Part shown: one piece after another, positions 1-64,000 of the stretch
Layout of the letters: each line of letters begins with the position of its first letter
Numbering within the stretch: position 1 is the stretch's first letter
From: a virus
Reading direction: 5' to 3' (one strand)
Virus record (IMG/VR): IMGVR_UViG_3300010885_011634
Coordinates: 1 to 64,000 of that record
DNA: 64,000 nt
Made by a program: the position numbers and the translations under genes
The notes under the pieces: model-generated
The model's input: the letters and a program-made list of their open reading frames with translations, nothing else
Told to the model about the DNA's origin: nothing
Databases searched by the model: none

Positions 1-158
1 ACGAACTATTTGATGCTGTACTTAAGGACGAAGCTGGGGAAGTGCGTGTAATGCGCTGTTGCGAGTGCTTTGACGAGGACGGAATGGTAGAGCACGAGTG
101 GGAGGACTGCATTAGCTTAGAAGAGTATGTAACGGAATACATAGACACGTGGGCTTGA
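1..158 (+). CDS. partial hypothetical protein (5' truncated)
   Basis: Open frame from position 3 (ELFDAVLKDEAGEVRVMRCCECFD...YIDTWA) to TGA at 156-158; not in the ORF track. Confidence 0.6.
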   Translation, partial: ELFDAVLKDEAGEVRVMRCCECFDEDGMVEHEWEDCISLEEYVTEYIDTWA

Positions 159-219
159 CATTTAGCAACAGTAAGTTAGCAGGCGCTAACTTACCCCCAC
201 CGGACCCGTTGCCCGCCGG

Positions 220-248
220 TTGACATTTTGGCAAAAAGATGTTATAAT
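220..248 (+). promoter_or_regulatory. sigma70-type early promoter
   Basis: TTGACA(220-225)-17 nt-TATAAT(243-248); AAGGAG RBS upstream of ORF 274. Confidence 0.85.
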
Positions 249-273
249 ATACACATACTAAGGAGAGCGAGCT

Positions 274-474
274 ATGACAAAAAGAGAATTTACTAAACAA
301 CTTAGAGTGGGTCTGTTTGCAGATCGTGGCGTGGATTTGAAAGCCGCTATGGAGTATGCCTATTCCATCGCACAGGCCAGCGAGAATCCAGCAGCAGTCA
401 CCACTGCACTCCACGTGGTTCTTAACACGGTAGCAAATGTTCTGGAACGCGAAGTAGACGTGGAACTAGCTTAA
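274..474 (+). CDS. hypothetical early protein
   Basis: 66-aa ORF with RBS, directly after the promoter. Confidence 0.75.
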   Translation: MTKREFTKQLRVGLFADRGVDLKAAMEYAYSIAQASENPAAVTTALHVVLNTVANVLEREVDVELA

Positions 475-497
475 ATATATTATCAAAGGAGAAGTCC

Positions 498-908
498 ATG
501 GATGATATTCTAGCTTATGTGATCGTGTTAGCTGTAGGGATCGTAATAGGGATCTGGGCAGCTAACCTATTCCACCGCGTGATGATCAAGATCGTGCTCA
601 AAGACATGGGCATTGACAGCAACGCTAAACTCAAGCGATTCACTGAAGAAATCCAAGAAGATCTACGCAAGAGAGATCCAGAGGCCTACGCAGCATTAAT
701 GCGGGACATCGCAGAAGATCGTGAGCAAGAGGTAGTTCGTGTTCGTTTGGAAGCACATCAGGGCATACTGTTTGCTTACCGTGAAAGCGACAGCCAGTTC
801 CTAGGCCAGGGCAACACACGTGAAGACCTGATCAAGAGCATGGGCCACCGTTTCAAGAACGTGACTGTAGAGATCACCAACGCAGAGTTAATGAAAGATT
901 TCACTTGA
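498..908 (+). CDS. hypothetical protein with N-terminal transmembrane helix
   Basis: AAGGAG RBS; hydrophobic ILAYVIVLAVGIVIGIWAA. Confidence 0.75.
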   Translation: MDDILAYVIVLAVGIVIGIWAANLFHRVMIKIVLKDMGIDSNAKLKRFTEEIQEDLRKRDPEAYAALMRDIAEDREQEVVRVRLEAHQGILFAYRESDSQFLGQGNTREDLIKSMGHRFKNVTVEITNAELMKDFT

Positions 909-933
909 CATTTTGGACGAAAGGTGCTATACT
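905..933 (+). promoter_or_regulatory. sigma70-type early promoter, probably giving a leaderless transcript
   Basis: TTGACA(905-910)-17 nt-TATACT(928-933); ATG follows 6 nt later at 940. Confidence 0.85.
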
Positions 934-939
934 AGCACT

Positions 940-1167
940 ATGAACTTAAACAACACACTACAATGGCTGGGAACAACTGCACTAATCACTATGTATGTGA
1001 TCATGAGCTTTTACCCTGAACTACATCCTTGGAACATAGTGGCTGGCTGCCTAGGCGGTATCTTCTACTTTTCATGGAGCTTCAGAACAGCAAACCGTCC
1101 ACAGATGATAGTAAACATGGCAGGCATTTTAGTTTGCCTAGCAGGTATATACCGTGCGTGGCTTTAA
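940..1167 (+). CDS. small membrane protein (about 3 TM)
   Basis: MNLNNTLQWLGTTALI...; hydrophobic throughout; start moved to ATG 940 because the promoter overlaps the TTG at 913. Confidence 0.7.
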   Translation: MNLNNTLQWLGTTALITMYVIMSFYPELHPWNIVAGCLGGIFYFSWSFRTANRPQMIVNMAGILVCLAGIYRAWL

Positions 1168-1300
1168 GGTTCTCCTCGTGTTAGCATGTGGCTGCATTCT
1201 CGGGGGATGCTCTACATACAACTGGAGCTTCAACAACGCACAGCTGGCCCTAGACAACTACAGACACATACACAGCAGCATAGAACAGGGACGCTTACCG

Positions 1301-1539
1301 TGAAAACAGAGCTGATCCTCGTCAGCACAATGTTAGCAGCTGGATACGGCACAGTTGACACTGAATCATTACGCACCACGGTCATAGACTATCACTGTAA
1401 CCACTATCGAATTCTAGAGTCTGCGGACGAAGGATACCAGTTTAACCCTCCAGAAGTCTATCAAAACATCTACAGGACCTGTGACCAATTGCGTCAAGGT
1501 GTTGTAAAAAAGCCACAATACTCTATTAAAGATCTATGA
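1301..1539 (+). CDS. hypothetical protein, possibly secreted
   Basis: 3' part of the ORF-track ORF 1186..1539; GTG 1301 gives a signal-like N-terminus (KTELILVSTMLAAG); start uncertain. Confidence 0.45.
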
Positions 1540-1772
1540 ACGCACACGATAAACACAACTTAGACTTCCTCTTAGCAGCTGAACCCGAAACTATCCGTGA
1601 TTGGGCGGGTAAGATGGGTGCAGACGATATCAACTACGCACAGGAACTGCTACTACAACACGCTGAAGATCTCAGGGAGCGATCACGTGAAATCCTGGTA
1701 GAAGCCGAGATGGCTCGCTTGGACAACAGCTATGCTATCGCCCGGGATTACCTGAAGCGATTTACCTTATAA
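1536..1772 (+). CDS. hypothetical protein
   Basis: 78-aa ORF with ATGA overlap to the upstream ORF. Confidence 0.7.
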   Translation: MNAHDKHNLDFLLAAEPETIRDWAGKMGADDINYAQELLLQHAEDLRERSREILVEAEMARLDNSYAIARDYLKRFTL

Positions 1773-1777
1773 ATTGG

Positions 1778-1806
1778 TTGACATTTTGGACAATTGGTGT
1801 TATACT
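1778..1806 (+). promoter_or_regulatory. sigma70-type early promoter
   Basis: TTGACA(1778-1783)-17 nt-TATACT(1801-1806). Confidence 0.85.
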
Positions 1807-1840
1807 GTAAACACTTAGATAAACAACTTAGGAGCGCGAA

Positions 1841-2185
1841 ATGACAACACTAGAAACTACAATGGTAAAAGCAGCACATGCCAAGGCTATGTCTGCAGCA
1901 CAACTAGCAAGCCAAGCATTCAGCGACAAACACTTCAATGGTCGTGATGGGGGCGCCTGTGGCTTTGCTTGGGTAAACGTATACAAGGTCCGTTCTAATT
2001 CAAAGCTAGGTAAAGCCTTGTGTGATGTAGGGTTCCGCAAGGGATACAGTGGCGGCTTACAGTTATGGAACCATTGGTGGCATGGACAGAGTGTAGACGC
2101 AGCAGAGCATGGGGCCACTGCCTATGCACAAGTGATCGCACAAGAGCTGAACCTAGAAGCATACTCAGGCAGCCGACTAGACTAA
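1841..2185 (+). CDS. hypothetical phage early protein
   Basis: AGGAG RBS; 114 aa containing GACGFAWV and ending in SRLD. Confidence 0.8.
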   Translation: MTTLETTMVKAAHAKAMSAAQLASQAFSDKHFNGRDGGACGFAWVNVYKVRSNSKLGKALCDVGFRKGYSGGLQLWNHWWHGQSVDAAEHGATAYAQVIAQELNLEAYSGSRLD

Positions 2186-2189
2186 TTGG

Positions 2190-2218
2190 TTGACATTTTG
2201 GCAAAACCATAGTATAAT
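2190..2218 (+). promoter_or_regulatory. sigma70-type early promoter
   Basis: TTGACA(2190-2195)-17 nt-TATAAT(2213-2218). Confidence 0.85.
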
Positions 2219-2244
2219 TGACACATACAAACAAAGGACACACA

Positions 2245-2376
2245 ATGACTAGACTATTAACGCGACTCTTAGATGCTATTCCAACGCCAACTCCTGAGCA
2301 GGGCGATCGGTTAGTGGGTTATGTATGTTTGTTTGGCTTGGGCTTTTGCACAGCCGTACTGGTGTTTGGTGTATAA
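2245..2376 (+). CDS. 43-aa membrane microprotein
   Basis: AAAGGA RBS; MTRLLTRLLDAIPTPTPEQGDRLVGYVCLFGLGFCTAVLVFGV; below the ORF-track cutoff. Confidence 0.6.
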   Translation: MTRLLTRLLDAIPTPTPEQGDRLVGYVCLFGLGFCTAVLVFGV

Positions 2377-2462
2377 TGGACATACGAGATTACCCAGCAT
2401 TGATATGTGTCATAGTCATGCTGCCTACAGTTATACTAGGAGTGGTATGCCTAGGCTTATAA
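2376..2462 (+). CDS. 28-aa membrane microprotein
   Basis: TAATG coupling to the upstream ORF; MDIRDYPALICVIVMLPTVILGVVCLGL. Confidence 0.45.
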   Translation: MDIRDYPALICVIVMLPTVILGVVCLGL

Positions 2463-2647
2463 CACTCATGCTGGTCACACAGTTAGCAGCCTGCAGCATG
2501 CTAGGGGATCGTAGGGATGCTCCGTGGGATCCAAAGCACCCGCAAGGTATGTTAGAACAGATACCTAACTGGGATGGTGAGGCTAATAGAGTATGTGGCG
2601 GACACTTGCCCCCAGAGCAACGCCGAGGTCGCAGTGCTAGATGTTAG
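2447..2647 (+). CDS. putative lipoprotein
   Basis: AGGAG RBS at 2438-2442; MPRLITLMLVTQLAAC has a lipobox-like LAAC; Pro/Trp-rich mature part. Confidence 0.6.
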   Translation: MPRLITLMLVTQLAACSMLGDRRDAPWDPKHPQGMLEQIPNWDGEANRVCGGHLPPEQRRGRSARC

Positions 2648-2674
2648 CAGCATAGTAGTAAAGGTAATAGAGTA

Positions 2675-2899
2675 ATGGGATACATTGTATACAACACAGC
2701 CAGCGGACGTGCAGAGCGTTACTATAAGCTGGAGCGCACAGCAAAGCAGCAGGCTACACGCATGACTCGAGACCCGTACCGTAGCCGACATGAAGCCGGT
2801 GAGTTCAAGGCCATAGCCTATGCAGCCTACGAAGGTGTGTTAATGGGAATGTCGCCGGAGAATCTCAAGTATTGGTCATGGACCAACCATCTGAGGTGA
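2675..2899 (+). CDS. hypothetical protein
   Basis: 74-aa ORF in the same orientation as the early cluster. Confidence 0.65.
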   Translation: MGYIVYNTASGRAERYYKLERTAKQQATRMTRDPYRSRHEAGEFKAIAYAAYEGVLMGMSPENLKYWSWTNHLR

Positions 2900-2978
2900 C
2901 ATGGTGGGGGTACCGGTATACAGCGTAGTGTAGCGTATATACAACAGTAAGGGGTAGCAAATCACCACCCTGAAAAGC

Positions 2979-3298
2979 TAAGTACTTCACCACTATTTTT
3001 TTGCGCTCTAATTTTTTACCCTGCAGGACCCATTTCAGATACATATTATTATGAACAATGAACTATACAATGAAACCATAGTAAGAAACGGTAATACCTA
3101 TCGCTACGATCCAGACTACGACTGTTACTATCGTGTATACGCCCGTGAAGATCTCACACACATGCAACAGTTTGGATGGATCTATGTAATAGCCGTATTA
3201 ACAGCCATTTGCTACTATGTAGAATTTCTTCGCTAGACTGTTAAGTACTGTAGTCAAAAAAAAACGCACGGTAATTTTTACCCTGCTAGGACCCATTT
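2979..3298 (+). repeat. two-copy direct repeat TAAGTACT...AATTTTT(T)ACCCTGC(T)AGGACCCATTT
   Basis: Copy 1 at about 2979-3035 and copy 2 at about 3242-3298; near-identical core of about 25 nt, each upstream of a small ORF. Confidence 0.7.
3051..3236 (+). CDS. small membrane protein
   Basis: 61 aa with C-terminal TM (FGWIYVIAVLTAICYYV); TACATA 5 nt before the ATG. Confidence 0.7.
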   Translation: MNNELYNETIVRNGNTYRYDPDYDCYYRVYAREDLTHMQQFGWIYVIAVLTAICYYVEFLR

Positions 3299-3335
3299 GG
3301 AACTCATACACACACTCTTACCTAAAGTTATATCC

Positions 3336-3488
3336 ATGCTGTTATCATGGTTAGATCAGGGTAACCTACGCAACCGTGTGTATACTCAGCAACAGCGTAT
3401 AGAGATATTAGAAACAGCATTAGATGATTGTGGACGTATAAGTACTGATCCACTGATAAAAAACATAGTTAAAAGGACATTAGAATGA
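3336..3488 (+). CDS. hypothetical protein
   Basis: MLLSWLDQGNLRNR..., within the ORF-track ORF 3297..3488; start uncertain. Confidence 0.5.
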   Translation: MLLSWLDQGNLRNRVYTQQQRIEILETALDDCGRISTDPLIKNIVKRTLE

Positions 3489-3571
3489 AATCATACGAAA
3501 TTATAGTTATTATACTACTAACCACACTAGTTGTCATACACTTTGAAATACTAAGATTTATTCCTCAATAA
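3485..3571 (+). CDS. 28-aa membrane microprotein
   Basis: ATGA overlap; MKSYEIIVIILLTTLVVIHFEILRFIPQ. Confidence 0.45.
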   Translation: MKSYEIIVIILLTTLVVIHFEILRFIPQ

Positions 3572-3830
3572 CACTGTCAAGCACGTGAGCGACGAAGTTT
3601 GCGATACTGTTAGCTATAAGATATAAACTACTCTGTTAACTCCATGTCAAAAACTTTTTACCGCTTACTACTTCGTAGCAAAAAATTTTTGCGCTTCGCT
3701 TCGCTTTCTTGAATTAACCTCCCCTCGATTGCTAAATTAATATATGTCAGGCGCACAGGTTCGTCATACTCAGATCTAGTCGCAACGGCCGCTAGACATG
3801 ATAATTAACGTATTACACGGAGAGTATTAA

Positions 3831-4181
3831 ATGACACTTACACAAATTATTGCAGCTAACCTAGCAGCATTATGTTTATTATTTTTAGTCTATAATCATA
3901 TCACATTCACCAAAATAAAAGAATGTTACAGCATGTGGTTTAAGCGAGAATATTGGACTGACTACAACACAGTGGAGTTTCTATCGTGGTTTGCCAAGGC
4001 CACTATCATTATTCCTGGCTTGATCTTTGGCATCAGCGTTTGGTGGCTGTACTTCTTTACACTAGGCACTAGCTTGACTTTGATCTGGGCGTCAGAAAAG
4101 AAACTACTACCTACACTAGTAGGATTTAACACTATATGGGCATGGATATCGTGTATGGTGTTAGCGCAGCATCTAGTATAA
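3831..4181 (+). CDS. multi-pass membrane protein
   Basis: GGAG RBS; 116 aa with about 4 hydrophobic segments. Confidence 0.75.
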   Translation: MTLTQIIAANLAALCLLFLVYNHITFTKIKECYSMWFKREYWTDYNTVEFLSWFAKATIIIPGLIFGISVWWLYFFTLGTSLTLIWASEKKLLPTLVGFNTIWAWISCMVLAQHLV

Positions 4182-4189
4182 ATACTAGC

Positions 4190-4402
4190 ATGAACACATT
4201 CCTACTACCAAAAGCTCGTAGCATGGTTACCGGACAAACTGTTAAACAACAGGATCTCACAGGTAATCGCTATACTCTACAACAACGTGATCTGTGCCAA
4301 GCTCAAGCCGACCTACTAGCGAAAAAACAATCCGCTGTTACAGGTGACACTTGGACAGGATTTGTTGAACAGTATACGCCTACAACAAGATCATCTGTAT
4401 AG
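4190..4402 (+). CDS. hypothetical late protein
   Basis: TATAAATA late-promoter motif ends 5 nt before ATG 4190 (MNTFLLPKARS...). Confidence 0.7.
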   Translation: MNTFLLPKARSMVTGQTVKQQDLTGNRYTLQQRDLCQAQADLLAKKQSAVTGDTWTGFVEQYTPTTRSSV

Positions 4403-4825
4403 ATAGTTTACTGAGTCAGTATTTTCTCTATAGATCTCAGCACCATTCTTTAAGTGAAACTTACGTGCCATTTCAGTTTTAGGACTCAGTGTCACGTAGG
4501 TAGTGACTTCGGGATTTTCTTCTTTAATTCTAGCCTGAGCCTGTTCAATTAACTCACGGCCCGCACCCGCAGCATAACTCCAAATAGTATAGAACACCGC
4601 GGTATTGGTGTTGATGACAGTGTCAGCTAGTTCGTCTACGCTTCTAGGTATGTCTGCTAGGAACTTTACGCAGGTCACTGCCAGTGGTTGATCATCGGCA
4701 TCTTTGAGTACAAATATACGACTGTTGTCGTTGACTCTCTGCTCGATGGGGATCTCAGGACGAACAGGATCGTCTTTGATCAATTGTGTTAGTGCGTCTT
4801 CGATTGAGTTGATGATGTGTAGCAT
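4391..4825 (-). CDS. GNAT-fold protein resembling the malonyl-CoA decarboxylase catalytic domain; putative acyltransferase
   Basis: TAVFYTIWSY...GAGRELI...YVTLSP resembles the MCD motifs AVFYSIS...GNFLIK...FATLSP; FHLKNGA is a GNAT-like C-terminal motif. Confidence 0.55.
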   Translation of the reverse strand: MLHIINSIEDALTQLIKDDPVRPEIPIEQRVNDNSRIFVLKDADDQPLAVTCVKFLADIPRSVDELADTVINTNTAVFYTIWSYAAGAGRELIEQAQARIKEENPEVTTYVTLSPKTEMARKFHLKNGAEIYRENTDSVNYLYR

Positions 4826-4877
4826 GTCGTGCCCTTATTATATGCGTATTTATTAAGGACTGTCAAAAACTGCTAGT

Positions 4878-5588
4878 TTAATCTATAGGTTGGGTCTGTT
4901 CCAAGCTGAGTTCTTGATCTTCAAGCTCTCGTATTTCGTCAGTGATTTGATCTATGAGTCCTAGGTTGCGTATGACCTTGAACACTAGATTTTCTGTTGA
5001 CCATTCGCCTGCACGTTCTAATCCTGCCTTGCGCATTTTGGTAATACGTTCTTTTACTGATCGTAACTTATTAAGATCTTTAGATAAAAGTGCTGACTCA
5101 ATATCGTGGATTGCTGAATCTTTTTTGGCTTCTACAGCAGCATCATCGACATCGGGTTTGACTTTACGAGGTTCTTGAACCCATGCTTGGTTTAATATGC
5201 TGTAGATACCTGTGCTGTGATGTGGTTCGTCTTGACCTTGTACATAGCATTCTACAGGTAGGCCTCGCACTGTGATGTTATGTTGATCGCTCCAGAGAGC
5301 TTTCTTAGCATTGAACAGTTCGCGAGCACCTTCGCCGGGTAACCCCTTGACTATTAAGTGTAAATCTAAATCACTGTATTCTGTCCAGGTATAGTTGGCA
5401 TTACTACCAGTGATCGTGTAATCTACTACATTTAAGTCAATTCCGATAAATTCTTCAAAAGCCATGGCAATTTCTTTAAGTTTATCAACGACTTGCAAGT
5501 CCAATTTTCCGTCTTTCCACAATTTGGGGTTTAATCGTCGGTTCAGAGTAATTAGATCACGTTGTTCTGTTAACTGTCTTAAACGCAC
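4878..5588 (-). CDS. DNA polymerase beta-superfamily nucleotidyltransferase
   Basis: ITGSNANYTWTEYSDLDLHLIV fits the hGS...DxD motif; likely third acidic residue in VECYVQ; GTG start. Confidence 0.75.
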   Translation of the reverse strand: MRLRQLTEQRDLITLNRRLNPKLWKDGKLDLQVVDKLKEIAMAFEEFIGIDLNVVDYTITGSNANYTWTEYSDLDLHLIVKGLPGEGARELFNAKKALWSDQHNITVRGLPVECYVQGQDEPHHSTGIYSILNQAWVQEPRKVKPDVDDAAVEAKKDSAIHDIESALLSKDLNKLRSVKERITKMRKAGLERAGEWSTENLVFKVIRNLGLIDQITDEIRELEDQELSLEQTQPID

Positions 5589-5590
5589 AA

Positions 5591-5983
5591 TTATACTCCG
5601 TAACGATTTGGTTTAGGTTTAGCCACTGGGCTTTGGGTCGCTGTGGAGTTAGTTTCTCTGCTGGCATTATCAGTAATTTTTGTTGGGTTAACTCCCATAA
5701 GTTTTGAAGCTAATTTAATAGTTTCTTCATCTTCAGGAGCATACATAACCTGTGTTAAATTTTCAGCCCACGGACTTTCTTGTTCAAACTCAATATGCCC
5801 AGCTGCATCTGCACGGGCTGCGGCAGTGGCCATGCCATAACGATACTGCATATAAGGATCGGTATTACGTAGTTGATGTTGTACAAACACGCCCGGTAAG
5901 GCAGCATTTGCGTCAGCTGAAACACCTTTGCTGGTGCCGCTGGCCTTGGCTTTATATTCTACTAGTAGTTCTTTTATGCGCAT
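5591..5983 (-). CDS. hypothetical protein, probably an internal head protein
   Basis: N-terminus MRIKELLVE resembles a capsid-targeting/LxE cleavage peptide; TAAATA 4 nt upstream of the start. Confidence 0.6.
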   Translation of the reverse strand: MRIKELLVEYKAKASGTSKGVSADANAALPGVFVQHQLRNTDPYMQYRYGMATAAARADAAGHIEFEQESPWAENLTQVMYAPEDEETIKLASKLMGVNPTKITDNASRETNSTATQSPVAKPKPNRYGV

Positions 5984-5986
5984 CCA

Positions 5987-6226
5987 TTATTTAGCCCACA
6001 TTAGGTGATAGCTTAACAATGTGCGTTCATCGTAAAATTCAGCCATGAGTTTGAAGTCATCGTTGACTTTGTCTACTACTAATTGGCATTGCTCGTGCGG
6101 TTGTTTTAATAACCAAGTAACTTGTTCTATGCCTATGGCCTTTTGTACTTTGGGCCAATCTACATCTATCATATCAGTGCCGTTATTGGTTTGCCAGTGA
6201 TATAATTCAATACGTTTACTCTTCAT
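5987..6226 (-). CDS. hypothetical protein
   Basis: 79-aa ORF overlapping the helicase stop. Confidence 0.65.
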   Translation of the reverse strand: MKSKRIELYHWQTNNGTDMIDVDWPKVQKAIGIEQVTWLLKQPHEQCQLVVDKVNDDFKLMAEFYDERTLLSYHLMWAK

Positions 6227-7637
6227 CGCCGCCCATGTTGTTAAGGATTTCTCTTAACTTAGTTGATTCTACATGAGCACGTACTTTACCTACAGGCACG
6301 CCTTCTGTTGGCTCTTCACGCTCTTCTGTTTGTAAATTGGTCTTGCGTTTGATACTGTCAATAATTGAACTAGCACCGCGACTAGCTGAACCTCCGTGGT
6401 CTTGTTCATCTTCTGGTAAATCGCTGATCTTTAATGATTCTAGATTAAACTCTAGATCAATCTTCATACCAACACCACTCGAACTACGAGTTTTCATTAA
6501 CTGTATTTGATAGCGTCCACGTTCACGCATAGCCCTACTAGTGAAGATACCAAACACGTTATCTGCCGTTTGAATCTTACTTAAACCACCACTAATATGA
6601 CTGTGATCAAACTCAACTTCTTCAACTGCTCCACGATTCAACTGTGCCGCTGTAACGAACACACAGTTCTTTTCTACTGCTAGATTACGCAGTTCTTCTG
6701 ACACATACTTGTCTTTGATAAACAAGTCTGCTGGACTGATCTTTTTACTCACTGGCATCAGCAAGTCTAAATAGTCAACTAACAATACGTCTACTTTCTT
6801 GCCTACTTTGATTTCATATTCTTTTAAGTATGCTCGAATGTCGTTGGCAGTCTTACCGCTTGGCATGTACTTGACCTGTAACATACCTGCTTTCTTGCCT
6901 ATGATCTTAACTTTCATTTCAACATCATCTAAATCCTTAAAGATGTCTTTAGTTGCAATACCTGTAAGCATTGCATCAATACGCATACTAACCAATGCTT
7001 CTGAAAGTTCTAGTGTTAGATAAACTACATTAAGGCCCATTAACGCCCAGTTCACACCTAAGTTCGCTAAGAACAATGATTTACCTGCACCCGATCCACC
7101 TGCAAAGATATTCAACTCTCCGCGGTTCATGCCACCAAACAATCTACGATCCATGCTAGGCCAGCCTGTACTTACCTGTCCGTTTTTATCTTTAATACCT
7201 AATAGTCTACCACGTGGATCAGCAAAGTAGTCAGTACCCATATCACGTGCCAGTCCAATTTGTACTGCTTCTTTGATCAGTACTTCAACTGCACCGTAGT
7301 CATGCTTTTCTAATAAGTCTGCTGAATTAATAATTGCTCGTTCAAGAGCTTTGTGTTGTGTGAACTGTTCAAACTCATCCATGAACCAATCCATATGCCC
7401 ATCTTTGATTTCTTCAGGCTTTTTCAGTTCAGTACGACAAGTGGCATTGACCATTTCATAGTCCGGTAATACATTGTAGCCTTTAGCATATTCATTAATG
7501 AACTCTGCGGCATCTTGTAGTTTACGATCAAACAGGGTGTGATCAAAAATACCCTGACAGCGTACAAACACTTCTGCATCTGCTAACATTAATTCAAGAT
7601 ATAATTTTTGTACTTCGTATCCGTATTCTTTTATCAT
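6216..7637 (-). CDS. replicative DnaB-like helicase (T4 gp41-like)
   Basis: Walker A GGSGAGKS, YLTLELS, Walker B LLVDYLDL, TAAQLNR, MKTR. Confidence 0.93.
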   Translation of the reverse strand: MIKEYGYEVQKLYLELMLADAEVFVRCQGIFDHTLFDRKLQDAAEFINEYAKGYNVLPDYEMVNATCRTELKKPEEIKDGHMDWFMDEFEQFTQHKALERAIINSADLLEKHDYGAVEVLIKEAVQIGLARDMGTDYFADPRGRLLGIKDKNGQVSTGWPSMDRRLFGGMNRGELNIFAGGSGAGKSLFLANLGVNWALMGLNVVYLTLELSEALVSMRIDAMLTGIATKDIFKDLDDVEMKVKIIGKKAGMLQVKYMPSGKTANDIRAYLKEYEIKVGKKVDVLLVDYLDLLMPVSKKISPADLFIKDKYVSEELRNLAVEKNCVFVTAAQLNRGAVEEVEFDHSHISGGLSKIQTADNVFGIFTSRAMRERGRYQIQLMKTRSSSGVGMKIDLEFNLESLKISDLPEDEQDHGGSASRGASSIIDSIKRKTNLQTEEREEPTEGVPVGKVRAHVESTKLREILNNMGGDEE

Positions 7638-7640
7638 ATA

Positions 7641-8660
7641 TTAATTATATACTCTTTCTAATTTTTGTTCTAGTTGTTTCATGGCCATTTGTAATTTTAT
7701 ATGTCCTTTTTGTGCTGTTTTGATAGCATCGACAATTACAAATAACTTGCCGTATCTCTGTACAGCATCTGCACTATCTTTTACGTCAGCATCCCAGTTA
7801 GGAAACGCCACGGCCCAGTCATGTTGGATAGCTCGTTTAATAAGCTCAAGCCCAGCTTCATCTTGATCGGGTATTACAATAACTTCATGCCCTAGACTAT
7901 TAATTATACGTGCCTGTTGATCCGCAATGTCGTTAGTGAGTAACGCTACACCACCTACTGCTAACGCATCAAATGGTCCTTCACAAACAAATACATATTT
8001 TTGATATTCTTCTTGGCTATCAACATTAAACACAAAATGCGGATGCTGATCAGAAATATATTTTGGTTTACCGTCTGTGACTTTACGAGCAGTATTGCCT
8101 ACTATTTCTCCTTTATAGAAAAACGGTAGTATTACTCTATTGTCAAATCCAGATAAAGGAGTCCAATAGAACTGTCCACTAAATGCATCATGCCCACGAT
8201 CAATAATATATTTGACTACACTAACAAATGCATCCTGACTATCGCTTGGCAAGTCGTCTACTATAGAAGACCATTCAGATATTGGCATAGCACCCTCTGG
8301 TAGTTCTTTTACTCCAAAGTCAACTACGGGTTCTGAATGAGTGGGTTGATAATCGGCAGATTCTGTTTTGAGTGCTTCAAAAATTAATTCTTTAATATCA
8401 TCTTCTGATGCACCTAACCATTTACAAAGATTCTTAAATTTGTTAGATATTGGACGACCCGGCAGCCAACTTGCTGTAAATTTACAATTGAAACAATTAT
8501 AAACTATACCTTGATCAAATCGTAACCCACCTCGTTTACGTGTATCTGATTTGTGGCCGCGATGTCCGCAACAGGGGGCGTTAAAACTAGTCCAACCAGA
8601 CGGACTTGCTTTTGCACGTGAAGGTAATAGCGTTCGAAATTTGTCAACTACGAGAGTCAT
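7641..8660 (-). CDS. DNA primase (T4 gp61-like)
   Basis: N-terminal Zn ribbon (PCC...YNCFNC); TOPRIM motifs VCEGPFDA, IPDQDEAG and KD. Confidence 0.9.
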   Translation of the reverse strand: MTLVVDKFRTLLPSRAKASPSGWTSFNAPCCGHRGHKSDTRKRGGLRFDQGIVYNCFNCKFTASWLPGRPISNKFKNLCKWLGASEDDIKELIFEALKTESADYQPTHSEPVVDFGVKELPEGAMPISEWSSIVDDLPSDSQDAFVSVVKYIIDRGHDAFSGQFYWTPLSGFDNRVILPFFYKGEIVGNTARKVTDGKPKYISDQHPHFVFNVDSQEEYQKYVFVCEGPFDALAVGGVALLTNDIADQQARIINSLGHEVIVIPDQDEAGLELIKRAIQHDWAVAFPNWDADVKDSADAVQRYGKLFVIVDAIKTAQKGHIKLQMAMKQLEQKLERVYN

Positions 8661-8666
8661 ACATAT

Positions 8667-8695
8667 AGTATACTATCTGTATAAGACCTTGTCAA
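8667..8695 (-). promoter_or_regulatory. sigma70-type promoter of the primase-helicase operon
   Basis: Minus strand TTGACA-17 nt-TATACT-6 nt-ATG(8660). Confidence 0.8.
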
Positions 8696-9488
8696 CGGTT
8701 CCTGTGGTTGGATAATGCCGAACTCGGAAAAAATTGTATTTTCCTGTGACATTTTTATATACTTGACTTGCACTAGATAATGTTAACGTTTCAAGATCTG
8801 TCCAAACATGTGGATTGCCACCTTCACTTAGACTACCTTGAATTTTTACAGTGCCAGTATAATTTGAACAGCTTAATTGGAATGTGTGTAGACTTTGTGG
8901 TACTTGTGTAATACCTACTGCGTCAATTAAACTAGAAGTATAATATTTAGGTTCTGTATTACCGGTTGTGCCTGGATTAATATATTCAAATTTGGTTACG
9001 ATAATGCTTTCTTCTGCTTCACCTAACACGTCACCGGATACTTCCATAGTACCAATGGCACCGTATTGAGCATCTTGAAACATAGGTGTTTTAGAAGTCA
9101 CGGTATATTCGTCTGTTCCGCTAATTGGCGAACGGACTTCTTGAGTAATGCTGTAATTATAGAATCCTGATTCTAATTCTGCTAATTCTGCTTGAGTCAA
9201 AATAACATAAACTTTGCCACCGCTGGCACTAACTGTAACACAGTCTTTGCTGAGAATTAAATCTTTCCCCTCTCTGGTAATGATGTTAAATACCAAAGTA
9301 GAGCCGCTTATATCTGCGGCTTTCTGGTCCGAGTTCCGTACCTGTAAATCAATACGATTATCAACACTGCGATAAGTTTTTAAGTTGCGATTATACACTC
9401 TACGATACCTCTCCGTTTGCCAGGAAGCCAGCGCATTTGTAAATACGTCTATCTTATTTGGATATAAATAAACTGAATTAAGTTGCAT
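8673..9488 (-). CDS. putative virion structural protein (beta-rich, baseplate/tail-associated)
   Basis: Thr/Ser/Val-rich beta-sandwich character; late motif TAAATA upstream at about 9509-9514. Confidence 0.5.
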   Translation of the reverse strand: MQLNSVYLYPNKIDVFTNALASWQTERYRRVYNRNLKTYRSVDNRIDLQVRNSDQKAADISGSTLVFNIITREGKDLILSKDCVTVSASGGKVYVILTQAELAELESGFYNYSITQEVRSPISGTDEYTVTSKTPMFQDAQYGAIGTMEVSGDVLGEAEESIIVTKFEYINPGTTGNTEPKYYTSSLIDAVGITQVPQSLHTFQLSCSNYTGTVKIQGSLSEGGNPHVWTDLETLTLSSASQVYKNVTGKYNFFRVRHYPTTGTVDKVLYR

Positions 9489-9517
9489 ACATTACTGGAC
9501 CTTTACAATATTTATCA

Positions 9518-9889
9518 ATGAGAATAACAGAAAACTTACAAGAAAATTTTCCATTCATAAGCGTATTAAACCACGTAAACCATGAATACGTAGGCATTAT
9601 AATCAACCAAGATGCTCAGGTAACTAGCATGTATGATTATGTATCAATACGAACAGAACAAGAACGAACACGCTTCTTAGAACTAGGTGAAGCATGGTGG
9701 TGGGAATCAAATAGACAAATTCCTATTAATATTTTTCTATCTAGAGAAATTGGGGAATTTAAGTATGTTATTAAAAACTTCAGTACCAAAGATGTTAAAT
9801 TACTACATGGCCCTTGTACTAGCTTAAATGATATTATTGTAAAAAGAATTAAACGTAAATCTATTACATTAGTTCGTCGAGCAACCTAA
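9518..9889 (+). CDS. hypothetical phage protein
   Basis: 123-aa ORF with WWWESNRQIPINIF. Confidence 0.75.
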   Translation: MRITENLQENFPFISVLNHVNHEYVGIIINQDAQVTSMYDYVSIRTEQERTRFLELGEAWWWESNRQIPINIFLSREIGEFKYVIKNFSTKDVKLLHGPCTSLNDIIVKRIKRKSITLVRRAT

Positions 9890-10464
9890 CTAAACTCGTA
9901 ACTAATCTCTTCACAAATTAAATTCATTTGAACAACGACTGCAACTGCATACGCAGTAGCATGCGACTTCTTAAAGAAATACTCGTCATTCTTTGGTTTT
10001 ACCCACACTTCGTTCATTATTGTAGTCCAATCTTTCTCTATCAGATAACGCTTCGCTGGTCGTATCATCGCTAGTACTGCTGCTAATTGTTCGATGCTTT
10101 TCGGCTGCACTTTGTTGAGTATAGAAGAGTTCCCGTTGACGTGAAATAGTAAGCTGTTGAAAGATGAATCTATTAGCAAATCCCATAATGGCTCTCGGTT
10201 CATTAATTCCATGAGATGCTCTTCATCTCGTACACCTTTATATATCCCAACGTTGAGAAAATCTATTTTGAAATACCCTAAGTCCTCAGCGGCTTCATAT
10301 GGTACTGCACAAATACCTTCAACGGCATTCATTGGTACTTCGTGTAGATAGACTCCTGTATTATGCTTAACTAATTTGTTATCATCAATACGACTAGCTC
10401 GTACATGCTTAAACAAAGTTAATGCTTGCTCACGATCTAAAAAGTCTATATCTATATCTGGCAT
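9886..10464 (-). CDS. minimal DNA polymerase III alpha (C-family) catalytic-core protein
   Basis: DnaE motifs in the correct order: PDIDIDF, HNTGVY, GYFKIDFL, PKSIEQLAAVLAMIRP, YFFKKSHATAYA; only 192 aa. Confidence 0.8.
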   Translation of the reverse strand: MPDIDIDFLDREQALTLFKHVRASRIDDNKLVKHNTGVYLHEVPMNAVEGICAVPYEAAEDLGYFKIDFLNVGIYKGVRDEEHLMELMNREPLWDLLIDSSFNSLLFHVNGNSSILNKVQPKSIEQLAAVLAMIRPAKRYLIEKDWTTIMNEVWVKPKNDEYFFKKSHATAYAVAVVVQMNLICEEISYEFS

Positions 10465-10637
10465 GGTTCAACCTTTTTCCAACTAGACGGTCCATCTGAA
10501 GAAAAGCCAACGTACTGTTCGCCAGTCTCCATATCAATTAACCTGTACTTCTCTGGACATCGAGTGTACACGGTTAATGTTTTAGGATTCTCAAGTTCTA
10601 ATACTTGTGACCCGTCTTTTAATGTTCTAGTGGTCAT
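10452..10637 (-). CDS. hypothetical protein
   Basis: 61-aa ORF overlapping both neighbours. Confidence 0.6.
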   Translation of the reverse strand: MTTRTLKDGSQVLELENPKTLTVYTRCPEKYRLIDMETGEQYVGFSSDGPSSWKKVEPCQI

Positions 10638-10873
10638 TAATTTAATCTTGTGGTTTCGAATAATAATAAAGGCAACGTGTCTGCTAAAAATTGTGCGTAT
10701 TCTTCTGCATCTTCATCATCAGCGAATCCAGAAAATTTAACATACACTACTCCTTCTTCTGTATCTGTTGGCGCCGAATACACTTCAATATCAATATCAT
10801 CTCTAGAAATAAATTCTTCGTTTTCACGTAATTCTTCTACTTCTTCTATTTTTGGCGGCGGTCTTTTTGGCAT
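10637..10873 (-). CDS. acidic hypothetical protein
   Basis: 78 aa with TAATG coupling on both sides. Confidence 0.65.
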   Translation of the reverse strand: MPKRPPPKIEEVEELRENEEFISRDDIDIEVYSAPTDTEEGVVYVKFSGFADDEDAEEYAQFLADTLPLLLFETTRLN

Positions 10874-11556
10874 TATAGTATTTTAGCTTCCTTAATGATG
10901 TCTTTAACTAATTCAATATCTGCAGGCAATGCTTTGAAACGGCGCATCCAAAATTGTGGATCAATCATAGGTCCTATAATTTCCAATTGCTCATCATTCA
11001 TACGACGCAACATTTCTTTACCTGACTTACTATTTAAGATAATCCACGGCGATACTAACCCTTCTTTAATATCGTGTGTAGCACGATTCAAATTTACATA
11101 TTGAAAATAATGTTCCCACCCAGCATTATTTTCATCTGCCCACTCCATCATCGTTTTGATAGTACGTTGTATTGCACCGTCAGCAGGTTCTTTTTTAATT
11201 AACTCTGCAACATACGTTTCATACAACTCATCACGACACCAATGATCTAATTTTACTCCACTGCGTATTACAAACTCTATAAACATCTCTGGATATATTG
11301 GCGCTGTATTAACTAAGAAACTACCAAATTTAACCATGGCATTATAAAATGCGCTTGATGCAAAGTCTTCAAAGGATTTAGTAGCGTGAGACTTTTGAGA
11401 TATCTCATAAAATCTTTGATAAGTTAATAACCCTGCCTGTACATGTTTTTCATGCTTGCTCATGTGCCTGCGTTTTTGTTCGCATACATGTACGGCTAGA
11501 GTTTTTTCTTTAGCAAATTCTTTATTACAATATTCGCACTTAAAACTTAATTGCAT
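10873..11556 (-). CDS. hypothetical protein with N-terminal zinc finger
   Basis: FKCEYCNKEFAKEKTLAVHVC (C2HC/C2H2-like); start placed at ATG 11556. Confidence 0.7.
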   Translation of the reverse strand: MQLSFKCEYCNKEFAKEKTLAVHVCEQKRRHMSKHEKHVQAGLLTYQRFYEISQKSHATKSFEDFASSAFYNAMVKFGSFLVNTAPIYPEMFIEFVIRSGVKLDHWCRDELYETYVAELIKKEPADGAIQRTIKTMMEWADENNAGWEHYFQYVNLNRATHDIKEGLVSPWIILNSKSGKEMLRRMNDEQLEIIGPMIDPQFWMRRFKALPADIELVKDIIKEAKIL

Positions 11557-12019
11557 TGATCTGTTTTTTGTCCCAACCAAGTGTTGCACAATATTCCTTA
11601 ATTTCTTTATCTGTTGTAATTTTAGCCATTGTTTCTATATCTGCTAATTTAGTACTAGGAAATAATTCTGCAAGGAATTCTTCTTTTTTATTCTTTTGTT
11701 TCTTTAACGGAATCCATTCATGAAAGAATGTTTTCTTGCTTTCATGACTACACATACATAGCGTTTGCCAAACTAGCTTTGGATGCTTTTGTATGTCATT
11801 CCAATTCTTATTATAAAATTCATTAGTGGTTAAAACAAAGTGTTCTTGATGTTCTCTATTGCTTGTCTTAACATTACTAATATATCGATTTAGATTCCAA
11901 AAATCGCCTTTGATTTCTTTCTTGCCTTCGTCTGTGGCAGCTTCCCACAGATCTTTAAGTCCAAGGTCTACTGCTGGAATCATATCCTTAAAAAGATCTA
12001 CGTGTTTATTTTGGCCCAT
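11540..12019 (-). CDS. putative clamp loader small subunit (T4 gp62-like)
   Basis: Size, position in the replication module and the pattern FWNLNRYIS...NEFYN...FHEWI resemble the gp62 family. Confidence 0.5.
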   Translation of the reverse strand: MGQNKHVDLFKDMIPAVDLGLKDLWEAATDEGKKEIKGDFWNLNRYISNVKTSNREHQEHFVLTTNEFYNKNWNDIQKHPKLVWQTLCMCSHESKKTFFHEWIPLKKQKNKKEEFLAELFPSTKLADIETMAKITTDKEIKEYCATLGWDKKQINAIKF

Positions 12020-12254
12020 GTTCTTTACTCAAATGATATAATATTATAACACGTTCAAGAGCGGATTGCAAGGCCTCATTGGTCTTTGCTGCTCTCCGAA
12101 TTTCTCCCCAAAGTTTATCCTCTTTAAGTTGATCAAGCGAGTCTTGGAGGGCTGGATCCACTGAATGCAATGATCGATCTAAGGTTCCAAATTTTCGTGA
12201 ATAGACAGTCTTTCCACCATCTGGACTTTCAAATATAAGCGGTAGTTGTTTCAT
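12006..12254 (-). CDS. hypothetical phage protein
   Basis: IFESPDGGKTVYSR motif; start placed at ATG 12254 (ATGA overlap). Confidence 0.7.
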   Translation of the reverse strand: MKQLPLIFESPDGGKTVYSRKFGTLDRSLHSVDPALQDSLDQLKEDKLWGEIRRAAKTNEALQSALERVIILYHLSKEHGPK

Positions 12255-12814
12255 TTTACAAACTTTAAGATTAATTCTGAGCCTACCCAATTTTTGAATT
12301 GTTCAGTCCACCAGTCTTGGTCTGTGCGCTCAAGCTCTTCTGCGGTGTATGCCTGCTCAATTTCAGTACCACGCTTTTTCTTTTTACCTAGTTTAAGATT
12401 TGTACCTATGAAACAAAACTTTGTTGTCATACGCATTAAATGATCAATTACTATTGATAAATCTTCTGTTGGAATAGCTGATAAGGCTTGTATGGCAATT
12501 ATAGCATCAAATTTAGAATCTAAAGGCGGATATACTTCAAATTTTTCAACGCAAGGATCAAACTTATATACTGATGTTAAATTTAAGTATTCGTCAAAAG
12601 TTTGATTATCAGTACCAAAATTAATTATTGATCCTGGCTCGTAGTGTAGACCTTTGCCGCAACCGTAATCTAATAATGTTTTAGCATTGTGTTTTTGTGC
12701 TAAGGCTTTAATTTCATCTGCATACGCTAATGTGCCGCCCCCTGAGTATGTTTTATTCTGCAGGTGAAACTGTCTAACACCCTCAACTCTATGATAATAT
12801 TCTTGACTAAACAT
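12251..12814 (-). CDS. class I SAM-dependent methyltransferase
   Basis: LLDYGCGKG motif I; FDAII. Confidence 0.85.
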   Translation of the reverse strand: MFSQEYYHRVEGVRQFHLQNKTYSGGGTLAYADEIKALAQKHNAKTLLDYGCGKGLHYEPGSIINFGTDNQTFDEYLNLTSVYKFDPCVEKFEVYPPLDSKFDAIIAIQALSAIPTEDLSIVIDHLMRMTTKFCFIGTNLKLGKKKKRGTEIEQAYTAEELERTDQDWWTEQFKNWVGSELILKFVK

Positions 12815-12816
12815 TG

Positions 12817-13500
12817 TTACACCTGTGAATTATAAAAATTTAATAAGTTTACGTACTGTTCGTTTTCGTGTTTTCTAGATCCTTTTGCTGTCCAAATCAT
12901 TCGATCAGGAGTCATCTTTGTACCAGTCCACTCAGAACTTAATTGCGGTATTGGTTTTTCAATCATCATAGCATCTAATATATCTTGATCTAAAAACCAA
13001 TAAATGTTTCCTTGTTTGAAACTTTCATATAATCTAGTGCTGTATGTATTTCTAAAATCATCAGCTCCAAATGATATCGCACTGGCTAATGACTTACCAC
13101 CTTTTCTAATAGTAATTTTACTAAGGTCAGTTGCTTCTAAAAATTTAGTTAGTGGGATTGTTTTATTAGCAATCACATCACAATCAAAACTTATAACCTT
13201 TGCAGAAGGATCAAATATTTCCGGAATTCTTATAAACCGAATGCAAGCACATAACGTATTAAATTCTTTATTATTAATATCTATTAATTCGCTGGTATAG
13301 CTTACGCTTTTTTGAGAGCACCATTCTAGTTGTTCATTGGTTGGATTATACAAATGAACATGAACATTTGCCCACGGTGCATGTTGTAGTAAACTTAATG
13401 CTAGTGCTTTGCCATATAGATCAAAATATTTTGAATCTGCTGCAAAGTAGAAGAAGTTACCAACTAAGCGAGACGGTACATTCAAAGACGGTAGGATCAT
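12817..13500 (-). CDS. putative GT-A glycosyltransferase
   Basis: RFIR...ISFDCDV (DxD), WFLDQDIL, WTAKG. Confidence 0.6.
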   Translation of the reverse strand: MILPSLNVPSRLVGNFFYFAADSKYFDLYGKALALSLLQHAPWANVHVHLYNPTNEQLEWCSQKSVSYTSELIDINNKEFNTLCACIRFIRIPEIFDPSAKVISFDCDVIANKTIPLTKFLEATDLSKITIRKGGKSLASAISFGADDFRNTYSTRLYESFKQGNIYWFLDQDILDAMMIEKPIPQLSSEWTGTKMTPDRMIWTAKGSRKHENEQYVNLLNFYNSQV

Positions 13501-14312
13501 AGATTTTTTAATTCGTTAAGCATTATATCGTAATTGGGAATATTGAACTCTAATAATTTACGTGTATCAATTAAGATTTTGTTTACAGGCTTTGGACCTT
13601 GTGTCTGTACAATAGTTTTGTTAAGAGCAAATGTTTCATTTATCTTACACAACAAGTCATATTTGTTAATTTTATTATCGTTATTAACAAGATGGTACAC
13701 TCCGGTAATTACAGGAGTTTGCATGTATTGATCAATACATTTTGCTAACTGTAAGGTAGTAATGCCATTCCACCAAGCATTATCCCATCCTTGTAATTCA
13801 GTCGCTGGGTTGTTAACGACCCAATTAAAAAGTCCTGTGCCATTCGATTTTAACTCAGGGCCAATAATACTCATTCTAAATGTAACATCTTTACTGTTAT
13901 TCACTTCACCTAAGGATTTTGAGTTGCCATAGGCATTCATTTCAGTATGAACATCTGCTTCGACGTATTCACCTTTCTTACCATCAAACACGCAGTCTGT
14001 TGAAAGATGTATTAGTTTCGTAGCAGTATTTTTTAATGCCTGCTCAACGTAGTGCGGAAACCAAGAATTAATAATTGCAGCTCTATCTGGACGATCATTG
14101 CTGTCTTTGACTAACAAGCCAATACAATTTATAACGTAATCGTAGACATCAATATTATTAAAAAACTGTGTAACATCTACTACATTTTCGATGTCTAAAT
14201 GAAAATCAGCATCAGTTCTAGCGACAGTATGCACAACATAATTTTGTTGTTTAAGATACTTTACAATAACATGTCCAGCCATGCCATTGGCGCCAATTAC
14301 TAAGACTTTCAT
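13497..14312 (-). CDS. RmlD-family NDP-4-keto-6-deoxy-sugar reductase (QnlA/WbvR-like)
   Basis: GANGMAG, INCIG, HLSTDCVFDG, YGNSK (YxxxK). Confidence 0.88.
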   Translation of the reverse strand: MKVLVIGANGMAGHVIVKYLKQQNYVVHTVARTDADFHLDIENVVDVTQFFNNIDVYDYVINCIGLLVKDSNDRPDRAAIINSWFPHYVEQALKNTATKLIHLSTDCVFDGKKGEYVEADVHTEMNAYGNSKSLGEVNNSKDVTFRMSIIGPELKSNGTGLFNWVVNNPATELQGWDNAWWNGITTLQLAKCIDQYMQTPVITGVYHLVNNDNKINKYDLLCKINETFALNKTIVQTQGPKPVNKILIDTRKLLEFNIPNYDIMLNELKNL

Positions 14313-15289
14313 ATGAACTTACCTTTTTTCAGCATTTCCTTAATCTCAGATTTGTTCATGATAAACGTCTTAGATGAAAATTCTTGATGTGCAAATTTCT
14401 TTAGATCTTTATATTTTTCAGTTAATTCAGCACTAGATTTAGAAGGTAGAATAACAAAATAATTTTCATCGTAACAATACGATAACGGTGATTCATGTTT
14501 TGAAATTAACATTTCATCTAATTTTTCACCAGGACGGCCGCCAATTTCTTTTATTTCTACAACACCATATTCGTCTATTAGTACATTGGCAATATCTCTA
14601 ATATAACATGCTGGCATATTCATAACAAATGTTTCACCACCGATACTGTCTTCTGCTGCTTTGAATAACAAACTTATTGCTTCTTCTAATGTCAAGAAGA
14701 ATCGGGTCATTTCTATATCAGTGATAGTGATTGGCCCACCTGCTTTAATCTGTTCTATAAAATAAGGAATTACGGAGCCATTTGAGCCCATAACATTGCC
14801 GCCTCTAATACAAACAAATTTAGTATAGTCGGTTAAATCATTAGCTTGGATAATTAATTTCTCGCCTACAGATTTAGTCATTCCATATAGGTTAACCGGT
14901 TCAACAGCCTTATCAGTGCTTACATCGATAACCTTTTTTACACGATTTTCAATAGCGGCATTAACAATATTACTGGTGCCGGTAATGTTTGTTTTGATTG
15001 CTTCTTGCGGATGTTCTTCACATACCGGAACGTGTTTAAGAGCAGCCATATGAAAAATATAATCAATATTCTTAGTGGCAAATCTTACAGAATCATAGTC
15101 ACGAACATCACCAATTACATACTTAATGCGCTGGTCATTAAACTTTCGTTGCATTAAAACTTGTTGTAGTTCACCTCTAGAAAATACAACAATTTCTTTT
15201 ACATCGTATTTTTCCAATAACATTCTAGTTAAGGTTTGCCCCCAAGAGCCCGTGCCCCCGGTTATTAAAATTCTTGCATTATTAAACAT
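14309..15289 (-). CDS. UDP-GlcNAc 4,6-dehydratase (FnlA/CapE/PseB family)
   Basis: TGGTGSWG, FHMAALKHVP, STDKAVEPVNLYGMTK, RGGNVMGSNGSVIP, MTRF, RPGEKLDE. Confidence 0.9.
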   Translation of the reverse strand: MFNNARILITGGTGSWGQTLTRMLLEKYDVKEIVVFSRGELQQVLMQRKFNDQRIKYVIGDVRDYDSVRFATKNIDYIFHMAALKHVPVCEEHPQEAIKTNITGTSNIVNAAIENRVKKVIDVSTDKAVEPVNLYGMTKSVGEKLIIQANDLTDYTKFVCIRGGNVMGSNGSVIPYFIEQIKAGGPITITDIEMTRFFLTLEEAISLLFKAAEDSIGGETFVMNMPACYIRDIANVLIDEYGVVEIKEIGGRPGEKLDEMLISKHESPLSYCYDENYFVILPSKSSAELTEKYKDLKKFAHQEFSSKTFIMNKSEIKEMLKKGKFI

Positions 15290-15297
15290 ATTTTTTC

Positions 15298-16374
15298 CTA
15301 AGTTGACATCAGTATGTTAATTACTGTATCCGATACATTTGTTTTATTATACTCACTAGGGATGCCCCAATTTTTATTAATTGCCTTGGCGCTGTTATAG
15401 CAAGAAATTATATTTTCTTTTTTAAGGCCGCTAATAATATTCGATCCACACCAAATTGTTTCCGGTCTTTCTGTTGTATCTCTAATGGTAATTGTTGGTA
15501 TACCAAATAAACACATCTCTTCTTGCACAGTACCTGAATCGCTAATTGCCATATATGCATTTTTTTCTAAGTTAACAAAATCAAAAAATCCTAACGGTTC
15601 AGTCATTATGATATTTGGATTATCAACTAAAATATTAAACTTTGCTAATTTTTGTTTAGTTCTAGGATGGCAACTAAACACTATTTTATATTCTTTAGAT
15701 ATTTCTTCAAAACTTTCAAAAATATTAATTAATCGATCATCAACATCAACATTTTCTGCTCGATGTGCAGTGGCTATAATGTAGTTATTTTTTTCAAGAT
15801 TAAGTGTTGTTAATATAGAGGAACTGTTGATTTCAGTTGCATAAAAATCTATTACTTCTTTGATTGGATTTCCTGTGACAAATACTTTATTGTTTGTAGC
15901 ACCTTCACGTAATAAATTTTGACGACTTAATTCAGTGTAAGGTAAATTTATACTAGACACAGCATCAATAATTTTTCTATTCTTTTCTTCAGGAACTTTG
16001 AGATCATAACAGCGATTACCAGCTTCCATATGGTAGACTGGAATGCCTAATCTTTCACATATGATTGCTGCTAGCCCAGAGTTAGTATCGCCCAATATTA
16101 AAACTTTATCAGGATTAAACTCTTGTAGATATTGTTCTACTCCAACAAACATCTTACCGATTTGTTCAGCTGTGGTACCTTTACTATCTATTACGACATC
16201 AGGTTTACGTATGCCTAAATCGTTAAAGAAAATATCGTTAAGCGCAGGATCGTAGTTTTGTCCAGTATGTAGTATGCGATGATCGCATAACTGATCAAGT
16301 TTAGGTATAATTCTAGACAGTCGTATGATTTCTGGACGTGTGCCTAGGATTGTTAATATCTTACAATTAGCCAT
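15298..16374 (-). CDS. UDP-HexNAc 2-epimerase (FnlC/WbjD/QnlB type)
   Basis: GTRPEIIRLS, HTGQNYD, HMEAGNRC, PEEKNR, SDSGTVQEE, TERPE. Confidence 0.9.
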   Translation of the reverse strand: MANCKILTILGTRPEIIRLSRIIPKLDQLCDHRILHTGQNYDPALNDIFFNDLGIRKPDVVIDSKGTTAEQIGKMFVGVEQYLQEFNPDKVLILGDTNSGLAAIICERLGIPVYHMEAGNRCYDLKVPEEKNRKIIDAVSSINLPYTELSRQNLLREGATNNKVFVTGNPIKEVIDFYATEINSSSILTTLNLEKNNYIIATAHRAENVDVDDRLINIFESFEEISKEYKIVFSCHPRTKQKLAKFNILVDNPNIIMTEPLGFFDFVNLEKNAYMAISDSGTVQEEMCLFGIPTITIRDTTERPETIWCGSNIISGLKKENIISCYNSAKAINKNWGIPSEYNKTNVSDTVINILMST

Positions 16375-17035
16375 TGATTAAATTCATAGTGCTGCTGTCA
16401 AGATTATATTCTTTACAATAGGCTTCGACAAACGGAATAATGTTTGTTTTTAGTGTTGATTCTATATCAAACGATTTTTTTATAAAACACCCGGTCCATG
16501 ATGTGGGAGAAGTTAAAAAGAATAGATTATAATTTTTGTGTAGCTCTTCATTGAAATAATATTCATACCAACTAATTCCTCTAGGTTGGCAATCGTGAAA
16601 TCCAATGATATCAAATTTATCAAATAAGGTATTGATTGACAGCGTTCGAGCGCAGGTAAAATGATCTACAAATAGCATCTTAGGCTCCAATGGTTCGTTT
16701 CCAATAGTCACAGAAAGATCTTTATAGTAGTCGATAATTTTATTTTTTTGTTCGGGTGCAAGCTCTCTTAAAAATGTTCTTAATTTAATATCACTGCCTA
16801 AGTCGTGAAATATTAAACTACACCGTGCATCAAAATTGTTATTTTCTTTAACATGATTTAGCCATTCTTTATCGTTGTCAATAAAAAATAGTTTTTCTGC
16901 TTGTGAATTAAGGAATACCGGCGACGAATATAATCCTGTACCTAATTCAACTATTAATTTTGGATTCAGTGCCGCAACTACAGTTTTAAGCAACGGTACA
17001 TGAGTACTCCATTCGTAATCATTAACTATATTCAT
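16367..17035 (-). CDS. putative methyltransferase-fold protein
   Basis: IVELGTGLYSS; FVD; HD. Confidence 0.55.
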   Translation of the reverse strand: MNIVNDYEWSTHVPLLKTVVAALNPKLIVELGTGLYSSPVFLNSQAEKLFFIDNDKEWLNHVKENNNFDARCSLIFHDLGSDIKLRTFLRELAPEQKNKIIDYYKDLSVTIGNEPLEPKMLFVDHFTCARTLSINTLFDKFDIIGFHDCQPRGISWYEYYFNEELHKNYNLFFLTSPTSWTGCFIKKSFDIESTLKTNIIPFVEAYCKEYNLDSSTMNLING

Positions 17036-17898
17036 TTTAGTTCTCCTAATGTTTTTATAGCTGCGGTAAGAAAATTATTATAGTCATTTATATTGGTTTT
17101 GTCAAGTTTGCTTTCAAATTCTTGTGCAAGCGGATGACCAGCATACCAGTGAAATCCAATAACCCCAGGGGCGTAAATTAGGTCTAGCATGTCTTCTGTT
17201 GGTGTTGAAAACACTGCTGGGATTGAGTCCTCTTGAAGGGAATATACACACTTTGGTTCAATAAAATATACATTCATTTCTCTTCCAAAATCTTTTCTTA
17301 TCTTTACTTGACTGTGATAGTTATTATCAATTAGTAAGCTGCCAATACACTGATATTGTGTTTCGTCGTAGGCTTCCTTTGCCAGCTCACCTATTTTTCT
17401 ATAAAAAGGATTATTACCTGCCGACATTAAAAAACTGATTGCATGTTTGGATTTCTTAAAACAGCATAGAAACGCATCAATTGACTGTTGATACCCTTCC
17501 TCAACATTTTCAACTAAATTGTTCATTGGCTTAACATACAAAATATCAATATCTGACCATACCCCGCCTTCTGTAGACAATAAGCGCCAGCGTAGAAAAT
17601 CACTTTTGTGAACTTCGTGGGCGTCATTGTCAAAGTCTTCAGAAAAATCTTCCTTTACAATCTCAACGTCCAGAGCATGTAATTCGTCAAAATAGTCCTT
17701 GTCAATATTGGCTCTTTTTTGATGCATACTATGCCACGGTGGCGGTTTAGTAGTAAGTTTTACCGGAACATGGATTTTAATTTTCCAGTCCGGATTCAGT
17801 ATTCTAAACGACAGTACTGATAGATATCGTAAGAATGATAACTTTTTATTGCCCCAATAAAAATGCATAACTTTGGGAATTTTTGTTAGATACCACAT
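17032..17898 (-). CDS. GT32-like (DxD) glycosyltransferase
   Basis: IPKVMHFYWG, KSDFLRWRLLSTEGGVWSDID. Confidence 0.85.
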   Translation of the reverse strand: MWYLTKIPKVMHFYWGNKKLSFLRYLSVLSFRILNPDWKIKIHVPVKLTTKPPPWHSMHQKRANIDKDYFDELHALDVEIVKEDFSEDFDNDAHEVHKSDFLRWRLLSTEGGVWSDIDILYVKPMNNLVENVEEGYQQSIDAFLCCFKKSKHAISFLMSAGNNPFYRKIGELAKEAYDETQYQCIGSLLIDNNYHSQVKIRKDFGREMNVYFIEPKCVYSLQEDSIPAVFSTPTEDMLDLIYAPGVIGFHWYAGHPLAQEFESKLDKTNINDYNNFLTAAIKTLGELK

Positions 17899-18662
17899 AT
17901 TGTGTCCTTATTATTAGCTCTAAAAATGGGAGGATCAGACGCTTGCAATTTAGCAAGTAGTTGTCGATTGTCGACTGTTGCTGGAGGCGCCAGTGGGTTA
18001 TTATACAATTTAGGATGCCATTGATGTATAACATACGGTGCTTCAACAAACGTCACATTTAATTTTTTATTTTTAATTCTTTGTAAAAACTCGTCATCAT
18101 CATAACTATGACCAAGAGCAAATTCTTCATCAAACCCATTTAATTCGCATAGGTTTTTTCTAGTAATTGCTGAGGTAAAATGGTATCCTACCGGATGGTG
18201 TATACGATGATTAACCCATTTTGTTTTACTAGATTTTGTTCCACCCACATCTATTGTACCGCCCTGATGTAGAATTCTAACGTCACCTTTATTGCATGCC
18301 CAACAATGAAAAGTTAGATAATTGTCATTAGTTAATGCTTGATTCACATATGATATAACGTCTCCTTCGTGACAGCATTCCGGATTTTGAATAATGATTT
18401 TATCTCCAGAGCTTTCACGAAATCCTACATTATATGGTACACACGGATTGAACCAAGTTTTTGATCCACGGTCTGACATTTTAATTATTTTAATATTCAA
18501 CAATGGAAATTCATTAGGAATTGTATCTAAACTGTTTTCTAAGTTGCTAAAATCATCTACAATTATTACTTCAAAGTCTTTTTCTCGACTTTGCATAAAT
18601 GTTTTTAGAGTGTGTCTTAATAACTCTAATCGATTATAATATGCCATTACTATTGATATCAT
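17886..18662 (-). CDS. GT2 family glycosyltransferase
   Basis: ISIVMAYYNR, EVIIVDDFS, GFDEEF...YDDDEF, HQWH. Confidence 0.88.
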   Translation of the reverse strand: MISIVMAYYNRLELLRHTLKTFMQSREKDFEVIIVDDFSNLENSLDTIPNEFPLLNIKIIKMSDRGSKTWFNPCVPYNVGFRESSGDKIIIQNPECCHEGDVISYVNQALTNDNYLTFHCWACNKGDVRILHQGGTIDVGGTKSSKTKWVNHRIHHPVGYHFTSAITRKNLCELNGFDEEFALGHSYDDDEFLQRIKNKKLNVTFVEAPYVIHQWHPKLYNNPLAPPATVDNRQLLAKLQASDPPIFRANNKDTICGI

Positions 18663-19258
18663 GATAGTTTCAACTCAGCCATTATATATTTGTTTCGTTG
18701 ACTAATCACATTAACAATTTCCACACCTTCTTCTTGCTCGGGCATATTGGTCTTTTTATATATTACTCGTAAATCCATTACAACTCTTGTATTTGCATGT
18801 GAATGTTTTAATATTAAATCTTTATAAGTGTTTACAGGATAGTGAAACCCACAAGACACCCACGATGTGATTAGATCAAATTTAACATCTTCTGGAATGT
18901 TAATATTATTACAATCGATTAAATGATAATTTTTAGTACCTAATTTTTTTAATTCTGCGTCCACTTCTGATAATGGATGATAGAATAAAAAATCTTCAGC
19001 TGTCTTATTATATTTTCCAGTTGATGCTATAGGAGATTTGGAATCGTTATCTTTGGTATCACCGTCCAGTAACCACAATTCGGAATTATATTTTTCATTG
19101 AACATCCTCGATTCCCAAGCAAGTCCGCATCCAATGTCCAAAATCTTCAGTGGTGCGCTACCTAAAAACTTATCTAAAATTTCAAAGTTTTCTTTCTTGT
19201 AGCGTTGATATAATTCTGTATCCCAGAGTCCATCGTCGCCTATCCACTGTTTTGTCAT
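18659..19258 (-). CDS. class I SAM-dependent methyltransferase
   Basis: ILDIGCGLA, LLD, FDLITSWVSCGFHYP. Confidence 0.85.
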   Translation of the reverse strand: MTKQWIGDDGLWDTELYQRYKKENFEILDKFLGSAPLKILDIGCGLAWESRMFNEKYNSELWLLDGDTKDNDSKSPIASTGKYNKTAEDFLFYHPLSEVDAELKKLGTKNYHLIDCNNINIPEDVKFDLITSWVSCGFHYPVNTYKDLILKHSHANTRVVMDLRVIYKKTNMPEQEEGVEIVNVISQRNKYIMAELKLS

Positions 19259-19602
19259 TTACTAAATCCTACGCTATCTCGTTCAATATCTTCATGATCA
19301 AATTCTGCCCAATACAATTCAAATGCCACAGTATCTTCCAAGGCTTCAAATTGGTGGTATTCACCAGGAGCAACTTTAGTGTATTGACCTGCCGTTAAAA
19401 CTGTTTCGTCAACTAGATCATAGTTGTTTTTCCAAACACGAATAATAAGTTTTCCAGATTCAACAAAGAATCCGTTCCACTTAAATTGGTGCTTGTGCTT
19501 AGAACAGACGCCGCCCGCCCGGGCTTCGATACGGTGAAACTCTAATACACCGTTGGCTTCAAGGAGTTCTGTTTGACCCCACACTTTACCTGCTATCATC
19601 AT
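19255..19602 (-). CDS. cupin-domain protein (sugar isomerase/epimerase-like)
   Basis: KVWG, CSKHKH, PGEYHQF cupin motifs. Confidence 0.75.
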   Translation of the reverse strand: MMIAGKVWGQTELLEANGVLEFHRIEARAGGVCSKHKHQFKWNGFFVESGKLIIRVWKNNYDLVDETVLTAGQYTKVAPGEYHQFEALEDTVAFELYWAEFDHEDIERDSVGFSK

Positions 19603-19644
19603 GGTCCTTTATAATGTTATGCTTTTATAGCACACATATTTAAC

Positions 19645-20151
19645 TCAAACTATTTTGTCGAGTTGTAAAATTTCGCTCTGTCGAGATACCTCTTTAACAA
19701 AGTATACACACGGCGGATTTGGACCATCATGTAACGGCACTGTTAATAATTGCCCGTTTTTCATTTTAGGAAAATACCATTTTACATCCTGATAGATATT
19801 AATGATTTCAATAGGTAAAAAGTCACATTTGAATCCTTTGATAGGGTTAAATTCAAAAGCATCAAACCCACGCTCATTAATTGATGTTAGCGGTAATACT
19901 TCTGGATCTAATCCACAATCCTTATCACCTACTACCATACACCAATCTAATGGCATTTGAATTTCATATCCGCCAACTCGTAACAGTATTGCTGGACTAT
20001 TAAAAGACTCTAAGAAGATAAGTGGCATGAAAAAGAAATCTGGATCGTTTGGATTGCTGTTGTCTAGAACAGAAAATCTAGTATCCTCGTCTACTTCTTC
20101 AGGTAACTCGTTTAGATCAAACGAGGTGTTGTTTAATGTTAATATTCTCAT
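19645..20151 (-). CDS. hypothetical phage protein
   Basis: 168-aa ORF with ATGA overlap to the UvsW stop. Confidence 0.7.
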   Translation of the reverse strand: MRILTLNNTSFDLNELPEEVDEDTRFSVLDNSNPNDPDFFFMPLIFLESFNSPAILLRVGGYEIQMPLDWCMVVGDKDCGLDPEVLPLTSINERGFDAFEFNPIKGFKCDFLPIEIINIYQDVKWYFPKMKNGQLLTVPLHDGPNPPCVYFVKEVSRQSEILQLDKIV

Positions 20152-21602
20152 ATGTTTACCTTGGTTATTGTAAAGGGGTATTTCGCCTCCTTGTAATATT
20201 TTTTTCTTTCTGTCAAATGTCGCTTGGCATACTTACATGCTGATGTGATATCCCAAATTTCTACATGATCCTTATCTTCAGCTTTTCTAATACCGCGGCC
20301 AATACTTTGAATGACCCGCACAAACGATTTTCCTGGTTCAATGAGCACAAGATTAAAAATGCGGGGAATATTAATGCCAACAGCAGCAACACCATAGGTA
20401 GCAATAATAATCTTGCCATCGCTAGTTTTAATTTCGTCATATTCTTCTTTCCTGTCAGTTAATTTCATACCACCGCTGACAAACACAGCTTCCGGTATTA
20501 AATCAATAAGTTTATTTCCAGTGTCAATTCTGTTGATCAATACTAAGGTATTGCCGTTTTGACTAACTTCTTTGATCTTATTTGCAATCCAATCTAATCT
20601 ATTAGGATCAGTTACAAGGAATGAATATTCCTCAGGATAACTTCTAAACACTTGAACATCATTAGTTTGTAAAATATTAATGGACAGTTGCGCCAACACA
20701 TCTTTTTGCTGTAGATCGTATGCACTGACACGATTAATTACTGGCCCAATACTAGCTAGTATACCTTGAAATTCCCACGCTTCCTTAGGTATTGTTCCAG
20801 TTAATCCCCAACGTATCGGACAGTTCTTAAAATTTTGTGTAAGTAATTTTGTTAACACTTCTGCTTTAGCTTGATGCACTTCGTCAATAATTACTGCGTT
20901 AACCCCTTCACAAAACTCTGCAAGAGATAGCGTATCGTCGTCGTAACTTTTCTTATCTAAGACATTAAGACTTTGCCAAGTACATATTGTATGTGTACGA
21001 TTAAGCTCTTTACGATCACCAAAATACACACCAACATCTAATCCAAGGTTAACATAATCCTCTTCAGTTTGTACTACTAACGACTTATTAGGTACAATAA
21101 CCATTGTGCGGCCGTAAGGCTCACACAGATGACTAAGCGTAGCAGTAGTAATTGTTTTGCCTGCACCTGTTGCTACTTCCTGTAGACTTTGCGGATTCTC
21201 TAAAAACTTGTTTACTACATCAAATTGATAATCACGAAGTACAATAGGTGTGCCAGCTTCTGGATGACCTTTTGGCCATGTCTTGCCTTGATCGGCCCAA
21301 TAATTTTCTGTCACTGGAGTAAACGTAATATCTTGATGTTGTCTTAAATCTTCAACATCAATTTCGTATCCATCGTTTTCTATGATGGGTAATATGACAT
21401 CCAAGTGTGCAAGATAACCAGTACCACCAATGCTAAAATAAGTTTTAGTTCCATCCCATCTTCCAAGTTTATATGCAGGCATGTGCCGTGCGTAAGGTAA
21501 ATCAAATTTTAATTTGTTTACAATCTTACGCCGTGTTTCGACAGCGAGTCCTTCTAATTTAATGTTTACTTCGTCTCTAATTGTAAGTTTACAGCTCGAC
21601 AA
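20148..21602 (-). CDS. uvsW: SF2 DNA helicase (T4 UvsW-like)
   Basis: LRDYQ, ATGAGKT, IIDEVH, GLTGT, QSIGRGIR. Confidence 0.88.
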   Translation of the reverse strand: MSSCKLTIRDEVNIKLEGLAVETRRKIVNKLKFDLPYARHMPAYKLGRWDGTKTYFSIGGTGYLAHLDVILPIIENDGYEIDVEDLRQHQDITFTPVTENYWADQGKTWPKGHPEAGTPIVLRDYQFDVVNKFLENPQSLQEVATGAGKTITTATLSHLCEPYGRTMVIVPNKSLVVQTEEDYVNLGLDVGVYFGDRKELNRTHTICTWQSLNVLDKKSYDDDTLSLAEFCEGVNAVIIDEVHQAKAEVLTKLLTQNFKNCPIRWGLTGTIPKEAWEFQGILASIGPVINRVSAYDLQQKDVLAQLSINILQTNDVQVFRSYPEEYSFLVTDPNRLDWIANKIKEVSQNGNTLVLINRIDTGNKLIDLIPEAVFVSGGMKLTDRKEEYDEIKTSDGKIIIATYGVAAVGINIPRIFNLVLIEPGKSFVRVIQSIGRGIRKAEDKDHVEIWDITSACKYAKRHLTERKKYYKEAKYPFTITKVNI

Positions 21603-22770
21603 TTTTTTGTCCTCTTTGTTCTGATGGTTTTATATCCCCTAGATAAATCACGCAAGGATGACTACCAACCCAGTCTTTAGTTAACTGGTTAGTTGACGGA
21701 TATAAATTGTTGCTTACTAATAGTTTAACACTTTCTTGCTCTTTGAACAACCACTTTGCCGGCTTAAATTCAAAAATTAAAATCCTTCCAGTTTCAACTT
21801 TGCCGCCAACACCGTTAACCTTAATCCATTCGTTTATACCAGTATTTTGTTCTTTAGAATCTCTAAAACATACTTTAATTTCGTTGCGATCAATGCCGGC
21901 CGCATCAGCATCATTAATGAATTGAGTTAGCCAATCTAGAGTATTACTTGTACGATCTAGCACAATACAAACACGGCCAGTAATACTGTTACATAGGCTC
22001 AAAAAGTCTGCATTGTTTTTAATCCAAAAACTATTTGAATCAGATGCAGCAATTTTTTCTATCATAGTGCGTGGCTTGCTAGAATACAGATATCCCATAC
22101 TTTTCGCCAACAACAAATCATTATCTATCAGCCCCGATGAATGAGTTTTGAACCAGTCATCTGTCTCTGTACTGCTGTTGCCTAAAACTACCCAATTGGC
22201 TACAACACTACTAAATGGTAATACCTCTTCTTGATTCTGCCAAATTTCTTCAACTTCTGCCAATGCAATCATAAAAGTGTCATCAATCTCAAAGTTATGT
22301 TTTAATGCAAATTCGTATAATTGAACTAAGTTAGCATCGTAGACTGACAGTTGACGTAACTTTCTTTCAGGATCCCACGACGACATTAGATGTTGTTTAT
22401 CTTCAAACTCGTCATCAAACTCTCGTTTTAGTTGATATGGAAATTTAACACATACCCATATAGATCCGTTAGATTCTTTTTCAACAAATATCTTTTTAGA
22501 TAGATCTAATATTCTAAAGGGAGTTTTCCATTGCGGATTATCTAATACGTGCTGATAATCAAAACTAGATTTCAGCATCAGTACTCTGTATTTGGCCAGC
22601 AGTTTTAATATAAAATTAGCTTGATTTTGAGTAAGTTCTTTACCTTGTAGGATAACAGAATAGAAGCTAGATGCAGCTGACAAGTCTTGAGCTTGCAGGG
22701 GCACTTCGTCTAGCATAACTAGATCATAAAATTTAATAAAGGTATCTTCTACAAAGTCTGATGATAGCAT
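21589..22770 (-). CDS. hypothetical protein
   Basis: 393-aa ORF heading the uvsW operon; no recognised catalytic motif. Confidence 0.75.
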   Translation of the reverse strand: MLSSDFVEDTFIKFYDLVMLDEVPLQAQDLSAASSFYSVILQGKELTQNQANFILKLLAKYRVLMLKSSFDYQHVLDNPQWKTPFRILDLSKKIFVEKESNGSIWVCVKFPYQLKREFDDEFEDKQHLMSSWDPERKLRQLSVYDANLVQLYEFALKHNFEIDDTFMIALAEVEEIWQNQEEVLPFSSVVANWVVLGNSSTETDDWFKTHSSGLIDNDLLLAKSMGYLYSSKPRTMIEKIAASDSNSFWIKNNADFLSLCNSITGRVCIVLDRTSNTLDWLTQFINDADAAGIDRNEIKVCFRDSKEQNTGINEWIKVNGVGGKVETGRILIFEFKPAKWLFKEQESVKLLVSNNLYPSTNQLTKDWVGSHPCVIYLGDIKPSEQRGQKIVEL

Positions 22771-22776
22771 TAGTTC

Positions 22777-22805
22777 AGTATACTACCTTAACAAGTGGTT
22801 GTCAA
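22777..22805 (-). promoter_or_regulatory. sigma70-type promoter
   Basis: Minus strand TTGACA-17 nt-TATACT-6 nt-ATG(22770). Confidence 0.8.
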
Positions 22806-22808
22806 CGA

Positions 22809-23624
22809 TTATTTGAAATTAAGTCGTTGTAATGGAATACCTTGTGCAATTTCTTCTACAGTCCATTCTGTGTGACATAATTTTAGAAACCATTCCTGTC
22901 TATCAGGTAACGCAATGTTTTCAATATTTTCAAATTTATCACTAACAGGATAGGCTAAACTACTACTGTCACATATTATTGGAACTCCGGCAATTGCCGC
23001 TTGTACCGCAGGACCGCTGTTGTGATTCACCACACAATGATAGTTATAATTGATATCAAAATCATCGTAGCTGTTGGGTATCTGTTTTGGAAGTTCTACT
23101 ATCACCCCTGGAATGTTCACCGTAATTACCGATCTAGGATGCGGCCTAAACACTATATTACGATCGCTATACTTACGAATATTAGCAACTGATTCTTCAA
23201 CCCACTTATTCATTGCAGGTTGATCAATCCACTGTTGACTGGCTTTATGCTGTCCTGCAATTAAAATATTATCTTGTCTAGATTCTTGTACAGGCTGTAA
23301 CGATACTTTTAATTTGTTAGGTCTTTCTAAATCTAATTCGGATTGATTTCCAAACTCTCCAAGACCATTTATGTGGTTAAGACTAATTCTCCATGTCTTG
23401 CCCCTATGAAGATTCCCAACCTCAATGATCACAATTGGCTTACCTGATTGATAAACTTGTTGATTACGGGCCATACGTCCTTGCCAAAGCACTGACCATA
23501 TAACTGCTACATCTTCATTACGAGTTACTATTTCGTGTCCAAGAGATCTCAGTCCTTTTTCAAAGGCATCAAAGACAGGTGGGCTATTCAAAGCACCATA
23601 TTCGCGATATAATCTGAAGCGCAT
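22809..23624 (-). CDS. putative GT-B glycosyltransferase, capsule-synthesis (KpsS/KpsC-like) paralog 1
   Basis: FRPHPR, HNSGPAVQAAIAGVP, EWTVEEIAQG. Confidence 0.6.
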   Translation of the reverse strand: MRFRLYREYGALNSPPVFDAFEKGLRSLGHEIVTRNEDVAVIWSVLWQGRMARNQQVYQSGKPIVIIEVGNLHRGKTWRISLNHINGLGEFGNQSELDLERPNKLKVSLQPVQESRQDNILIAGQHKASQQWIDQPAMNKWVEESVANIRKYSDRNIVFRPHPRSVITVNIPGVIVELPKQIPNSYDDFDINYNYHCVVNHNSGPAVQAAIAGVPIICDSSSLAYPVSDKFENIENIALPDRQEWFLKLCHTEWTVEEIAQGIPLQRLNFK

Positions 23625-23660
23625 AATAAGTTATAAATATCAGAGTATTTAATGATTATT

Positions 23661-24059
23661 ATGGCCAAGTTTCAAAAAAGATTACGAAAATTAGTTACAC
23701 CTCAATCAAACGCTGTTGTAATAGGCCAAGGGTTTGGATACCTACTGGACATTGCAGAACTATTTGATACTGTGTTTGTATTTTCCTGGGACCTGCCTAA
23801 AATTAAAAATAAAAATTTAGTTTATAGAGAAAACTTTGCCGATCTTAATCCGTTAAGCGAAATATCTACAGTATTCATAGACTTAGATCAAATACAACAT
23901 TTGCAGGCTTTATTGCCGGTATGGCTTAAGTGGAAGTCGGTTATACTAATTGAAGGTAACGATGTTATTGGTCGCGAACATTCAAAACCGCTTTACGATA
24001 ATCATTATAGGGCAGTAGAACAGCAAGGCACACATCATATATGGAAATTAAAACAATGA
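23661..24059 (+). CDS. hypothetical protein
   Basis: ORF after TATAAATA (23632-23639); start at 23652 or 23661. Confidence 0.65.
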   Translation: MAKFQKRLRKLVTPQSNAVVIGQGFGYLLDIAELFDTVFVFSWDLPKIKNKNLVYRENFADLNPLSEISTVFIDLDQIQHLQALLPVWLKWKSVILIEGNDVIGREHSKPLYDNHYRAVEQQGTHHIWKLKQ

Positions 24060-24898
24060 AAATATCAGTGGTAACTACATTTCATCAGGCAGGATACGAT
24101 CAATACGGTAAGCGTATGATAGAAACTTTTATAAAGAATTGGCCAACTGATGTAACATTATATGTGTATGCTGAAGATTGTAATGTAATCGAAACTGCTC
24201 CAAATCTCATTGTAAAAGATTTGCATCAGGCAAGCCCCGCATTAGTTGCATTCAAAGAACGTTGGAAAAATGTTCCAAAAGCAAATGGTGATGTGTCAGC
24301 TGATCCAGTTCGATCTAAAAGAAAAGATGCAGGCAAAGGATTCAAATGGCATGCTATTCGATTTGCTCACAAAGTATATTCGATCTTTGCTTGTGCATCA
24401 GAATGTAATAGTGATGTGCTAGTATGGATGGATGCTGATACTATCTGCCACAGTCCAATTACCATGCAAGATATAGAACGATTAATTCCTCAAAATGTAG
24501 ATTTATGTTATCTTGGAAGAAATGGCAAATATTCAGAATGCGGGTTATATGCAATGAATTTGAAATCACAATCTACATTAAATTTCTTAAAAGAATTTCA
24601 AAGAGTATACGATGATGCTGAACGTGGAATTTTTACATTAGATGAATGGCACGACAGTTACGTATTTGACGCTGTACGAGTTCGAATCTCTGACCTGCAT
24701 CAATTAAATTGGAGTGCAGGCCTACGAGACCTACGACCACACGCTGGCAATTCTGCAGGTGAAGGACATCCGTTAATCAACAGCGAATGGGGTGCGTGGT
24801 TAGATCATCTTAAGGGCGGAAGGAAAAGTCTAGGCAGAAGTAAACGGGAAGATCTTAAAGTTCCAAGAACAGAACCTTATTGGCAACAGTTTCGTTAA
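24056..24898 (+). CDS. putative GT-A glycosyltransferase
   Basis: RFAHKVY, VWMDADT (DxD), EWHDSYVFD, DHLKG. Confidence 0.7.
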   Translation: MKISVVTTFHQAGYDQYGKRMIETFIKNWPTDVTLYVYAEDCNVIETAPNLIVKDLHQASPALVAFKERWKNVPKANGDVSADPVRSKRKDAGKGFKWHAIRFAHKVYSIFACASECNSDVLVWMDADTICHSPITMQDIERLIPQNVDLCYLGRNGKYSECGLYAMNLKSQSTLNFLKEFQRVYDDAERGIFTLDEWHDSYVFDAVRVRISDLHQLNWSAGLRDLRPHAGNSAGEGHPLINSEWGAWLDHLKGGRKSLGRSKREDLKVPRTEPYWQQFR

Positions 24899-25818
24899 AT
24901 GTAACGCTTAAAGAATTGCCATGCTTCGCCTGAACGCAATTCACCAAAGTCCCAATGGCACATAGATAGCCTCTCAATCCAGCCTTGTCTTTCAGGCATA
25001 TCTGGATTTTCTAATTTACTTAGATCTGTATTTGCAACACCAAACGTTTGGCTATGTTGAGGTTGTGGATCTGTAAGGAATGCTGGAATGCCTTCAATTA
25101 AACTAGCAACACTAGGACTACTATTGTACACTACAGTTGCCCATGCATTTTGAAAATCATCAACTAATCTTTCTTTTGTACTTAACGACACATTTTGATG
25201 ATTAATTTTTAATATTTGTTTTATTTTTTTATCACCAGGATGTGCTCTTACAACAATATGCCTGTTGGAATATTGTCTAATTTTATGAATGGTTTGATTC
25301 ATCCAATCAACAGAATTAAGGCCGCGCATACTCCATCCGCCGTTGCGTTGTAAACAAATAAGAATATGGCTGCCTGTTGTGCGATACGGCTTAAGGCTTA
25401 TTCCTAAATTCCTACTAATTTTCTCCCATCTAGCGGGATCAATATCTTTATCAAAATAAAACCCAGTTGTAGGAAAAACACCATCAAAACTATATCTAAG
25501 ATATCTGCGAGTATTTCCAGGGTCTGCATACAAAAATAAATTGCTATCAACAATTAATGATCTTTTGCTGTTGTGTTTTTGTAAATTTACAGCATCTTGT
25601 CTAAGTTGTAAATGCGGCATTGTTTTGCCATGCTCATGTACAAACCCTTGTATTAATGCCACGTCACATGGAATAGCATTCATGCCTCGATGAGCGATTG
25701 CAGTGTCGCCTGACAGGTGTACACCTTGTAAGAAATTATCTAAGATAAGAGGCTTTTCTAGATTATTGTTACCAGGAGGAATGCCACCATAATATGCGAC
25801 TGCTATAAGGTTAGACAT
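24895..25818 (-). CDS. GT-B capsule-synthesis-like paralog 2
   Basis: VRAHPGD, YNSSPSVASLIEGIPA, W...ELRSGEAW. Confidence 0.6.
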   Translation of the reverse strand: MSNLIAVAYYGGIPPGNNNLEKPLILDNFLQGVHLSGDTAIAHRGMNAIPCDVALIQGFVHEHGKTMPHLQLRQDAVNLQKHNSKRSLIVDSNLFLYADPGNTRRYLRYSFDGVFPTTGFYFDKDIDPARWEKISRNLGISLKPYRTTGSHILICLQRNGGWSMRGLNSVDWMNQTIHKIRQYSNRHIVVRAHPGDKKIKQILKINHQNVSLSTKERLVDDFQNAWATVVYNSSPSVASLIEGIPAFLTDPQPQHSQTFGVANTDLSKLENPDMPERQGWIERLSMCHWDFGELRSGEAWQFFKRYI

Positions 25819-26908
25819 GATATTTTCTTATAATTTCTACTGCGGTGCCGTCAATTAATTCATCATAGGTAAATTGGCTATAACTTAATACCGCTAACCA
25901 ACTGGCTAAACTTCCTGTATATAAGTTATTCACATCGGCTAACTTATTACGAGTAACTGAATTGCTAACATGTTTATCTAACGTAATAGCAGGGACACCT
26001 GCCCATATAGATTCAGTGGCTGAATTAGAATTAATACTAACTGTACAATAATAATCTTCGTCACGCAAATGTTGATATAAATTTGCTCTTGTTTTTTTAT
26101 TAGTCTTTTCTCTAAACACAATCTTCTTGTCTGTGTATTTTCTTAATTCAGCTTCTACATCGTATTTCCATTTTGCTATATCTACATGGAATATGCCAGC
26201 AGCAAACTGTCCTGGTTCTATAACAAGGATACGATCACCACCTTCTCGCCATGGCCGAGGGAACGATCTAAATACACCTAACCGATCAACAGGAGCATCA
26301 AACATCTTGTTACTGTGTAAGTGATTTCTAACTAGTCTATGCCATTTTTTGTTTGGTTCAATAAAATTAGTATACCCGCTGTCGATAAACCAAAACGGCT
26401 GATTCTGATCAATTTTTGATACTAACAGCCCTTCATTGCCAACTGTATTTCTTAATAAACAATCTTCAGTTACACTATTGAAATTCTTTCGACGAATTAA
26501 GGTAGCTGTTGGGTCTATGTGTAATCCTACACTTTTTACAAAATAATCTTCATTGATATTTTTATATAAATTTAGGATTTTTTCCTCGCCAATTTTATTA
26601 ATAAAATATTCAATGTGAGTCCTAAGATGTTTTCGATAATAGGCTTTTCTTGTGTTCAATAATGTTTTTATTTCTAAAGTGTATGTACGAAGATCTTCCT
26701 CAATCGCTTTGATTAATCGTGCCTTAAATTTAATCTTATGCTTTGGAATATTCTTTTGGAATTTTTTATCATCAGCTTTACTGATCCACCAATTAACTAC
26801 TTCAGTTGTGTGCGTTTCTCTGAAGACAATGTTATTACATACTTCGTGGTGGTCTATTAGACTGTATAAAAAATGCGCGATTTCTTTATCGTTTAGTAAA
26901 AGTTTCAT
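25811..26908 (-). CDS. GT-B capsule-synthesis-like paralog 3, with N-terminal extension
   Basis: FWFIDSGY, WHRLVRN, INSNSATESIWAGVPA, QFTYDELIDG. Confidence 0.6.
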   Translation of the reverse strand: MKLLLNDKEIAHFLYSLIDHHEVCNNIVFRETHTTEVVNWWISKADDKKFQKNIPKHKIKFKARLIKAIEEDLRTYTLEIKTLLNTRKAYYRKHLRTHIEYFINKIGEEKILNLYKNINEDYFVKSVGLHIDPTATLIRRKNFNSVTEDCLLRNTVGNEGLLVSKIDQNQPFWFIDSGYTNFIEPNKKWHRLVRNHLHSNKMFDAPVDRLGVFRSFPRPWREGGDRILVIEPGQFAAGIFHVDIAKWKYDVEAELRKYTDKKIVFREKTNKKTRANLYQHLRDEDYYCTVSINSNSATESIWAGVPAITLDKHVSNSVTRNKLADVNNLYTGSLASWLAVLSYSQFTYDELIDGTAVEIIRKYHV

Positions 26909-26909
26909 G

Positions 26910-27683
26910 TTAATATCTTTGAGAGATTTCCCAAGCAGTTCCGTTTAATATTTCTTCTATAGTAAATTGTCCGTATGCAAGATTGCGACACTGTTTTTCA
27001 ATAGTTTCTAAATCTGGTTTGAACGGATTAGATAATTGTGATAGGTCAGTACTTGCTAACGGCGTTGCTGCGCAAGGAACTGAAACAAATGCCGGAACTC
27101 CATACAAAACTGATTCTACAGCCGCAATACTGTTAAAAGCAACAGTAGCATGTACTCCGCTATCAAAGGCATCATAAATTGTGTAGCCTTGATTGCGTTC
27201 ACTCCGTGCTCCTTTGACTCGCACCTCAATAGGTAAATTACTGTATTTTTTTATTTCAGCGGTTGTAGTAGATACCCATGTGTCATAATCGTGCCCATAA
27301 TATCTACAGGCTTTTGGATTAGGCAATACTAATAAAATCTTTTTATTATAATTCTTCCACCCTGTCCATTTTAGTCTAGGATCTTGTTTGAGTAAGTTAT
27401 TCCAACGATCTGCTGGAACATCTCTAATAACGTCATGTTGATTTGCATTTTTTACAACACGATGCCAAATCTTTTTTCCACTAGAATTGCCAACACTTGG
27501 AAAATTGCCTAGGTATCCAGTATCGATATAATAAAAATCTCTATTAGCTTCGATGCATCTCTGAACATGATCTTTTTTAATCACACCTCTGACTACTAAA
27601 GGTTTAGTAACTTCGGCAGGCTCACCTGTACAGGCATTCTTAGATCCAACAACTAGGGATTCTTCTAACGATAATTCTTTCAT
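26910..27683 (-). CDS. GT-B capsule-synthesis-like paralog 4
   Basis: FYYIDTGYLGN, WHRVVKN, FNSIAAVESVLYGVPA, QFTIEEILNG. Confidence 0.6.
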   Translation of the reverse strand: MKELSLEESLVVGSKNACTGEPAEVTKPLVVRGVIKKDHVQRCIEANRDFYYIDTGYLGNFPSVGNSSGKKIWHRVVKNANQHDVIRDVPADRWNNLLKQDPRLKWTGWKNYNKKILLVLPNPKACRYYGHDYDTWVSTTTAEIKKYSNLPIEVRVKGARSERNQGYTIYDAFDSGVHATVAFNSIAAVESVLYGVPAFVSVPCAATPLASTDLSQLSNPFKPDLETIEKQCRNLAYGQFTIEEILNGTAWEISQRY

Positions 27684-28483
27684 GTATTTTCCAATATTGA
27701 TTTAGCCTTGCCGTTTTTTAATTCACTAATGTGAAATTGGCCATATGCTAAATGACTCGCCCATGCAACTAATTTATCACTATCTGCATAGTACGGAGTT
27801 TCTATTTGACTTAAATCCTGTAATGCTACAGGACTTGCTGCGTTGGCAGGTGCTAGTGTAAATGCTGGAATGCCATGAAATATACTTTCAACGGCTGCTA
27901 CACTATTAAATGTTACCAAAGCAAATACATCTTTATCAAGAGCATTCTGTAAGGTATCAGTAGCAATGCGGTCAATTCTATTTGCAGCTCGTTCTCTAAC
28001 TTCAACAGGTCGATCGGTATACTGTTTAATAGTATTAACGGTATCTTCTACCCACTGATCTAAATCAACACCATAAAACTTACAAGGTTTTTCATCAGGT
28101 TTGGCAACTAATATCTTACGACCAGTTTTTCGCCACGGCTTAAATTTTTTATTAAATGATAGAAAACGATCAGAAGGTCGCGGAATAATTTCACCATGCT
28201 GTAAATCATTCTTTACAATGCGATGCCAGTATTTCCAACCGTTGGGGTTAGCTGGTGTTCGATCGTTTCCAAAATAACCCGAATCGATATAATAAAAATC
28301 GCGGCCATCTTTCCAGCAACGTTTCATTATTTTGTGTTTAAGAATTCCCCGTAACACAATGGGGTTATTTGACGTATCGTAAATAAAATCTTCAGTATCA
28401 ATAGTTTGCTCACCACAGCCGCTAGCAAACATATTCACATACTCGTCATTATTTCCCTTGCTTAGGAAAATCCATTTACTCAT
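27680..28483 (-). CDS. GT-B capsule-synthesis-like paralog 5
   Basis: FYYIDSGYFGN, WHRIVKN, FNSVAAVESIFHGIPA, QFHISELKNG. Confidence 0.6.
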   Translation of the reverse strand: MSKWIFLSKGNNDEYVNMFASGCGEQTIDTEDFIYDTSNNPIVLRGILKHKIMKRCWKDGRDFYYIDSGYFGNDRTPANPNGWKYWHRIVKNDLQHGEIIPRPSDRFLSFNKKFKPWRKTGRKILVAKPDEKPCKFYGVDLDQWVEDTVNTIKQYTDRPVEVRERAANRIDRIATDTLQNALDKDVFALVTFNSVAAVESIFHGIPAFTLAPANAASPVALQDLSQIETPYYADSDKLVAWASHLAYGQFHISELKNGKAKSILENT

Positions 28484-29157
28484 AGATTGCGCTGTAAACA
28501 GTAGTCTGTATATATGCGCTCACGGTGCCACTCATCGCCCATTGGCGTAGTAGCAAAATCATGGAAACTTGGAGTACCTAAGGTGTAATGTAATAATTTT
28601 GCTTCCGGATTAGCACCAAATTCATCTGGTAGCCAATTCCATACATTAGGTAATTCGCCAATCAAGTCATCAGTAAGCCAAGTAAATCTATGTACTTGTG
28701 CACCGGTGGCATTTTGTACAAATTCTGGAGTTACTGCTTTGTTAGCTTCGTGACCGCAATTCCAAAGTATTACACTTGACCAATTTTTACGAGGATAATT
28801 TTCGTTTTTAGAACCAAGATATTTTTCTGTTAGTTTAGTTTGATAATCGTGTTTAACTACCATGACTGCTTTACTGTCGTCACGCAGTGCCCATAACTTC
28901 TCAATATCGTCACGCACTAACATATCGCCGTCCATAAAGATTGCCCAACCGTTATATTCCATTAAGTGTGGAACAAGAAAACGACTGTAGATAAATTGAT
29001 TACTGCCGTCTGTGTGACCTTCTTCATAGTCTTGTAAATTATTCAATGCCAACGCTGTAAATGCTATTGGCTTGCTTGAATGTCTAATAATACTATTTGC
29101 GCATACATGGTATGCTATTGCTTCGCGGGGATCAAACCCAATAAAAACTCTAATCAT
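28480..29157 (-). CDS. GT8-like glycosyltransferase
   Basis: VFIGFDPRE, SRFLVP, FMDGDM (DxD), YPRKNWSS, HYTLGTP; start placed at ATG 29157. Confidence 0.8.
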   Translation of the reverse strand: MIRVFIGFDPREAIAYHVCANSIIRHSSKPIAFTALALNNLQDYEEGHTDGSNQFIYSRFLVPHLMEYNGWAIFMDGDMLVRDDIEKLWALRDDSKAVMVVKHDYQTKLTEKYLGSKNENYPRKNWSSVILWNCGHEANKAVTPEFVQNATGAQVHRFTWLTDDLIGELPNVWNWLPDEFGANPEAKLLHYTLGTPSFHDFATTPMGDEWHRERIYTDYCLQRNL

Positions 29158-29909
29158 TCTCTTTCTATGTCCTCTTCGATACATTGTGCGCCGTATTGTA
29201 TTTCTACAATTTTAACAGGAACATCCCACGGGTTTGATAATTGGTGCCATTCACCAACTGGAACTCTATATTCTTGATGCTTCTCTAAAACTTTTCCAGA
29301 CAACATATATCCGCTGTTAAGTCGACTAGCCACGCTCGCTATACCGTCACTAACAATCCAATATTCTGCTCTTAGATAATGTCGTTGCATTGATAATTTT
29401 TGACCAGGATTAACTGTAAGTTCTTTTACTTTCATGCCCGGTACTTCGTGAAGCACTCGATAATAGCCCCACGGTCGTTCAATTTTAGGTGCTTTCCATT
29501 CTTGTAAAATCCAGCTACTACTATTCTTTTTATTCTCGCCACCGACACCAAATACAAATTCAACACCAAGCTCTGTCATTTCTGGAATATTATCAGCTGT
29601 GCGATCGCCGCCATTAGCAAATATAATATGGTGATTTGGATACATTAATTTAACATTACGTATTGCCTCAATTGCATGATTATCAGTATCGTTGAATAAT
29701 ATACAATGGTCTACTGCTTTAAGATTTTGAATAATATCGATACGTTCAGTACTTGGCATGAACTCCCGGCCTTTCTTTCTACGTAGCCAGTCGTCAGAGT
29801 TCACTCCTACTACTAAAATATCTCCAAGTTCTCGTGCGGCATTAATATAAGAAATATGCCCGGAATGTAAGGGATCAAACCCGCCGGTTATAAGTACAAT
29901 GGTTTTCAT
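29154..29909 (-). CDS. HxGH cytidylyl/adenylyltransferase fused to a mannose-6-phosphate isomerase type II cupin
   Basis: TGGFDPLHSGH, VGVNSD, RKKG, ANGGDR; C-terminal ERPWG...LSMQRH...H. Confidence 0.85.
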   Translation of the reverse strand: MKTIVLITGGFDPLHSGHISYINAARELGDILVVGVNSDDWLRRKKGREFMPSTERIDIIQNLKAVDHCILFNDTDNHAIEAIRNVKLMYPNHHIIFANGGDRTADNIPEMTELGVEFVFGVGGENKKNSSSWILQEWKAPKIERPWGYYRVLHEVPGMKVKELTVNPGQKLSMQRHYLRAEYWIVSDGIASVASRLNSGYMLSGKVLEKHQEYRVPVGEWHQLSNPWDVPVKIVEIQYGAQCIEEDIERE

Positions 29910-29941
29910 GCAGATATTTATCTGCGTAGATTACTCAATAA

Positions 29942-30397
29942 TTAAAGACTGGCGTCTTCTAATCCGGCTGTTCTTAGTTTAACAATATTTGATACTTGCC
30001 ATTGCTTAATGTCAAGTGCTTTGATAATTCCCAACCACTTATTTCTAAGTAGTGCGAAATCGTTGATAATTTTTTCAAAGTCTACAACGTCAGCTTCGCC
30101 TTCTACAAACTTTTCACAGTCTCTAGAAGACAAAGCTCGTTGATAGTTTTCTAAATACTTTCGAAAATGCTGACTACGAAGGCGTCTTAGTTCAATGTTT
30201 AGATATTCTAAAATACCTTCAATTTCTTGAAGCTGATTAAATCGGTTCTCAACAATACCTGGCATATTTGCCGATATCTTTTCTAAACTACCGGATACTT
30301 TGCAATCAAATTTTGCTTGAATTAATTCAGCTTCATAGAATGCTACTGCATCTGGTATGTTTGAAATGTCTTTTGAAACCTTATCGTACCAGTTCAT
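29942..30397 (-). CDS. uvsY: recombination mediator (T4 UvsY-like)
   Basis: 151-aa helical protein two genes downstream of uvsX; KQWQVSNIVKLRTAG C-terminus typical of UvsY-like proteins. Confidence 0.7.
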   Translation of the reverse strand: MNWYDKVSKDISNIPDAVAFYEAELIQAKFDCKVSGSLEKISANMPGIVENRFNQLQEIEGILEYLNIELRRLRSQHFRKYLENYQRALSSRDCEKFVEGEADVVDFEKIINDFALLRNKWLGIIKALDIKQWQVSNIVKLRTAGLEDASL

Positions 30398-30633
30398 TCG
30401 TCCTCTTCTTCATATCCATAATCTGGTTCATCTTCTACTTCTTCACCGTCAATAGCATATTCAATAGCTTCGTCGAGATACGAATCAACCCCTCTTAAGC
30501 CATCTAATACACTATCTTTAATGCCGTGGTCTACTAGTGCGTTAACAAAGTCGGCGGCGGTATCTTTTCTATATTTCTCTGGAATATGTTCAACTACTAT
30601 AATCCAAATATCGGTGATTAATTCTTCTTTCAT
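30394..30633 (-). CDS. hypothetical protein with acidic tail
   Basis: 79 aa between uvsX and uvsY, overlapping both. Confidence 0.7.
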   Translation of the reverse strand: MKEELITDIWIIVVEHIPEKYRKDTAADFVNALVDHGIKDSVLDGLRGVDSYLDEAIEYAIDGEEVEDEPDYGYEEEDE

Positions 30634-31709
30634 TCATGGGTCTCCAAGTCTGGTTCAACATTTGTAGTTATCTCAGAATTGGTTTTTTCACCGTGTTTAG
30701 AAATGTCTGCCATTACAATATCTAACCCGTCTTTCTCGTTACGTTCCCATGCCTTGCGGAATTGTTTGATAACCTCACCATCTTCTGTAGTATATACTAG
30801 GCTGTTACCTTCTTTCTTGAGCATACCTTTAGCTTCAAACAAGTCGACTAATCCACTATATGGACTCATACCTGTTTCATAAGGAATTTCAACCTGTACA
30901 CTTTCAAACGGTTTAGCATAACGTGTTTTCATAATCTTACAGGCTGCACGAATACCTTGTACAGTTGTAGTCTTATTACCATCAGCATCAAGTTTCAATT
31001 TTAATTTACGCATAGCAACAACAATTGAACTTGCGTAAATGAAACCTTGTCCGCCACTGATCTTATCATCTGGATCAAACATATCTTGACTTGCGTATGT
31101 ATGATTGGTACATACCATGCCTATATTGTAACTACCAAACATATTAACGCAATTACGAACAAGTGCTGTCAATGCTTTGGGTTTACGACCCATGTCACCT
31201 TTCAAATCGCCTGCTTGGAATTGATTAATGTCAGTCGGTGTTAGCAACATACCCAAGCTATCAATGACAAACAATACTTTAGGACGATCAGTTTCATCCA
31301 TTGTTTTGTATTCTGCAATAAACTCTGTAATAGTCTTTGCTACATCGTCGATCATAGCCATATTAAGTTTTAACAACTTATCTGGACTTGTATCAACGCC
31401 AAGAGCGTGTAACCATGCTTCGTCTAGCGCATTTTCTGTATCAATTAAGATAGGGTAAATGCCTTGTGCTTGTGCGTTTTTAACTAGGTTGCCTGAACAG
31501 ATAAAACTCTTACCTGCACCAGATTCGCCAGCGAATACCGTTACTTTACCAAGAGGAATGCCACGATTAAAATCGCCACTAATTAGATAGTTTAATGCGA
31601 AGTTATTTGTGCTGACCCAATCTGTTGGATCATTAAAGCCAATACTAAGTCCTTCAATAGACTTTGTGATTGACTTTCTAAATTTAGAAATATCAAATGC
31701 TTTTGCCAT
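30630..31709 (-). CDS. uvsX: RecA-like recombinase (T4 UvsX-like)
   Basis: AGESGAGKS, IDTENA, VIDSLG, TNHTY, SGG, KTR. Confidence 0.92.
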   Translation of the reverse strand: MAKAFDISKFRKSITKSIEGLSIGFNDPTDWVSTNNFALNYLISGDFNRGIPLGKVTVFAGESGAGKSFICSGNLVKNAQAQGIYPILIDTENALDEAWLHALGVDTSPDKLLKLNMAMIDDVAKTITEFIAEYKTMDETDRPKVLFVIDSLGMLLTPTDINQFQAGDLKGDMGRKPKALTALVRNCVNMFGSYNIGMVCTNHTYASQDMFDPDDKISGGQGFIYASSIVVAMRKLKLKLDADGNKTTTVQGIRAACKIMKTRYAKPFESVQVEIPYETGMSPYSGLVDLFEAKGMLKKEGNSLVYTTEDGEVIKQFRKAWERNEKDGLDIVMADISKHGEKTNSEITTNVEPDLETHE

Positions 31710-31730
31710 ATTATTATGCCCTGTTGAGAA

Positions 31731-31756
31731 TAGAGCGTGAGTTCCCCCACGCTCTA
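31731..31756 (-). terminator. hairpin between gp32 and uvsX (terminator or processing site)
   Basis: TAGAGCGTG-agttcccc-CACGCTCTA inverted repeat; weak U-tract. Confidence 0.5.
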
Positions 31757-31766
31757 TAGTTTAGTC

Positions 31767-32750
31767 TTATTGCTTTTGACGATTGCGAATCATGGCAAGG
31801 ATGTCTTGCGCACGACTGTTATCACCTGCTGGTGCCGCTGTAGCATCTTCAACTTGTGGTTTTGGAGTTACCAAAGCCGCTGGAGCATCTTCTGCATCTT
31901 CATCAACTGGAGCAGCTTTAACTGCTGCCGGTTTATTAGGATCACCTGTTGCTGAACTTAAACCTGCTGGTTTGAAATACTGACCCCAACGTTCGAGATC
32001 ATATGCTTCACCATCAACTGATGCTTCAAACATTTCCTTCATAACTTTCAACTCAACGTCTGTTGGTTTCTTAGGTAGGAAGTCTGACAAGTTAAACAAT
32101 TCATGACTTGCTAGTGCTGCTGTTTCAACTTCGCTTAAAGCACGTTCACGACGTGACCATTTACTTGTTGAATAGTCAGCAAAGCCACCTTTCGATGTCT
32201 TAGCAATACGGAAGTCTACACCCTTTAGGTAGTCAGTTGGCAATTCATCTAACTCAGGATCCATCAATGCTGAACGGATAATTTGATAGATTTGAGGACC
32301 AATAATAAATCTACGGATTGGGTTTTCTGGTTTCTTATCTTCACCAATTGGATCTTCTACTACAAAGCCTTGGAAAATGTATGAACGTTTTTTCCAATAC
32401 TTACGACCCATTTCTTCTAAACTTTTATCTTTGAACCAACTACGCACTTCTGACAAGATTGGACAAACTGAACCATCGTTGTACATTTCCACGCATGGAA
32501 CTTGCACTTGTACTGGGCGTGAATCTGTTTCACCTTTAATGCCAGCAAATGGTAGTTTGATCATTGCACGTTCTACCCAAAAGAATGTGTTATTGGTATT
32601 ACCGTCAGGAAGTAAACGGATAACCGCTTCTTTGCCTTCTTGCATGTTCCAGTGTGGGTAAATTGCGTTGTCGCCGCCGCCTGTTGATTGTCCTGTGGAC
32701 TTTGTTTGTGCTTCTTGAAGTTTCGCACGAATTTCTGCTAATGTTGCCAT
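31767..32750 (-). CDS. single-stranded DNA-binding protein (T4 gp32-like)
   Basis: AVIRLLP, CPI, YWKKRSY, GFADYSTSKW; adjacent to uvsX. Confidence 0.85.
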   Translation of the reverse strand: MATLAEIRAKLQEAQTKSTGQSTGGGDNAIYPHWNMQEGKEAVIRLLPDGNTNNTFFWVERAMIKLPFAGIKGETDSRPVQVQVPCVEMYNDGSVCPILSEVRSWFKDKSLEEMGRKYWKKRSYIFQGFVVEDPIGEDKKPENPIRRFIIGPQIYQIIRSALMDPELDELPTDYLKGVDFRIAKTSKGGFADYSTSKWSRRERALSEVETAALASHELFNLSDFLPKKPTDVELKVMKEMFEASVDGEAYDLERWGQYFKPAGLSSATGDPNKPAAVKAAPVDEDAEDAPAALVTPKPQVEDATAAPAGDNSRAQDILAMIRNRQKQ

Positions 32751-32876
32751 TTTATATGCCTCCTATGTTATGCCTAAAATGTTTTATGCCTTGTACGCAT
32801 ATTGTTATTATGCGCTGTTTATTTAGTTAAGTCAACTAAAATTCTATCTATTTTTGAAACTGTTTTACCAAAATGC

Positions 32877-33491
32877 CTAGATGTTTTCAATGCCCTTTGC
32901 TTGCCACGGTGGCGGCCATGACCACGATACAAAAGAGTACTTATTACCTGATATGAGTGGTGTTGAATAATGTGGGTGTGTAACTGTACTAGGCCAAATC
33001 ATAGCATATCCTACGGGAATATCTTTACTGTTAAATCCTTGGCGACTAAATGTTAAATCACATCCTTCATAATTAGAATTTAATTTTACGTTTAGTGTAT
33101 ATTGACTTACATCATTATGTGCTGATGCAAATTGTCCTACTTGTGTGTATTTGATAATGTATGGTGGGAACCATCCAAATATTCCAGCAGACTCTTTTGT
33201 AAAAACTTTTTCTAATATTGGAATAATATCGGTTTTATAATGATTGGTATAGTCTTGTAAGAACGTAGGAACAACAGTATCGATTGATAAATCGTTCCAA
33301 CCCAACCCAACCTCTTTTGAAGATTCTAAAAACTGTGTGTCTTTAGAAAATTCTGTAGAATGCACTTCAGCTATTTGAATAAGACTATTGCAAAATTCTT
33401 CAGTCCAAAATGGTGTTATAATAATATCGTTAACGACTTCAAACTCTTTTCCACTATTTGGATGTATACCATTTTGATAGTTAATTTGCAT
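32877..33491 (-). CDS. 2OG-Fe(II) oxygenase (prolyl/lysyl hydroxylase-like)
   Basis: AHND (HxD), TLNVKLN, YEG, THPH, GNKYSFVSW. Confidence 0.82.
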   Translation of the reverse strand: MQINYQNGIHPNSGKEFEVVNDIIITPFWTEEFCNSLIQIAEVHSTEFSKDTQFLESSKEVGLGWNDLSIDTVVPTFLQDYTNHYKTDIIPILEKVFTKESAGIFGWFPPYIIKYTQVGQFASAHNDVSQYTLNVKLNSNYEGCDLTFSRQGFNSKDIPVGYAMIWPSTVTHPHYSTPLISGNKYSFVSWSWPPPWQAKGIENI

Positions 33492-33520
33492 TTTGTATTT
33501 ACTACTAGTATGTTAATGCC

Positions 33521-33546
33521 AAAAAGAAAGGGCACCTAAGTGCCCT
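33521..33546 (-). terminator. rho-independent terminator
   Basis: AGGGCAC-ctaa-GTGCCCT stem followed on the minus strand by TTCTTTTT. Confidence 0.8.
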
Positions 33547-33568
33547 ATCTCACTGCTACGAACAATCT

Positions 33569-35551
33569 TTACATGCCTGCTAGTTCTCTAATACGTGCTA
33601 ATTCTGCAATTTGTGGATCAGCCTGTTGTGGAGCCATACGCTCTACCATTTTGCGAGCAACTTGTTCTGCTTGTTCGCCAAACTTCTTGCCTACCATAAC
33701 TGCAACACCTTCTGGGCCTTTAGGGAATGTGCCTGAATCTTTATCATAGAATGAGTGAATAAATTCAGCTAATTCTTGTACTGGAATTTTTGACATTTTT
33801 TCAGTTTTACGGCGAGCAATATCACTTGAGTGTGTTACTTTACCGCGTGGATCTTTACCTTGGGACTTTTCCCAGTCACCTTCGTGTGACCAAGATTTAA
33901 CATTGCCTTCTTTGTCTTTTTCTACTTTGTCAATCGCTTCGTCTTTCTCGCCTCGATTTTTTGCTAGTCTTTCTGGATGACTAATATTTTTTGTTCTTTC
34001 TTTTTCTAAATCATCATGCGATACTTTCCAATTTTTATCGCCAGACTGCTGTCTCTTGTATGCAGGGACATCACTTTTATTCATGTCTTCTTGTGGTATT
34101 TCTTCACCTTCTGGTTGTTCCATACCTTGCTCTGCGCCTGCAGGTTCTTCAACATAGTCACCGAAGTCTAATTGTTCTAGAGCCTCTGGTGCATTTTGTT
34201 CTAACCAATCCTTAACTAAGCCGCGTGTACATGAATCTGGATCTTCTTTAGATTGTGCCTTTATTGCTTGATCAAGTTGTGGATCTTCAATAATGCCTTT
34301 TAGACTTTCGATAGCATTGCTGCCATCTACGCCTGCTGGAAAATGTTGACCTACTAATTCTTGTAGTTGTTGTAATGCAGCCTGTTGTTCGTCTGGATCT
34401 TGGCTTTGAATCGCTGACTCTTCACCTAGACCCATTGCCCAGTTTTCAAAACGTGCAAATGGATCTTCATATGTATCCACTTCTACATCTTCGTTGGCAA
34501 TATCTTCTTGTGCTGTCATAGCGACTATGTCGTCATAGCCTAATGTGCTTTCTTCTTGCATTAATCTGTATAGTACTGGAAATACAGATTTAATATCTTC
34601 TTTGAAGTTACGCACGGTGAATTTGTTTGTGAAATCTTCTACTACATCTTGAGGTACTTCCATTGGACTTTGTGCCTGGAATGATTCTCTATATGCCTCA
34701 TAGTGACCTTGTTTTGATAATTTTGAAATAGTTTCGCGCAGTTTATCTAATTGCATAGTTGAGCGTTCTACAATACCGTTGGTGTCGGAATTCATTAGGT
34801 CATTGCGAACAACATAATTACCAAAGCTCTTTAGTTGAGCAATCTCTTCGCTCATACGTATGATACTTTCGCCAATTTCGTCATAAGGTTTACCGCCGTT
34901 AGCAACATGTCGTTGCATAGCACGGGCACCGCTTAAATGAATGAACGGATACTTAAATCTTTCACCGTCCGCATTCTCAACAAACAAGCCTGCAATGTTT
35001 CGTGATCTTGCTCCAGGAGCCATATCGTCACTTAGCGTTTGGCTGTGTTTGATAATAAGACGTGTGTTTTCTAATTTCTGATAACTAACGTTCTTATTAC
35101 CGTATAGTTGACTTTCACTCATAATACTTTCTCCGACTGGTTTTGTTATTACTGTATCTGACGTAGGTTGCGGTTGTGAATATTGACTTAGAAAAGCGTA
35201 ATCTCGTTTATCTAAATTATCTTTAGCAATATCACGGGTGTCAAAATTTAACAATCTACGTTTGGCAAATGTTCTTAATTCTTTTAAGAATCCGTACCAA
35301 TTATCTTTTTGGTTACCGTCCATGGCTTCTGTAATGCCATGACTAAAATATACTTTCATGCTACTTGGTTCTGCTAGGCTGATGCTGACATGTCCAATAG
35401 GGGTTTCACCTTCCATGTAATCAAAATCAAAGAAGCGAGCTTGCTCTGGATTGATGGTAATTTCGCCGGTTTCAGCACCTAATTTAAGGCCTGTAAAGCG
35501 GCTTCTAATTTTATAGAATAAATCTGTTGCTATATTGTTTCTTGCGTCCAT
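33569..35551 (-). CDS. large hypothetical protein, probably head-associated
   Basis: About 660 aa with acidic linkers, immediately downstream of terL; TAAATA 5 nt before ATG 35551. Confidence 0.7.
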   Translation of the reverse strand: MDARNNIATDLFYKIRSRFTGLKLGAETGEITINPEQARFFDFDYMEGETPIGHVSISLAEPSSMKVYFSHGITEAMDGNQKDNWYGFLKELRTFAKRRLLNFDTRDIAKDNLDKRDYAFLSQYSQPQPTSDTVITKPVGESIMSESQLYGNKNVSYQKLENTRLIIKHSQTLSDDMAPGARSRNIAGLFVENADGERFKYPFIHLSGARAMQRHVANGGKPYDEIGESIIRMSEEIAQLKSFGNYVVRNDLMNSDTNGIVERSTMQLDKLRETISKLSKQGHYEAYRESFQAQSPMEVPQDVVEDFTNKFTVRNFKEDIKSVFPVLYRLMQEESTLGYDDIVAMTAQEDIANEDVEVDTYEDPFARFENWAMGLGEESAIQSQDPDEQQAALQQLQELVGQHFPAGVDGSNAIESLKGIIEDPQLDQAIKAQSKEDPDSCTRGLVKDWLEQNAPEALEQLDFGDYVEEPAGAEQGMEQPEGEEIPQEDMNKSDVPAYKRQQSGDKNWKVSHDDLEKERTKNISHPERLAKNRGEKDEAIDKVEKDKEGNVKSWSHEGDWEKSQGKDPRGKVTHSSDIARRKTEKMSKIPVQELAEFIHSFYDKDSGTFPKGPEGVAVMVGKKFGEQAEQVARKMVERMAPQQADPQIAELARIRELAGM

Positions 35552-35562
35552 AAGTGTATTTA

Positions 35563-37149
35563 TCAATATCCTGTACTGATGAAGATTGGCATAGGTAGCT
35601 GATCTTCGGTTAATTTTTCGCTCATTTTTTCGTAAATCTTAGGATCCCAGTCTGCTAACACATTAGCCATACGAATGATTAACAACGTACTCGATACTAA
35701 GTCATCGTGTTCACCGGATTTAGCACTAAACCCTGTAGCATGAGCCACGTAGGTTTTAAGTTCTGAAATCAATGGTTTAGAATGTATTTTCATTTTTTGT
35801 GTTTCTAACATATTTTTAAGTTGACTACATCCTGCTATTTTAGTACGATGCGTGGTGTTAAAGCCTTTGCGGAATTTACGGATATGTCCACGTCTAATAG
35901 GCTCGCTTAAGAATAACCCATTAAAGTTTTCTTCACCTAAATCACTAATAACAATTAGTGCTGCTTCACCTAGCGTGTTGTTTTCAACACTATAGTAAAT
36001 CTGAGGGGCATTACCTTTTTCAATTCCTCGATCGTTGATGTAACGACATATTTCTCGTAGATGTTTAACTTGACTTTGAATTGGCGTTAGATTATGATGC
36101 CACTCTGCTACTTGTTCCATGCTAGGCATTTCATATACCTGGATAGCACCGTAGTCGCCACCAGTACCTAGACTAGGATCTAGAGCTACTAGATATGTAC
36201 AGCGTGGGTCAATATCTTTGTACCAACGTGTTTGACCCATTGTCATTGTTGGTTCATCGCCTTTCATCTCTGCAAGACGTACTGCGTTAATTAGTGTTTC
36301 GTCAAAGATTAAGAATTCGCAATCAAACTCTCGACGGAATCGTTCTTCACCAATTTTAGCACGTTCTGTTGCTGCCCATACCTCGTCACGATCTGGATGT
36401 TCTGCCCAGTGTGCAAAGTAACTGTAAAATCCGTTAGTTCCTAATTGTTGTTCGTTACCAAACTCGTCAAACTTTTTGTTAGCCTCAGTCCAAATTAACG
36501 CAAACTGATCTTCGTCTGAGTTTGGTGTTGATGTAATAATACACTTACCACCTGTTGACAATGTTGGTGATAACGCAGTCCAAAACTCTTTGGCTTTTTC
36601 TGGCGGTTGTACAAACGCAAACTCATCACAATAAATTAATGAAAGAGATTTACCACGACCGGTATTTTCTGTAGTTGTTGTTGCTTGAATACGTGCTCCA
36701 TTGTCGTATTCAATTGAGTTTCTATTGTATGTATGAACACCGGCACGAATAAAATCAGGCAAGTTCTCGTAGCCAAAACGGTAACGATTCATAATATCCT
36801 GCGCACCTTCGTATTTGTGAGCAGCAATTAATACTTGTGCTTCCGGTACAAACATAGTATACCACAATAAGTATCCTGTGGCACAGGTAGTTTTACCCAT
36901 CTGTCGAGGTAACATAGCAATACATTGTTTGTTTTCGTGGTATGCTTGAATTAATCTTTCTTGATATTCGTACGGCACAAAAGGAATACTGCCCCGGACA
37001 GGATGTTGGATCTTTAAGAAGTTTTTACAGAAGTATAATGGACCATTAACTGGATCCATACAGGCTTCTAAATGCTTTACTTCCTCTAGTGTATATCGTT
37101 GAGGAGCGTGGGCTTTCTTAATTAAATTACCGTCTAATGATTTTGCCAT
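35563..37149 (-). CDS. terL: terminase large subunit (T4 gp17-like)
   Basis: YEYQ, PRQMGKTT, YCDEFAFV, ITSTPN, ALDPSLGTGGDY, HDDLV. Confidence 0.95.
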   Translation of the reverse strand: MAKSLDGNLIKKAHAPQRYTLEEVKHLEACMDPVNGPLYFCKNFLKIQHPVRGSIPFVPYEYQERLIQAYHENKQCIAMLPRQMGKTTCATGYLLWYTMFVPEAQVLIAAHKYEGAQDIMNRYRFGYENLPDFIRAGVHTYNRNSIEYDNGARIQATTTTENTGRGKSLSLIYCDEFAFVQPPEKAKEFWTALSPTLSTGGKCIITSTPNSDEDQFALIWTEANKKFDEFGNEQQLGTNGFYSYFAHWAEHPDRDEVWAATERAKIGEERFRREFDCEFLIFDETLINAVRLAEMKGDEPTMTMGQTRWYKDIDPRCTYLVALDPSLGTGGDYGAIQVYEMPSMEQVAEWHHNLTPIQSQVKHLREICRYINDRGIEKGNAPQIYYSVENNTLGEAALIVISDLGEENFNGLFLSEPIRRGHIRKFRKGFNTTHRTKIAGCSQLKNMLETQKMKIHSKPLISELKTYVAHATGFSAKSGEHDDLVSSTLLIIRMANVLADWDPKIYEKMSEKLTEDQLPMPIFISTGY

Positions 37150-37163
37150 ATTGTTATTTACTG

Positions 37164-37191
37164 AAAAAAATAGGCTCCGAAGAGCCTATTT
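37164..37191 (-). terminator. rho-independent terminator with cUUCGg tetraloop
   Basis: Minus strand AAATAGGCTC-TTCG-GAGCCTATTTTTTT. Confidence 0.88.
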
Positions 37192-37208
37192 GGATTTAAC
37201 AATTTATA

Positions 37209-37652
37209 TTAAGCAAATGTTAAACCAGTCAATGCTACGTTTGTAATAGTAACACTACCCGAACCGCCTAATGCTGCTAAGATCACAGCTTCTAAATTAG
37301 TGTACGAAGTATCTGGAGAACCACTAGTAGCACCGTAAAGCGCACCAGTATCTGTTTTATTAGCATTCACTAGTGCAATGAATTGATTAGCACCAGATGC
37401 TGTTGGAATACCAACATAGTAAATTTCTGCTAAACTTTGTAACGCAAAAACTGCTTTAGACAGATTGCTGTCTGCAACCGTCGGCGTTGTTGTAAAGTTA
37501 TATGCTGAAGAAACAATTTTAATTGCCTGTAGTTTTGGTGTACCAAAACTTGTATACGGTCCAACACCTGCTGAGCCATCACCTAATAATTTTTTAGCAT
37601 TAGTTGTGATAGCTGTGCCGTTAGCGGCATCATATGCGAATAAATCAGCCAT
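37209..37652 (-). CDS. putative virion structural or decoration protein
   Basis: Ala/Thr/Gly-rich 147 aa; AGGAG RBS; followed by a strong terminator. Confidence 0.55.
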   Translation of the reverse strand: MADLFAYDAANGTAITTNAKKLLGDGSAGVGPYTSFGTPKLQAIKIVSSAYNFTTTPTVADSNLSKAVFALQSLAEIYYVGIPTASGANQFIALVNANKTDTGALYGATSGSPDTSYTNLEAVILAALGGSGSVTITNVALTGLTFA

Positions 37653-38347
37653 TATTTTGCTCCTTTAGTTTCTGCTAATCTTTGTAATAGTTCTGCACGG
37701 ATAGCAGCACGTAAGTCTCCCTCTGGCATTGACATTGGATTGTCACCAGCTTGGTAACTGTGTTTATGTTGGCCTTTAGGACGATTCATTCCGCCTGCTA
37801 ATTTGTTAATCATATATTCAGTGTCTTTAACTTCAGGTCCTGATACGCCATCTGGGGCATTGCCAAATGCTTCCTCTTTATCTTTTGGTTCTTTTTCAGC
37901 ATCGTGGTCGTCCATATCGTGGTCACCATCGCCGTCAATATCGCCCATTGCTTTTTGCATAGGGCTACTATCCATATCACCGCCTGGTTTATTATCATTG
38001 TCTGCATCGAAGTCAGGTAACATTTTTAATGGCGGAAGTTCTTGACGATCGGTTGACATTGCTGCCGGAGGAATCATATCAATACTTGGAATTGTCGTTG
38101 GTTCTTTTTGGTTGATCATATCTGGATTAACTTTAGTTAACAGTTTCATCAACTCACCAATGTCATCCATACCTTGCGCATTAATGTTTACACTCATGCT
38201 TGGTGGAGGTGTTTCTTTATGTTCCATTCCCATTGGAGCTGGAGGCATTTCGCCACACTCTTCAACTGGAACATCTGTTATTTGAATTGCTTCTGCTGTA
38301 GGTTGGTCTAACTCACGCATTTTAGCCATTAAATCATTAAAGTTCAT
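37652..38347 (-). CDS. acidic low-complexity protein, possibly scaffold or internal head protein
   Basis: Met/Pro/Asp-rich; DIDGDGDHD EF-hand-like loop; within the late operon. Confidence 0.55.
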   Translation of the reverse strand: MNFNDLMAKMRELDQPTAEAIQITDVPVEECGEMPPAPMGMEHKETPPPSMSVNINAQGMDDIGELMKLLTKVNPDMINQKEPTTIPSIDMIPPAAMSTDRQELPPLKMLPDFDADNDNKPGGDMDSSPMQKAMGDIDGDGDHDMDDHDAEKEPKDKEEAFGNAPDGVSGPEVKDTEYMINKLAGGMNRPKGQHKHSYQAGDNPMSMPEGDLRAAIRAELLQRLAETKGAK

Positions 38348-38348
38348 A

Positions 38349-38912
38349 TTAACTCCCTATGGCGCTTTTAGCACCTTCCTTATTTTGTTTAGTCTTAGGC
38401 AGTTTATATTCACCTTGCCCGTTTTCTTTCTTTAATTGTTTAGCTGTTTTAGCCAAATCTTTTAAGAATCCTTTGTTAAAATCATCACCAAAATAATCTT
38501 TAGTTTTGATTTTTCCTGCTTCTTTGTAGCTTGCATCGTCTAATAATGCTTCACCGCTCGGTTCTGCTGTAGCTAAAATTTGATCTTGTTCTGATGGTTC
38601 GCCAGCGCCACGTACACGGAAACAACTTGCAGGAATGCCCATTTCTTTAATATCATTTGAAATTTCAGGCGATGTAATTGGATATTCACAAATTACTTCG
38701 TAGATTGTTACTTCTGTATTTGGATGATCTGGAAAATCTAAAGGCAATGCTTGGATTGGGGTAGTTTTAATCTTTTCAAAAGTCATAACCTTACAACGCC
38801 CTAATCTTTCCTTTAAGTTTTCTTCAAACTTTTCAGGTAACGGCCCTGCAACTTTAATCTTAAAGTCGTATACTCTTTTGCCTTCGGCAAGATATTGCTT
38901 AAATGTCTTCAT
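38349..38912 (-). CDS. probable internal head protein
   Basis: MKTFKQYLAE resembles the T4 capsid-targeting sequence (MKTYQEFIAE type); TAAATA 5 nt upstream. Confidence 0.6.
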   Translation of the reverse strand: MKTFKQYLAEGKRVYDFKIKVAGPLPEKFEENLKERLGRCKVMTFEKIKTTPIQALPLDFPDHPNTEVTIYEVICEYPITSPEISNDIKEMGIPASCFRVRGAGEPSEQDQILATAEPSGEALLDDASYKEAGKIKTKDYFGDDFNKGFLKDLAKTAKQLKKENGQGEYKLPKTKQNKEGAKSAIGS

Positions 38913-38920
38913 AGTAGTAT

Positions 38921-39403
38921 TTAGTCCTTTTGACCCAATTTCTTAAGTAGCTCGTTGCGATCTGTAATTACATAACCTTGCCCGTTGATAATATCGTTTG
39001 GATCATCGGGTTGATCTTTGTCCATTTTTAGCTTTTTAAGCTGTAAATCCACAGCTTTTAACTTCTTATCTAATTTAGCAGTCTTAGCAGTAATAGCATT
39101 ACCTAACATACTCGATGCCACTTCAAAAATGCGGCCGCTGTAACGCACTTCTACGTTCATACCTAAATCCATTAAATCGTCGTATGCTTGTTCTGCTTTG
39201 GTGGCTAGATGATCTAACTCTTTATCATCAAGATCATCTAATTCTTGGATCTGTGGTAACGTACTAGTTATACGCTGTATCTCTCTACTGGTCTTTTCAA
39301 TGTTATCAACAGCTTCATGAGTAGGTTTTTCTATAGGAGCTGGTTCAGCTTCTACAGGCTTTGATTCTTCTAAATTAAAAAGTTCTTCTAGTTTTTTCGT
39401 CAT
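38921..39403 (-). CDS. putative terminase small subunit (gp16-like)
   Basis: RIFEVASSML...KLKAVDLQLKK...ITDRNELLKKL resembles the T4-like gp16 core; close to terL. Confidence 0.55.
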   Translation of the reverse strand: MTKKLEELFNLEESKPVEAEPAPIEKPTHEAVDNIEKTSREIQRITSTLPQIQELDDLDDKELDHLATKAEQAYDDLMDLGMNVEVRYSGRIFEVASSMLGNAITAKTAKLDKKLKAVDLQLKKLKMDKDQPDDPNDIINGQGYVITDRNELLKKLGQKD

Positions 39404-39410
39404 ACTTTAC

Positions 39411-39851
39411 TTATCTGCGTTTGGCGCCTTGATGGAAAATCTCGCCTTCATTAACTACACGAAACTTTAATCCCTGTTGCTTACACCAAGCATTTGCAGC
39501 TTCCCATTTAGCCATATTTTTAACATACTGCTGTTGGTTATATTGGCTCTTGCCAACTTTTTCTAACATTGTTTGACTTTCAGGTTTAACTTCTACAACC
39601 TCAGCATGTTTGCCACCTGTTTTGTCGCTGTAAACAATGAAAAAATCTGGGACATAAATTGTGTATTTGCCAGTTAACGGATCTCTATAGGGTATTTGAA
39701 TACTTTCACTTGCCCATTTTTCAACACCCTGGTGTTCGTCAAGCATGCGCATAAACACAAATTCCCAACTACTGCGAGCCAGAGGTGTTTTCTTCCCTAC
39801 ATACTTCTCAGGATTTTTCATTTCAAAACGACCCTGTGCAAATTTTGCCAT
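39411..39851 (-). CDS. head completion nuclease (T4 gp4-like, PD-(D/E)xK fold)
   Basis: KNPEKYVG, RSSWE, WASE, IPY, YVPDF, EVKP, NMAKWEAA. Confidence 0.85.
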   Translation of the reverse strand: MAKFAQGRFEMKNPEKYVGKKTPLARSSWEFVFMRMLDEHQGVEKWASESIQIPYRDPLTGKYTIYVPDFFIVYSDKTGGKHAEVVEVKPESQTMLEKVGKSQYNQQQYVKNMAKWEAANAWCKQQGLKFRVVNEGEIFHQGAKRR

Positions 39852-40216
39852 TACGGAGATATATTTCTAGATTGATTTACAACTACATTAGTAGTTCTAA
39901 ATCCTAACGTGCTGGTTGGAGTTCTATTGTTATTTAGAACTTCGCCAACTACTTGACTTAGGCCAAGCCCGTCAAACTGCTCAAGACTATCTAGTATTGA
40001 ATAAATTGGGGTTCCGTCTAATTTTGCTTGTTTTAACAATACTGTAGCTACGACTAATGCTGCATCGTCTTCAAACCCTTTTTTCTTAAAAAAAGATACA
40101 GTACTGTTAACGTCATTAGCATTAAATTCTAATGTTTCCTGACCATAGTTATTAAAAAATAACTTTGTACCTGCTGCGCTATCTTCGCTATTTGTTATAG
40201 GTAAATTAGTTGCCAT
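39851..40216 (-). CDS. hypothetical virion-module protein
   Basis: 121 aa, coupled (TAATG) to the gp4-like gene. Confidence 0.65.
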   Translation of the reverse strand: MATNLPITNSEDSAAGTKLFFNNYGQETLEFNANDVNSTVSFFKKKGFEDDAALVVATVLLKQAKLDGTPIYSILDSLEQFDGLGLSQVVGEVLNNNRTPTSTLGFRTTNVVVNQSRNISP

Positions 40217-40223
40217 GATGGTC

Positions 40224-41312
40224 CTATACTATTGGATTGCCGCCGGCCATTATCTTAGGCGCTGCAATAGTTGTGTCTGTATTAGTTGAACTCTTAGGAA
40301 ATACTGCACCAACTACTCCGCCTACAGTTGAAACTGCGGTTGCTATATTTGCTGGATTACTTAAAATATTGATAGCTTCTTGTTTGAGGCCTTCTTTAGT
40401 AAGAGAATTAAAGTTTTTATAAGTGTTTACAGTTTTAATTGCTGTGCCTAGGAATCCACCAAAACTATCAAACGTTGACCCATTGGCCACATCACCAAAT
40501 ATACTTTCTAATCCGTCAAGCACACCGCCGTCGCCTGTTAAGTTAGCAACTCCTCCGCCTGCAACACTTAGAGGACTTGGTACTGTATCGTAATGTAATG
40601 TTGCAAAACCTTTTGGGCTGTTAATAGTACAGTTACCTGCAGAGTATTTTACAGCTTCGTATTCTAAAGTCATATTACTTTCTAAGAATTCAGTTGCTGA
40701 ATAGTCAACACTACCGTGACTCCATGATTTAATTCTTGGATTGACTAATGTGTATCCTAAAAATCTTCTACGGCTCATTGTATAGATGCTGATAGATTTG
40801 AAAAACGGAGTAGATATATTGTTATCCATACCGTATCTAAAATTATCTAATGGAGTTTTAGTTGAACGTAAATGATTCATGTTGTATGCTGAGGTAGGGT
40901 TATGCCTATCAGCTACATAATATCCGTAATAAATTGCCCACAATGCATTTACAATTCCTGCGCTGTCATCATGTAACGCGATGTTTACAGGTTCATAATT
41001 GAAATTCTTATAGACAATCTTTTTTCTATTATATTGATTTTTAACAATACTGTCAAAATTATACTTAGGCAGGTCTGCTGCCTTAACTAACATTCCAACT
41101 TCGTCGCCGTGTTTTGCGGTAAACGATGGAGCTTTAATTGCTGATTTGTCTAATTCAAATCTAACATAAAATAGAAATTTAGTTCGAGGCGATAATCTAT
41201 AGGTATCGTCGATGAATAGTCTAGTGGCATGCTGCCAGCTACCTACTAGCCCTTTAGGATTAGTAAGTCCGGTACCGACACCAGTAAGAAAACGTGTAAA
41301 TTTATTGGCCAT
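40224..41312 (-). CDS. tail-tube-like baseplate protein (gp48/gp54-like)
   Basis: LVKAADLPK...NQYNRK...YEPVNIALHDD...LVNPRI...TLEYE pattern of the tube fold; adjacent to the tube gene. Confidence 0.55.
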   Translation of the reverse strand: MANKFTRFLTGVGTGLTNPKGLVGSWQHATRLFIDDTYRLSPRTKFLFYVRFELDKSAIKAPSFTAKHGDEVGMLVKAADLPKYNFDSIVKNQYNRKKIVYKNFNYEPVNIALHDDSAGIVNALWAIYYGYYVADRHNPTSAYNMNHLRSTKTPLDNFRYGMDNNISTPFFKSISIYTMSRRRFLGYTLVNPRIKSWSHGSVDYSATEFLESNMTLEYEAVKYSAGNCTINSPKGFATLHYDTVPSPLSVAGGGVANLTGDGGVLDGLESIFGDVANGSTFDSFGGFLGTAIKTVNTYKNFNSLTKEGLKQEAINILSNPANIATAVSTVGGVVGAVFPKSSTNTDTTIAAPKIMAGGNPIV

Positions 41313-41328
41313 ACAATATTTATGTCAC

Positions 41329-41357
41329 AAAAAAACCCGGGGATACCGGGTTTCTTT
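41329..41357. terminator. rho-independent terminator, possibly bidirectional
   Basis: AAAAAAACCCGG-ggata-CCGGGTTTCTTT, downstream of the tube gene. Confidence 0.8.
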
Positions 41358-41369
41358 GATTAAGGTCTA

Positions 41370-42014
41370 TTAACCTTGTGTACCTAAAGCGCCTGTAATT
41401 GCTTGTGTAGCGATCTGACGTCCAACTGCTGCGCCAATACCACCTTCTAAGCTAGTAGCTGTCTTATCAGCACCCCATTGTTCCATATTATCGAAACGAA
41501 TTGTAAGTGCTACTGTTGCTTCTTCATTAGTACCGTATGCTAATTCACCGTAGTCTGCATTTTGTACAAAGCAACCATACAAGTTAATTGTTTCAAGAAC
41601 TTTTGGTGCTAGGTTAGCGTTACCGCCGTCTAGTATTTCTGTTCTCATTGTAAACTTGTAATCAACACCTGAACGTGCAGATGCTTGTTCTAAGAAGTCA
41701 AATTGTTTCTGTATTTGTTGACCAACTAGTTTTTGTACTTCGCCACTTGCATCGTCACGTAGTGTCAATGTAACTGTTTCAAAGTTTGGTTTACCAGCTA
41801 GATATACTTTAGAGTTATAAACATCTAGTGTCATTTCTTCAAAGTTTACCTTTGGTCTTGTTACGTCTTTAACTTGTTTTGTCAATTCAGTTGCTGCTGC
41901 AACGCCAAATCCTAATAAAGTAACACGGAAGCGATACTTAAGTTTTGGCATTAGCAGTACTTGCGTACCGCCTGCGGTTGGAACTGATAAATTATTTAAT
42001 GATGTAATTGCCAT
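41370..42014 (-). CDS. tail tube protein (gp19-like)
   Basis: KYRFRV, VYLAGKP, TLTLRDD, LYGCF, LTIRFDN; directly after the sheath gene. Confidence 0.85.
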   Translation of the reverse strand: MAITSLNNLSVPTAGGTQVLLMPKLKYRFRVTLLGFGVAAATELTKQVKDVTRPKVNFEEMTLDVYNSKVYLAGKPNFETVTLTLRDDASGEVQKLVGQQIQKQFDFLEQASARSGVDYKFTMRTEILDGGNANLAPKVLETINLYGCFVQNADYGELAYGTNEEATVALTIRFDNMEQWGADKTATSLEGGIGAAVGRQIATQAITGALGTQG

Positions 42015-42016
42015 TT

Positions 42017-45000
42017 TTAGATCTCTCCTGTATTCTTGACACGCAATGGAATGTAAATGAACTCAACGGCCTTAACAGGTTCAATTGCGATATCTACCCA
42101 TAGCTCATTACGATCAACCCTTGCTGCTGTGTTGTTAGTTTCATCACACACAACTGCAAAGTCATATAAAGCACGTAAGCCCACTAATTCAAGCAATAAA
42201 CTTTCAACTGCTTGTTTAATTTCATCACGTGTAATCTTATCATTTGGTTCAAAGATATATGGACGAGCTAATTTGTTTAACTGACTACGTAAGTAAACTG
42301 TTAAACGTGCTACGTTGATTCGATCTAATGCACTTGCATTTCTTGCACGAGTTTTTTGACCATAGTTAACTAAACCAACACCATTAAAGAATGTAATTGG
42401 ATTAATTTTTAAGTCATAAAGTGTATCACGTTGACCTTCATTCAGAGCAACTGTTTGGAACTCACCTGTGTTACCATCAATATAACCTACTGATGTTGCA
42501 TTAGTGATGCCGCCACGTCTTGTACCTGCTGGTGCAAACCATGGATAACTTGCATTGTCACTTAGTGCAATAGTTTTCAACATCATATGTGTTGATGGAA
42601 CAACTGCGTTTGAACCACTTAAGTCTGTTGTAAATCCGCTTGGATAAAACACAGCTAAGTATTCATCATATGTAACAATACCCATATCACCGTTATCTGT
42701 TACTAGTTCTGCGTTAGAACCCCAGTTAGTTAATGATGTAGCATCGCTTGGTAAACGTAATGGAGTGTCTGCAATAACAAATGCAGTTACACCACGATCA
42801 ATGTTTAAGTTAACTAAGTTGCTCATTAGCTCAGGATATCCTGGGCAAGCAATTAAGTTAAAGTTACGACGTTCTTCATCACGGATCTCTGCGCTTGTAT
42901 CAACTGCACTCTTAAGTGCTGCTACTACAACACCACGTTGTGCTTTGCGTAAGAATGATCCTGAACCATCTTCGTTATTTGCTGAAGCGGTAACCCAACG
43001 ATCAACTTCTGTGTAAGTGCTCATTGACATTGCAGTAACTACCGCATTACCTAATGGACTGTTTGTAGAGTCAAAACGTTGATTGTCTTCTGTTTGATCA
43101 ATAAAGTTTCTAACATATTTTTTAACGTTACCATCTGAACGACGTAGATTCCATAACAACATACCTTTTGGATATAGTGCTGGATCCGGAGCATCTGGAT
43201 CTAAATAGTTACTGGCTAATAATGTTGCAATTGAAGCTGCTGTATTGCCTGCTGCTCCGCTTGATCCCCAACGTGCATCGGCAAATAAAATGCCGCTTTC
43301 TGTTGTTTGATCTGTTTTATCAACTAATTCCCATTTCTCTGAATTAGGAACTCCTTGGATGCTGCTGTTGTAGCGATAAATTGTTGGGAAGTTTTCTAGA
43401 TCAGCTGTGCTAATCCATAAATCATTATCAACAAATGTTACACCGCCTGTGTATGGATTTGATGCTGATACTGTAGGGCCTGTTGCACTAGTACTTGCAA
43501 AATTATTTGTATATCCAACCCATGTGCGACCGTTGTGTACCATGATATCAATTTCACTAACTTCTGAATTGTACCACATTTGGCCATCTGCTGGAGCATT
43601 ATTTGGAGCCGAGCTTGCTGCTAAGAAATTATCAGCTGCTAATGGTTTCCAGTTTGAAGCTACATATTGCTCACTAGCACTGGCTGGTAGAGCATAGAAA
43701 TTTGCTGTGCCTGTTAGTGCGTCAATGTTGAAGGCTGTATACAATCTTTCTAATGCTGTTAAACTTGCACCACTTGCTGCAAAACGTAACTCACCGCCTT
43801 CCTTGTGTGTAATTACTAATTCATTGTCAGCAGTAACACCTGCTTCTAAGTAACTAGGAATTTCAACTGGATTAGCTGGATCTGAATTATCGTAACCAAA
43901 GTTTGCAATACCGTTAATTGTGTCTGCAATTGTTCTAGGATCATCAACTGTACCAGCAGCAGTAAATGTTAATGCTGTTGATACTAATGTTGCGCTGCCC
44001 GGAATACTTTGTTTAAGCGTCCAAGTCTTGTTACCACCAGCAATTAGATATGAACTTGTAACTGCTTTTGATGTGATCGAAGTTCCAGTGTTAGCACTTT
44101 TTGCTCTGACCCAAATTCTAAATGTTGCTGTTTCTGGTGAAGCATCGTATCTGTTATCTTCTAATGCATTTGTTTGAACATATAATGCACTTTGTTCAAT
44201 GTTTGCGCCACCACCTGAACGATCTAGGTAATATAATGCTGCGTGACTAGAGGCATAAATTGGAGCTGCTACTGAAACCCAAGTTTCTGTTGCAGAATTC
44301 CAACGTTTAACAATCCAACGTGCACCACTGTTTGGTTCTGTTGTCTTGATCCAGACTGATCCACTTGGACGACCGTTTGTTAATGTTCCGCTACCATCAT
44401 CATCGTCATCACCAATTTTGAAAGCTGGGATACTTGTGTGTGGGTTTTGTGTTAATTTAGGACCATGGAATGTTCCTGCTGTTAACCCAATAGCTGATAG
44501 TGACAATGTTCCGGCAGCTACCGTAATAGCATTAGTTAGTGATGAATCGCCATCATTGCCTGCTAAATCACCACCGCCCATTTGGCCAGCATCAGCATAT
44601 AGGTATAGTCTGCTGTTTACGACTCGAGCAGTAACACCATTAATTAACAAACCGTTGATAGTGTCTACTAAGCCGTTTACTGTATTATTTGGTGCCGATG
44701 CTACAGTAACTAATGTACCGTTAATTGTAAAATTACCAGCGGCAATTGCGCCAGTTACTGCTGAACTGCCTTTAATAGTAGGCCAGCTAGCTGCCCATTC
44801 TTGGCTACCAACTAATACCCAATCACCTGCATTAACGGCTGTGCCGCCACCTGCGATTCCGCCGTTTCCTGGGGACTTGTAATAAATTCTGCCATATTCT
44901 CTTGGTGCTGAAAATGTTCCAGGGCCGTCAACTGTTTGTAATACAACAGCATAATCACCAATAGAACCAACTGACTCTTTTGGTGCGTTACTGTTGATGT

Positions 45001-45529
45001 TATCGACATCGTCGTCAGTTAACACCATTGGAATTTTAACTGTAAATTTCTGACCGCCTACTACTGTTGAGGGTGAACCGTTCCACTCTTGGATACCCCA
45101 AGCTGTAGAAGTTGTGTCTACCCACCATTGGCCATCGTCTGGATTTGCTCCCGGGGCTGAAGCCGAAGCTTCTAATTGTGTTAAATCAACATCAGCCCTA
45201 ACGATAAATGCTGCGTTGCTAACTCCTAGCAAACTGTAAGCTGCTAGTAGTCCGTATTCGTTTCTTTCGCCGCCATGCACTGGATTTGTAGATGCTGTCT
45301 TTTCAAAGAAAGGTACACCAAAGTAATCTACTAGATCTTTTTGGCTTGTCATCTTAAATGCTTTTCCAGCATTTGCTTTAGTAGTCGCTGTAGCAGTGCC
45401 GGTGCCTGCTGCGTTTGTTTTATCTTGTCCTGATGCTACGACGATAAGAGGTGTTGTACCTGGTTCTGCAGGTGTGTATTGACTCTCGTCGATTACCGTA
45501 ACTTGTACTCCGGGTGATTGTAGTGCCAT
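42017..45529 (-). CDS. tail sheath protein (gp18-like), 1170 aa
   Basis: N-terminal SPGVQVTVIDES; C-terminal PWFAPAGTRRG, RDTLY, INPI, ALDRINVARL, FEPND, IEPVKAVEFIYI. Confidence 0.93.
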   Translation of the reverse strand: MALQSPGVQVTVIDESQYTPAEPGTTPLIVVASGQDKTNAAGTGTATATTKANAGKAFKMTSQKDLVDYFGVPFFEKTASTNPVHGGERNEYGLLAAYSLLGVSNAAFIVRADVDLTQLEASASAPGANPDDGQWWVDTTSTAWGIQEWNGSPSTVVGGQKFTVKIPMVLTDDDVDNINSNAPKESVGSIGDYAVVLQTVDGPGTFSAPREYGRIYYKSPGNGGIAGGGTAVNAGDWVLVGSQEWAASWPTIKGSSAVTGAIAAGNFTINGTLVTVASAPNNTVNGLVDTINGLLINGVTARVVNSRLYLYADAGQMGGGDLAGNDGDSSLTNAITVAAGTLSLSAIGLTAGTFHGPKLTQNPHTSIPAFKIGDDDDDGSGTLTNGRPSGSVWIKTTEPNSGARWIVKRWNSATETWVSVAAPIYASSHAALYYLDRSGGGANIEQSALYVQTNALEDNRYDASPETATFRIWVRAKSANTGTSITSKAVTSSYLIAGGNKTWTLKQSIPGSATLVSTALTFTAAGTVDDPRTIADTINGIANFGYDNSDPANPVEIPSYLEAGVTADNELVITHKEGGELRFAASGASLTALERLYTAFNIDALTGTANFYALPASASEQYVASNWKPLAADNFLAASSAPNNAPADGQMWYNSEVSEIDIMVHNGRTWVGYTNNFASTSATGPTVSASNPYTGGVTFVDNDLWISTADLENFPTIYRYNSSIQGVPNSEKWELVDKTDQTTESGILFADARWGSSGAAGNTAASIATLLASNYLDPDAPDPALYPKGMLLWNLRRSDGNVKKYVRNFIDQTEDNQRFDSTNSPLGNAVVTAMSMSTYTEVDRWVTASANNEDGSGSFLRKAQRGVVVAALKSAVDTSAEIRDEERRNFNLIACPGYPELMSNLVNLNIDRGVTAFVIADTPLRLPSDATSLTNWGSNAELVTDNGDMGIVTYDEYLAVFYPSGFTTDLSGSNAVVPSTHMMLKTIALSDNASYPWFAPAGTRRGGITNATSVGYIDGNTGEFQTVALNEGQRDTLYDLKINPITFFNGVGLVNYGQKTRARNASALDRINVARLTVYLRSQLNKLARPYIFEPNDKITRDEIKQAVESLLLELVGLRALYDFAVVCDETNNTAARVDRNELWVDIAIEPVKAVEFIYIPLRVKNTGEI

Positions 45530-45635
45530 TCCCTATTCTCCTGGTAATAGTTTTGCTCAAAGTATTTACCAGTATATTGTAAAAATGCCCTGTTATAGTA
45601 CAATATAAAGGGGCTGAAAAGGCTTAAATATTAAT

Positions 45636-45971
45636 ATGAGACCGCTTTGTAGGTGCGGGCAACGACCCCGTGCAGTTAATTATAAAAAAGGTGACAAAGT
45701 TTATTATAGATCTTTGTGTGAAGTCTGCATGGCCAATGGGATATATTACGGAGTGCCTCGTTGGGTACGTGCTGGATACAAAATAAAATCACAATGCGAT
45801 AAATGTGGATTTCAATCGCAACATAAAGAAGTGTTTAGAGTGTTTCATATTGATGGCGACTTAAACAACTGTCGCCATTCAAATTTGAAAACTGTATGCT
45901 CTAATTGTGTTCAGATATTAAGCAAGGAAGGGATCAACTGGCGCCAGGGCGATCTTATTGCTGATTACTAG
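45636..45971 (+). CDS. Zn-binding HNH-like protein
   Basis: CRCG...CEVC, CDKCG, HIDGDLNN...NLKTVCSNC. Confidence 0.7.
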   Translation: MRPLCRCGQRPRAVNYKKGDKVYYRSLCEVCMANGIYYGVPRWVRAGYKIKSQCDKCGFQSQHKEVFRVFHIDGDLNNCRHSNLKTVCSNCVQILSKEGINWRQGDLIADY

Positions 45972-46574
45972 GTCTTTAGCTTGGGTATATAAATCGTCAA
46001 TTGAACTGTTATTATCAACGATAACATCAAACCCACATCCTAACCAAGCCCATTCGCTAGCGTGTATACCTCGTAACTTCATATCGTTAAGCCCAATGTT
46101 ACTGCCGCGATTAGCTGATATAGCACTATCGTACCAATCAGGTAATTCGCCACGCTTTACCCATACAATGATGCCGCCAGCTTTTTTAATAGCATCAATT
46201 TCGTTAGGGAACCGACAATCACTGATTACTACATGGTCTTTACTATTGCGGAGTTTATTTTCTAGGCTTGCGATCCAGATATCATCATGGAAACTTTTAC
46301 GGGCAACTTCTGTGCCCCAATATTGTAAGACCCATCGTGGAGTAAGTGTTGGCATTGCTAGGCGTTCCGCCCACCATGGATCTACTTGTTCTCGCCATTC
46401 ACGGGCTTCTTTTGTACGACCTTCAAGCAGCGTTCTGTCCCAGCCAAATACTGCGGCAACAGCATCTTTTAATGTTGATGCAAAGCTCTCTCGTCTAAAT
46501 TCGTGGAAGTTAACTAGATAGTCAGCGACTGTATCTTTGCCGCTGCCAATAAAACCGCAAATACCTATAATCAT
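45918..46574 (-). CDS. deoxynucleoside monophosphate kinase (T4 gp1-like)
   Basis: IIGICGFIGSGKDT, TPRWVLQYWGTE, ISDCRFPNE, HASE. Confidence 0.9.
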   Translation of the reverse strand: MIIGICGFIGSGKDTVADYLVNFHEFRRESFASTLKDAVAAVFGWDRTLLEGRTKEAREWREQVDPWWAERLAMPTLTPRWVLQYWGTEVARKSFHDDIWIASLENKLRNSKDHVVISDCRFPNEIDAIKKAGGIIVWVKRGELPDWYDSAISANRGSNIGLNDMKLRGIHASEWAWLGCGFDVIVDNNSSIDDLYTQAKDLVISNKIALAPVDPFLA

Positions 46575-46593
46575 AAATGTCTCCTATAAGACT

Positions 46594-46622
46594 ATTATAT
46601 TATAGATTTATTGCAATGTCAA
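46594..46622 (-). promoter_or_regulatory. sigma70-type promoter of the dNMP kinase gene
   Basis: Minus strand TTGACA-17 nt-TATAAT, then an AGGAG RBS. Confidence 0.75.
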
Positions 46623-46628
46623 GACTTT

Positions 46629-47384
46629 TTAGCCAATTACCCAACCCCAACCTTGGGTAGTAATACCTGTTTTAAGATCTTCCATTAGCTTTTCCATTTC
46701 TGCTGTAGCTTCGCTTTTCATCGCAGCACCATTTAGTGCGCTACCGCCTTGTGGGCCTGCAATTTGAGCAAATTTCTCACGTGCTTGTCCAAGCATCATT
46801 TTGCAGTTGGCTAATGTATAGTCTTTAATCCATTGACCCGCATAGGTATCATCAATAATAGCAAAGTCTGGTTTAACATTGTAAACTAAAAGCATTACTG
46901 ATTCTTCACCCCTAGGACGCTGGTGAATTGTTAATTTCTTACTTTGTGGATTCCAATTGAAGTTAATAAAGCTACCAAACATTTTGCCTACTAACTCTTG
47001 GTACCCTGCAAATAATTCGTAAGTTAGTAATCCGCCCATATTTGTTGAACTTAACAAATAGGTGTTGGTGTAGGCCATGTTAAATGGTTCAAATACTGTA
47101 CCACCTGTTCCGCCACCTGTGCGTGATCCAATACTGCGTCGATATATCTGACGAACTTGTTGAATTTCTGCGGGCAATATATATTCGTTAGTATCTGTTA
47201 AAAGATTTAAGAATATATAGCTTTCTTCTACAGCGTTATCACTTCGCTGACGGAATACGGCTAACGCCCGTGTTAGTGCAGTTTCATAGTGAACGGGGTC
47301 TAATTCTACATCAACCATGCCATCACCTAGCATAGCTTTACAGTAGTCATAAACGCTTTGTTTTGAAGTATCTAATTGGCTCAT
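46629..47384 (-). CDS. neck protein (T4 gp13-like)
   Basis: LGDGMVDVELD, WIKDYTLA, GQAREKF...GPQGGSALNG, terminal IG. Confidence 0.82.
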   Translation of the reverse strand: MSQLDTSKQSVYDYCKAMLGDGMVDVELDPVHYETALTRALAVFRQRSDNAVEESYIFLNLLTDTNEYILPAEIQQVRQIYRRSIGSRTGGGTGGTVFEPFNMAYTNTYLLSSTNMGGLLTYELFAGYQELVGKMFGSFINFNWNPQSKKLTIHQRPRGEESVMLLVYNVKPDFAIIDDTYAGQWIKDYTLANCKMMLGQAREKFAQIAGPQGGSALNGAAMKSEATAEMEKLMEDLKTGITTQGWGWVIG

Positions 47385-47417
47385 ACTGTTATTTATCGTT
47401 GCGGTAAATATATAACT

Positions 47418-48686
47418 ATGCCAAGACTCAGCTTATACCGTCCCGAAAAGGGCAATGATTACAAATTTATAGATAAGAATATCTGGGAAATGTTCCAGGT
47501 TGGCGGCACTGATGTACTTGTACACAAGTATATAGGGCCCGGATCTGCTGCTGGAGTTACTCCTTCTACACCCGGATACACTACGCCGGGCGAAACACAG
47601 ATACAAGATCTATTATTCCTAGAAAATCGTGATCGCAAATACGACCCAGACGTATATGTTATGCGTGGTGTTTATAACATTTCAGACATCGATTTTAACT
47701 TATCACAATTTGGACTGTTTCTACAAAACGATACAATCTTTATTAGTTTCCATATAAACGATACTGTAGAAAAATTAGGTCGTAAAATCATGGCAGGCGA
47801 TGTTATTGAACTGCCGCACTTAAAAGACGATCATGCGTTAAACGATTTACAATTTGCCCTAAAGCGTTTCTTTGTAATTGAAGAAGTTAGCCGTGCTGCT
47901 GAAGGATTTTCAGTAACATGGTACCCACACTTGTATCGTGCAAAATGTAAACCACTAGTCGACAGTCAAGAGTTCAAAGACATTTTAGATGGCGCAGCGG
48001 GTGAAGGCAGTGATCAAAGTCTGCGTGACATTATGTCAACGTATGAAAAAGAAATGCAGATTACTCAAGCGGTGCTTAACCAAGCAGAATCTGACGCTCC
48101 TCGTAGCGGATATGATACTAGTAAGTTCTATACAGTTCGTAAAGATACAGACGGTAATGCTGAATTAGTAACGGTTGACAACGATATTATTGATAGTTAT
48201 AGTGCCGACCGTACCACACAAGCAACAGATGCAGATGGCAATTTATTATTTGAAGCTGACGGAGTTACTCCAATGTATGTTGGAGTCACAGCTAGCAGTA
48301 TGCTTAAATCAGCTGACGAGAAATATTATAACGGTTATATTACCCAAGACGGGCTACCACCAAACGGTGCTCCGTTTACGGCAGGAATTGCATTTCCTGT
48401 AAATCCAACAGAAGGACAATTCTGTTTACGTAAAGATTACATGCCTAATAGATTGTTCCGCTTTAATGGAGCACGTTGGGTTAAAGTTGAGGACATTGCA
48501 CGTATGACTATGAATAATCTAGGTGCTAGCGACACAGGCACCGGTGATGTATTTGACGGCAAAGATGTACGACAAACACAGAAAACAAGTTTCATTAACA
48601 ACGAAGCTACTGCTAAGATAGACGGCCGTACAGTTCAAGAAAAACAAAGTTTATCAAAATCTCTAAGACCAAAGGCGGATGAATAA
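47418..48686 (+). CDS. neck/head-closure protein (T4 gp14-like) with C-terminal extension
   Basis: LSQFGLFLQND...GRKIMAGDVIELP pattern; divergent from gp13; start ATG 47418 after TAAATA. Confidence 0.65.
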   Translation: MPRLSLYRPEKGNDYKFIDKNIWEMFQVGGTDVLVHKYIGPGSAAGVTPSTPGYTTPGETQIQDLLFLENRDRKYDPDVYVMRGVYNISDIDFNLSQFGLFLQNDTIFISFHINDTVEKLGRKIMAGDVIELPHLKDDHALNDLQFALKRFFVIEEVSRAAEGFSVTWYPHLYRAKCKPLVDSQEFKDILDGAAGEGSDQSLRDIMSTYEKEMQITQAVLNQAESDAPRSGYDTSKFYTVRKDTDGNAELVTVDNDIIDSYSADRTTQATDADGNLLFEADGVTPMYVGVTASSMLKSADEKYYNGYITQDGLPPNGAPFTAGIAFPVNPTEGQFCLRKDYMPNRLFRFNGARWVKVEDIARMTMNNLGASDTGTGDVFDGKDVRQTQKTSFINNEATAKIDGRTVQEKQSLSKSLRPKADE

Positions 48687-48823
48687 TGGAAAACGAAAAC
48701 AAAAAAATAACATACAAATGTGTGTGCGGATGTGAAAGACATTGCGGACATAGTTGTCAAGATTGTGAAAATTGTCCTGATTGCGAATGCAAACTTTGCC
48801 AACAGGGTAAGGAATTTAACTAA
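48686..48823 (+). CDS. 45-aa cysteine-rich metallothionein-like microprotein
   Basis: MENENKKITYKCVCGCERHCGHSCQDCENCPDCECKLCQQGKEFN: 10 Cys and 2 His; TAATG overlaps at both ends; not in the ORF track. Confidence 0.7.
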   Translation: MENENKKITYKCVCGCERHCGHSCQDCENCPDCECKLCQQGKEFN

Positions 48824-50319
48824 TGGATTATTTCTATGACGGGCAGGTAAGACGATATGTAACGCAGTTTATGCGTGTGTTTATCGGCTTCAAATATAAA
48901 ACAGGTGGTGATGTTCCTGAAGAACGCCACGTACCTGTAATGTATGGCGACATGACTAGACAAGTTGCTAGTATCATTAAAGACAATTCTGAAAATAAAA
49001 TGAGCACCGTTCCTCGTGTAGCTTGTTATATTTCAGGATTAGAAATGGATATGGATAGAATGTCTGATGCTAGTTTTGTCAGCAAAGTTAATATTCGTGA
49101 AAGACGTTATACTGATGTTGACGGCGACGGGTTAGCTGACTATCAAAATGTGCAAGGCGGTAATTATACTGTTGAACGTTTAATGCCTACTCCATTTAAG
49201 TTAAGCATGAAGGCAGAAATTTGGACCAGCAATACAGATCAAAAATTACAATTATTAGAACAAATTTTAGTGTTGTTTAATCCAAGTTTAGAAATTCAAA
49301 CAACGGACAACTATATTGATTGGACTAGTTTAAGTGTAATCAATTTGTCATCAATTAATTTTAGTTCAAGAACAATTCCACAAGGTGCAGATTCTGACAT
49401 TGATATTTGCAGTATGGAATTTGACATGCCCATTTATATCAGTCCGCCTGCTAAAGTTAAACGATTAGGTGTTGTAAAAAGTATTATCAATAATGTGTTC
49501 ACTGAGCAAGGTGATATTGTAAGATTAGAAGATCTTGTGTTTAACAGAAACAAAGGTACATTTGAAGCGATTCCGTTGAGATTTAGAGTGCTGTTATTCA
49601 AATCTAGTAACGGCCAACCGTACGATTATGATCTAACATTGGTAAATCCAGATGCTGCGGTGTTGGCGCTAGGGCTTGATCAAAAATCTATTAAGACCGG
49701 TGAACCGGTTGACTGGAACAGTATATTAGATGTGCAAGGCGGATATACCGCCGATAGTCAAGCATATTTCAAACAGGCAACCGGATACGATCTAGTTGGT
49801 ACTTTTGCGGTAAATTCAGTTGATCCTAGTGTAGTAGTTGTAACATTTGATCAAGATACAATTCCTCAAAACACTTCTATTGCAAGTACCGTTAACGGTA
49901 TCGATGCTAGAGGAACGGTAGATGCAATTATAGATCCTTACAAATATAATCCAGTTACTACCTATGGAAGTCGTGCAGCAATTCCGTTAGGTATTAGATT
50001 CTTGATGCTTGATGATGTTAATAACAGTGAAAATGTTGGTCAATCGTACGGAGTTTCTCCGTTTACAAATAATTATGATGGCCCAGATGCTTGGAAAAAT
50101 AGCGACGGAAACGATCCTGTAATTAAAGCAAATAGTATTATTGAATGGAATGGTAGCGCCTGGGTAACTATTTGGAATCCTGCTACAGGTGCTAATCCTA
50201 CATATCTACAAAATCTACGCACCGGCATCAAATATCGTTGGGACGGTGATCAATGGCTTAAAGCGTTTGAAGGCGAGTATGCGCCAGGATATTGGGGCTT
50301 TGTTCTAGATCCGCAATAA
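48823..50319 (+). CDS. tail terminator / sheath stabilizer (T4 gp15-like) with C-terminal extension
   Basis: YFYDGQVRRY, VPVMYG, MPTPF, QLLEQILVLFNP. Confidence 0.8.
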   Translation: MDYFYDGQVRRYVTQFMRVFIGFKYKTGGDVPEERHVPVMYGDMTRQVASIIKDNSENKMSTVPRVACYISGLEMDMDRMSDASFVSKVNIRERRYTDVDGDGLADYQNVQGGNYTVERLMPTPFKLSMKAEIWTSNTDQKLQLLEQILVLFNPSLEIQTTDNYIDWTSLSVINLSSINFSSRTIPQGADSDIDICSMEFDMPIYISPPAKVKRLGVVKSIINNVFTEQGDIVRLEDLVFNRNKGTFEAIPLRFRVLLFKSSNGQPYDYDLTLVNPDAAVLALGLDQKSIKTGEPVDWNSILDVQGGYTADSQAYFKQATGYDLVGTFAVNSVDPSVVVVTFDQDTIPQNTSIASTVNGIDARGTVDAIIDPYKYNPVTTYGSRAAIPLGIRFLMLDDVNNSENVGQSYGVSPFTNNYDGPDAWKNSDGNDPVIKANSIIEWNGSAWVTIWNPATGANPTYLQNLRTGIKYRWDGDQWLKAFEGEYAPGYWGFVLDPQ

Positions 50320-50326
50320 GTACGTG

Positions 50327-50713
50327 ATGCAACAACGTGCCGGATTACTTTTTTTAGCAAAAACCACAGGTCGAACATTATTGATTCTTGAAGATCAAAA
50401 GTGGACCGTACCAACCTTTACTAGAAAATCCACGCTATTAGAAGATGCAGATAGTTTATTAGAAAGTTATTCTAAAGGCAAAATAGTTCCAATAGAATTG
50501 TATCTATCAGAAGATAAAGGATTTGAATACGGCACATATATTTGTTTAGTTAATGAGGAATTTTTAACTATCGCCGCATCAACGATTAGCTGGTCTAGTT
50601 TAGATAATTTGCCAAAACAATTACACAACGGGCTTAAGGCTACATTAAATAATCAAATTATAAGAACTAAAATTGATACTATTATGGAGTTAGAAATTGT
50701 TACAAGCAATTAG
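50327..50713 (+). CDS. degenerate NUDIX-fold protein
   Basis: AGLLFLAKTTGRTLLI...W...LPKQLH framework but no REUXEEXG Nudix box; TAAGTA 4 nt before ATG 50327. Confidence 0.5.
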   Translation: MQQRAGLLFLAKTTGRTLLILEDQKWTVPTFTRKSTLLEDADSLLESYSKGKIVPIELYLSEDKGFEYGTYICLVNEEFLTIAASTISWSSLDNLPKQLHNGLKATLNNQIIRTKIDTIMELEIVTSN

Positions 50714-50978
50714 AAAATCTAGTCGATTTCTTGAAGATTATAACAAATACCAAGAAGCTATTTCTAAAATTCCGGATGGCGCTTTCAAGGAAGAAGCTAA
50801 AACTTTATTGAATCGCCTATCTGCTGAAGTTAAAAAATTAGATGAGATGCATAATGAGATGGTGTTCTCAAAGCAGTTGCCTACTATTGGCCATGAGATG
50901 CGCGAACAAATAGTAACTCTTAGAAAACAATTAGAAATTAAACTTAAAGATTTTCAAGAAACAAAAAAATCTACTTAG
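50697..50978 (+). CDS. hypothetical coiled-coil protein
   Basis: 93-aa helical ORF with TTG start, overlapping the previous gene. Confidence 0.6.
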   Translation: MLQAIRKSSRFLEDYNKYQEAISKIPDGAFKEEAKTLLNRLSAEVKKLDEMHNEMVFSKQLPTIGHEMREQIVTLRKQLEIKLKDFQETKKST

Positions 50979-52075
50979 ATTACTGAGAAAGATTTTACAA
51001 AAATTGCACCAACCATCGCAATTCTTCCAGAGCACTGATATCGATAAGTTCCAGAAATACCATCTGGAATTTTCCAATATAGTGTTCCTGAATCTTTTCC
51101 TTGGGCACTTGATCCTGTTGATACAACTCCTGTAGTGCTAACATGAACCAATCCAACGCTGTATTCTAATGCTGTTGCGTCTTGAATCAACATAGATAGA
51201 CCGGGTGTTTGGAGATTAAAGGCAATAGTAGTGCCAGTCAATACAAATAATGATGGGTTATTACCAGTATATTGATCAAAGCGGTAAGCAGTAACTCCAA
51301 TATTAGTTACATTTAATCTAGTAATAGCCTGCAGATAAATTTGATCTATTGTTAAATTTGCAGTAACTATATCGGATAACCCATTAAATGTAGTTGCCGT
51401 ACCAGAATTTGTAATAGTAATTGTATCAGTGCTAGCATCTCCCGAAATGCTAATGCCAGTACCGGCCACTAACGTAAGAGTATCAGTTGTCGAGTCTGCT
51501 ACTAAATTGCTGCCACCTGCTACTGAAACAGTTGCAAAACTATTTGTAGATGCTCCAACTGCCGCTGAAATTGTAATAACATCGGTTGTTGCGTCAGTTG
51601 TAATTAATATATTAGAACCTGCTACTAGTGTAACAGTATCATTTCCGGAATCTGCGCTAACTGTTGATTGCCCTGCAACGGCAATGTTTGAAAAATTTGA
51701 TTGTGTGTTAGTAATAACAATCTCGCCATCTGCGGTGCTTGAGGTTGCAATACCGCTGCCACCGGAAAATTGAATACTATTTCCTGTAGTTATTGGTCTA
51801 GCTGTAGAATCGTCAGCAACAATAGTTAGGTCAAATCCTCCGCCAGTACTACTTGCTACTCCGGCTGCCGCCGCCTTTGCACGAAAAGTAGAATTTTCAA
51901 CGTTAGTTAAATCGTTCTTAGCTAAACTATATCCACCAAGCTGTGCTCCATCAAAAACACGAAGAGTTTTTAAGGTTTGATCGTAAAAAATTTCACCACG
52001 AGATCCTAATTTTCTATCTAAGAATTCTTGATCTCTAGGGAAAACACGCAGATTATTAATAATTGAGTTCTTCAT
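50975..52075 (-). CDS. tail fibre-like virion protein
   Basis: GEIFYD...LRVFDG...GG N-terminal fibre motif; repeated ADSxxDTxTLVAGxxIxIxxDAxTDxITI units; TAAATA 5 nt before ATG 52075. Confidence 0.7.
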   Translation of the reverse strand: MKNSIINNLRVFPRDQEFLDRKLGSRGEIFYDQTLKTLRVFDGAQLGGYSLAKNDLTNVENSTFRAKAAAAGVASSTGGGFDLTIVADDSTARPITTGNSIQFSGGSGIATSSTADGEIVITNTQSNFSNIAVAGQSTVSADSGNDTVTLVAGSNILITTDATTDVITISAAVGASTNSFATVSVAGGSNLVADSTTDTLTLVAGTGISISGDASTDTITITNSGTATTFNGLSDIVTANLTIDQIYLQAITRLNVTNIGVTAYRFDQYTGNNPSLFVLTGTTIAFNLQTPGLSMLIQDATALEYSVGLVHVSTTGVVSTGSSAQGKDSGTLYWKIPDGISGTYRYQCSGRIAMVGAIFVKSFSVI

Positions 52076-52157
52076 GTTAATATTTATGCTCAATTTTCAT
52101 TAACAGTGGATAGCCATTGAACTAAGTAAACAATGTACTTACTATGCGATGTGACCT

Positions 52158-52733
52158 ATGAAAATAGCTACTAATGCTATCCCGTTAAAATATCAAGAAT
52201 CTATCTTGGCCGCAGTTACAGATAGGAAATTCCCATGGTTTCCGGTACATGAACAATACAGCAATAATACACGTATGACTTTTAGTCATTTGATTATTAA
52301 TGACGGACCTGATCAGGCGCCTGGATCTACTGCATCCGGATACTATAACCTGTTTCTTCCTATTGTATATTCAATGGCAGATCTTATAGGAAAGCCTATA
52401 AAAAAAGTTCTTAGAATTCGAGTTGGGTTAATTTTACCTACACCGTGGTTGCCTGCAATTAACGACACTATTATATACGAACAATCAGGTGATGATGCAC
52501 ATCAGGATTTTTTCTTACCACACCATACAGGATTATATTATATTAATTCAAGCGATGGAGATACTGTCATATACAATGAAAAATCTCAAGCAGATACCTA
52601 TACAGAGTTATCTAAAATTTCACCAGAGCAAGGAAAAATTTGTGTATTTGATGGAGAGCACTTTCATGCTGCTGGTACTCCTAGCTGTTCTCCTTATCGA
52701 TTAGTTGCTACTTTTAATTTTACCACATTATGA
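52158..52733 (+). CDS. 2OG-Fe(II) oxygenase
   Basis: HQD, LYYINSSDGDT, FDGEHFHA, R...FNF. Confidence 0.78.
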   Translation: MKIATNAIPLKYQESILAAVTDRKFPWFPVHEQYSNNTRMTFSHLIINDGPDQAPGSTASGYYNLFLPIVYSMADLIGKPIKKVLRIRVGLILPTPWLPAINDTIIYEQSGDDAHQDFFLPHHTGLYYINSSDGDTVIYNEKSQADTYTELSKISPEQGKICVFDGEHFHAAGTPSCSPYRLVATFNFTTL

Positions 52734-53470
52734 GTATTTTTAATTTTTTCAAAAAACCAAAGCCCTTAAAGACTGTAGTTTGGTCAGTTGTTCCAGGTCT
52801 TGAAGAAATAGTTCCTCCCACTCCAATGAAGGATAACATCCCTAGCTGGTTCAAAAACATGCCCAAAGATATTGCTCCGCTGGCAATGCTACATCCAGGA
52901 ACAGCTAAACGTTGCCCTTCGTTTGTAGACTATTTTAGTCAAGGATTTGTTGTTAAAATGTGGTGCGATCTAGCCGTTACTATTAATGAAGATAGATCGT
53001 ATAACGTTTATACTCCTGAAGATTGTTTTAGATTTGAAAATCACGGCGACGAACAATTTTTAGATTATATTCCTAATCGAAAAGAACTAAACATTAGTAT
53101 GGTGCTTAAGGCGTTTTGTCCGTGGAGAGTACTTACACCGCCGGGCTATTCATTAATGCAACTACCGTTAATTTACAACTTTAATAAAGATTTTACAGTA
53201 TTTCCAGGATTAATCTGGACTGACGTTCATCATGAAATTAATCAGCAAATTGCATTTCACGGTTATGGTGATTTTTTTATTCCTAGAGGAACTCCTTTGG
53301 CTGCGTACATTCCATTCAAACGAGAAAGACATGATTTAGAAGTATCTAAGAACACTGAAGAACTCTCGTATCGTGATAGGATTGCATACTATTGGTGGGC
53401 GGGAAAATTTAAGAACGGGTATAGAGAGCATCAAATAGAACTCAAAAAAGGAGAAAGAAATGACAGTTGA
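52730..53470 (+). CDS. phage hypothetical protein (DUF6065-like, possible dUTPase-like beta fold)
   Basis: TAKRCP, PWRVLTPPGYS, PGLIWTD, IPRGTPLAAYIPFKRE. Confidence 0.5.
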   Translation: MSIFNFFKKPKPLKTVVWSVVPGLEEIVPPTPMKDNIPSWFKNMPKDIAPLAMLHPGTAKRCPSFVDYFSQGFVVKMWCDLAVTINEDRSYNVYTPEDCFRFENHGDEQFLDYIPNRKELNISMVLKAFCPWRVLTPPGYSLMQLPLIYNFNKDFTVFPGLIWTDVHHEINQQIAFHGYGDFFIPRGTPLAAYIPFKRERHDLEVSKNTEELSYRDRIAYYWWAGKFKNGYREHQIELKKGERNDS

Positions 53471-53699
53471 TGAATTAGTAGCAGGCAAGAATTATTTTTG
53501 TGATTATTTTGTAAATGTTGATCCAGAACAAGTTCCATCATTAGCAGGACAAAATATTCCTATGGCTAGAATGAACGGTAAAGCACAAATAATGCAACGC
53601 GATGTGGAGTCAAAACTGTGTATCATTGTCGATTTAATGTCACATCAAGAATATGTTGTGCCGTTTGAAAACATTTCACAGATTCAAGAAGTAGCATAA
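53460..53699 (+). CDS. hypothetical protein
   Basis: AGGAG RBS; 79 aa. Confidence 0.65.
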   Translation: MTVDELVAGKNYFCDYFVNVDPEQVPSLAGQNIPMARMNGKAQIMQRDVESKLCIIVDLMSHQEYVVPFENISQIQEVA

Positions 53700-53708
53700 T
53701 AGTTACAA

Positions 53709-54299
53709 ATGATTAACGATATTATTGTTTTAGATGATGTTATTCCTAAAGCATATCAAGATGCTATTGAAAAACGTGTAATGACGGAAAATTTCCCTTG
53801 GTGGTATCAATCTGATAGTTCATATACGGACAAAATTGATGCTAAAAGATTTCCAAGTTTTAATCATTTGTTATCTAAAAATGGTGTTGAATATAATCAA
53901 TCTACTTCATTCTTTTTACCGATTGCATATCATGCCTGTGAAAAGATCAATTTCAAAATTAATGATTTTATCTACATTAAAAGCTGCCTACAAATGCCTA
54001 TAATTATGGATACCAGCGACCGAAGTAACAATGTACATATCGATAGTCAAATTCCTCATTTAGTTGTACTTTACTACGTAACCGACAGTGATGGTGATAC
54101 TATAATATATGATAGGATGTATGATAAATCAACGGAAAACTGGATAGATATTACTCGCTTAGAACACAACAAACTACCCGTTAAGCAAACGGTAACACCT
54201 AAAAAGGGAAGAGTAGTGCTATTTGACGGGCGATATTTGCATAATAGTTCAACTCCGTTACACGGCCCTAGATGTATCCTTAATTTTGATGTTGTATAA
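53709..54299 (+). CDS. 2OG-Fe(II) oxygenase
   Basis: HID, LYYVTDSDGDT, FDGRYLHNSS, RCILNF. Confidence 0.8.
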   Translation: MINDIIVLDDVIPKAYQDAIEKRVMTENFPWWYQSDSSYTDKIDAKRFPSFNHLLSKNGVEYNQSTSFFLPIAYHACEKINFKINDFIYIKSCLQMPIIMDTSDRSNNVHIDSQIPHLVVLYYVTDSDGDTIIYDRMYDKSTENWIDITRLEHNKLPVKQTVTPKKGRVVLFDGRYLHNSSTPLHGPRCILNFDVV

Positions 54300-54334
54300 A
54301 TATAGTATATTATTTGATACAAGGAGTATTAACA

Positions 54335-54505
54335 ATGTGGACTGTAGAAGGTAAAACGTTTGATCGCTACTATAAGGCATACGAGTATGCTGCTGGGTTA
54401 TCAACAGAATTACAAAGAGAAGTAGAGATTATTAAACAAGGCGAATCTAAAGGCGTTAAAATTTTTGTAGGAAGAATTGTATCAGGCTACGCTGCAGATA
54501 TTTAG
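54335..54505 (+). CDS. hypothetical protein (56 aa)
   Basis: TATAAATA at about 54295-54302, AAGGAG RBS, ATG at 54335. Confidence 0.65.
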   Translation: MWTVEGKTFDRYYKAYEYAAGLSTELQREVEIIKQGESKGVKIFVGRIVSGYAADI

Positions 54506-55146
54506 AGTCTACTAAAATCTAGCTCAGATAAATTAGGGTTAGATCCTACTTTTCCAATTATCATAGAGTTAAAAGCTAACGATTTCCTTGGGGTAGAGAA
54601 CGAATTTTTATCTACCCCATGTTTAAGATAACTAGGAAATAATAATAACGTATTTTTCCTAGGGTTAACTTTATAAAAATCCCAAGCAAAGTCATTTTCA
54701 ATAGATGCGTCACGGCAAATCTCAAATTGCGTTATTTTACTTGGTCTTAAAAAAGATAACGGTTCAAACGGAGGCTCTTGCCAATAGAAGCATCCCGATA
54801 TCAAACTGTTTGGATGCCGGTGGTATGTGTGTTGCTCGTTAACGTTTTTAATCGATACCCAACTTTGTGTCAATTCTATCTTTTCAAATCGGTATGCAAG
54901 TACTTCACGAGCATAGATTTCTAAATGTGTTATAATAAAATCTCTTAGTAGCTTACACTTAGGATTATCTAAAATATACGTATCTTCACTTACAGATCCA
55001 TATGTCTGTACATTTTCGTAGGCATTATTTGATCTCAATTTAGCAGTATCTAAAAACTCAACTGCTTCCGCTACATCTTTTTGACACAATGCAAAATATA
55101 ACGGTGTTGGAAATATTCCTATAACTTCGGTAAAATCTTCATTCAT
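54502..55146 (-). CDS. 2OG-Fe(II) oxygenase (TIGR02466-like)
   Basis: IFPTP, SWV, HRHPNSLISGCFY, FPSYLKHGV, RKSLAFN; start placed at ATG 55146. Confidence 0.82.
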   Translation of the reverse strand: MNEDFTEVIGIFPTPLYFALCQKDVAEAVEFLDTAKLRSNNAYENVQTYGSVSEDTYILDNPKCKLLRDFIITHLEIYAREVLAYRFEKIELTQSWVSIKNVNEQHTYHRHPNSLISGCFYWQEPPFEPLSFLRPSKITQFEICRDASIENDFAWDFYKVNPRKNTLLLFPSYLKHGVDKNSFSTPRKSLAFNSMIIGKVGSNPNLSELDFSRL

Positions 55147-55147
55147 C

Positions 55148-55768
55148 TTATTCTCCCAACAGTACGTTGCCTGCAATTGAAATACGAATATCATCAGAAT
55201 TATAAAACGGATATACACAATGTCTTAACATCGCTGGAAATATTAAAAGTTTTCCTTCATAGGTGTTATCTACTATAAACTCAGTAGGTCGAGTATTCCC
55301 TAAAATATCAGAATAGGTAATTTCAAATTTTCCAGCAAATTTATAATTTGATGTATCCTTTGGTATTTTAACCCACAGGACATAACTTAAAATTCCTTCG
55401 TGTTGGTGGTTAGGAAAAAATTCATTGGCTTTTTGTAAATTGACCCAAGGATCTTGAAAGTGTAACGGTGCTTGAGTTTTTAGGTAATTCAAACTTCGTA
55501 GATACAATGACCTATCGTAATATTCTGCAACAGCATCTGCTAAAAAGTTTTTGAATTTTTCATTATTTTCTATTAGCTTAAAGTGTGTAGGTACGCCAGT
55601 TGACGATAACCCCGTAGTATGCAATGTTGTCCAGTATTTTTCTTTATCTCGATAATTTTTTTCTATATCGATTGTTTCTAGTTTGATAGATTCAAACAGT
55701 TCAGATGGAATATCCATTAGTAATAAACTAATATTGTTTAATACTAGATCTTCTACATTATTGATCAT
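55148..55768 (-). CDS. 2OG-Fe(II) oxygenase
   Basis: WVNLQ, HQHEGILSYVLW, FPAMLRHCVYP, RISIAGN. Confidence 0.82.
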   Translation of the reverse strand: MINNVEDLVLNNISLLLMDIPSELFESIKLETIDIEKNYRDKEKYWTTLHTTGLSSTGVPTHFKLIENNEKFKNFLADAVAEYYDRSLYLRSLNYLKTQAPLHFQDPWVNLQKANEFFPNHQHEGILSYVLWVKIPKDTSNYKFAGKFEITYSDILGNTRPTEFIVDNTYEGKLLIFPAMLRHCVYPFYNSDDIRISIAGNVLLGE

Positions 55769-56327
55769 AGGTATACCACCCTGTAATAATATATTTGTTA
55801 CCTGAATATGGCGGATTACCTCGATGAGGATGTGTAAAGAAAGCTGGCCATAATACTAAAGTGCCAGTAGAAGGTTTAACTTTTAATTGCTGATACAGGT
55901 ATTCTGTTTCTCCACCATCTTCTACATCGTTAAGATATAGGGTATAAGCTAAGACTCTAGACGAGCTAGGATTGCCTGCTGATTCACAATGCCACGTGTG
56001 ATATCCCTGAGTTGGGGCGGTTCGCTGTACACACATGCCTTTTGGTGAATGCGGTGCAAGGAGTTGCAATACTTCATATTTGCTGGCGTATTTTTCATAT
56101 CCAAGATGTAACGTTTGATAGAATTGTTTAACAATATCATGATGGTAATAATGCATTTGATTATGAGGGGACCAATCATACATTACTCGGTCATCTGAAT
56201 TGCGTTCAAGACCGCGCTGAGGGATTGTTAATTTTTCAGAATGCATCCTTTCAAAAATGTCAATAACAGTTTGACAATATTCTGTATCAAATGCATTAGG
56301 ATATATTTCTATCATATTAGTTGTCAT
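55758..56327 (-). CDS. 2OG-Fe(II) oxygenase (prolyl 4-hydroxylase-like)
   Basis: WHCE, YLNDVEDGGETEY, THPHRGNPP, KYIITGW. Confidence 0.85.
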   Translation of the reverse strand: MTTNMIEIYPNAFDTEYCQTVIDIFERMHSEKLTIPQRGLERNSDDRVMYDWSPHNQMHYYHHDIVKQFYQTLHLGYEKYASKYEVLQLLAPHSPKGMCVQRTAPTQGYHTWHCESAGNPSSSRVLAYTLYLNDVEDGGETEYLYQQLKVKPSTGTLVLWPAFFTHPHRGNPPYSGNKYIITGWYTYDQ

Positions 56328-56332
56328 ATACT

Positions 56333-56914
56333 TTAATTAGCTGCTTTATCTGTAGACATAAAATTAAATGCAATTGAAATACGTTCATCGTTTGAATCGT
56401 TTACCGTTACCGAATGTTTAAGCCAAGGTGAAAATATATACATTCTTCCTGTTTCTGGTTTAAGAATAAAATCTCCGCTAAATGCATTATCAAAATAATC
56501 AGCACCGTCATTTCTATACAATATTAAATTACTATTAGAATTCTCAGGAACCTTAACATAGTATACCCCAGTTAAAATATTAGTATTATGACTATGCATC
56601 ACATTGTAATGAGTTGATCGATTAATATTAATCCATGACGAAATTGTTCCGACACGTTTAGTAATATTAATTTGTTTACACACTTCGTTGGCAAACTCTA
56701 TTCCTGTGTTGGCAAGATTTTGCAACGCTGGATATAGCGGATCGTTAAGATTTGATGCTGTACTATGGAAGCCGCCTTTATTTGAAGCATATAACCCTGC
56801 TTCTATTTTCTCTCTCAATAGACACTCTTGCAATACAGCAGTATTGTCAATATCAAATTCTGAAGAAAAAATAAAACTTGAAAAAATAGGTTCGCTTACA
56901 ATATTAGTAAACAT
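56333..56914 (-). CDS. 2OG-Fe(II) oxygenase (TIGR02466-like)
   Basis: SNKGGFHS, WININ, HSH...GVYYV, WLKHSV, RISIAFN; start placed at ATG 56914. Confidence 0.82.
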   Translation of the reverse strand: MFTNIVSEPIFSSFIFSSEFDIDNTAVLQECLLREKIEAGLYASNKGGFHSTASNLNDPLYPALQNLANTGIEFANEVCKQINITKRVGTISSWININRSTHYNVMHSHNTNILTGVYYVKVPENSNSNLILYRNDGADYFDNAFSGDFILKPETGRMYIFSPWLKHSVTVNDSNDERISIAFNFMSTDKAAN

Positions 56915-56915
56915 A

Positions 56916-57512
56916 CTATGGCACCAACTTAATGTTAAAACTAATTGAAATTCTTTCTTTTTCTGAAATATTTGGTAACGTTCCATGTTGCAGCCACGAT
57001 GGAAACAACACCAATCGATTAGTAACAGCTTTATATTTGATGTTTGACGTTAAAAATTTTGATCTTAAACATAGCTCTGAATGATTGTATGCACTCGATG
57101 GTGCCATAAATTGAATGTCTCCACTGTTTTCGTGCGTCTGTACATAGTAGGCGCCGGAAATATCACTATACGGGTGACAGTGATATTCTTGATACATTCC
57201 TTTTTCTGAATAGTTAATCCATGAATCATACATATTAAGATATGAATATTTAGGATTTACTTCTAATTGATTTAAGAATGTATTTACAGATGCTAATATA
57301 TGATTTTTTAATATTGGGCAATGATTTTGAATTATATGATTCGATTGATTGTACTTAAATGTAGTCAGTATGTTTCCACCCCAAGGATTATTTAAGGTAG
57401 ATTTTTTATATTCATCACATACTGTTTGTGTTTCGGCATCTAACGATGTCTTAAGGTCAGCATCGTTGCAATCAACTACAAACACAGGTACTCCAAAGCA
57501 CATTTCTATCAT
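56916..57512 (-). CDS. 2OG-Fe(II) oxygenase (TIGR02466-like)
   Basis: SWIN, HCHPYSDISGAYY, FPSWLQHG, RISISFN. Confidence 0.82.
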   Translation of the reverse strand: MIEMCFGVPVFVVDCNDADLKTSLDAETQTVCDEYKKSTLNNPWGGNILTTFKYNQSNHIIQNHCPILKNHILASVNTFLNQLEVNPKYSYLNMYDSWINYSEKGMYQEYHCHPYSDISGAYYVQTHENSGDIQFMAPSSAYNHSELCLRSKFLTSNIKYKAVTNRLVLFPSWLQHGTLPNISEKERISISFNIKLVP

Positions 57513-58096
57513 ATTAGGTCAAAATTTATTATGCAGCGTTTATCAGTGACCGGAGACGAACTAGAATGATAGTGTGCGCCGCTAAAGAATACACATCTTC
57601 CTTTTACAGGGTCTACAGTTTTTATAGCAGTAAAATTAGTAATGCCTGCTTGTTCTACAGGAACATTCTGCAACGTTTGTTGATATATTGTTGTTGGTCC
57701 TTGACTATCGTTTACATAGTATAGACATACCAGATGCTCCATAGGCATGTCAATATGTGGGTTATTTGATATAGATGGCAAATACGTAGGCAGTTGAAGG
57801 AACGATCGAACCCTAAAAACGTGTTGTATATTAAAATTAATTTTATCACAGGCTGAATACACTAACGGTAATAAAAAATCTAATTTTTGAGTTATAAGCC
57901 CGTCTTCATTCTTGAACACATGAGCAAATGCAGGATACTTGCGTGTAATCCCAACCTTTTCACCGTTGTTATCAGCATAGGTAATATCATTCTGCAGATA
58001 CCACGGAATGCTTCCATCACTGAGCATGAACTGTTCAATTGCATCTTGATACTGCAATGGAATTACATTGTCTAAAACAATTATATCGTTAACCAT
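57509..58096 (-). CDS. 2OG-Fe(II) oxygenase
   Basis: PHID, LYYVNDSQGPT, HYHSSS, RCIINF; paralog of 53709..54299. Confidence 0.8.
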   Translation of the reverse strand: MVNDIIVLDNVIPLQYQDAIEQFMLSDGSIPWYLQNDITYADNNGEKVGITRKYPAFAHVFKNEDGLITQKLDFLLPLVYSACDKINFNIQHVFRVRSFLQLPTYLPSISNNPHIDMPMEHLVCLYYVNDSQGPTTIYQQTLQNVPVEQAGITNFTAIKTVDPVKGRCVFFSGAHYHSSSSPVTDKRCIINFDLI

Positions 58097-59273
58097 TAAA
58101 AATTTCCAGGTGTCTCATTTTCTCGTCTAATAAATTCCAAAGAAAAATACTAACTGGCCCCATTATAATTGCTTCATCATTTTGATTAAGATAATTTAAT
58201 AGTTTACAAGCACTAATGTGTTCTTTCCATAAAGGGCTGTTGTCTAAATGATTTTGAGTTTTTTCTTTTGTAATTTTCCAAAATGGCGTGTCAAATACCG
58301 AACCTTTGTTATAAACAAAATGAATAAAGTTTTCATATTTTTGTGCTTCTTCTACTAATCTATGATTTAACTCATCTAATGTGTGTCCCTCTACAGTAAA
58401 GAAATTTACTATTTTAACACATACAGAATCATAATAGTATCCCGACAATGCTTCAAGCGGTTCAAAAAATAATGCGCGGTTTCCGTTCTTAAAAATTCTT
58501 CCATCTAATGGTTTTTTAGAATAGTAATTTTTGAAAGAAAACTCTCTTAAGTTTAATCCGTCAACAGTTGTGTTAAAGATTTCTGCCATTTCTTCCATAG
58601 CTTCTTCTTTAGTTGTAATAGTATCATTAAACAAATACCCCCATCCTTGCCTAGTCTGTAAAGGAATACCAAACATCCAACCATTTTTATGTGCTTGGTG
58701 ATAGGTATAATTCCAATCACCGGGTTTTTCTATAGTATGTATTAGTGCATGATTAACTGGGAGATCCTTACAAATTTCATAATCAGTATAGTCGTCTGGA
58801 TACCCACGACAGTCTACAATATAATCAAAGGTGTGTGGAACGCCGTTGATTAGCATTTCAACTTTATCGGCATCTTGCTTTAGGTCTTCAATTTTTCCTT
58901 CAAGTGCCGTGAATCGTTTGCCCCATTTAGATTTTAATTTTTTAATGACCACTTCACCTAACTTAAAATTATTAAAATGCATGGCAAAAAAGGGCGGAAG
59001 TATGTGAGTATTGAACGGCTCTGGAGTCCAGTTGATATATTTTACACCGTGCTTAGTTGTGGCATCAAGATCATCGGCATTGTCCAACATTGTAAATCCG
59101 GCACCTTTCCATAGTGCTTGTGGCAACGCAGTTGTAGTACTTTCGCCAATACCTAAAATTTTAATATCAGGATCGTGAATAGAATATATTTCAAAGTCGT
59201 TAGGCAGATGTGCTGACAAATAACACAGAGTATGTACTCCTGCGGTTCCAACACCTATAATTGCTATTTTCAT
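58089..59273 (-). CDS. flavin-dependent halogenase-like protein (tryptophan halogenase family), short form
   Basis: GVGTAG, GIGEST, ATTKHG (Lys), DCRG, GWMFGIP, FFEPLEA. Confidence 0.8.
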   Translation of the reverse strand: MKIAIIGVGTAGVHTLCYLSAHLPNDFEIYSIHDPDIKILGIGESTTTALPQALWKGAGFTMLDNADDLDATTKHGVKYINWTPEPFNTHILPPFFAMHFNNFKLGEVVIKKLKSKWGKRFTALEGKIEDLKQDADKVEMLINGVPHTFDYIVDCRGYPDDYTDYEICKDLPVNHALIHTIEKPGDWNYTYHQAHKNGWMFGIPLQTRQGWGYLFNDTITTKEEAMEEMAEIFNTTVDGLNLREFSFKNYYSKKPLDGRIFKNGNRALFFEPLEALSGYYYDSVCVKIVNFFTVEGHTLDELNHRLVEEAQKYENFIHFVYNKGSVFDTPFWKITKEKTQNHLDNSPLWKEHISACKLLNYLNQNDEAIIMGPVSIFLWNLLDEKMRHLEIFNG

Positions 59274-59290
59274 ATAATCCTTAAGTTATC

Positions 59291-59860
59291 CTATGCTACA
59301 AATTTTGCTGCAAATGTAAATCTAAAATGTGGTGCAAGAACTGTTGATGGTCTAATCATATGCGGAATTCTTGGATCAAATATAATTAATTTTCCTGGCT
59401 TGAATTGTGACACATACTCAAAGTCCGTTCCGTCCTCGTTAAGAAAAATAGTTTCACCGCCCCATTCAGGACTCCATTCTAAATTTAGATAGTATACAAG
59501 AGTCCAACTATTTTCAAGATTGTTATCTACGTGTGTATGAAATCTATCTGCGGGTGAGCATAGATTAATCATAGCATGCTGCATGGTTTCATTTGATATA
59601 TTAAATTTTTCTAATATTTCTGCAGGAAGTCTTCTTAAAATCTCAAGTCGATCTACATCGAACGGTGTATACACCGATACTAACGATAAGTGTTCTTTAT
59701 TTTCTAAAAGTTTGCTATCTGTACCGTCAATCTTAAACATCGATGTTATTGCAAAATTGTAAAATTGACTGCGTGTTGCAAAGTCAAACAAGTTCTCAAA
59801 TACGTATATCTTCTTGTTTGTTGCTGTTGTAAATTCTTTGGTTAAAACTTCTGAGCCCAT
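59291..59860 (-). CDS. 2OG-Fe(II) oxygenase
   Basis: HTHVD, YYLNLEWSPEWGGET, IPH, RFTFA. Confidence 0.83.
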   Translation of the reverse strand: MGSEVLTKEFTTATNKKIYVFENLFDFATRSQFYNFAITSMFKIDGTDSKLLENKEHLSLVSVYTPFDVDRLEILRRLPAEILEKFNISNETMQHAMINLCSPADRFHTHVDNNLENSWTLVYYLNLEWSPEWGGETIFLNEDGTDFEYVSQFKPGKLIIFDPRIPHMIRPSTVLAPHFRFTFAAKFVA

Positions 59861-61314
59861 TCTTCAATTCCTATATAGTCTTTGCATATTTTCATATTGC
59901 GCTCTTTTTGTCTAGCATAGTATCTTAATATATATTCGTTAGATTCGTGCTTTGCTACTAGAGCTGGCGAGATTAATCCCAATGCATCAACTACTGTTAT
60001 CCAGCTTTCTAATGAATATTGTCTAGAGTAGTTGTTTAAGTTAATTTTTCCTGTGAGGTAAAATTGTTTTATTTCTTCTAATCTCGCAGTCAATGACTCT
60101 GGTATTCTGCTAGGATTGGTTTGATGTTCTTTCCAAAATTTAGTTTCTAATCCTTTTCCTCTATAATGCAATGATAAAAAATTCTTTATTGCTTCATAAC
60201 TTTCTGCTACTGATTGATTAAATTCTTTAGGAAACTCGCTAGCGTCTACCCATGGATTCCACACCCTTCTAAGGATCTCTAAAGAGTCAGTAATAATTCC
60301 AACTCCGTTAGCTTCTAATGGTTCTAAAAAGCCAGTGCTCAACCCAAGTCCTATTACATTATTCTTCTGGACTTGATCTAATACACATGGACTAAACTTT
60401 ATAGATGCAACTGGTTCTGCATGTTCACCAAATTTAGATCTAATTTCGTCTAGAGCCTGCTCAGGAGTTAAAATGTCTGGATCATACAGATATCCTTGTC
60501 CGGTCCTTTGCTTAATACCAATTTGCCAACTCCATCCGGCATCCATTGCTGTTGCTATTGTAGCTGAATTAAATTTTGGCTTATCCCACCAAGCTATCAC
60601 TGCTCTTGCTGGAAAGATGTCAGCGTATTCTGTTTTTCCTACATTCATTACTTTTTCTAATAGCAGTCTTGCAAATCCTGAGCAATCTATTGCCCAGTCA
60701 AGTGGAACTATTCGATCGTTATCTAGCACTAACGATTCAATATTTCCTTGGTGGTCAAGATTTGACTTCTGATATTCACCTTCTATAAGTGATATGTTTC
60801 TAGATAGCCCAATCTTTTTTAAGTATGCAGCATTAGCTCGTGAATCAAAATGCCACATAGACGGACCTATTTGATTTGTATTGGTATCAAATGGAACTAA
60901 ATTTTCTTTAACACACTGTCCGCTATGAGGAATGTCGCAGGGAGTTATACCCGAGCCTATTAGTTCTCTAAAATAAAAATATCTTTCTTTTTTACTTGGG
61001 AATGTTTTTGCCCATTCAGTGTAATATTCGGAAAACAGTGAGTGATAAAATTTATGACCTTTACCGTTCCAGTTATAAAACTCCCCGCCTTGTTTTGGGG
61101 TAGCTCCTGTTTCTTTGACCCAATCAATGATGTCGATGCCTAGGTTATTATATATTCCGTTGATTGGAAGATTTCCGCTTTCTCCTGCAATAATTGGAGG
61201 GCGTTTAGGATCCTCAATTACCGTCACTGTTAAATCAGGCCAGTAGTTTTTTATAAAGATAGCCGATAGCCATCCTGCTGTGCCTCCACCTAAAATAACT
61301 ACAGACTTAGTCAT
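59842..61314 (-). CDS. flavin-dependent halogenase (tryptophan halogenase family)
   Basis: GGGTAGW, AGES, ATPKQG (Lys), HFD, IDCSGF, GWSWQIG, FLEPLEANG. Confidence 0.85.
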   Translation of the reverse strand: MTKSVVILGGGTAGWLSAIFIKNYWPDLTVTVIEDPKRPPIIAGESGNLPINGIYNNLGIDIIDWVKETGATPKQGGEFYNWNGKGHKFYHSLFSEYYTEWAKTFPSKKERYFYFRELIGSGITPCDIPHSGQCVKENLVPFDTNTNQIGPSMWHFDSRANAAYLKKIGLSRNISLIEGEYQKSNLDHQGNIESLVLDNDRIVPLDWAIDCSGFARLLLEKVMNVGKTEYADIFPARAVIAWWDKPKFNSATIATAMDAGWSWQIGIKQRTGQGYLYDPDILTPEQALDEIRSKFGEHAEPVASIKFSPCVLDQVQKNNVIGLGLSTGFLEPLEANGVGIITDSLEILRRVWNPWVDASEFPKEFNQSVAESYEAIKNFLSLHYRGKGLETKFWKEHQTNPSRIPESLTARLEEIKQFYLTGKINLNNYSRQYSLESWITVVDALGLISPALVAKHESNEYILRYYARQKERNMKICKDYIGIEEWAQKF

Positions 61315-62896
61315 GATAAATGTTATCTTTTAGGAACTGATAATGAGTTGGCAAAGTATCAATATATTCTAGTACCTGTGATTTTCGAAGCTCGTAGTTT
61401 GCTCGAACTTCGTTCCAAATTTTTTCAGCATTCGGTGATCTAAACTCTACTAAATTCGCATACGATTCAGAGATGGGATTTAGCCCCATTCCAGCCATAA
61501 TAAATGTTTCTCCCACGGGCGTATCCCATCTTAAAGATTTTTCTGAATTTATTCTAAACATAGTTTCTTGAGCATTTCTTCTAAAGTTTACTTTAAGATC
61601 AAACGCTTCTGGAACATATCTAATTTTATTTGTTGCGTGGCGCCAATACTCAGTATCTGATCGTTGACTCATAGCATAGTGTAAGGATACAAATTGTTTG
61701 AATCCTTCAAGTTCTTCTCTTGCAGCAAAATTCCACCCGTCGATGTCAAATTGATTTACATACCCGTCTCTACGTGATAGAGTATCACTTAGCCTCATGA
61801 TATTTTCGTGTGTTGTTAATAGTCCAGTAGATTCTAACGGCTCAATAAATCCTAATGCTAGGCCCATTGCGCAGACGTTTTTAACCCAAGGTTCGTCTTG
61901 GACACCGTGGCGTATCTCGATATAATTAAATTCTGTTTCCTCGGCAGTTTTTTCGCCTAGCCTAATCGCTAAATGTTTTCTAAAATCCTTTTCTGCTTGT
62001 TCTCTATCTGCAAATTTACTCGAATGTACATAACCTGTACCTCGTCGGGTATATAACGGAATGTCCCACACCCATCCATTTTCGATAGCGGTACAATTAG
62101 TTACAGAGTGCATTTCATTTTCTCGATCAACATATTGCACTCTAGCAGCCAATGCTCGATCGTTTAGTAATACATCATCAAAACTTAAAAATTTTGTTTT
62201 CATTACCTTTTCAATTAATATTTTTCTGAAGCCCGATGCATCAATGTATAAATCGGCTGTTAAGTGTCGACCATCTTCGGTAATGATTTCAGAAACTTCT
62301 CCTAGCTCATTTTGTTTTACATCAACAATCGTGTCTTGTATGTGAGTCACTCCATTCGGAATGGCTATTTTTTCTTTTAGGTAAACTCCGAATCGTTCGG
62401 CATCCATGTGATATGCAGTGTTAAGATGGAAATCAAACCCTCTAATTTTACCTTCTTCATTTTTAGTTAATTTGTTTCTGTCAGTCATTAATACTTGATT
62501 AACAAACATCTCTGCAAAATCGCTAGGTGGTAATTTTTTTCCCGAATATGCTTGATAGTGGAACCAATCCATAATTCCATTATAACAATCAGCAGTATCA
62601 AAATTTCCAAACGGATAATGAAAAGATCCGCTGTCTTTTTCTCTGAAATCTGTAAATTTGATTGAAGTTTTATAGGTAGCGTTACAAAAACTCATCCAAT
62701 CTTCGTCTTTTAATCCCAATGAATCTAAAAATACATTTATGTGCCCAAGCGTAGATTCTCCTACTCCGATGGTTCCTATTTTTTTAGATTCGATCAATGT
62801 TATATCTAAAAATTTTAATTTTTTAGATAGATATGCAGCCGTCATCCAGCCGGTTGATCCGCCGCCTACTATTAAAACTTTTTTGATTGTTGGCAT
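61307..62896 (-). CDS. flavin-dependent halogenase (tryptophan halogenase family)
   Basis: GGGSTGW, IGVGEST, ATYKTSI (catalytic Lys position), AYHMDA, GWVWDIP, FIEPLESTG. Confidence 0.9.
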   Translation of the reverse strand: MPTIKKVLIVGGGSTGWMTAAYLSKKLKFLDITLIESKKIGTIGVGESTLGHINVFLDSLGLKDEDWMSFCNATYKTSIKFTDFREKDSGSFHYPFGNFDTADCYNGIMDWFHYQAYSGKKLPPSDFAEMFVNQVLMTDRNKLTKNEEGKIRGFDFHLNTAYHMDAERFGVYLKEKIAIPNGVTHIQDTIVDVKQNELGEVSEIITEDGRHLTADLYIDASGFRKILIEKVMKTKFLSFDDVLLNDRALAARVQYVDRENEMHSVTNCTAIENGWVWDIPLYTRRGTGYVHSSKFADREQAEKDFRKHLAIRLGEKTAEETEFNYIEIRHGVQDEPWVKNVCAMGLALGFIEPLESTGLLTTHENIMRLSDTLSRRDGYVNQFDIDGWNFAAREELEGFKQFVSLHYAMSQRSDTEYWRHATNKIRYVPEAFDLKVNFRRNAQETMFRINSEKSLRWDTPVGETFIMAGMGLNPISESYANLVEFRSPNAEKIWNEVRANYELRKSQVLEYIDTLPTHYQFLKDNIYHD

Positions 62897-64000
62897 TACG
62901 TTATTTTCCTTTTCATGATCATTTCAAGTGCATCTCTATGTTTAAGCGGCTGTTCTGAATCGTCTTTTGCTTTAATTACAAATAGTTTTATTGCAGCCTC
63001 GTGCTGTAAGTCAGCTGGCATGTTATGCCACTTTGCTATTAATTTTTCTCTATCAAAATGTCCTAGTCCATTAAGAACTAAAAACCAATTATGATTTCTA
63101 AATAATATATATGGTTTTGCGAACGTTGTTGATAACGGCATATTTTCTTTATACATTGACAATGTTTTTGCATTAAACTCAGTTAACTTGAGTGTTTTAC
63201 AATACTTCCAAAAATCTGAATCTTCTCGTTTTGTTAGATAATGCAATTGCACAAAATCTATAGTATTTTGAAATACATCAACGAATTGTGCATTATAAAT
63301 TTCTGATATAGTAGTATTGGTTAATCCCCATGCAGGTAAGCAAGTACTTAATGAAAATGCTTGTTGTATTGCAGTTCCTATGTTTGTGGCCTCTAGTGGT
63401 TCAATAAAACTAGCAGACAAACCGATAGCACATACATTTTTTATCCACGGAGTCTTTGCATAACCTGCAGAAAACTTAAATCTTTTTACAATATTAAGTT
63501 TTTGTCCATATAGTTCTTCGACTTCTTTAATAGCAGTTTCTTCGTCGATAAATTTATCACAGTATACATATCCGTTACCAAATCTATGTTGCGTAGGAAT
63601 TTGCCATACCCATCCAGCACTAAGGGCAGTGGCTTTAGTATAAGAAGGAATTTCTTGGTCGTCTGTAAATTCTGTTGGGAATGTTATTGCAGAATTTACT
63701 GGTAGAAATTCTGCACAGTCTACCCATTCTGCATTTAATTTTTTAGTTAATACCTTATGAAATCCCGAACAATCGATATAAAACTCTGATGTGTAAGAAT
63801 TTGATTCTCCAAATATTTTACTAATGCCGTTGTCATCTGTTTCAACAGAAGTAATAGTATCTTCTACAATGCTTACACCTGCCTCTAAACATTTTTTTTG
63901 TAAAAATTCGTTGAGCTTAAAGGTATCAAAGTGAAATTGGTTCGCTGAAAATTCGAAAGGATAATAATGCTCGCTGTTTGCAATATAGTCGCCAACACAT
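62896..64000 (-). CDS. flavin-dependent halogenase (5' truncated by the window end)
   Basis: Frame stays open upstream of the ORF-track start: QFHFDT, YIDCSGF, GWVWQIP, FIEPLEATN. Confidence 0.85.
   Translation of the reverse strand, partial: CVGDYIANSEHYYPFEFSANQFHFDTFKLNEFLQKKCLEAGVSIVEDTITSVETDDNGISKIFGESNSYTSEFYIDCSGFHKVLTKKLNAEWVDCAEFLPVNSAITFPTEFTDDQEIPSYTKATALSAGWVWQIPTQHRFGNGYVYCDKFIDEETAIKEVEELYGQKLNIVKRFKFSAGYAKTPWIKNVCAIGLSASFIEPLEATNIGTAIQQAFSLSTCLPAWGLTNTTISEIYNAQFVDVFQNTIDFVQLHYLTKREDSDFWKYCKTLKLTEFNAKTLSMYKENMPLSTTFAKPYILFRNHNWFLVLNGLGHFDREKLIAKWHNMPADLQHEAAIKLFVIKAKDDSEQPLKHRDALEMIMKRKIT

Follow-up and report, generated by a model that had tools for sequence, protein, structure and literature searches.

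A split and minimal form of the DNA polymerase III alpha subunit (Pol III alpha) is known from the T4-like group 2.2 jumbo phages, where it was described in 2021 by Iyer, Anantharaman, Krishnan, Burroughs, and Aravind (Viruses 13:63, PMC7824862). According to that description, the split enzyme accompanies a family B polymerase and possibly aids one-strand synthesis or repair (PMC7824862). Many members are labeled "DNA polymerase" or "DNA polymerase III alpha" in GenBank, RefSeq, and JGI, and our search of the literature found no biochemical study of any of them. Representatives assigned to phrog_11778 include RaK2 ORF124, PA5oct gp264, and Phosso gp437; the text of the PA5oct paper, consulted for expression data, does not mention the gene.

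Here we analyze an uncultured member of this described family, encoded in a window of 64,000 nucleotides that comprises positions 1 to 64,000 of IMG/VR record IMGVR_UViG_3300010885_011634. The 192-aa product of one ORF very probably constitutes the C-terminal unit (hereafter C-unit) of the split minimal Pol III alpha known from T4-like jumbo phages of group 2.2. In relatives, the other part of the enzyme is a protein of its own, the N-terminal unit (N-unit). What is new relative to the 2021 description, as far as we could find, are single-chain fusions of the two units, a residue map against the E. coli ternary complex, dN/dS values, and a fixed gene order.

The protein resembles the cultured members RaK2 ORF124, PA5oct gp264, and Phosso gp437 in its size, its DxDxD start, and a match to the family profile over the full length (phrog_11778, "DNA polymerase", E 7.3e-65, residues 3–186 against profile positions 8–194 of 197; PHROGs). 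It is 38–50% identical to members from cultured phages and 63–80% identical to IMG/VR relatives, and tblastn recovered 96 matching phage records at 38–50% identity. With bacterial DnaE (E. coli 2HNH, Taq 3E0D) it shares the Pol-beta-like palm and the Asp triad (Z 9–10 for the C-unit and 22 for a natural fusion), whereas its chain measures 192 rather than 1160 aa, the palm is divided over two polypeptides, and the PHP, thumb, index, ring, and little fingers, clamp-binding, OB, and tau-binding domains are missing. PolC of Firmicutes (Geobacillus kaustophilus 3F2B) is an equally good match (Z 9.5 for the C-unit and 21 for the fusion) but contains a DnaQ exonuclease as an insertion, an OB fold at the N-terminus, and permuted accessory domains, all of which the C-unit lacks. 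Phage-encoded C-family catalytic domains are also present in the full-length DnaE-type polymerases of group 3.2 jumbo phages and SPbeta-like Bacillus phages, which were retrieved as weak matches to N-unit queries. Those enzymes are single-chain, host-like main replicases with a PHP domain, in contrast to the split and minimal enzyme considered here, which in relatives accompanies a family B polymerase.

The original prediction described a 192-aa ORF with three catalytic aspartates and a set of DnaE motifs, in a frame overlapping the ORF upstream. Every motif was found: D3/D5/D7 (in PDIDIDF), H34-N-T-G37, K66-I-D68-F-L, R135-P136, and Y162-FFKKSH168-ATAYA; the strand, unstated in the prediction, is the minus strand. 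The frame is ATG-initiated, runs from 10464 to 9886, and yields the N-terminus MPDIDIDF (Table 1). Its start codon lies inside the last codons of the upstream 61-aa ORF, whose TAG stop occupies 10454–10452, so that the overlap amounts to 13 nt. A purine-rich stretch, GGAAAAAGG, is located 8–16 nt upstream of the ATG, and the TAG stop of the C-unit overlaps the TAA stop of the convergent 123-aa ORF. The further description of the product as a DnaE polymerase core stands with respect to C-family motifs and fold, but only the C-terminal half of the palm and reduced fingers are present, and the half that carries the GS motif is missing.

Table 1. Features at the C-unit locus, with positions given in the window and residue numbers referring to the 192-aa protein
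Feature	Positions	Strand	Basis or remark
gp41/DnaB-type replicative helicase	6216..7637	-	DnaB_C E 8e-18; phrog_19 E 1e-69
gp61-type DNA primase (Toprim)	7641..8660	-	phrog_47 E 1.4e-31; Toprim_2
Virion-structural-protein-like gene between C-unit and primase	8673..9488	-	phrog_14467, phrog_1084; same position in RaK2, PA5oct, and Phosso
Convergent 123-aa ORF, phrog_11637 (function unknown)	9518..9889	+	E 3.5e-34; stop overlaps C-unit stop
Probable C-terminal (Mg2+- and template-binding) unit of a split minimal DNA Pol III alpha	9886..10464	-	192 aa; phrog_11778, model, fold
Codons of Y162-F-F164-K-K166-S-H168, equivalent to E. coli Y754, F756, K758, H760; roof over dNTP and steric-gate His	9961..9981	-	K165, H168, A173 at least 90% conserved; alignment
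Codons of R135-P136, equivalent to E. coli R639-P640; templating-nucleotide contacts	10057..10062	-	P136 invariant, R135 at least 90% conserved; alignment
Codons of K66-I-D68, equivalent to E. coli K553 and D555; primer-phosphate Lys and third catalytic Asp	10261..10269	-	Both invariant; HMM alignment to E. coli 538-641
Codons of D3-I-D5-I-D7, equivalent to E. coli alpha D401/D403/D405; metal ligands	10444..10458	-	Conservation, alignment
Upstream 61-aa ORF	10452..10637	-	Overlaps C-unit start by 13 nt; sole match is the C-terminus of phrog_4098
238-aa protein with C2H2-like zinc finger, phrog_11058	10873..11589	-	Same strand in 45/45 loci with full flanks

Pfam models detect the relationship to Pol III alpha weakly, with DNA_pol3_finger (PF17657) at E 0.026 and 14.3 bits against a gathering score of 22, and PF07733 (DNA_pol3_alpha) on the DxD stretch at 10 bits, where 23.9 are required. 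When all six frames of the 91-kb contig were searched with the full-length DnaE profiles phrog_405 and TIGR00594, the C-unit ORF was the sole match, in three collinear patches that cover the DxD strand, the strand of the third Asp with the first finger helices, and the KSH helix. When a profile was built from 89 family representatives, the top nine PDB sequences were all Pol III alpha (E 1e-5 to 2e-4). An AlphaFold model of the 192-aa protein (pLDDT 96.9, pTM 0.89) retrieved C-family (Pol III alpha) structures as its 13 best chains in Foldseek. VIA-align superposed 188 of its 192 residues on residues 461–841 of Taq Pol III alpha (3E0D) with Z 9.7 and rmsd 3.5, and gave Z 9.0 against E. coli alpha 401–784 and Z 9.5 against PolC 971–1296; the best unrelated chain reached Z 4.0. 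The C-unit is thus homologous to, and superposes on, E. coli alpha from about residue 400 to 784. Comparison with DnaE by HMM and by structure, which had been proposed along with the prediction, bears out the assignment, and the PHROG match, the collinear patches, the family profile, and the fold together place the motif set beyond chance.

Residue equivalences to E. coli DnaE were taken from the HMM alignment, and conservation was scored over the same 89 proteins, which represent clusters at 50% identity. D3, D5, K66, D68, and P136 are invariant, and D7, H34, G37, R135, K165, H168, and A173 are at least 90% conserved. The palm is of the Pol-beta type, superposes on the bacterial structures, and has its three catalytic carboxylates D3, D5, and D68 aligned to D401, D403, and D555; the fingers helix-loop-helix Y-x-F-x-K-S-H (Y162...H168) aligns to Y754...H760. 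Retained in the C-unit are therefore the metal ligands and the equivalents of K553, R639-P640, Y754/F756, K758, and the steric-gate His, and the residues of E. coli alpha to which the conserved positions map lie no more than 4 Å from the dNTP or from the templating base. In E. coli ternary complexes the aligned residues act as metal ligands, as the primer-phosphate Lys, in contacts with the templating nucleotide, and as a roof stacking on the incoming base, and the K553A variant is dead (bioRxiv 10.64898/2026.06.29.735100). The residue presumed to exclude ribonucleotides as the steric gate is H760 (PMC8485763).

What separates these motifs in E. coli has been reduced severely, in agreement with the prediction that the intervening segments are heavily shortened. 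E. coli residues 406–538 are spanned by about 46 residues of the C-unit, the thumb (433–510) becoming a short loop; this loop comprises about 15 residues (40–55) and not the roughly 25 aa originally estimated. Residues 641–742 are spanned by about 17, with most of the index finger (about 642–741) deleted, and the triphosphate-holding residues R709, R710, K714, and K715 are without equivalents. The chain ends after the first middle-finger helices, everything beyond E. coli residue ~784 being absent. As predicted, the PHP and C-terminal domains are lacking, since the model covers E. coli 401–784 only; the outer fingers and the clamp-binding and OB domains are likewise absent. Loss of catalytic segments also extends to the first palm strand, which in E. 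coli carries the GS motif (R362-G-S). Substitution of its Arg (R362A) abolishes the activity of E. coli alpha (bioRxiv 10.64898/2026.06.29.735100), and no such motif was found in the 192-aa ORF or in six frames of the contig.

The missing half is encoded separately in relatives, as an ORF of 155–177 aa that carries the first palm strands and the GS motif and matches PF07733 positions of about 20–96 above the gathering score (34–46 bits). N-units were located in Sinorhizobium phage Phosso, Pseudomonas phage PA5oct, Klebsiella phage RaK2, and three IMG/VR contigs whose C-units are 64–72% identical to the 192-aa protein, that is, in six of the six relatives checked that have enough sequence. None was seen on two other large contigs (56% and 79% complete). 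The C-terminal pattern of N-units, ...WGVGRGSSVASY...(Y/F)xL..(E/K)EF(F/L)K, corresponds to E. coli ...GPGRGSGAGS...FERFLN, and in C-units DxDxD follows a few residues after the start, so that N- and C-unit tile the DnaE sequence without overlap. The two genes are 34 kb apart in RaK2, 44 kb in PA5oct, 224 kb in Phosso, and 167–184 kb in the three closer IMG/VR relatives. With tblastn, 107 phage records were found to contain the N-unit and 96 the C-unit, at matching counts per genus (Escherichia 34, Pseudomonas 11, Klebsiella 10–11, Erwinia 8, Salmonella 8); the surplus of N-unit records consists of Bacillus and other phages with full-length DnaE. In metagenomes, each half forms at least about 7,800 clusters at 90% identity.

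On the source contig (91,263 bp, 26% complete according to CheckV), where the C-unit lies 10 kb from one end, no N-unit was found with PF07733, phrog_405, TIGR00594, the Phosso N-unit protein, or a six-frame G(R/K)GS scan. Given this completeness and a distance of 34–224 kb between the genes in relatives, its absence from the contig is expected and is not evidence that the phage lacks it; the partner gene would lie on the part of the genome that the contig does not cover. The original prediction had placed possible partners among the neighboring ORFs at 9518, 10452, 10637, and 10873, a suggestion that did not hold up: neither these nor the ORF at 11540 has similarity to polymerases in Pfam or PHROGs, and an Atlas search with ORF 9518 gave no match. 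A nearby Pol-beta nucleotidyltransferase (4878–5588) was also considered and set aside, being unrelated to N-units (BLASTP E 8, different PHROG).

Natural fusions of the two units were found by an exhaustive search of representatives, which yielded P0211 (375 aa) and P0266 (336 aa), each composed of an N-unit, a linker of 6–12 residues, and a C-unit. Two more clusters, P0271 and P0272 (376 aa), are 78–81% identical to P0211. All four keep the GS, DxD, K-x-D, R-P, and K-x-H motifs; such fusions are rare, and they join the halves in DnaE order. Loci encoding P0211 or P0266 were not encountered in scans of IMG/VR and JGI metagenomes. A fusion was modeled as a proxy for the heterodimer of N- and C-unit and gave a single confident body (pLDDT 87.2, pTM 0.84), which matches the Pol III alpha of Taq and of M. 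tuberculosis with Z 22.3 over about 290 residues; the next fold class, with CCA-adding enzyme, OAS, Pol beta, and Cid1, reaches Z 4.1 at most. Because N- and C-units co-occur, tile the DnaE sequence, and are fused in some natural proteins, we infer that the C-unit pairs noncovalently with a separately encoded N-unit of about 155–177 aa. One of the two alternatives in the original prediction, a subunit of a split polymerase, is thereby favored.

Several other readings of the 192-aa protein must be weighed against this one. It might be taken for what is left of a captured bacterial dnaE, decaying and without current function, on the grounds that it is only a fragment of a 1160-aa enzyme and that Pfam scores stay below threshold. 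Selection and conservation refute this in practice. Among 81 coding sequences taken from the window and from IMG/VR loci, 272 pairs fall within 0.05 < dS < 1.5 and have a median dN/dS of 0.135 (IQR 0.10–0.18, maximum 0.26), which demonstrates strong purifying selection. The catalytic residues, including the entire Asp triad, are invariant across the 89 divergent representatives, length and synteny are constant, and the family comprises more than 7,800 protein clusters. Nor did the six-frame searches for other DnaE fragments, in which the C-unit was the only match, find PHP, thumb, or C-terminal pieces elsewhere on the contig. The initial judgment that the gene is no decayed pseudogene was therefore correct, and the dN/dS of about 0.13 across homologues supplies the measurement then envisaged. 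Very improbable, too, is that the protein acts alone, without any N-unit, as a repurposed minimal nucleotidyltransferase (the other alternative of the original prediction) or as a DNA-binding accessory factor. Its confident fold in isolation (pLDDT 96.9) and the fact that its gene never adjoins the N-unit gene, from which it lies 34–224 kb away, would suit such a role; the GS motif that E. coli alpha cannot do without is missing from it, however, the N-unit is found in the same genera of phages at identical counts, and natural fusions unite both halves in the order of DnaE.

A two-piece enzyme could also retain the Pol-beta fold and use it without copying, as a template-independent nucleotidyltransferase such as a terminal transferase, a DNA-end modifier, or a nucleotide-signal synthase. 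The pair lacks the thumb, index finger, and outer fingers with which Pol III alpha grips primer-template DNA, and the folds nearest to the fusion after the C-family are those of the CCA-adding enzyme, OAS, Cid1, and Pol beta. We nonetheless consider this reading unlikely. Conservation is 90–100% for the R-P motif, the Tyr/Phe roof, and the steric-gate His, which is difficult to account for unless the enzyme uses a template and a deoxyribose substrate, and the gap in Z between C-family enzymes (22) and other nucleotidyltransferases (at most 4) is large. Because the conserved positions would contact the metals, the primer end, the templating base, the incoming base, and the 2' position, the split Pol III alpha pair is probably a dNTP-using, template-directed polymerase, as far as can be judged from sequence. 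In such an enzyme, the N-unit would supply the first palm strands and the triphosphate-binding motif G-R-G-S-S in trans, and the two units, about 350 aa in all, would restore an active site of the Pol-beta type at which a primer is extended with dNTPs along a template. Templated synthesis by the pair is not assured, since R709, R710, K714, K715, and the whole duplex-gripping thumb are absent and the position of E. coli R390 appears, as read by eye, as Glu in N-units. With its thumb, index finger, outer fingers, clamp motif, and PHP/epsilon site gone, the enzyme is predicted to be distributive and unable to proofread.

The family illustrates how far the active site of a C-family polymerase can be stripped and still be kept by selection, the C-unit chain consisting of half a palm and one pair of finger helices while the nucleotide-binding half resides on another chain. 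If active, the pair would represent the bacterial replicase family pared down to its minimal catalytic unit and would provide a second polymerase for the T4-like replisomes of giant phages that are very abundant in metagenomes. Should the minimal-polymerase reading be true, the fusions (336–376 aa) would permit a direct test and help to decide whether Pol III alpha grew from a minimal module or was reduced in phages. Z-scores to DnaE and PolC are tied with respect to an ancestral or a reduced form, and sequence identity of only about 15–20% precludes a reliable tree for this question.

The C-unit gene occupies a fixed position two genes from primase-helicase, in the order zinc-finger protein, C-unit, convergent small ORF, structural protein, primase, helicase. 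Each of the 45 IMG/VR loci with full flanks contains all five neighbors of the C-unit, and the convergent ORF lies on the opposite strand in every one of these loci as well as in RaK2, PA5oct, and Phosso. The block from C-unit to helicase is annotated in identical order in Phosso, PA5oct, and RaK2, which share with the window the convergent ORF, structural protein, primase, and helicase together with a T4-like set of replication genes. Such placement fits a candidate role on the lagging strand; it is gene order that links the pair to priming, and the N-unit gene lies outside the primase-helicase neighborhood. A separate family B replicase, whose presence had been raised as a question, was not detected on the 91-kb, 26%-complete contig (PF00136), but all five relatives checked encode one of 825–1003 aa.

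As a distributive enzyme that does not proofread, the pair would be an auxiliary polymerase beside the family B replicase, suited to short-patch work such as primer extension or gap filling. In Bacillus, DnaE hands over to PolC, which offers an analogy for a handover to the family B replicase. One may speculate, with a doubtful chance of being right, that the pair extends primers or fills gaps beside the primase-helicase and then hands over in this manner. We propose no less tentatively that the N- and C-units, ~350 aa together, form a self-sufficient, template-directed DNA polymerase that would be by far the smallest of the C-family, operating without thumb or index finger and extending primers with the primase-helicase before the family B replicase takes over. 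The contig has no nucleotide match to known phages. Further T4-like genes in the window, encoding UvsW, UvsX, UvsY, gp32, a T4-type terminase, a tail sheath, and a gp15-like protein, indicate a T4-like giant phage as its source.

In relatives of this phage, the gene for the N-unit, the separate GS-motif protein that supplies the other half of the polymerase palm, is closely followed by a small gene whose product, when read by eye, looks like a GroES/gp31-type co-chaperonin (…GGI(I/V)L.DD.GK.RGI..RW…). Since the N-unit gene thus has a closely linked small gene of its own, the polymerase halves occupy two distinct conserved neighbourhoods.

Beside the gene for the C-unit, the C-terminal half of the split polymerase, lies a convergent ORF that is more strongly conserved (median identity 79%) than the C-unit itself and was found on the strand opposite the C-unit in 78/78 loci. 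Its ATG is preceded by a T4-late-promoter-like motif, TATAAATA, located 48 nt upstream; transcription that started there and read through would yield antisense RNA for the C-unit gene. Within the window, the motif is no commoner than chance (4 observed vs 9.5 expected).

Searches with the Pfam family PF07733, which recognizes N-units, returned no match in two large IMG/VR relatives, G001 (198,723 bp, 56% complete) and G002 (280,019 bp, estimated 79% complete). These absences, which bear on strict co-occurrence of the two halves, could reflect a filter miss or a gene located within the missing remainder. Natural joining of the N-unit and C-unit in one chain of 336-376 aa was observed in the metagenomic proteins P0211, P0271, P0272, and P0266. 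The fused form is rare, with four clusters vs thousands of split ones, and scans of IMG/VR and JGI metagenomes using P0211 and P0266 as queries retrieved no genomic locus for it.

Directly past the helicase gene is a separate nucleotidyltransferase-like ORF with no relationship to the DnaE N-unit. A nearby ORF has a match to the malonyl-CoA decarboxylase C-terminal domain, an unusual find in a phage replication region. Elsewhere in the window, an RmlD-like reductase, a Polysacc_synt_2 4,6-dehydratase (E 4e-95), and a UDP-GlcNAc 2-epimerase (E 1.6e-89) are encoded by an adjacent trio that forms part of a glycan island.

Locations of the features discussed, in the window and in loci from relatives
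Feature	Location	Strand	Annotation
N-unit-linked small gene	L095:899-1243	(-)	
N-unit-linked small gene	L096:1995-2387	(+)	
N-unit-linked small gene	L013:2081-2407	(+)	
N-unit-linked small gene	L014:1968-2486	(+)	
144-aa ORF	window 4391-4825	(-)	malonyl-CoA decarboxylase C-terminal domain, PF05292, E 7.6e-10
236-aa Pol-beta-type nucleotidyltransferase-like ORF	window 4878-5588	(-)	NTP_transf_2 E 0.003; phrog_36119
T4-late-promoter-like motif TATAAATA	window 9463-9470	(+)	
Convergent 123-aa ORF	window 9518-9889	(+)	phrog_11637
Sugar-nucleotide gene trio, adjacent	window 13497-16374	(-)
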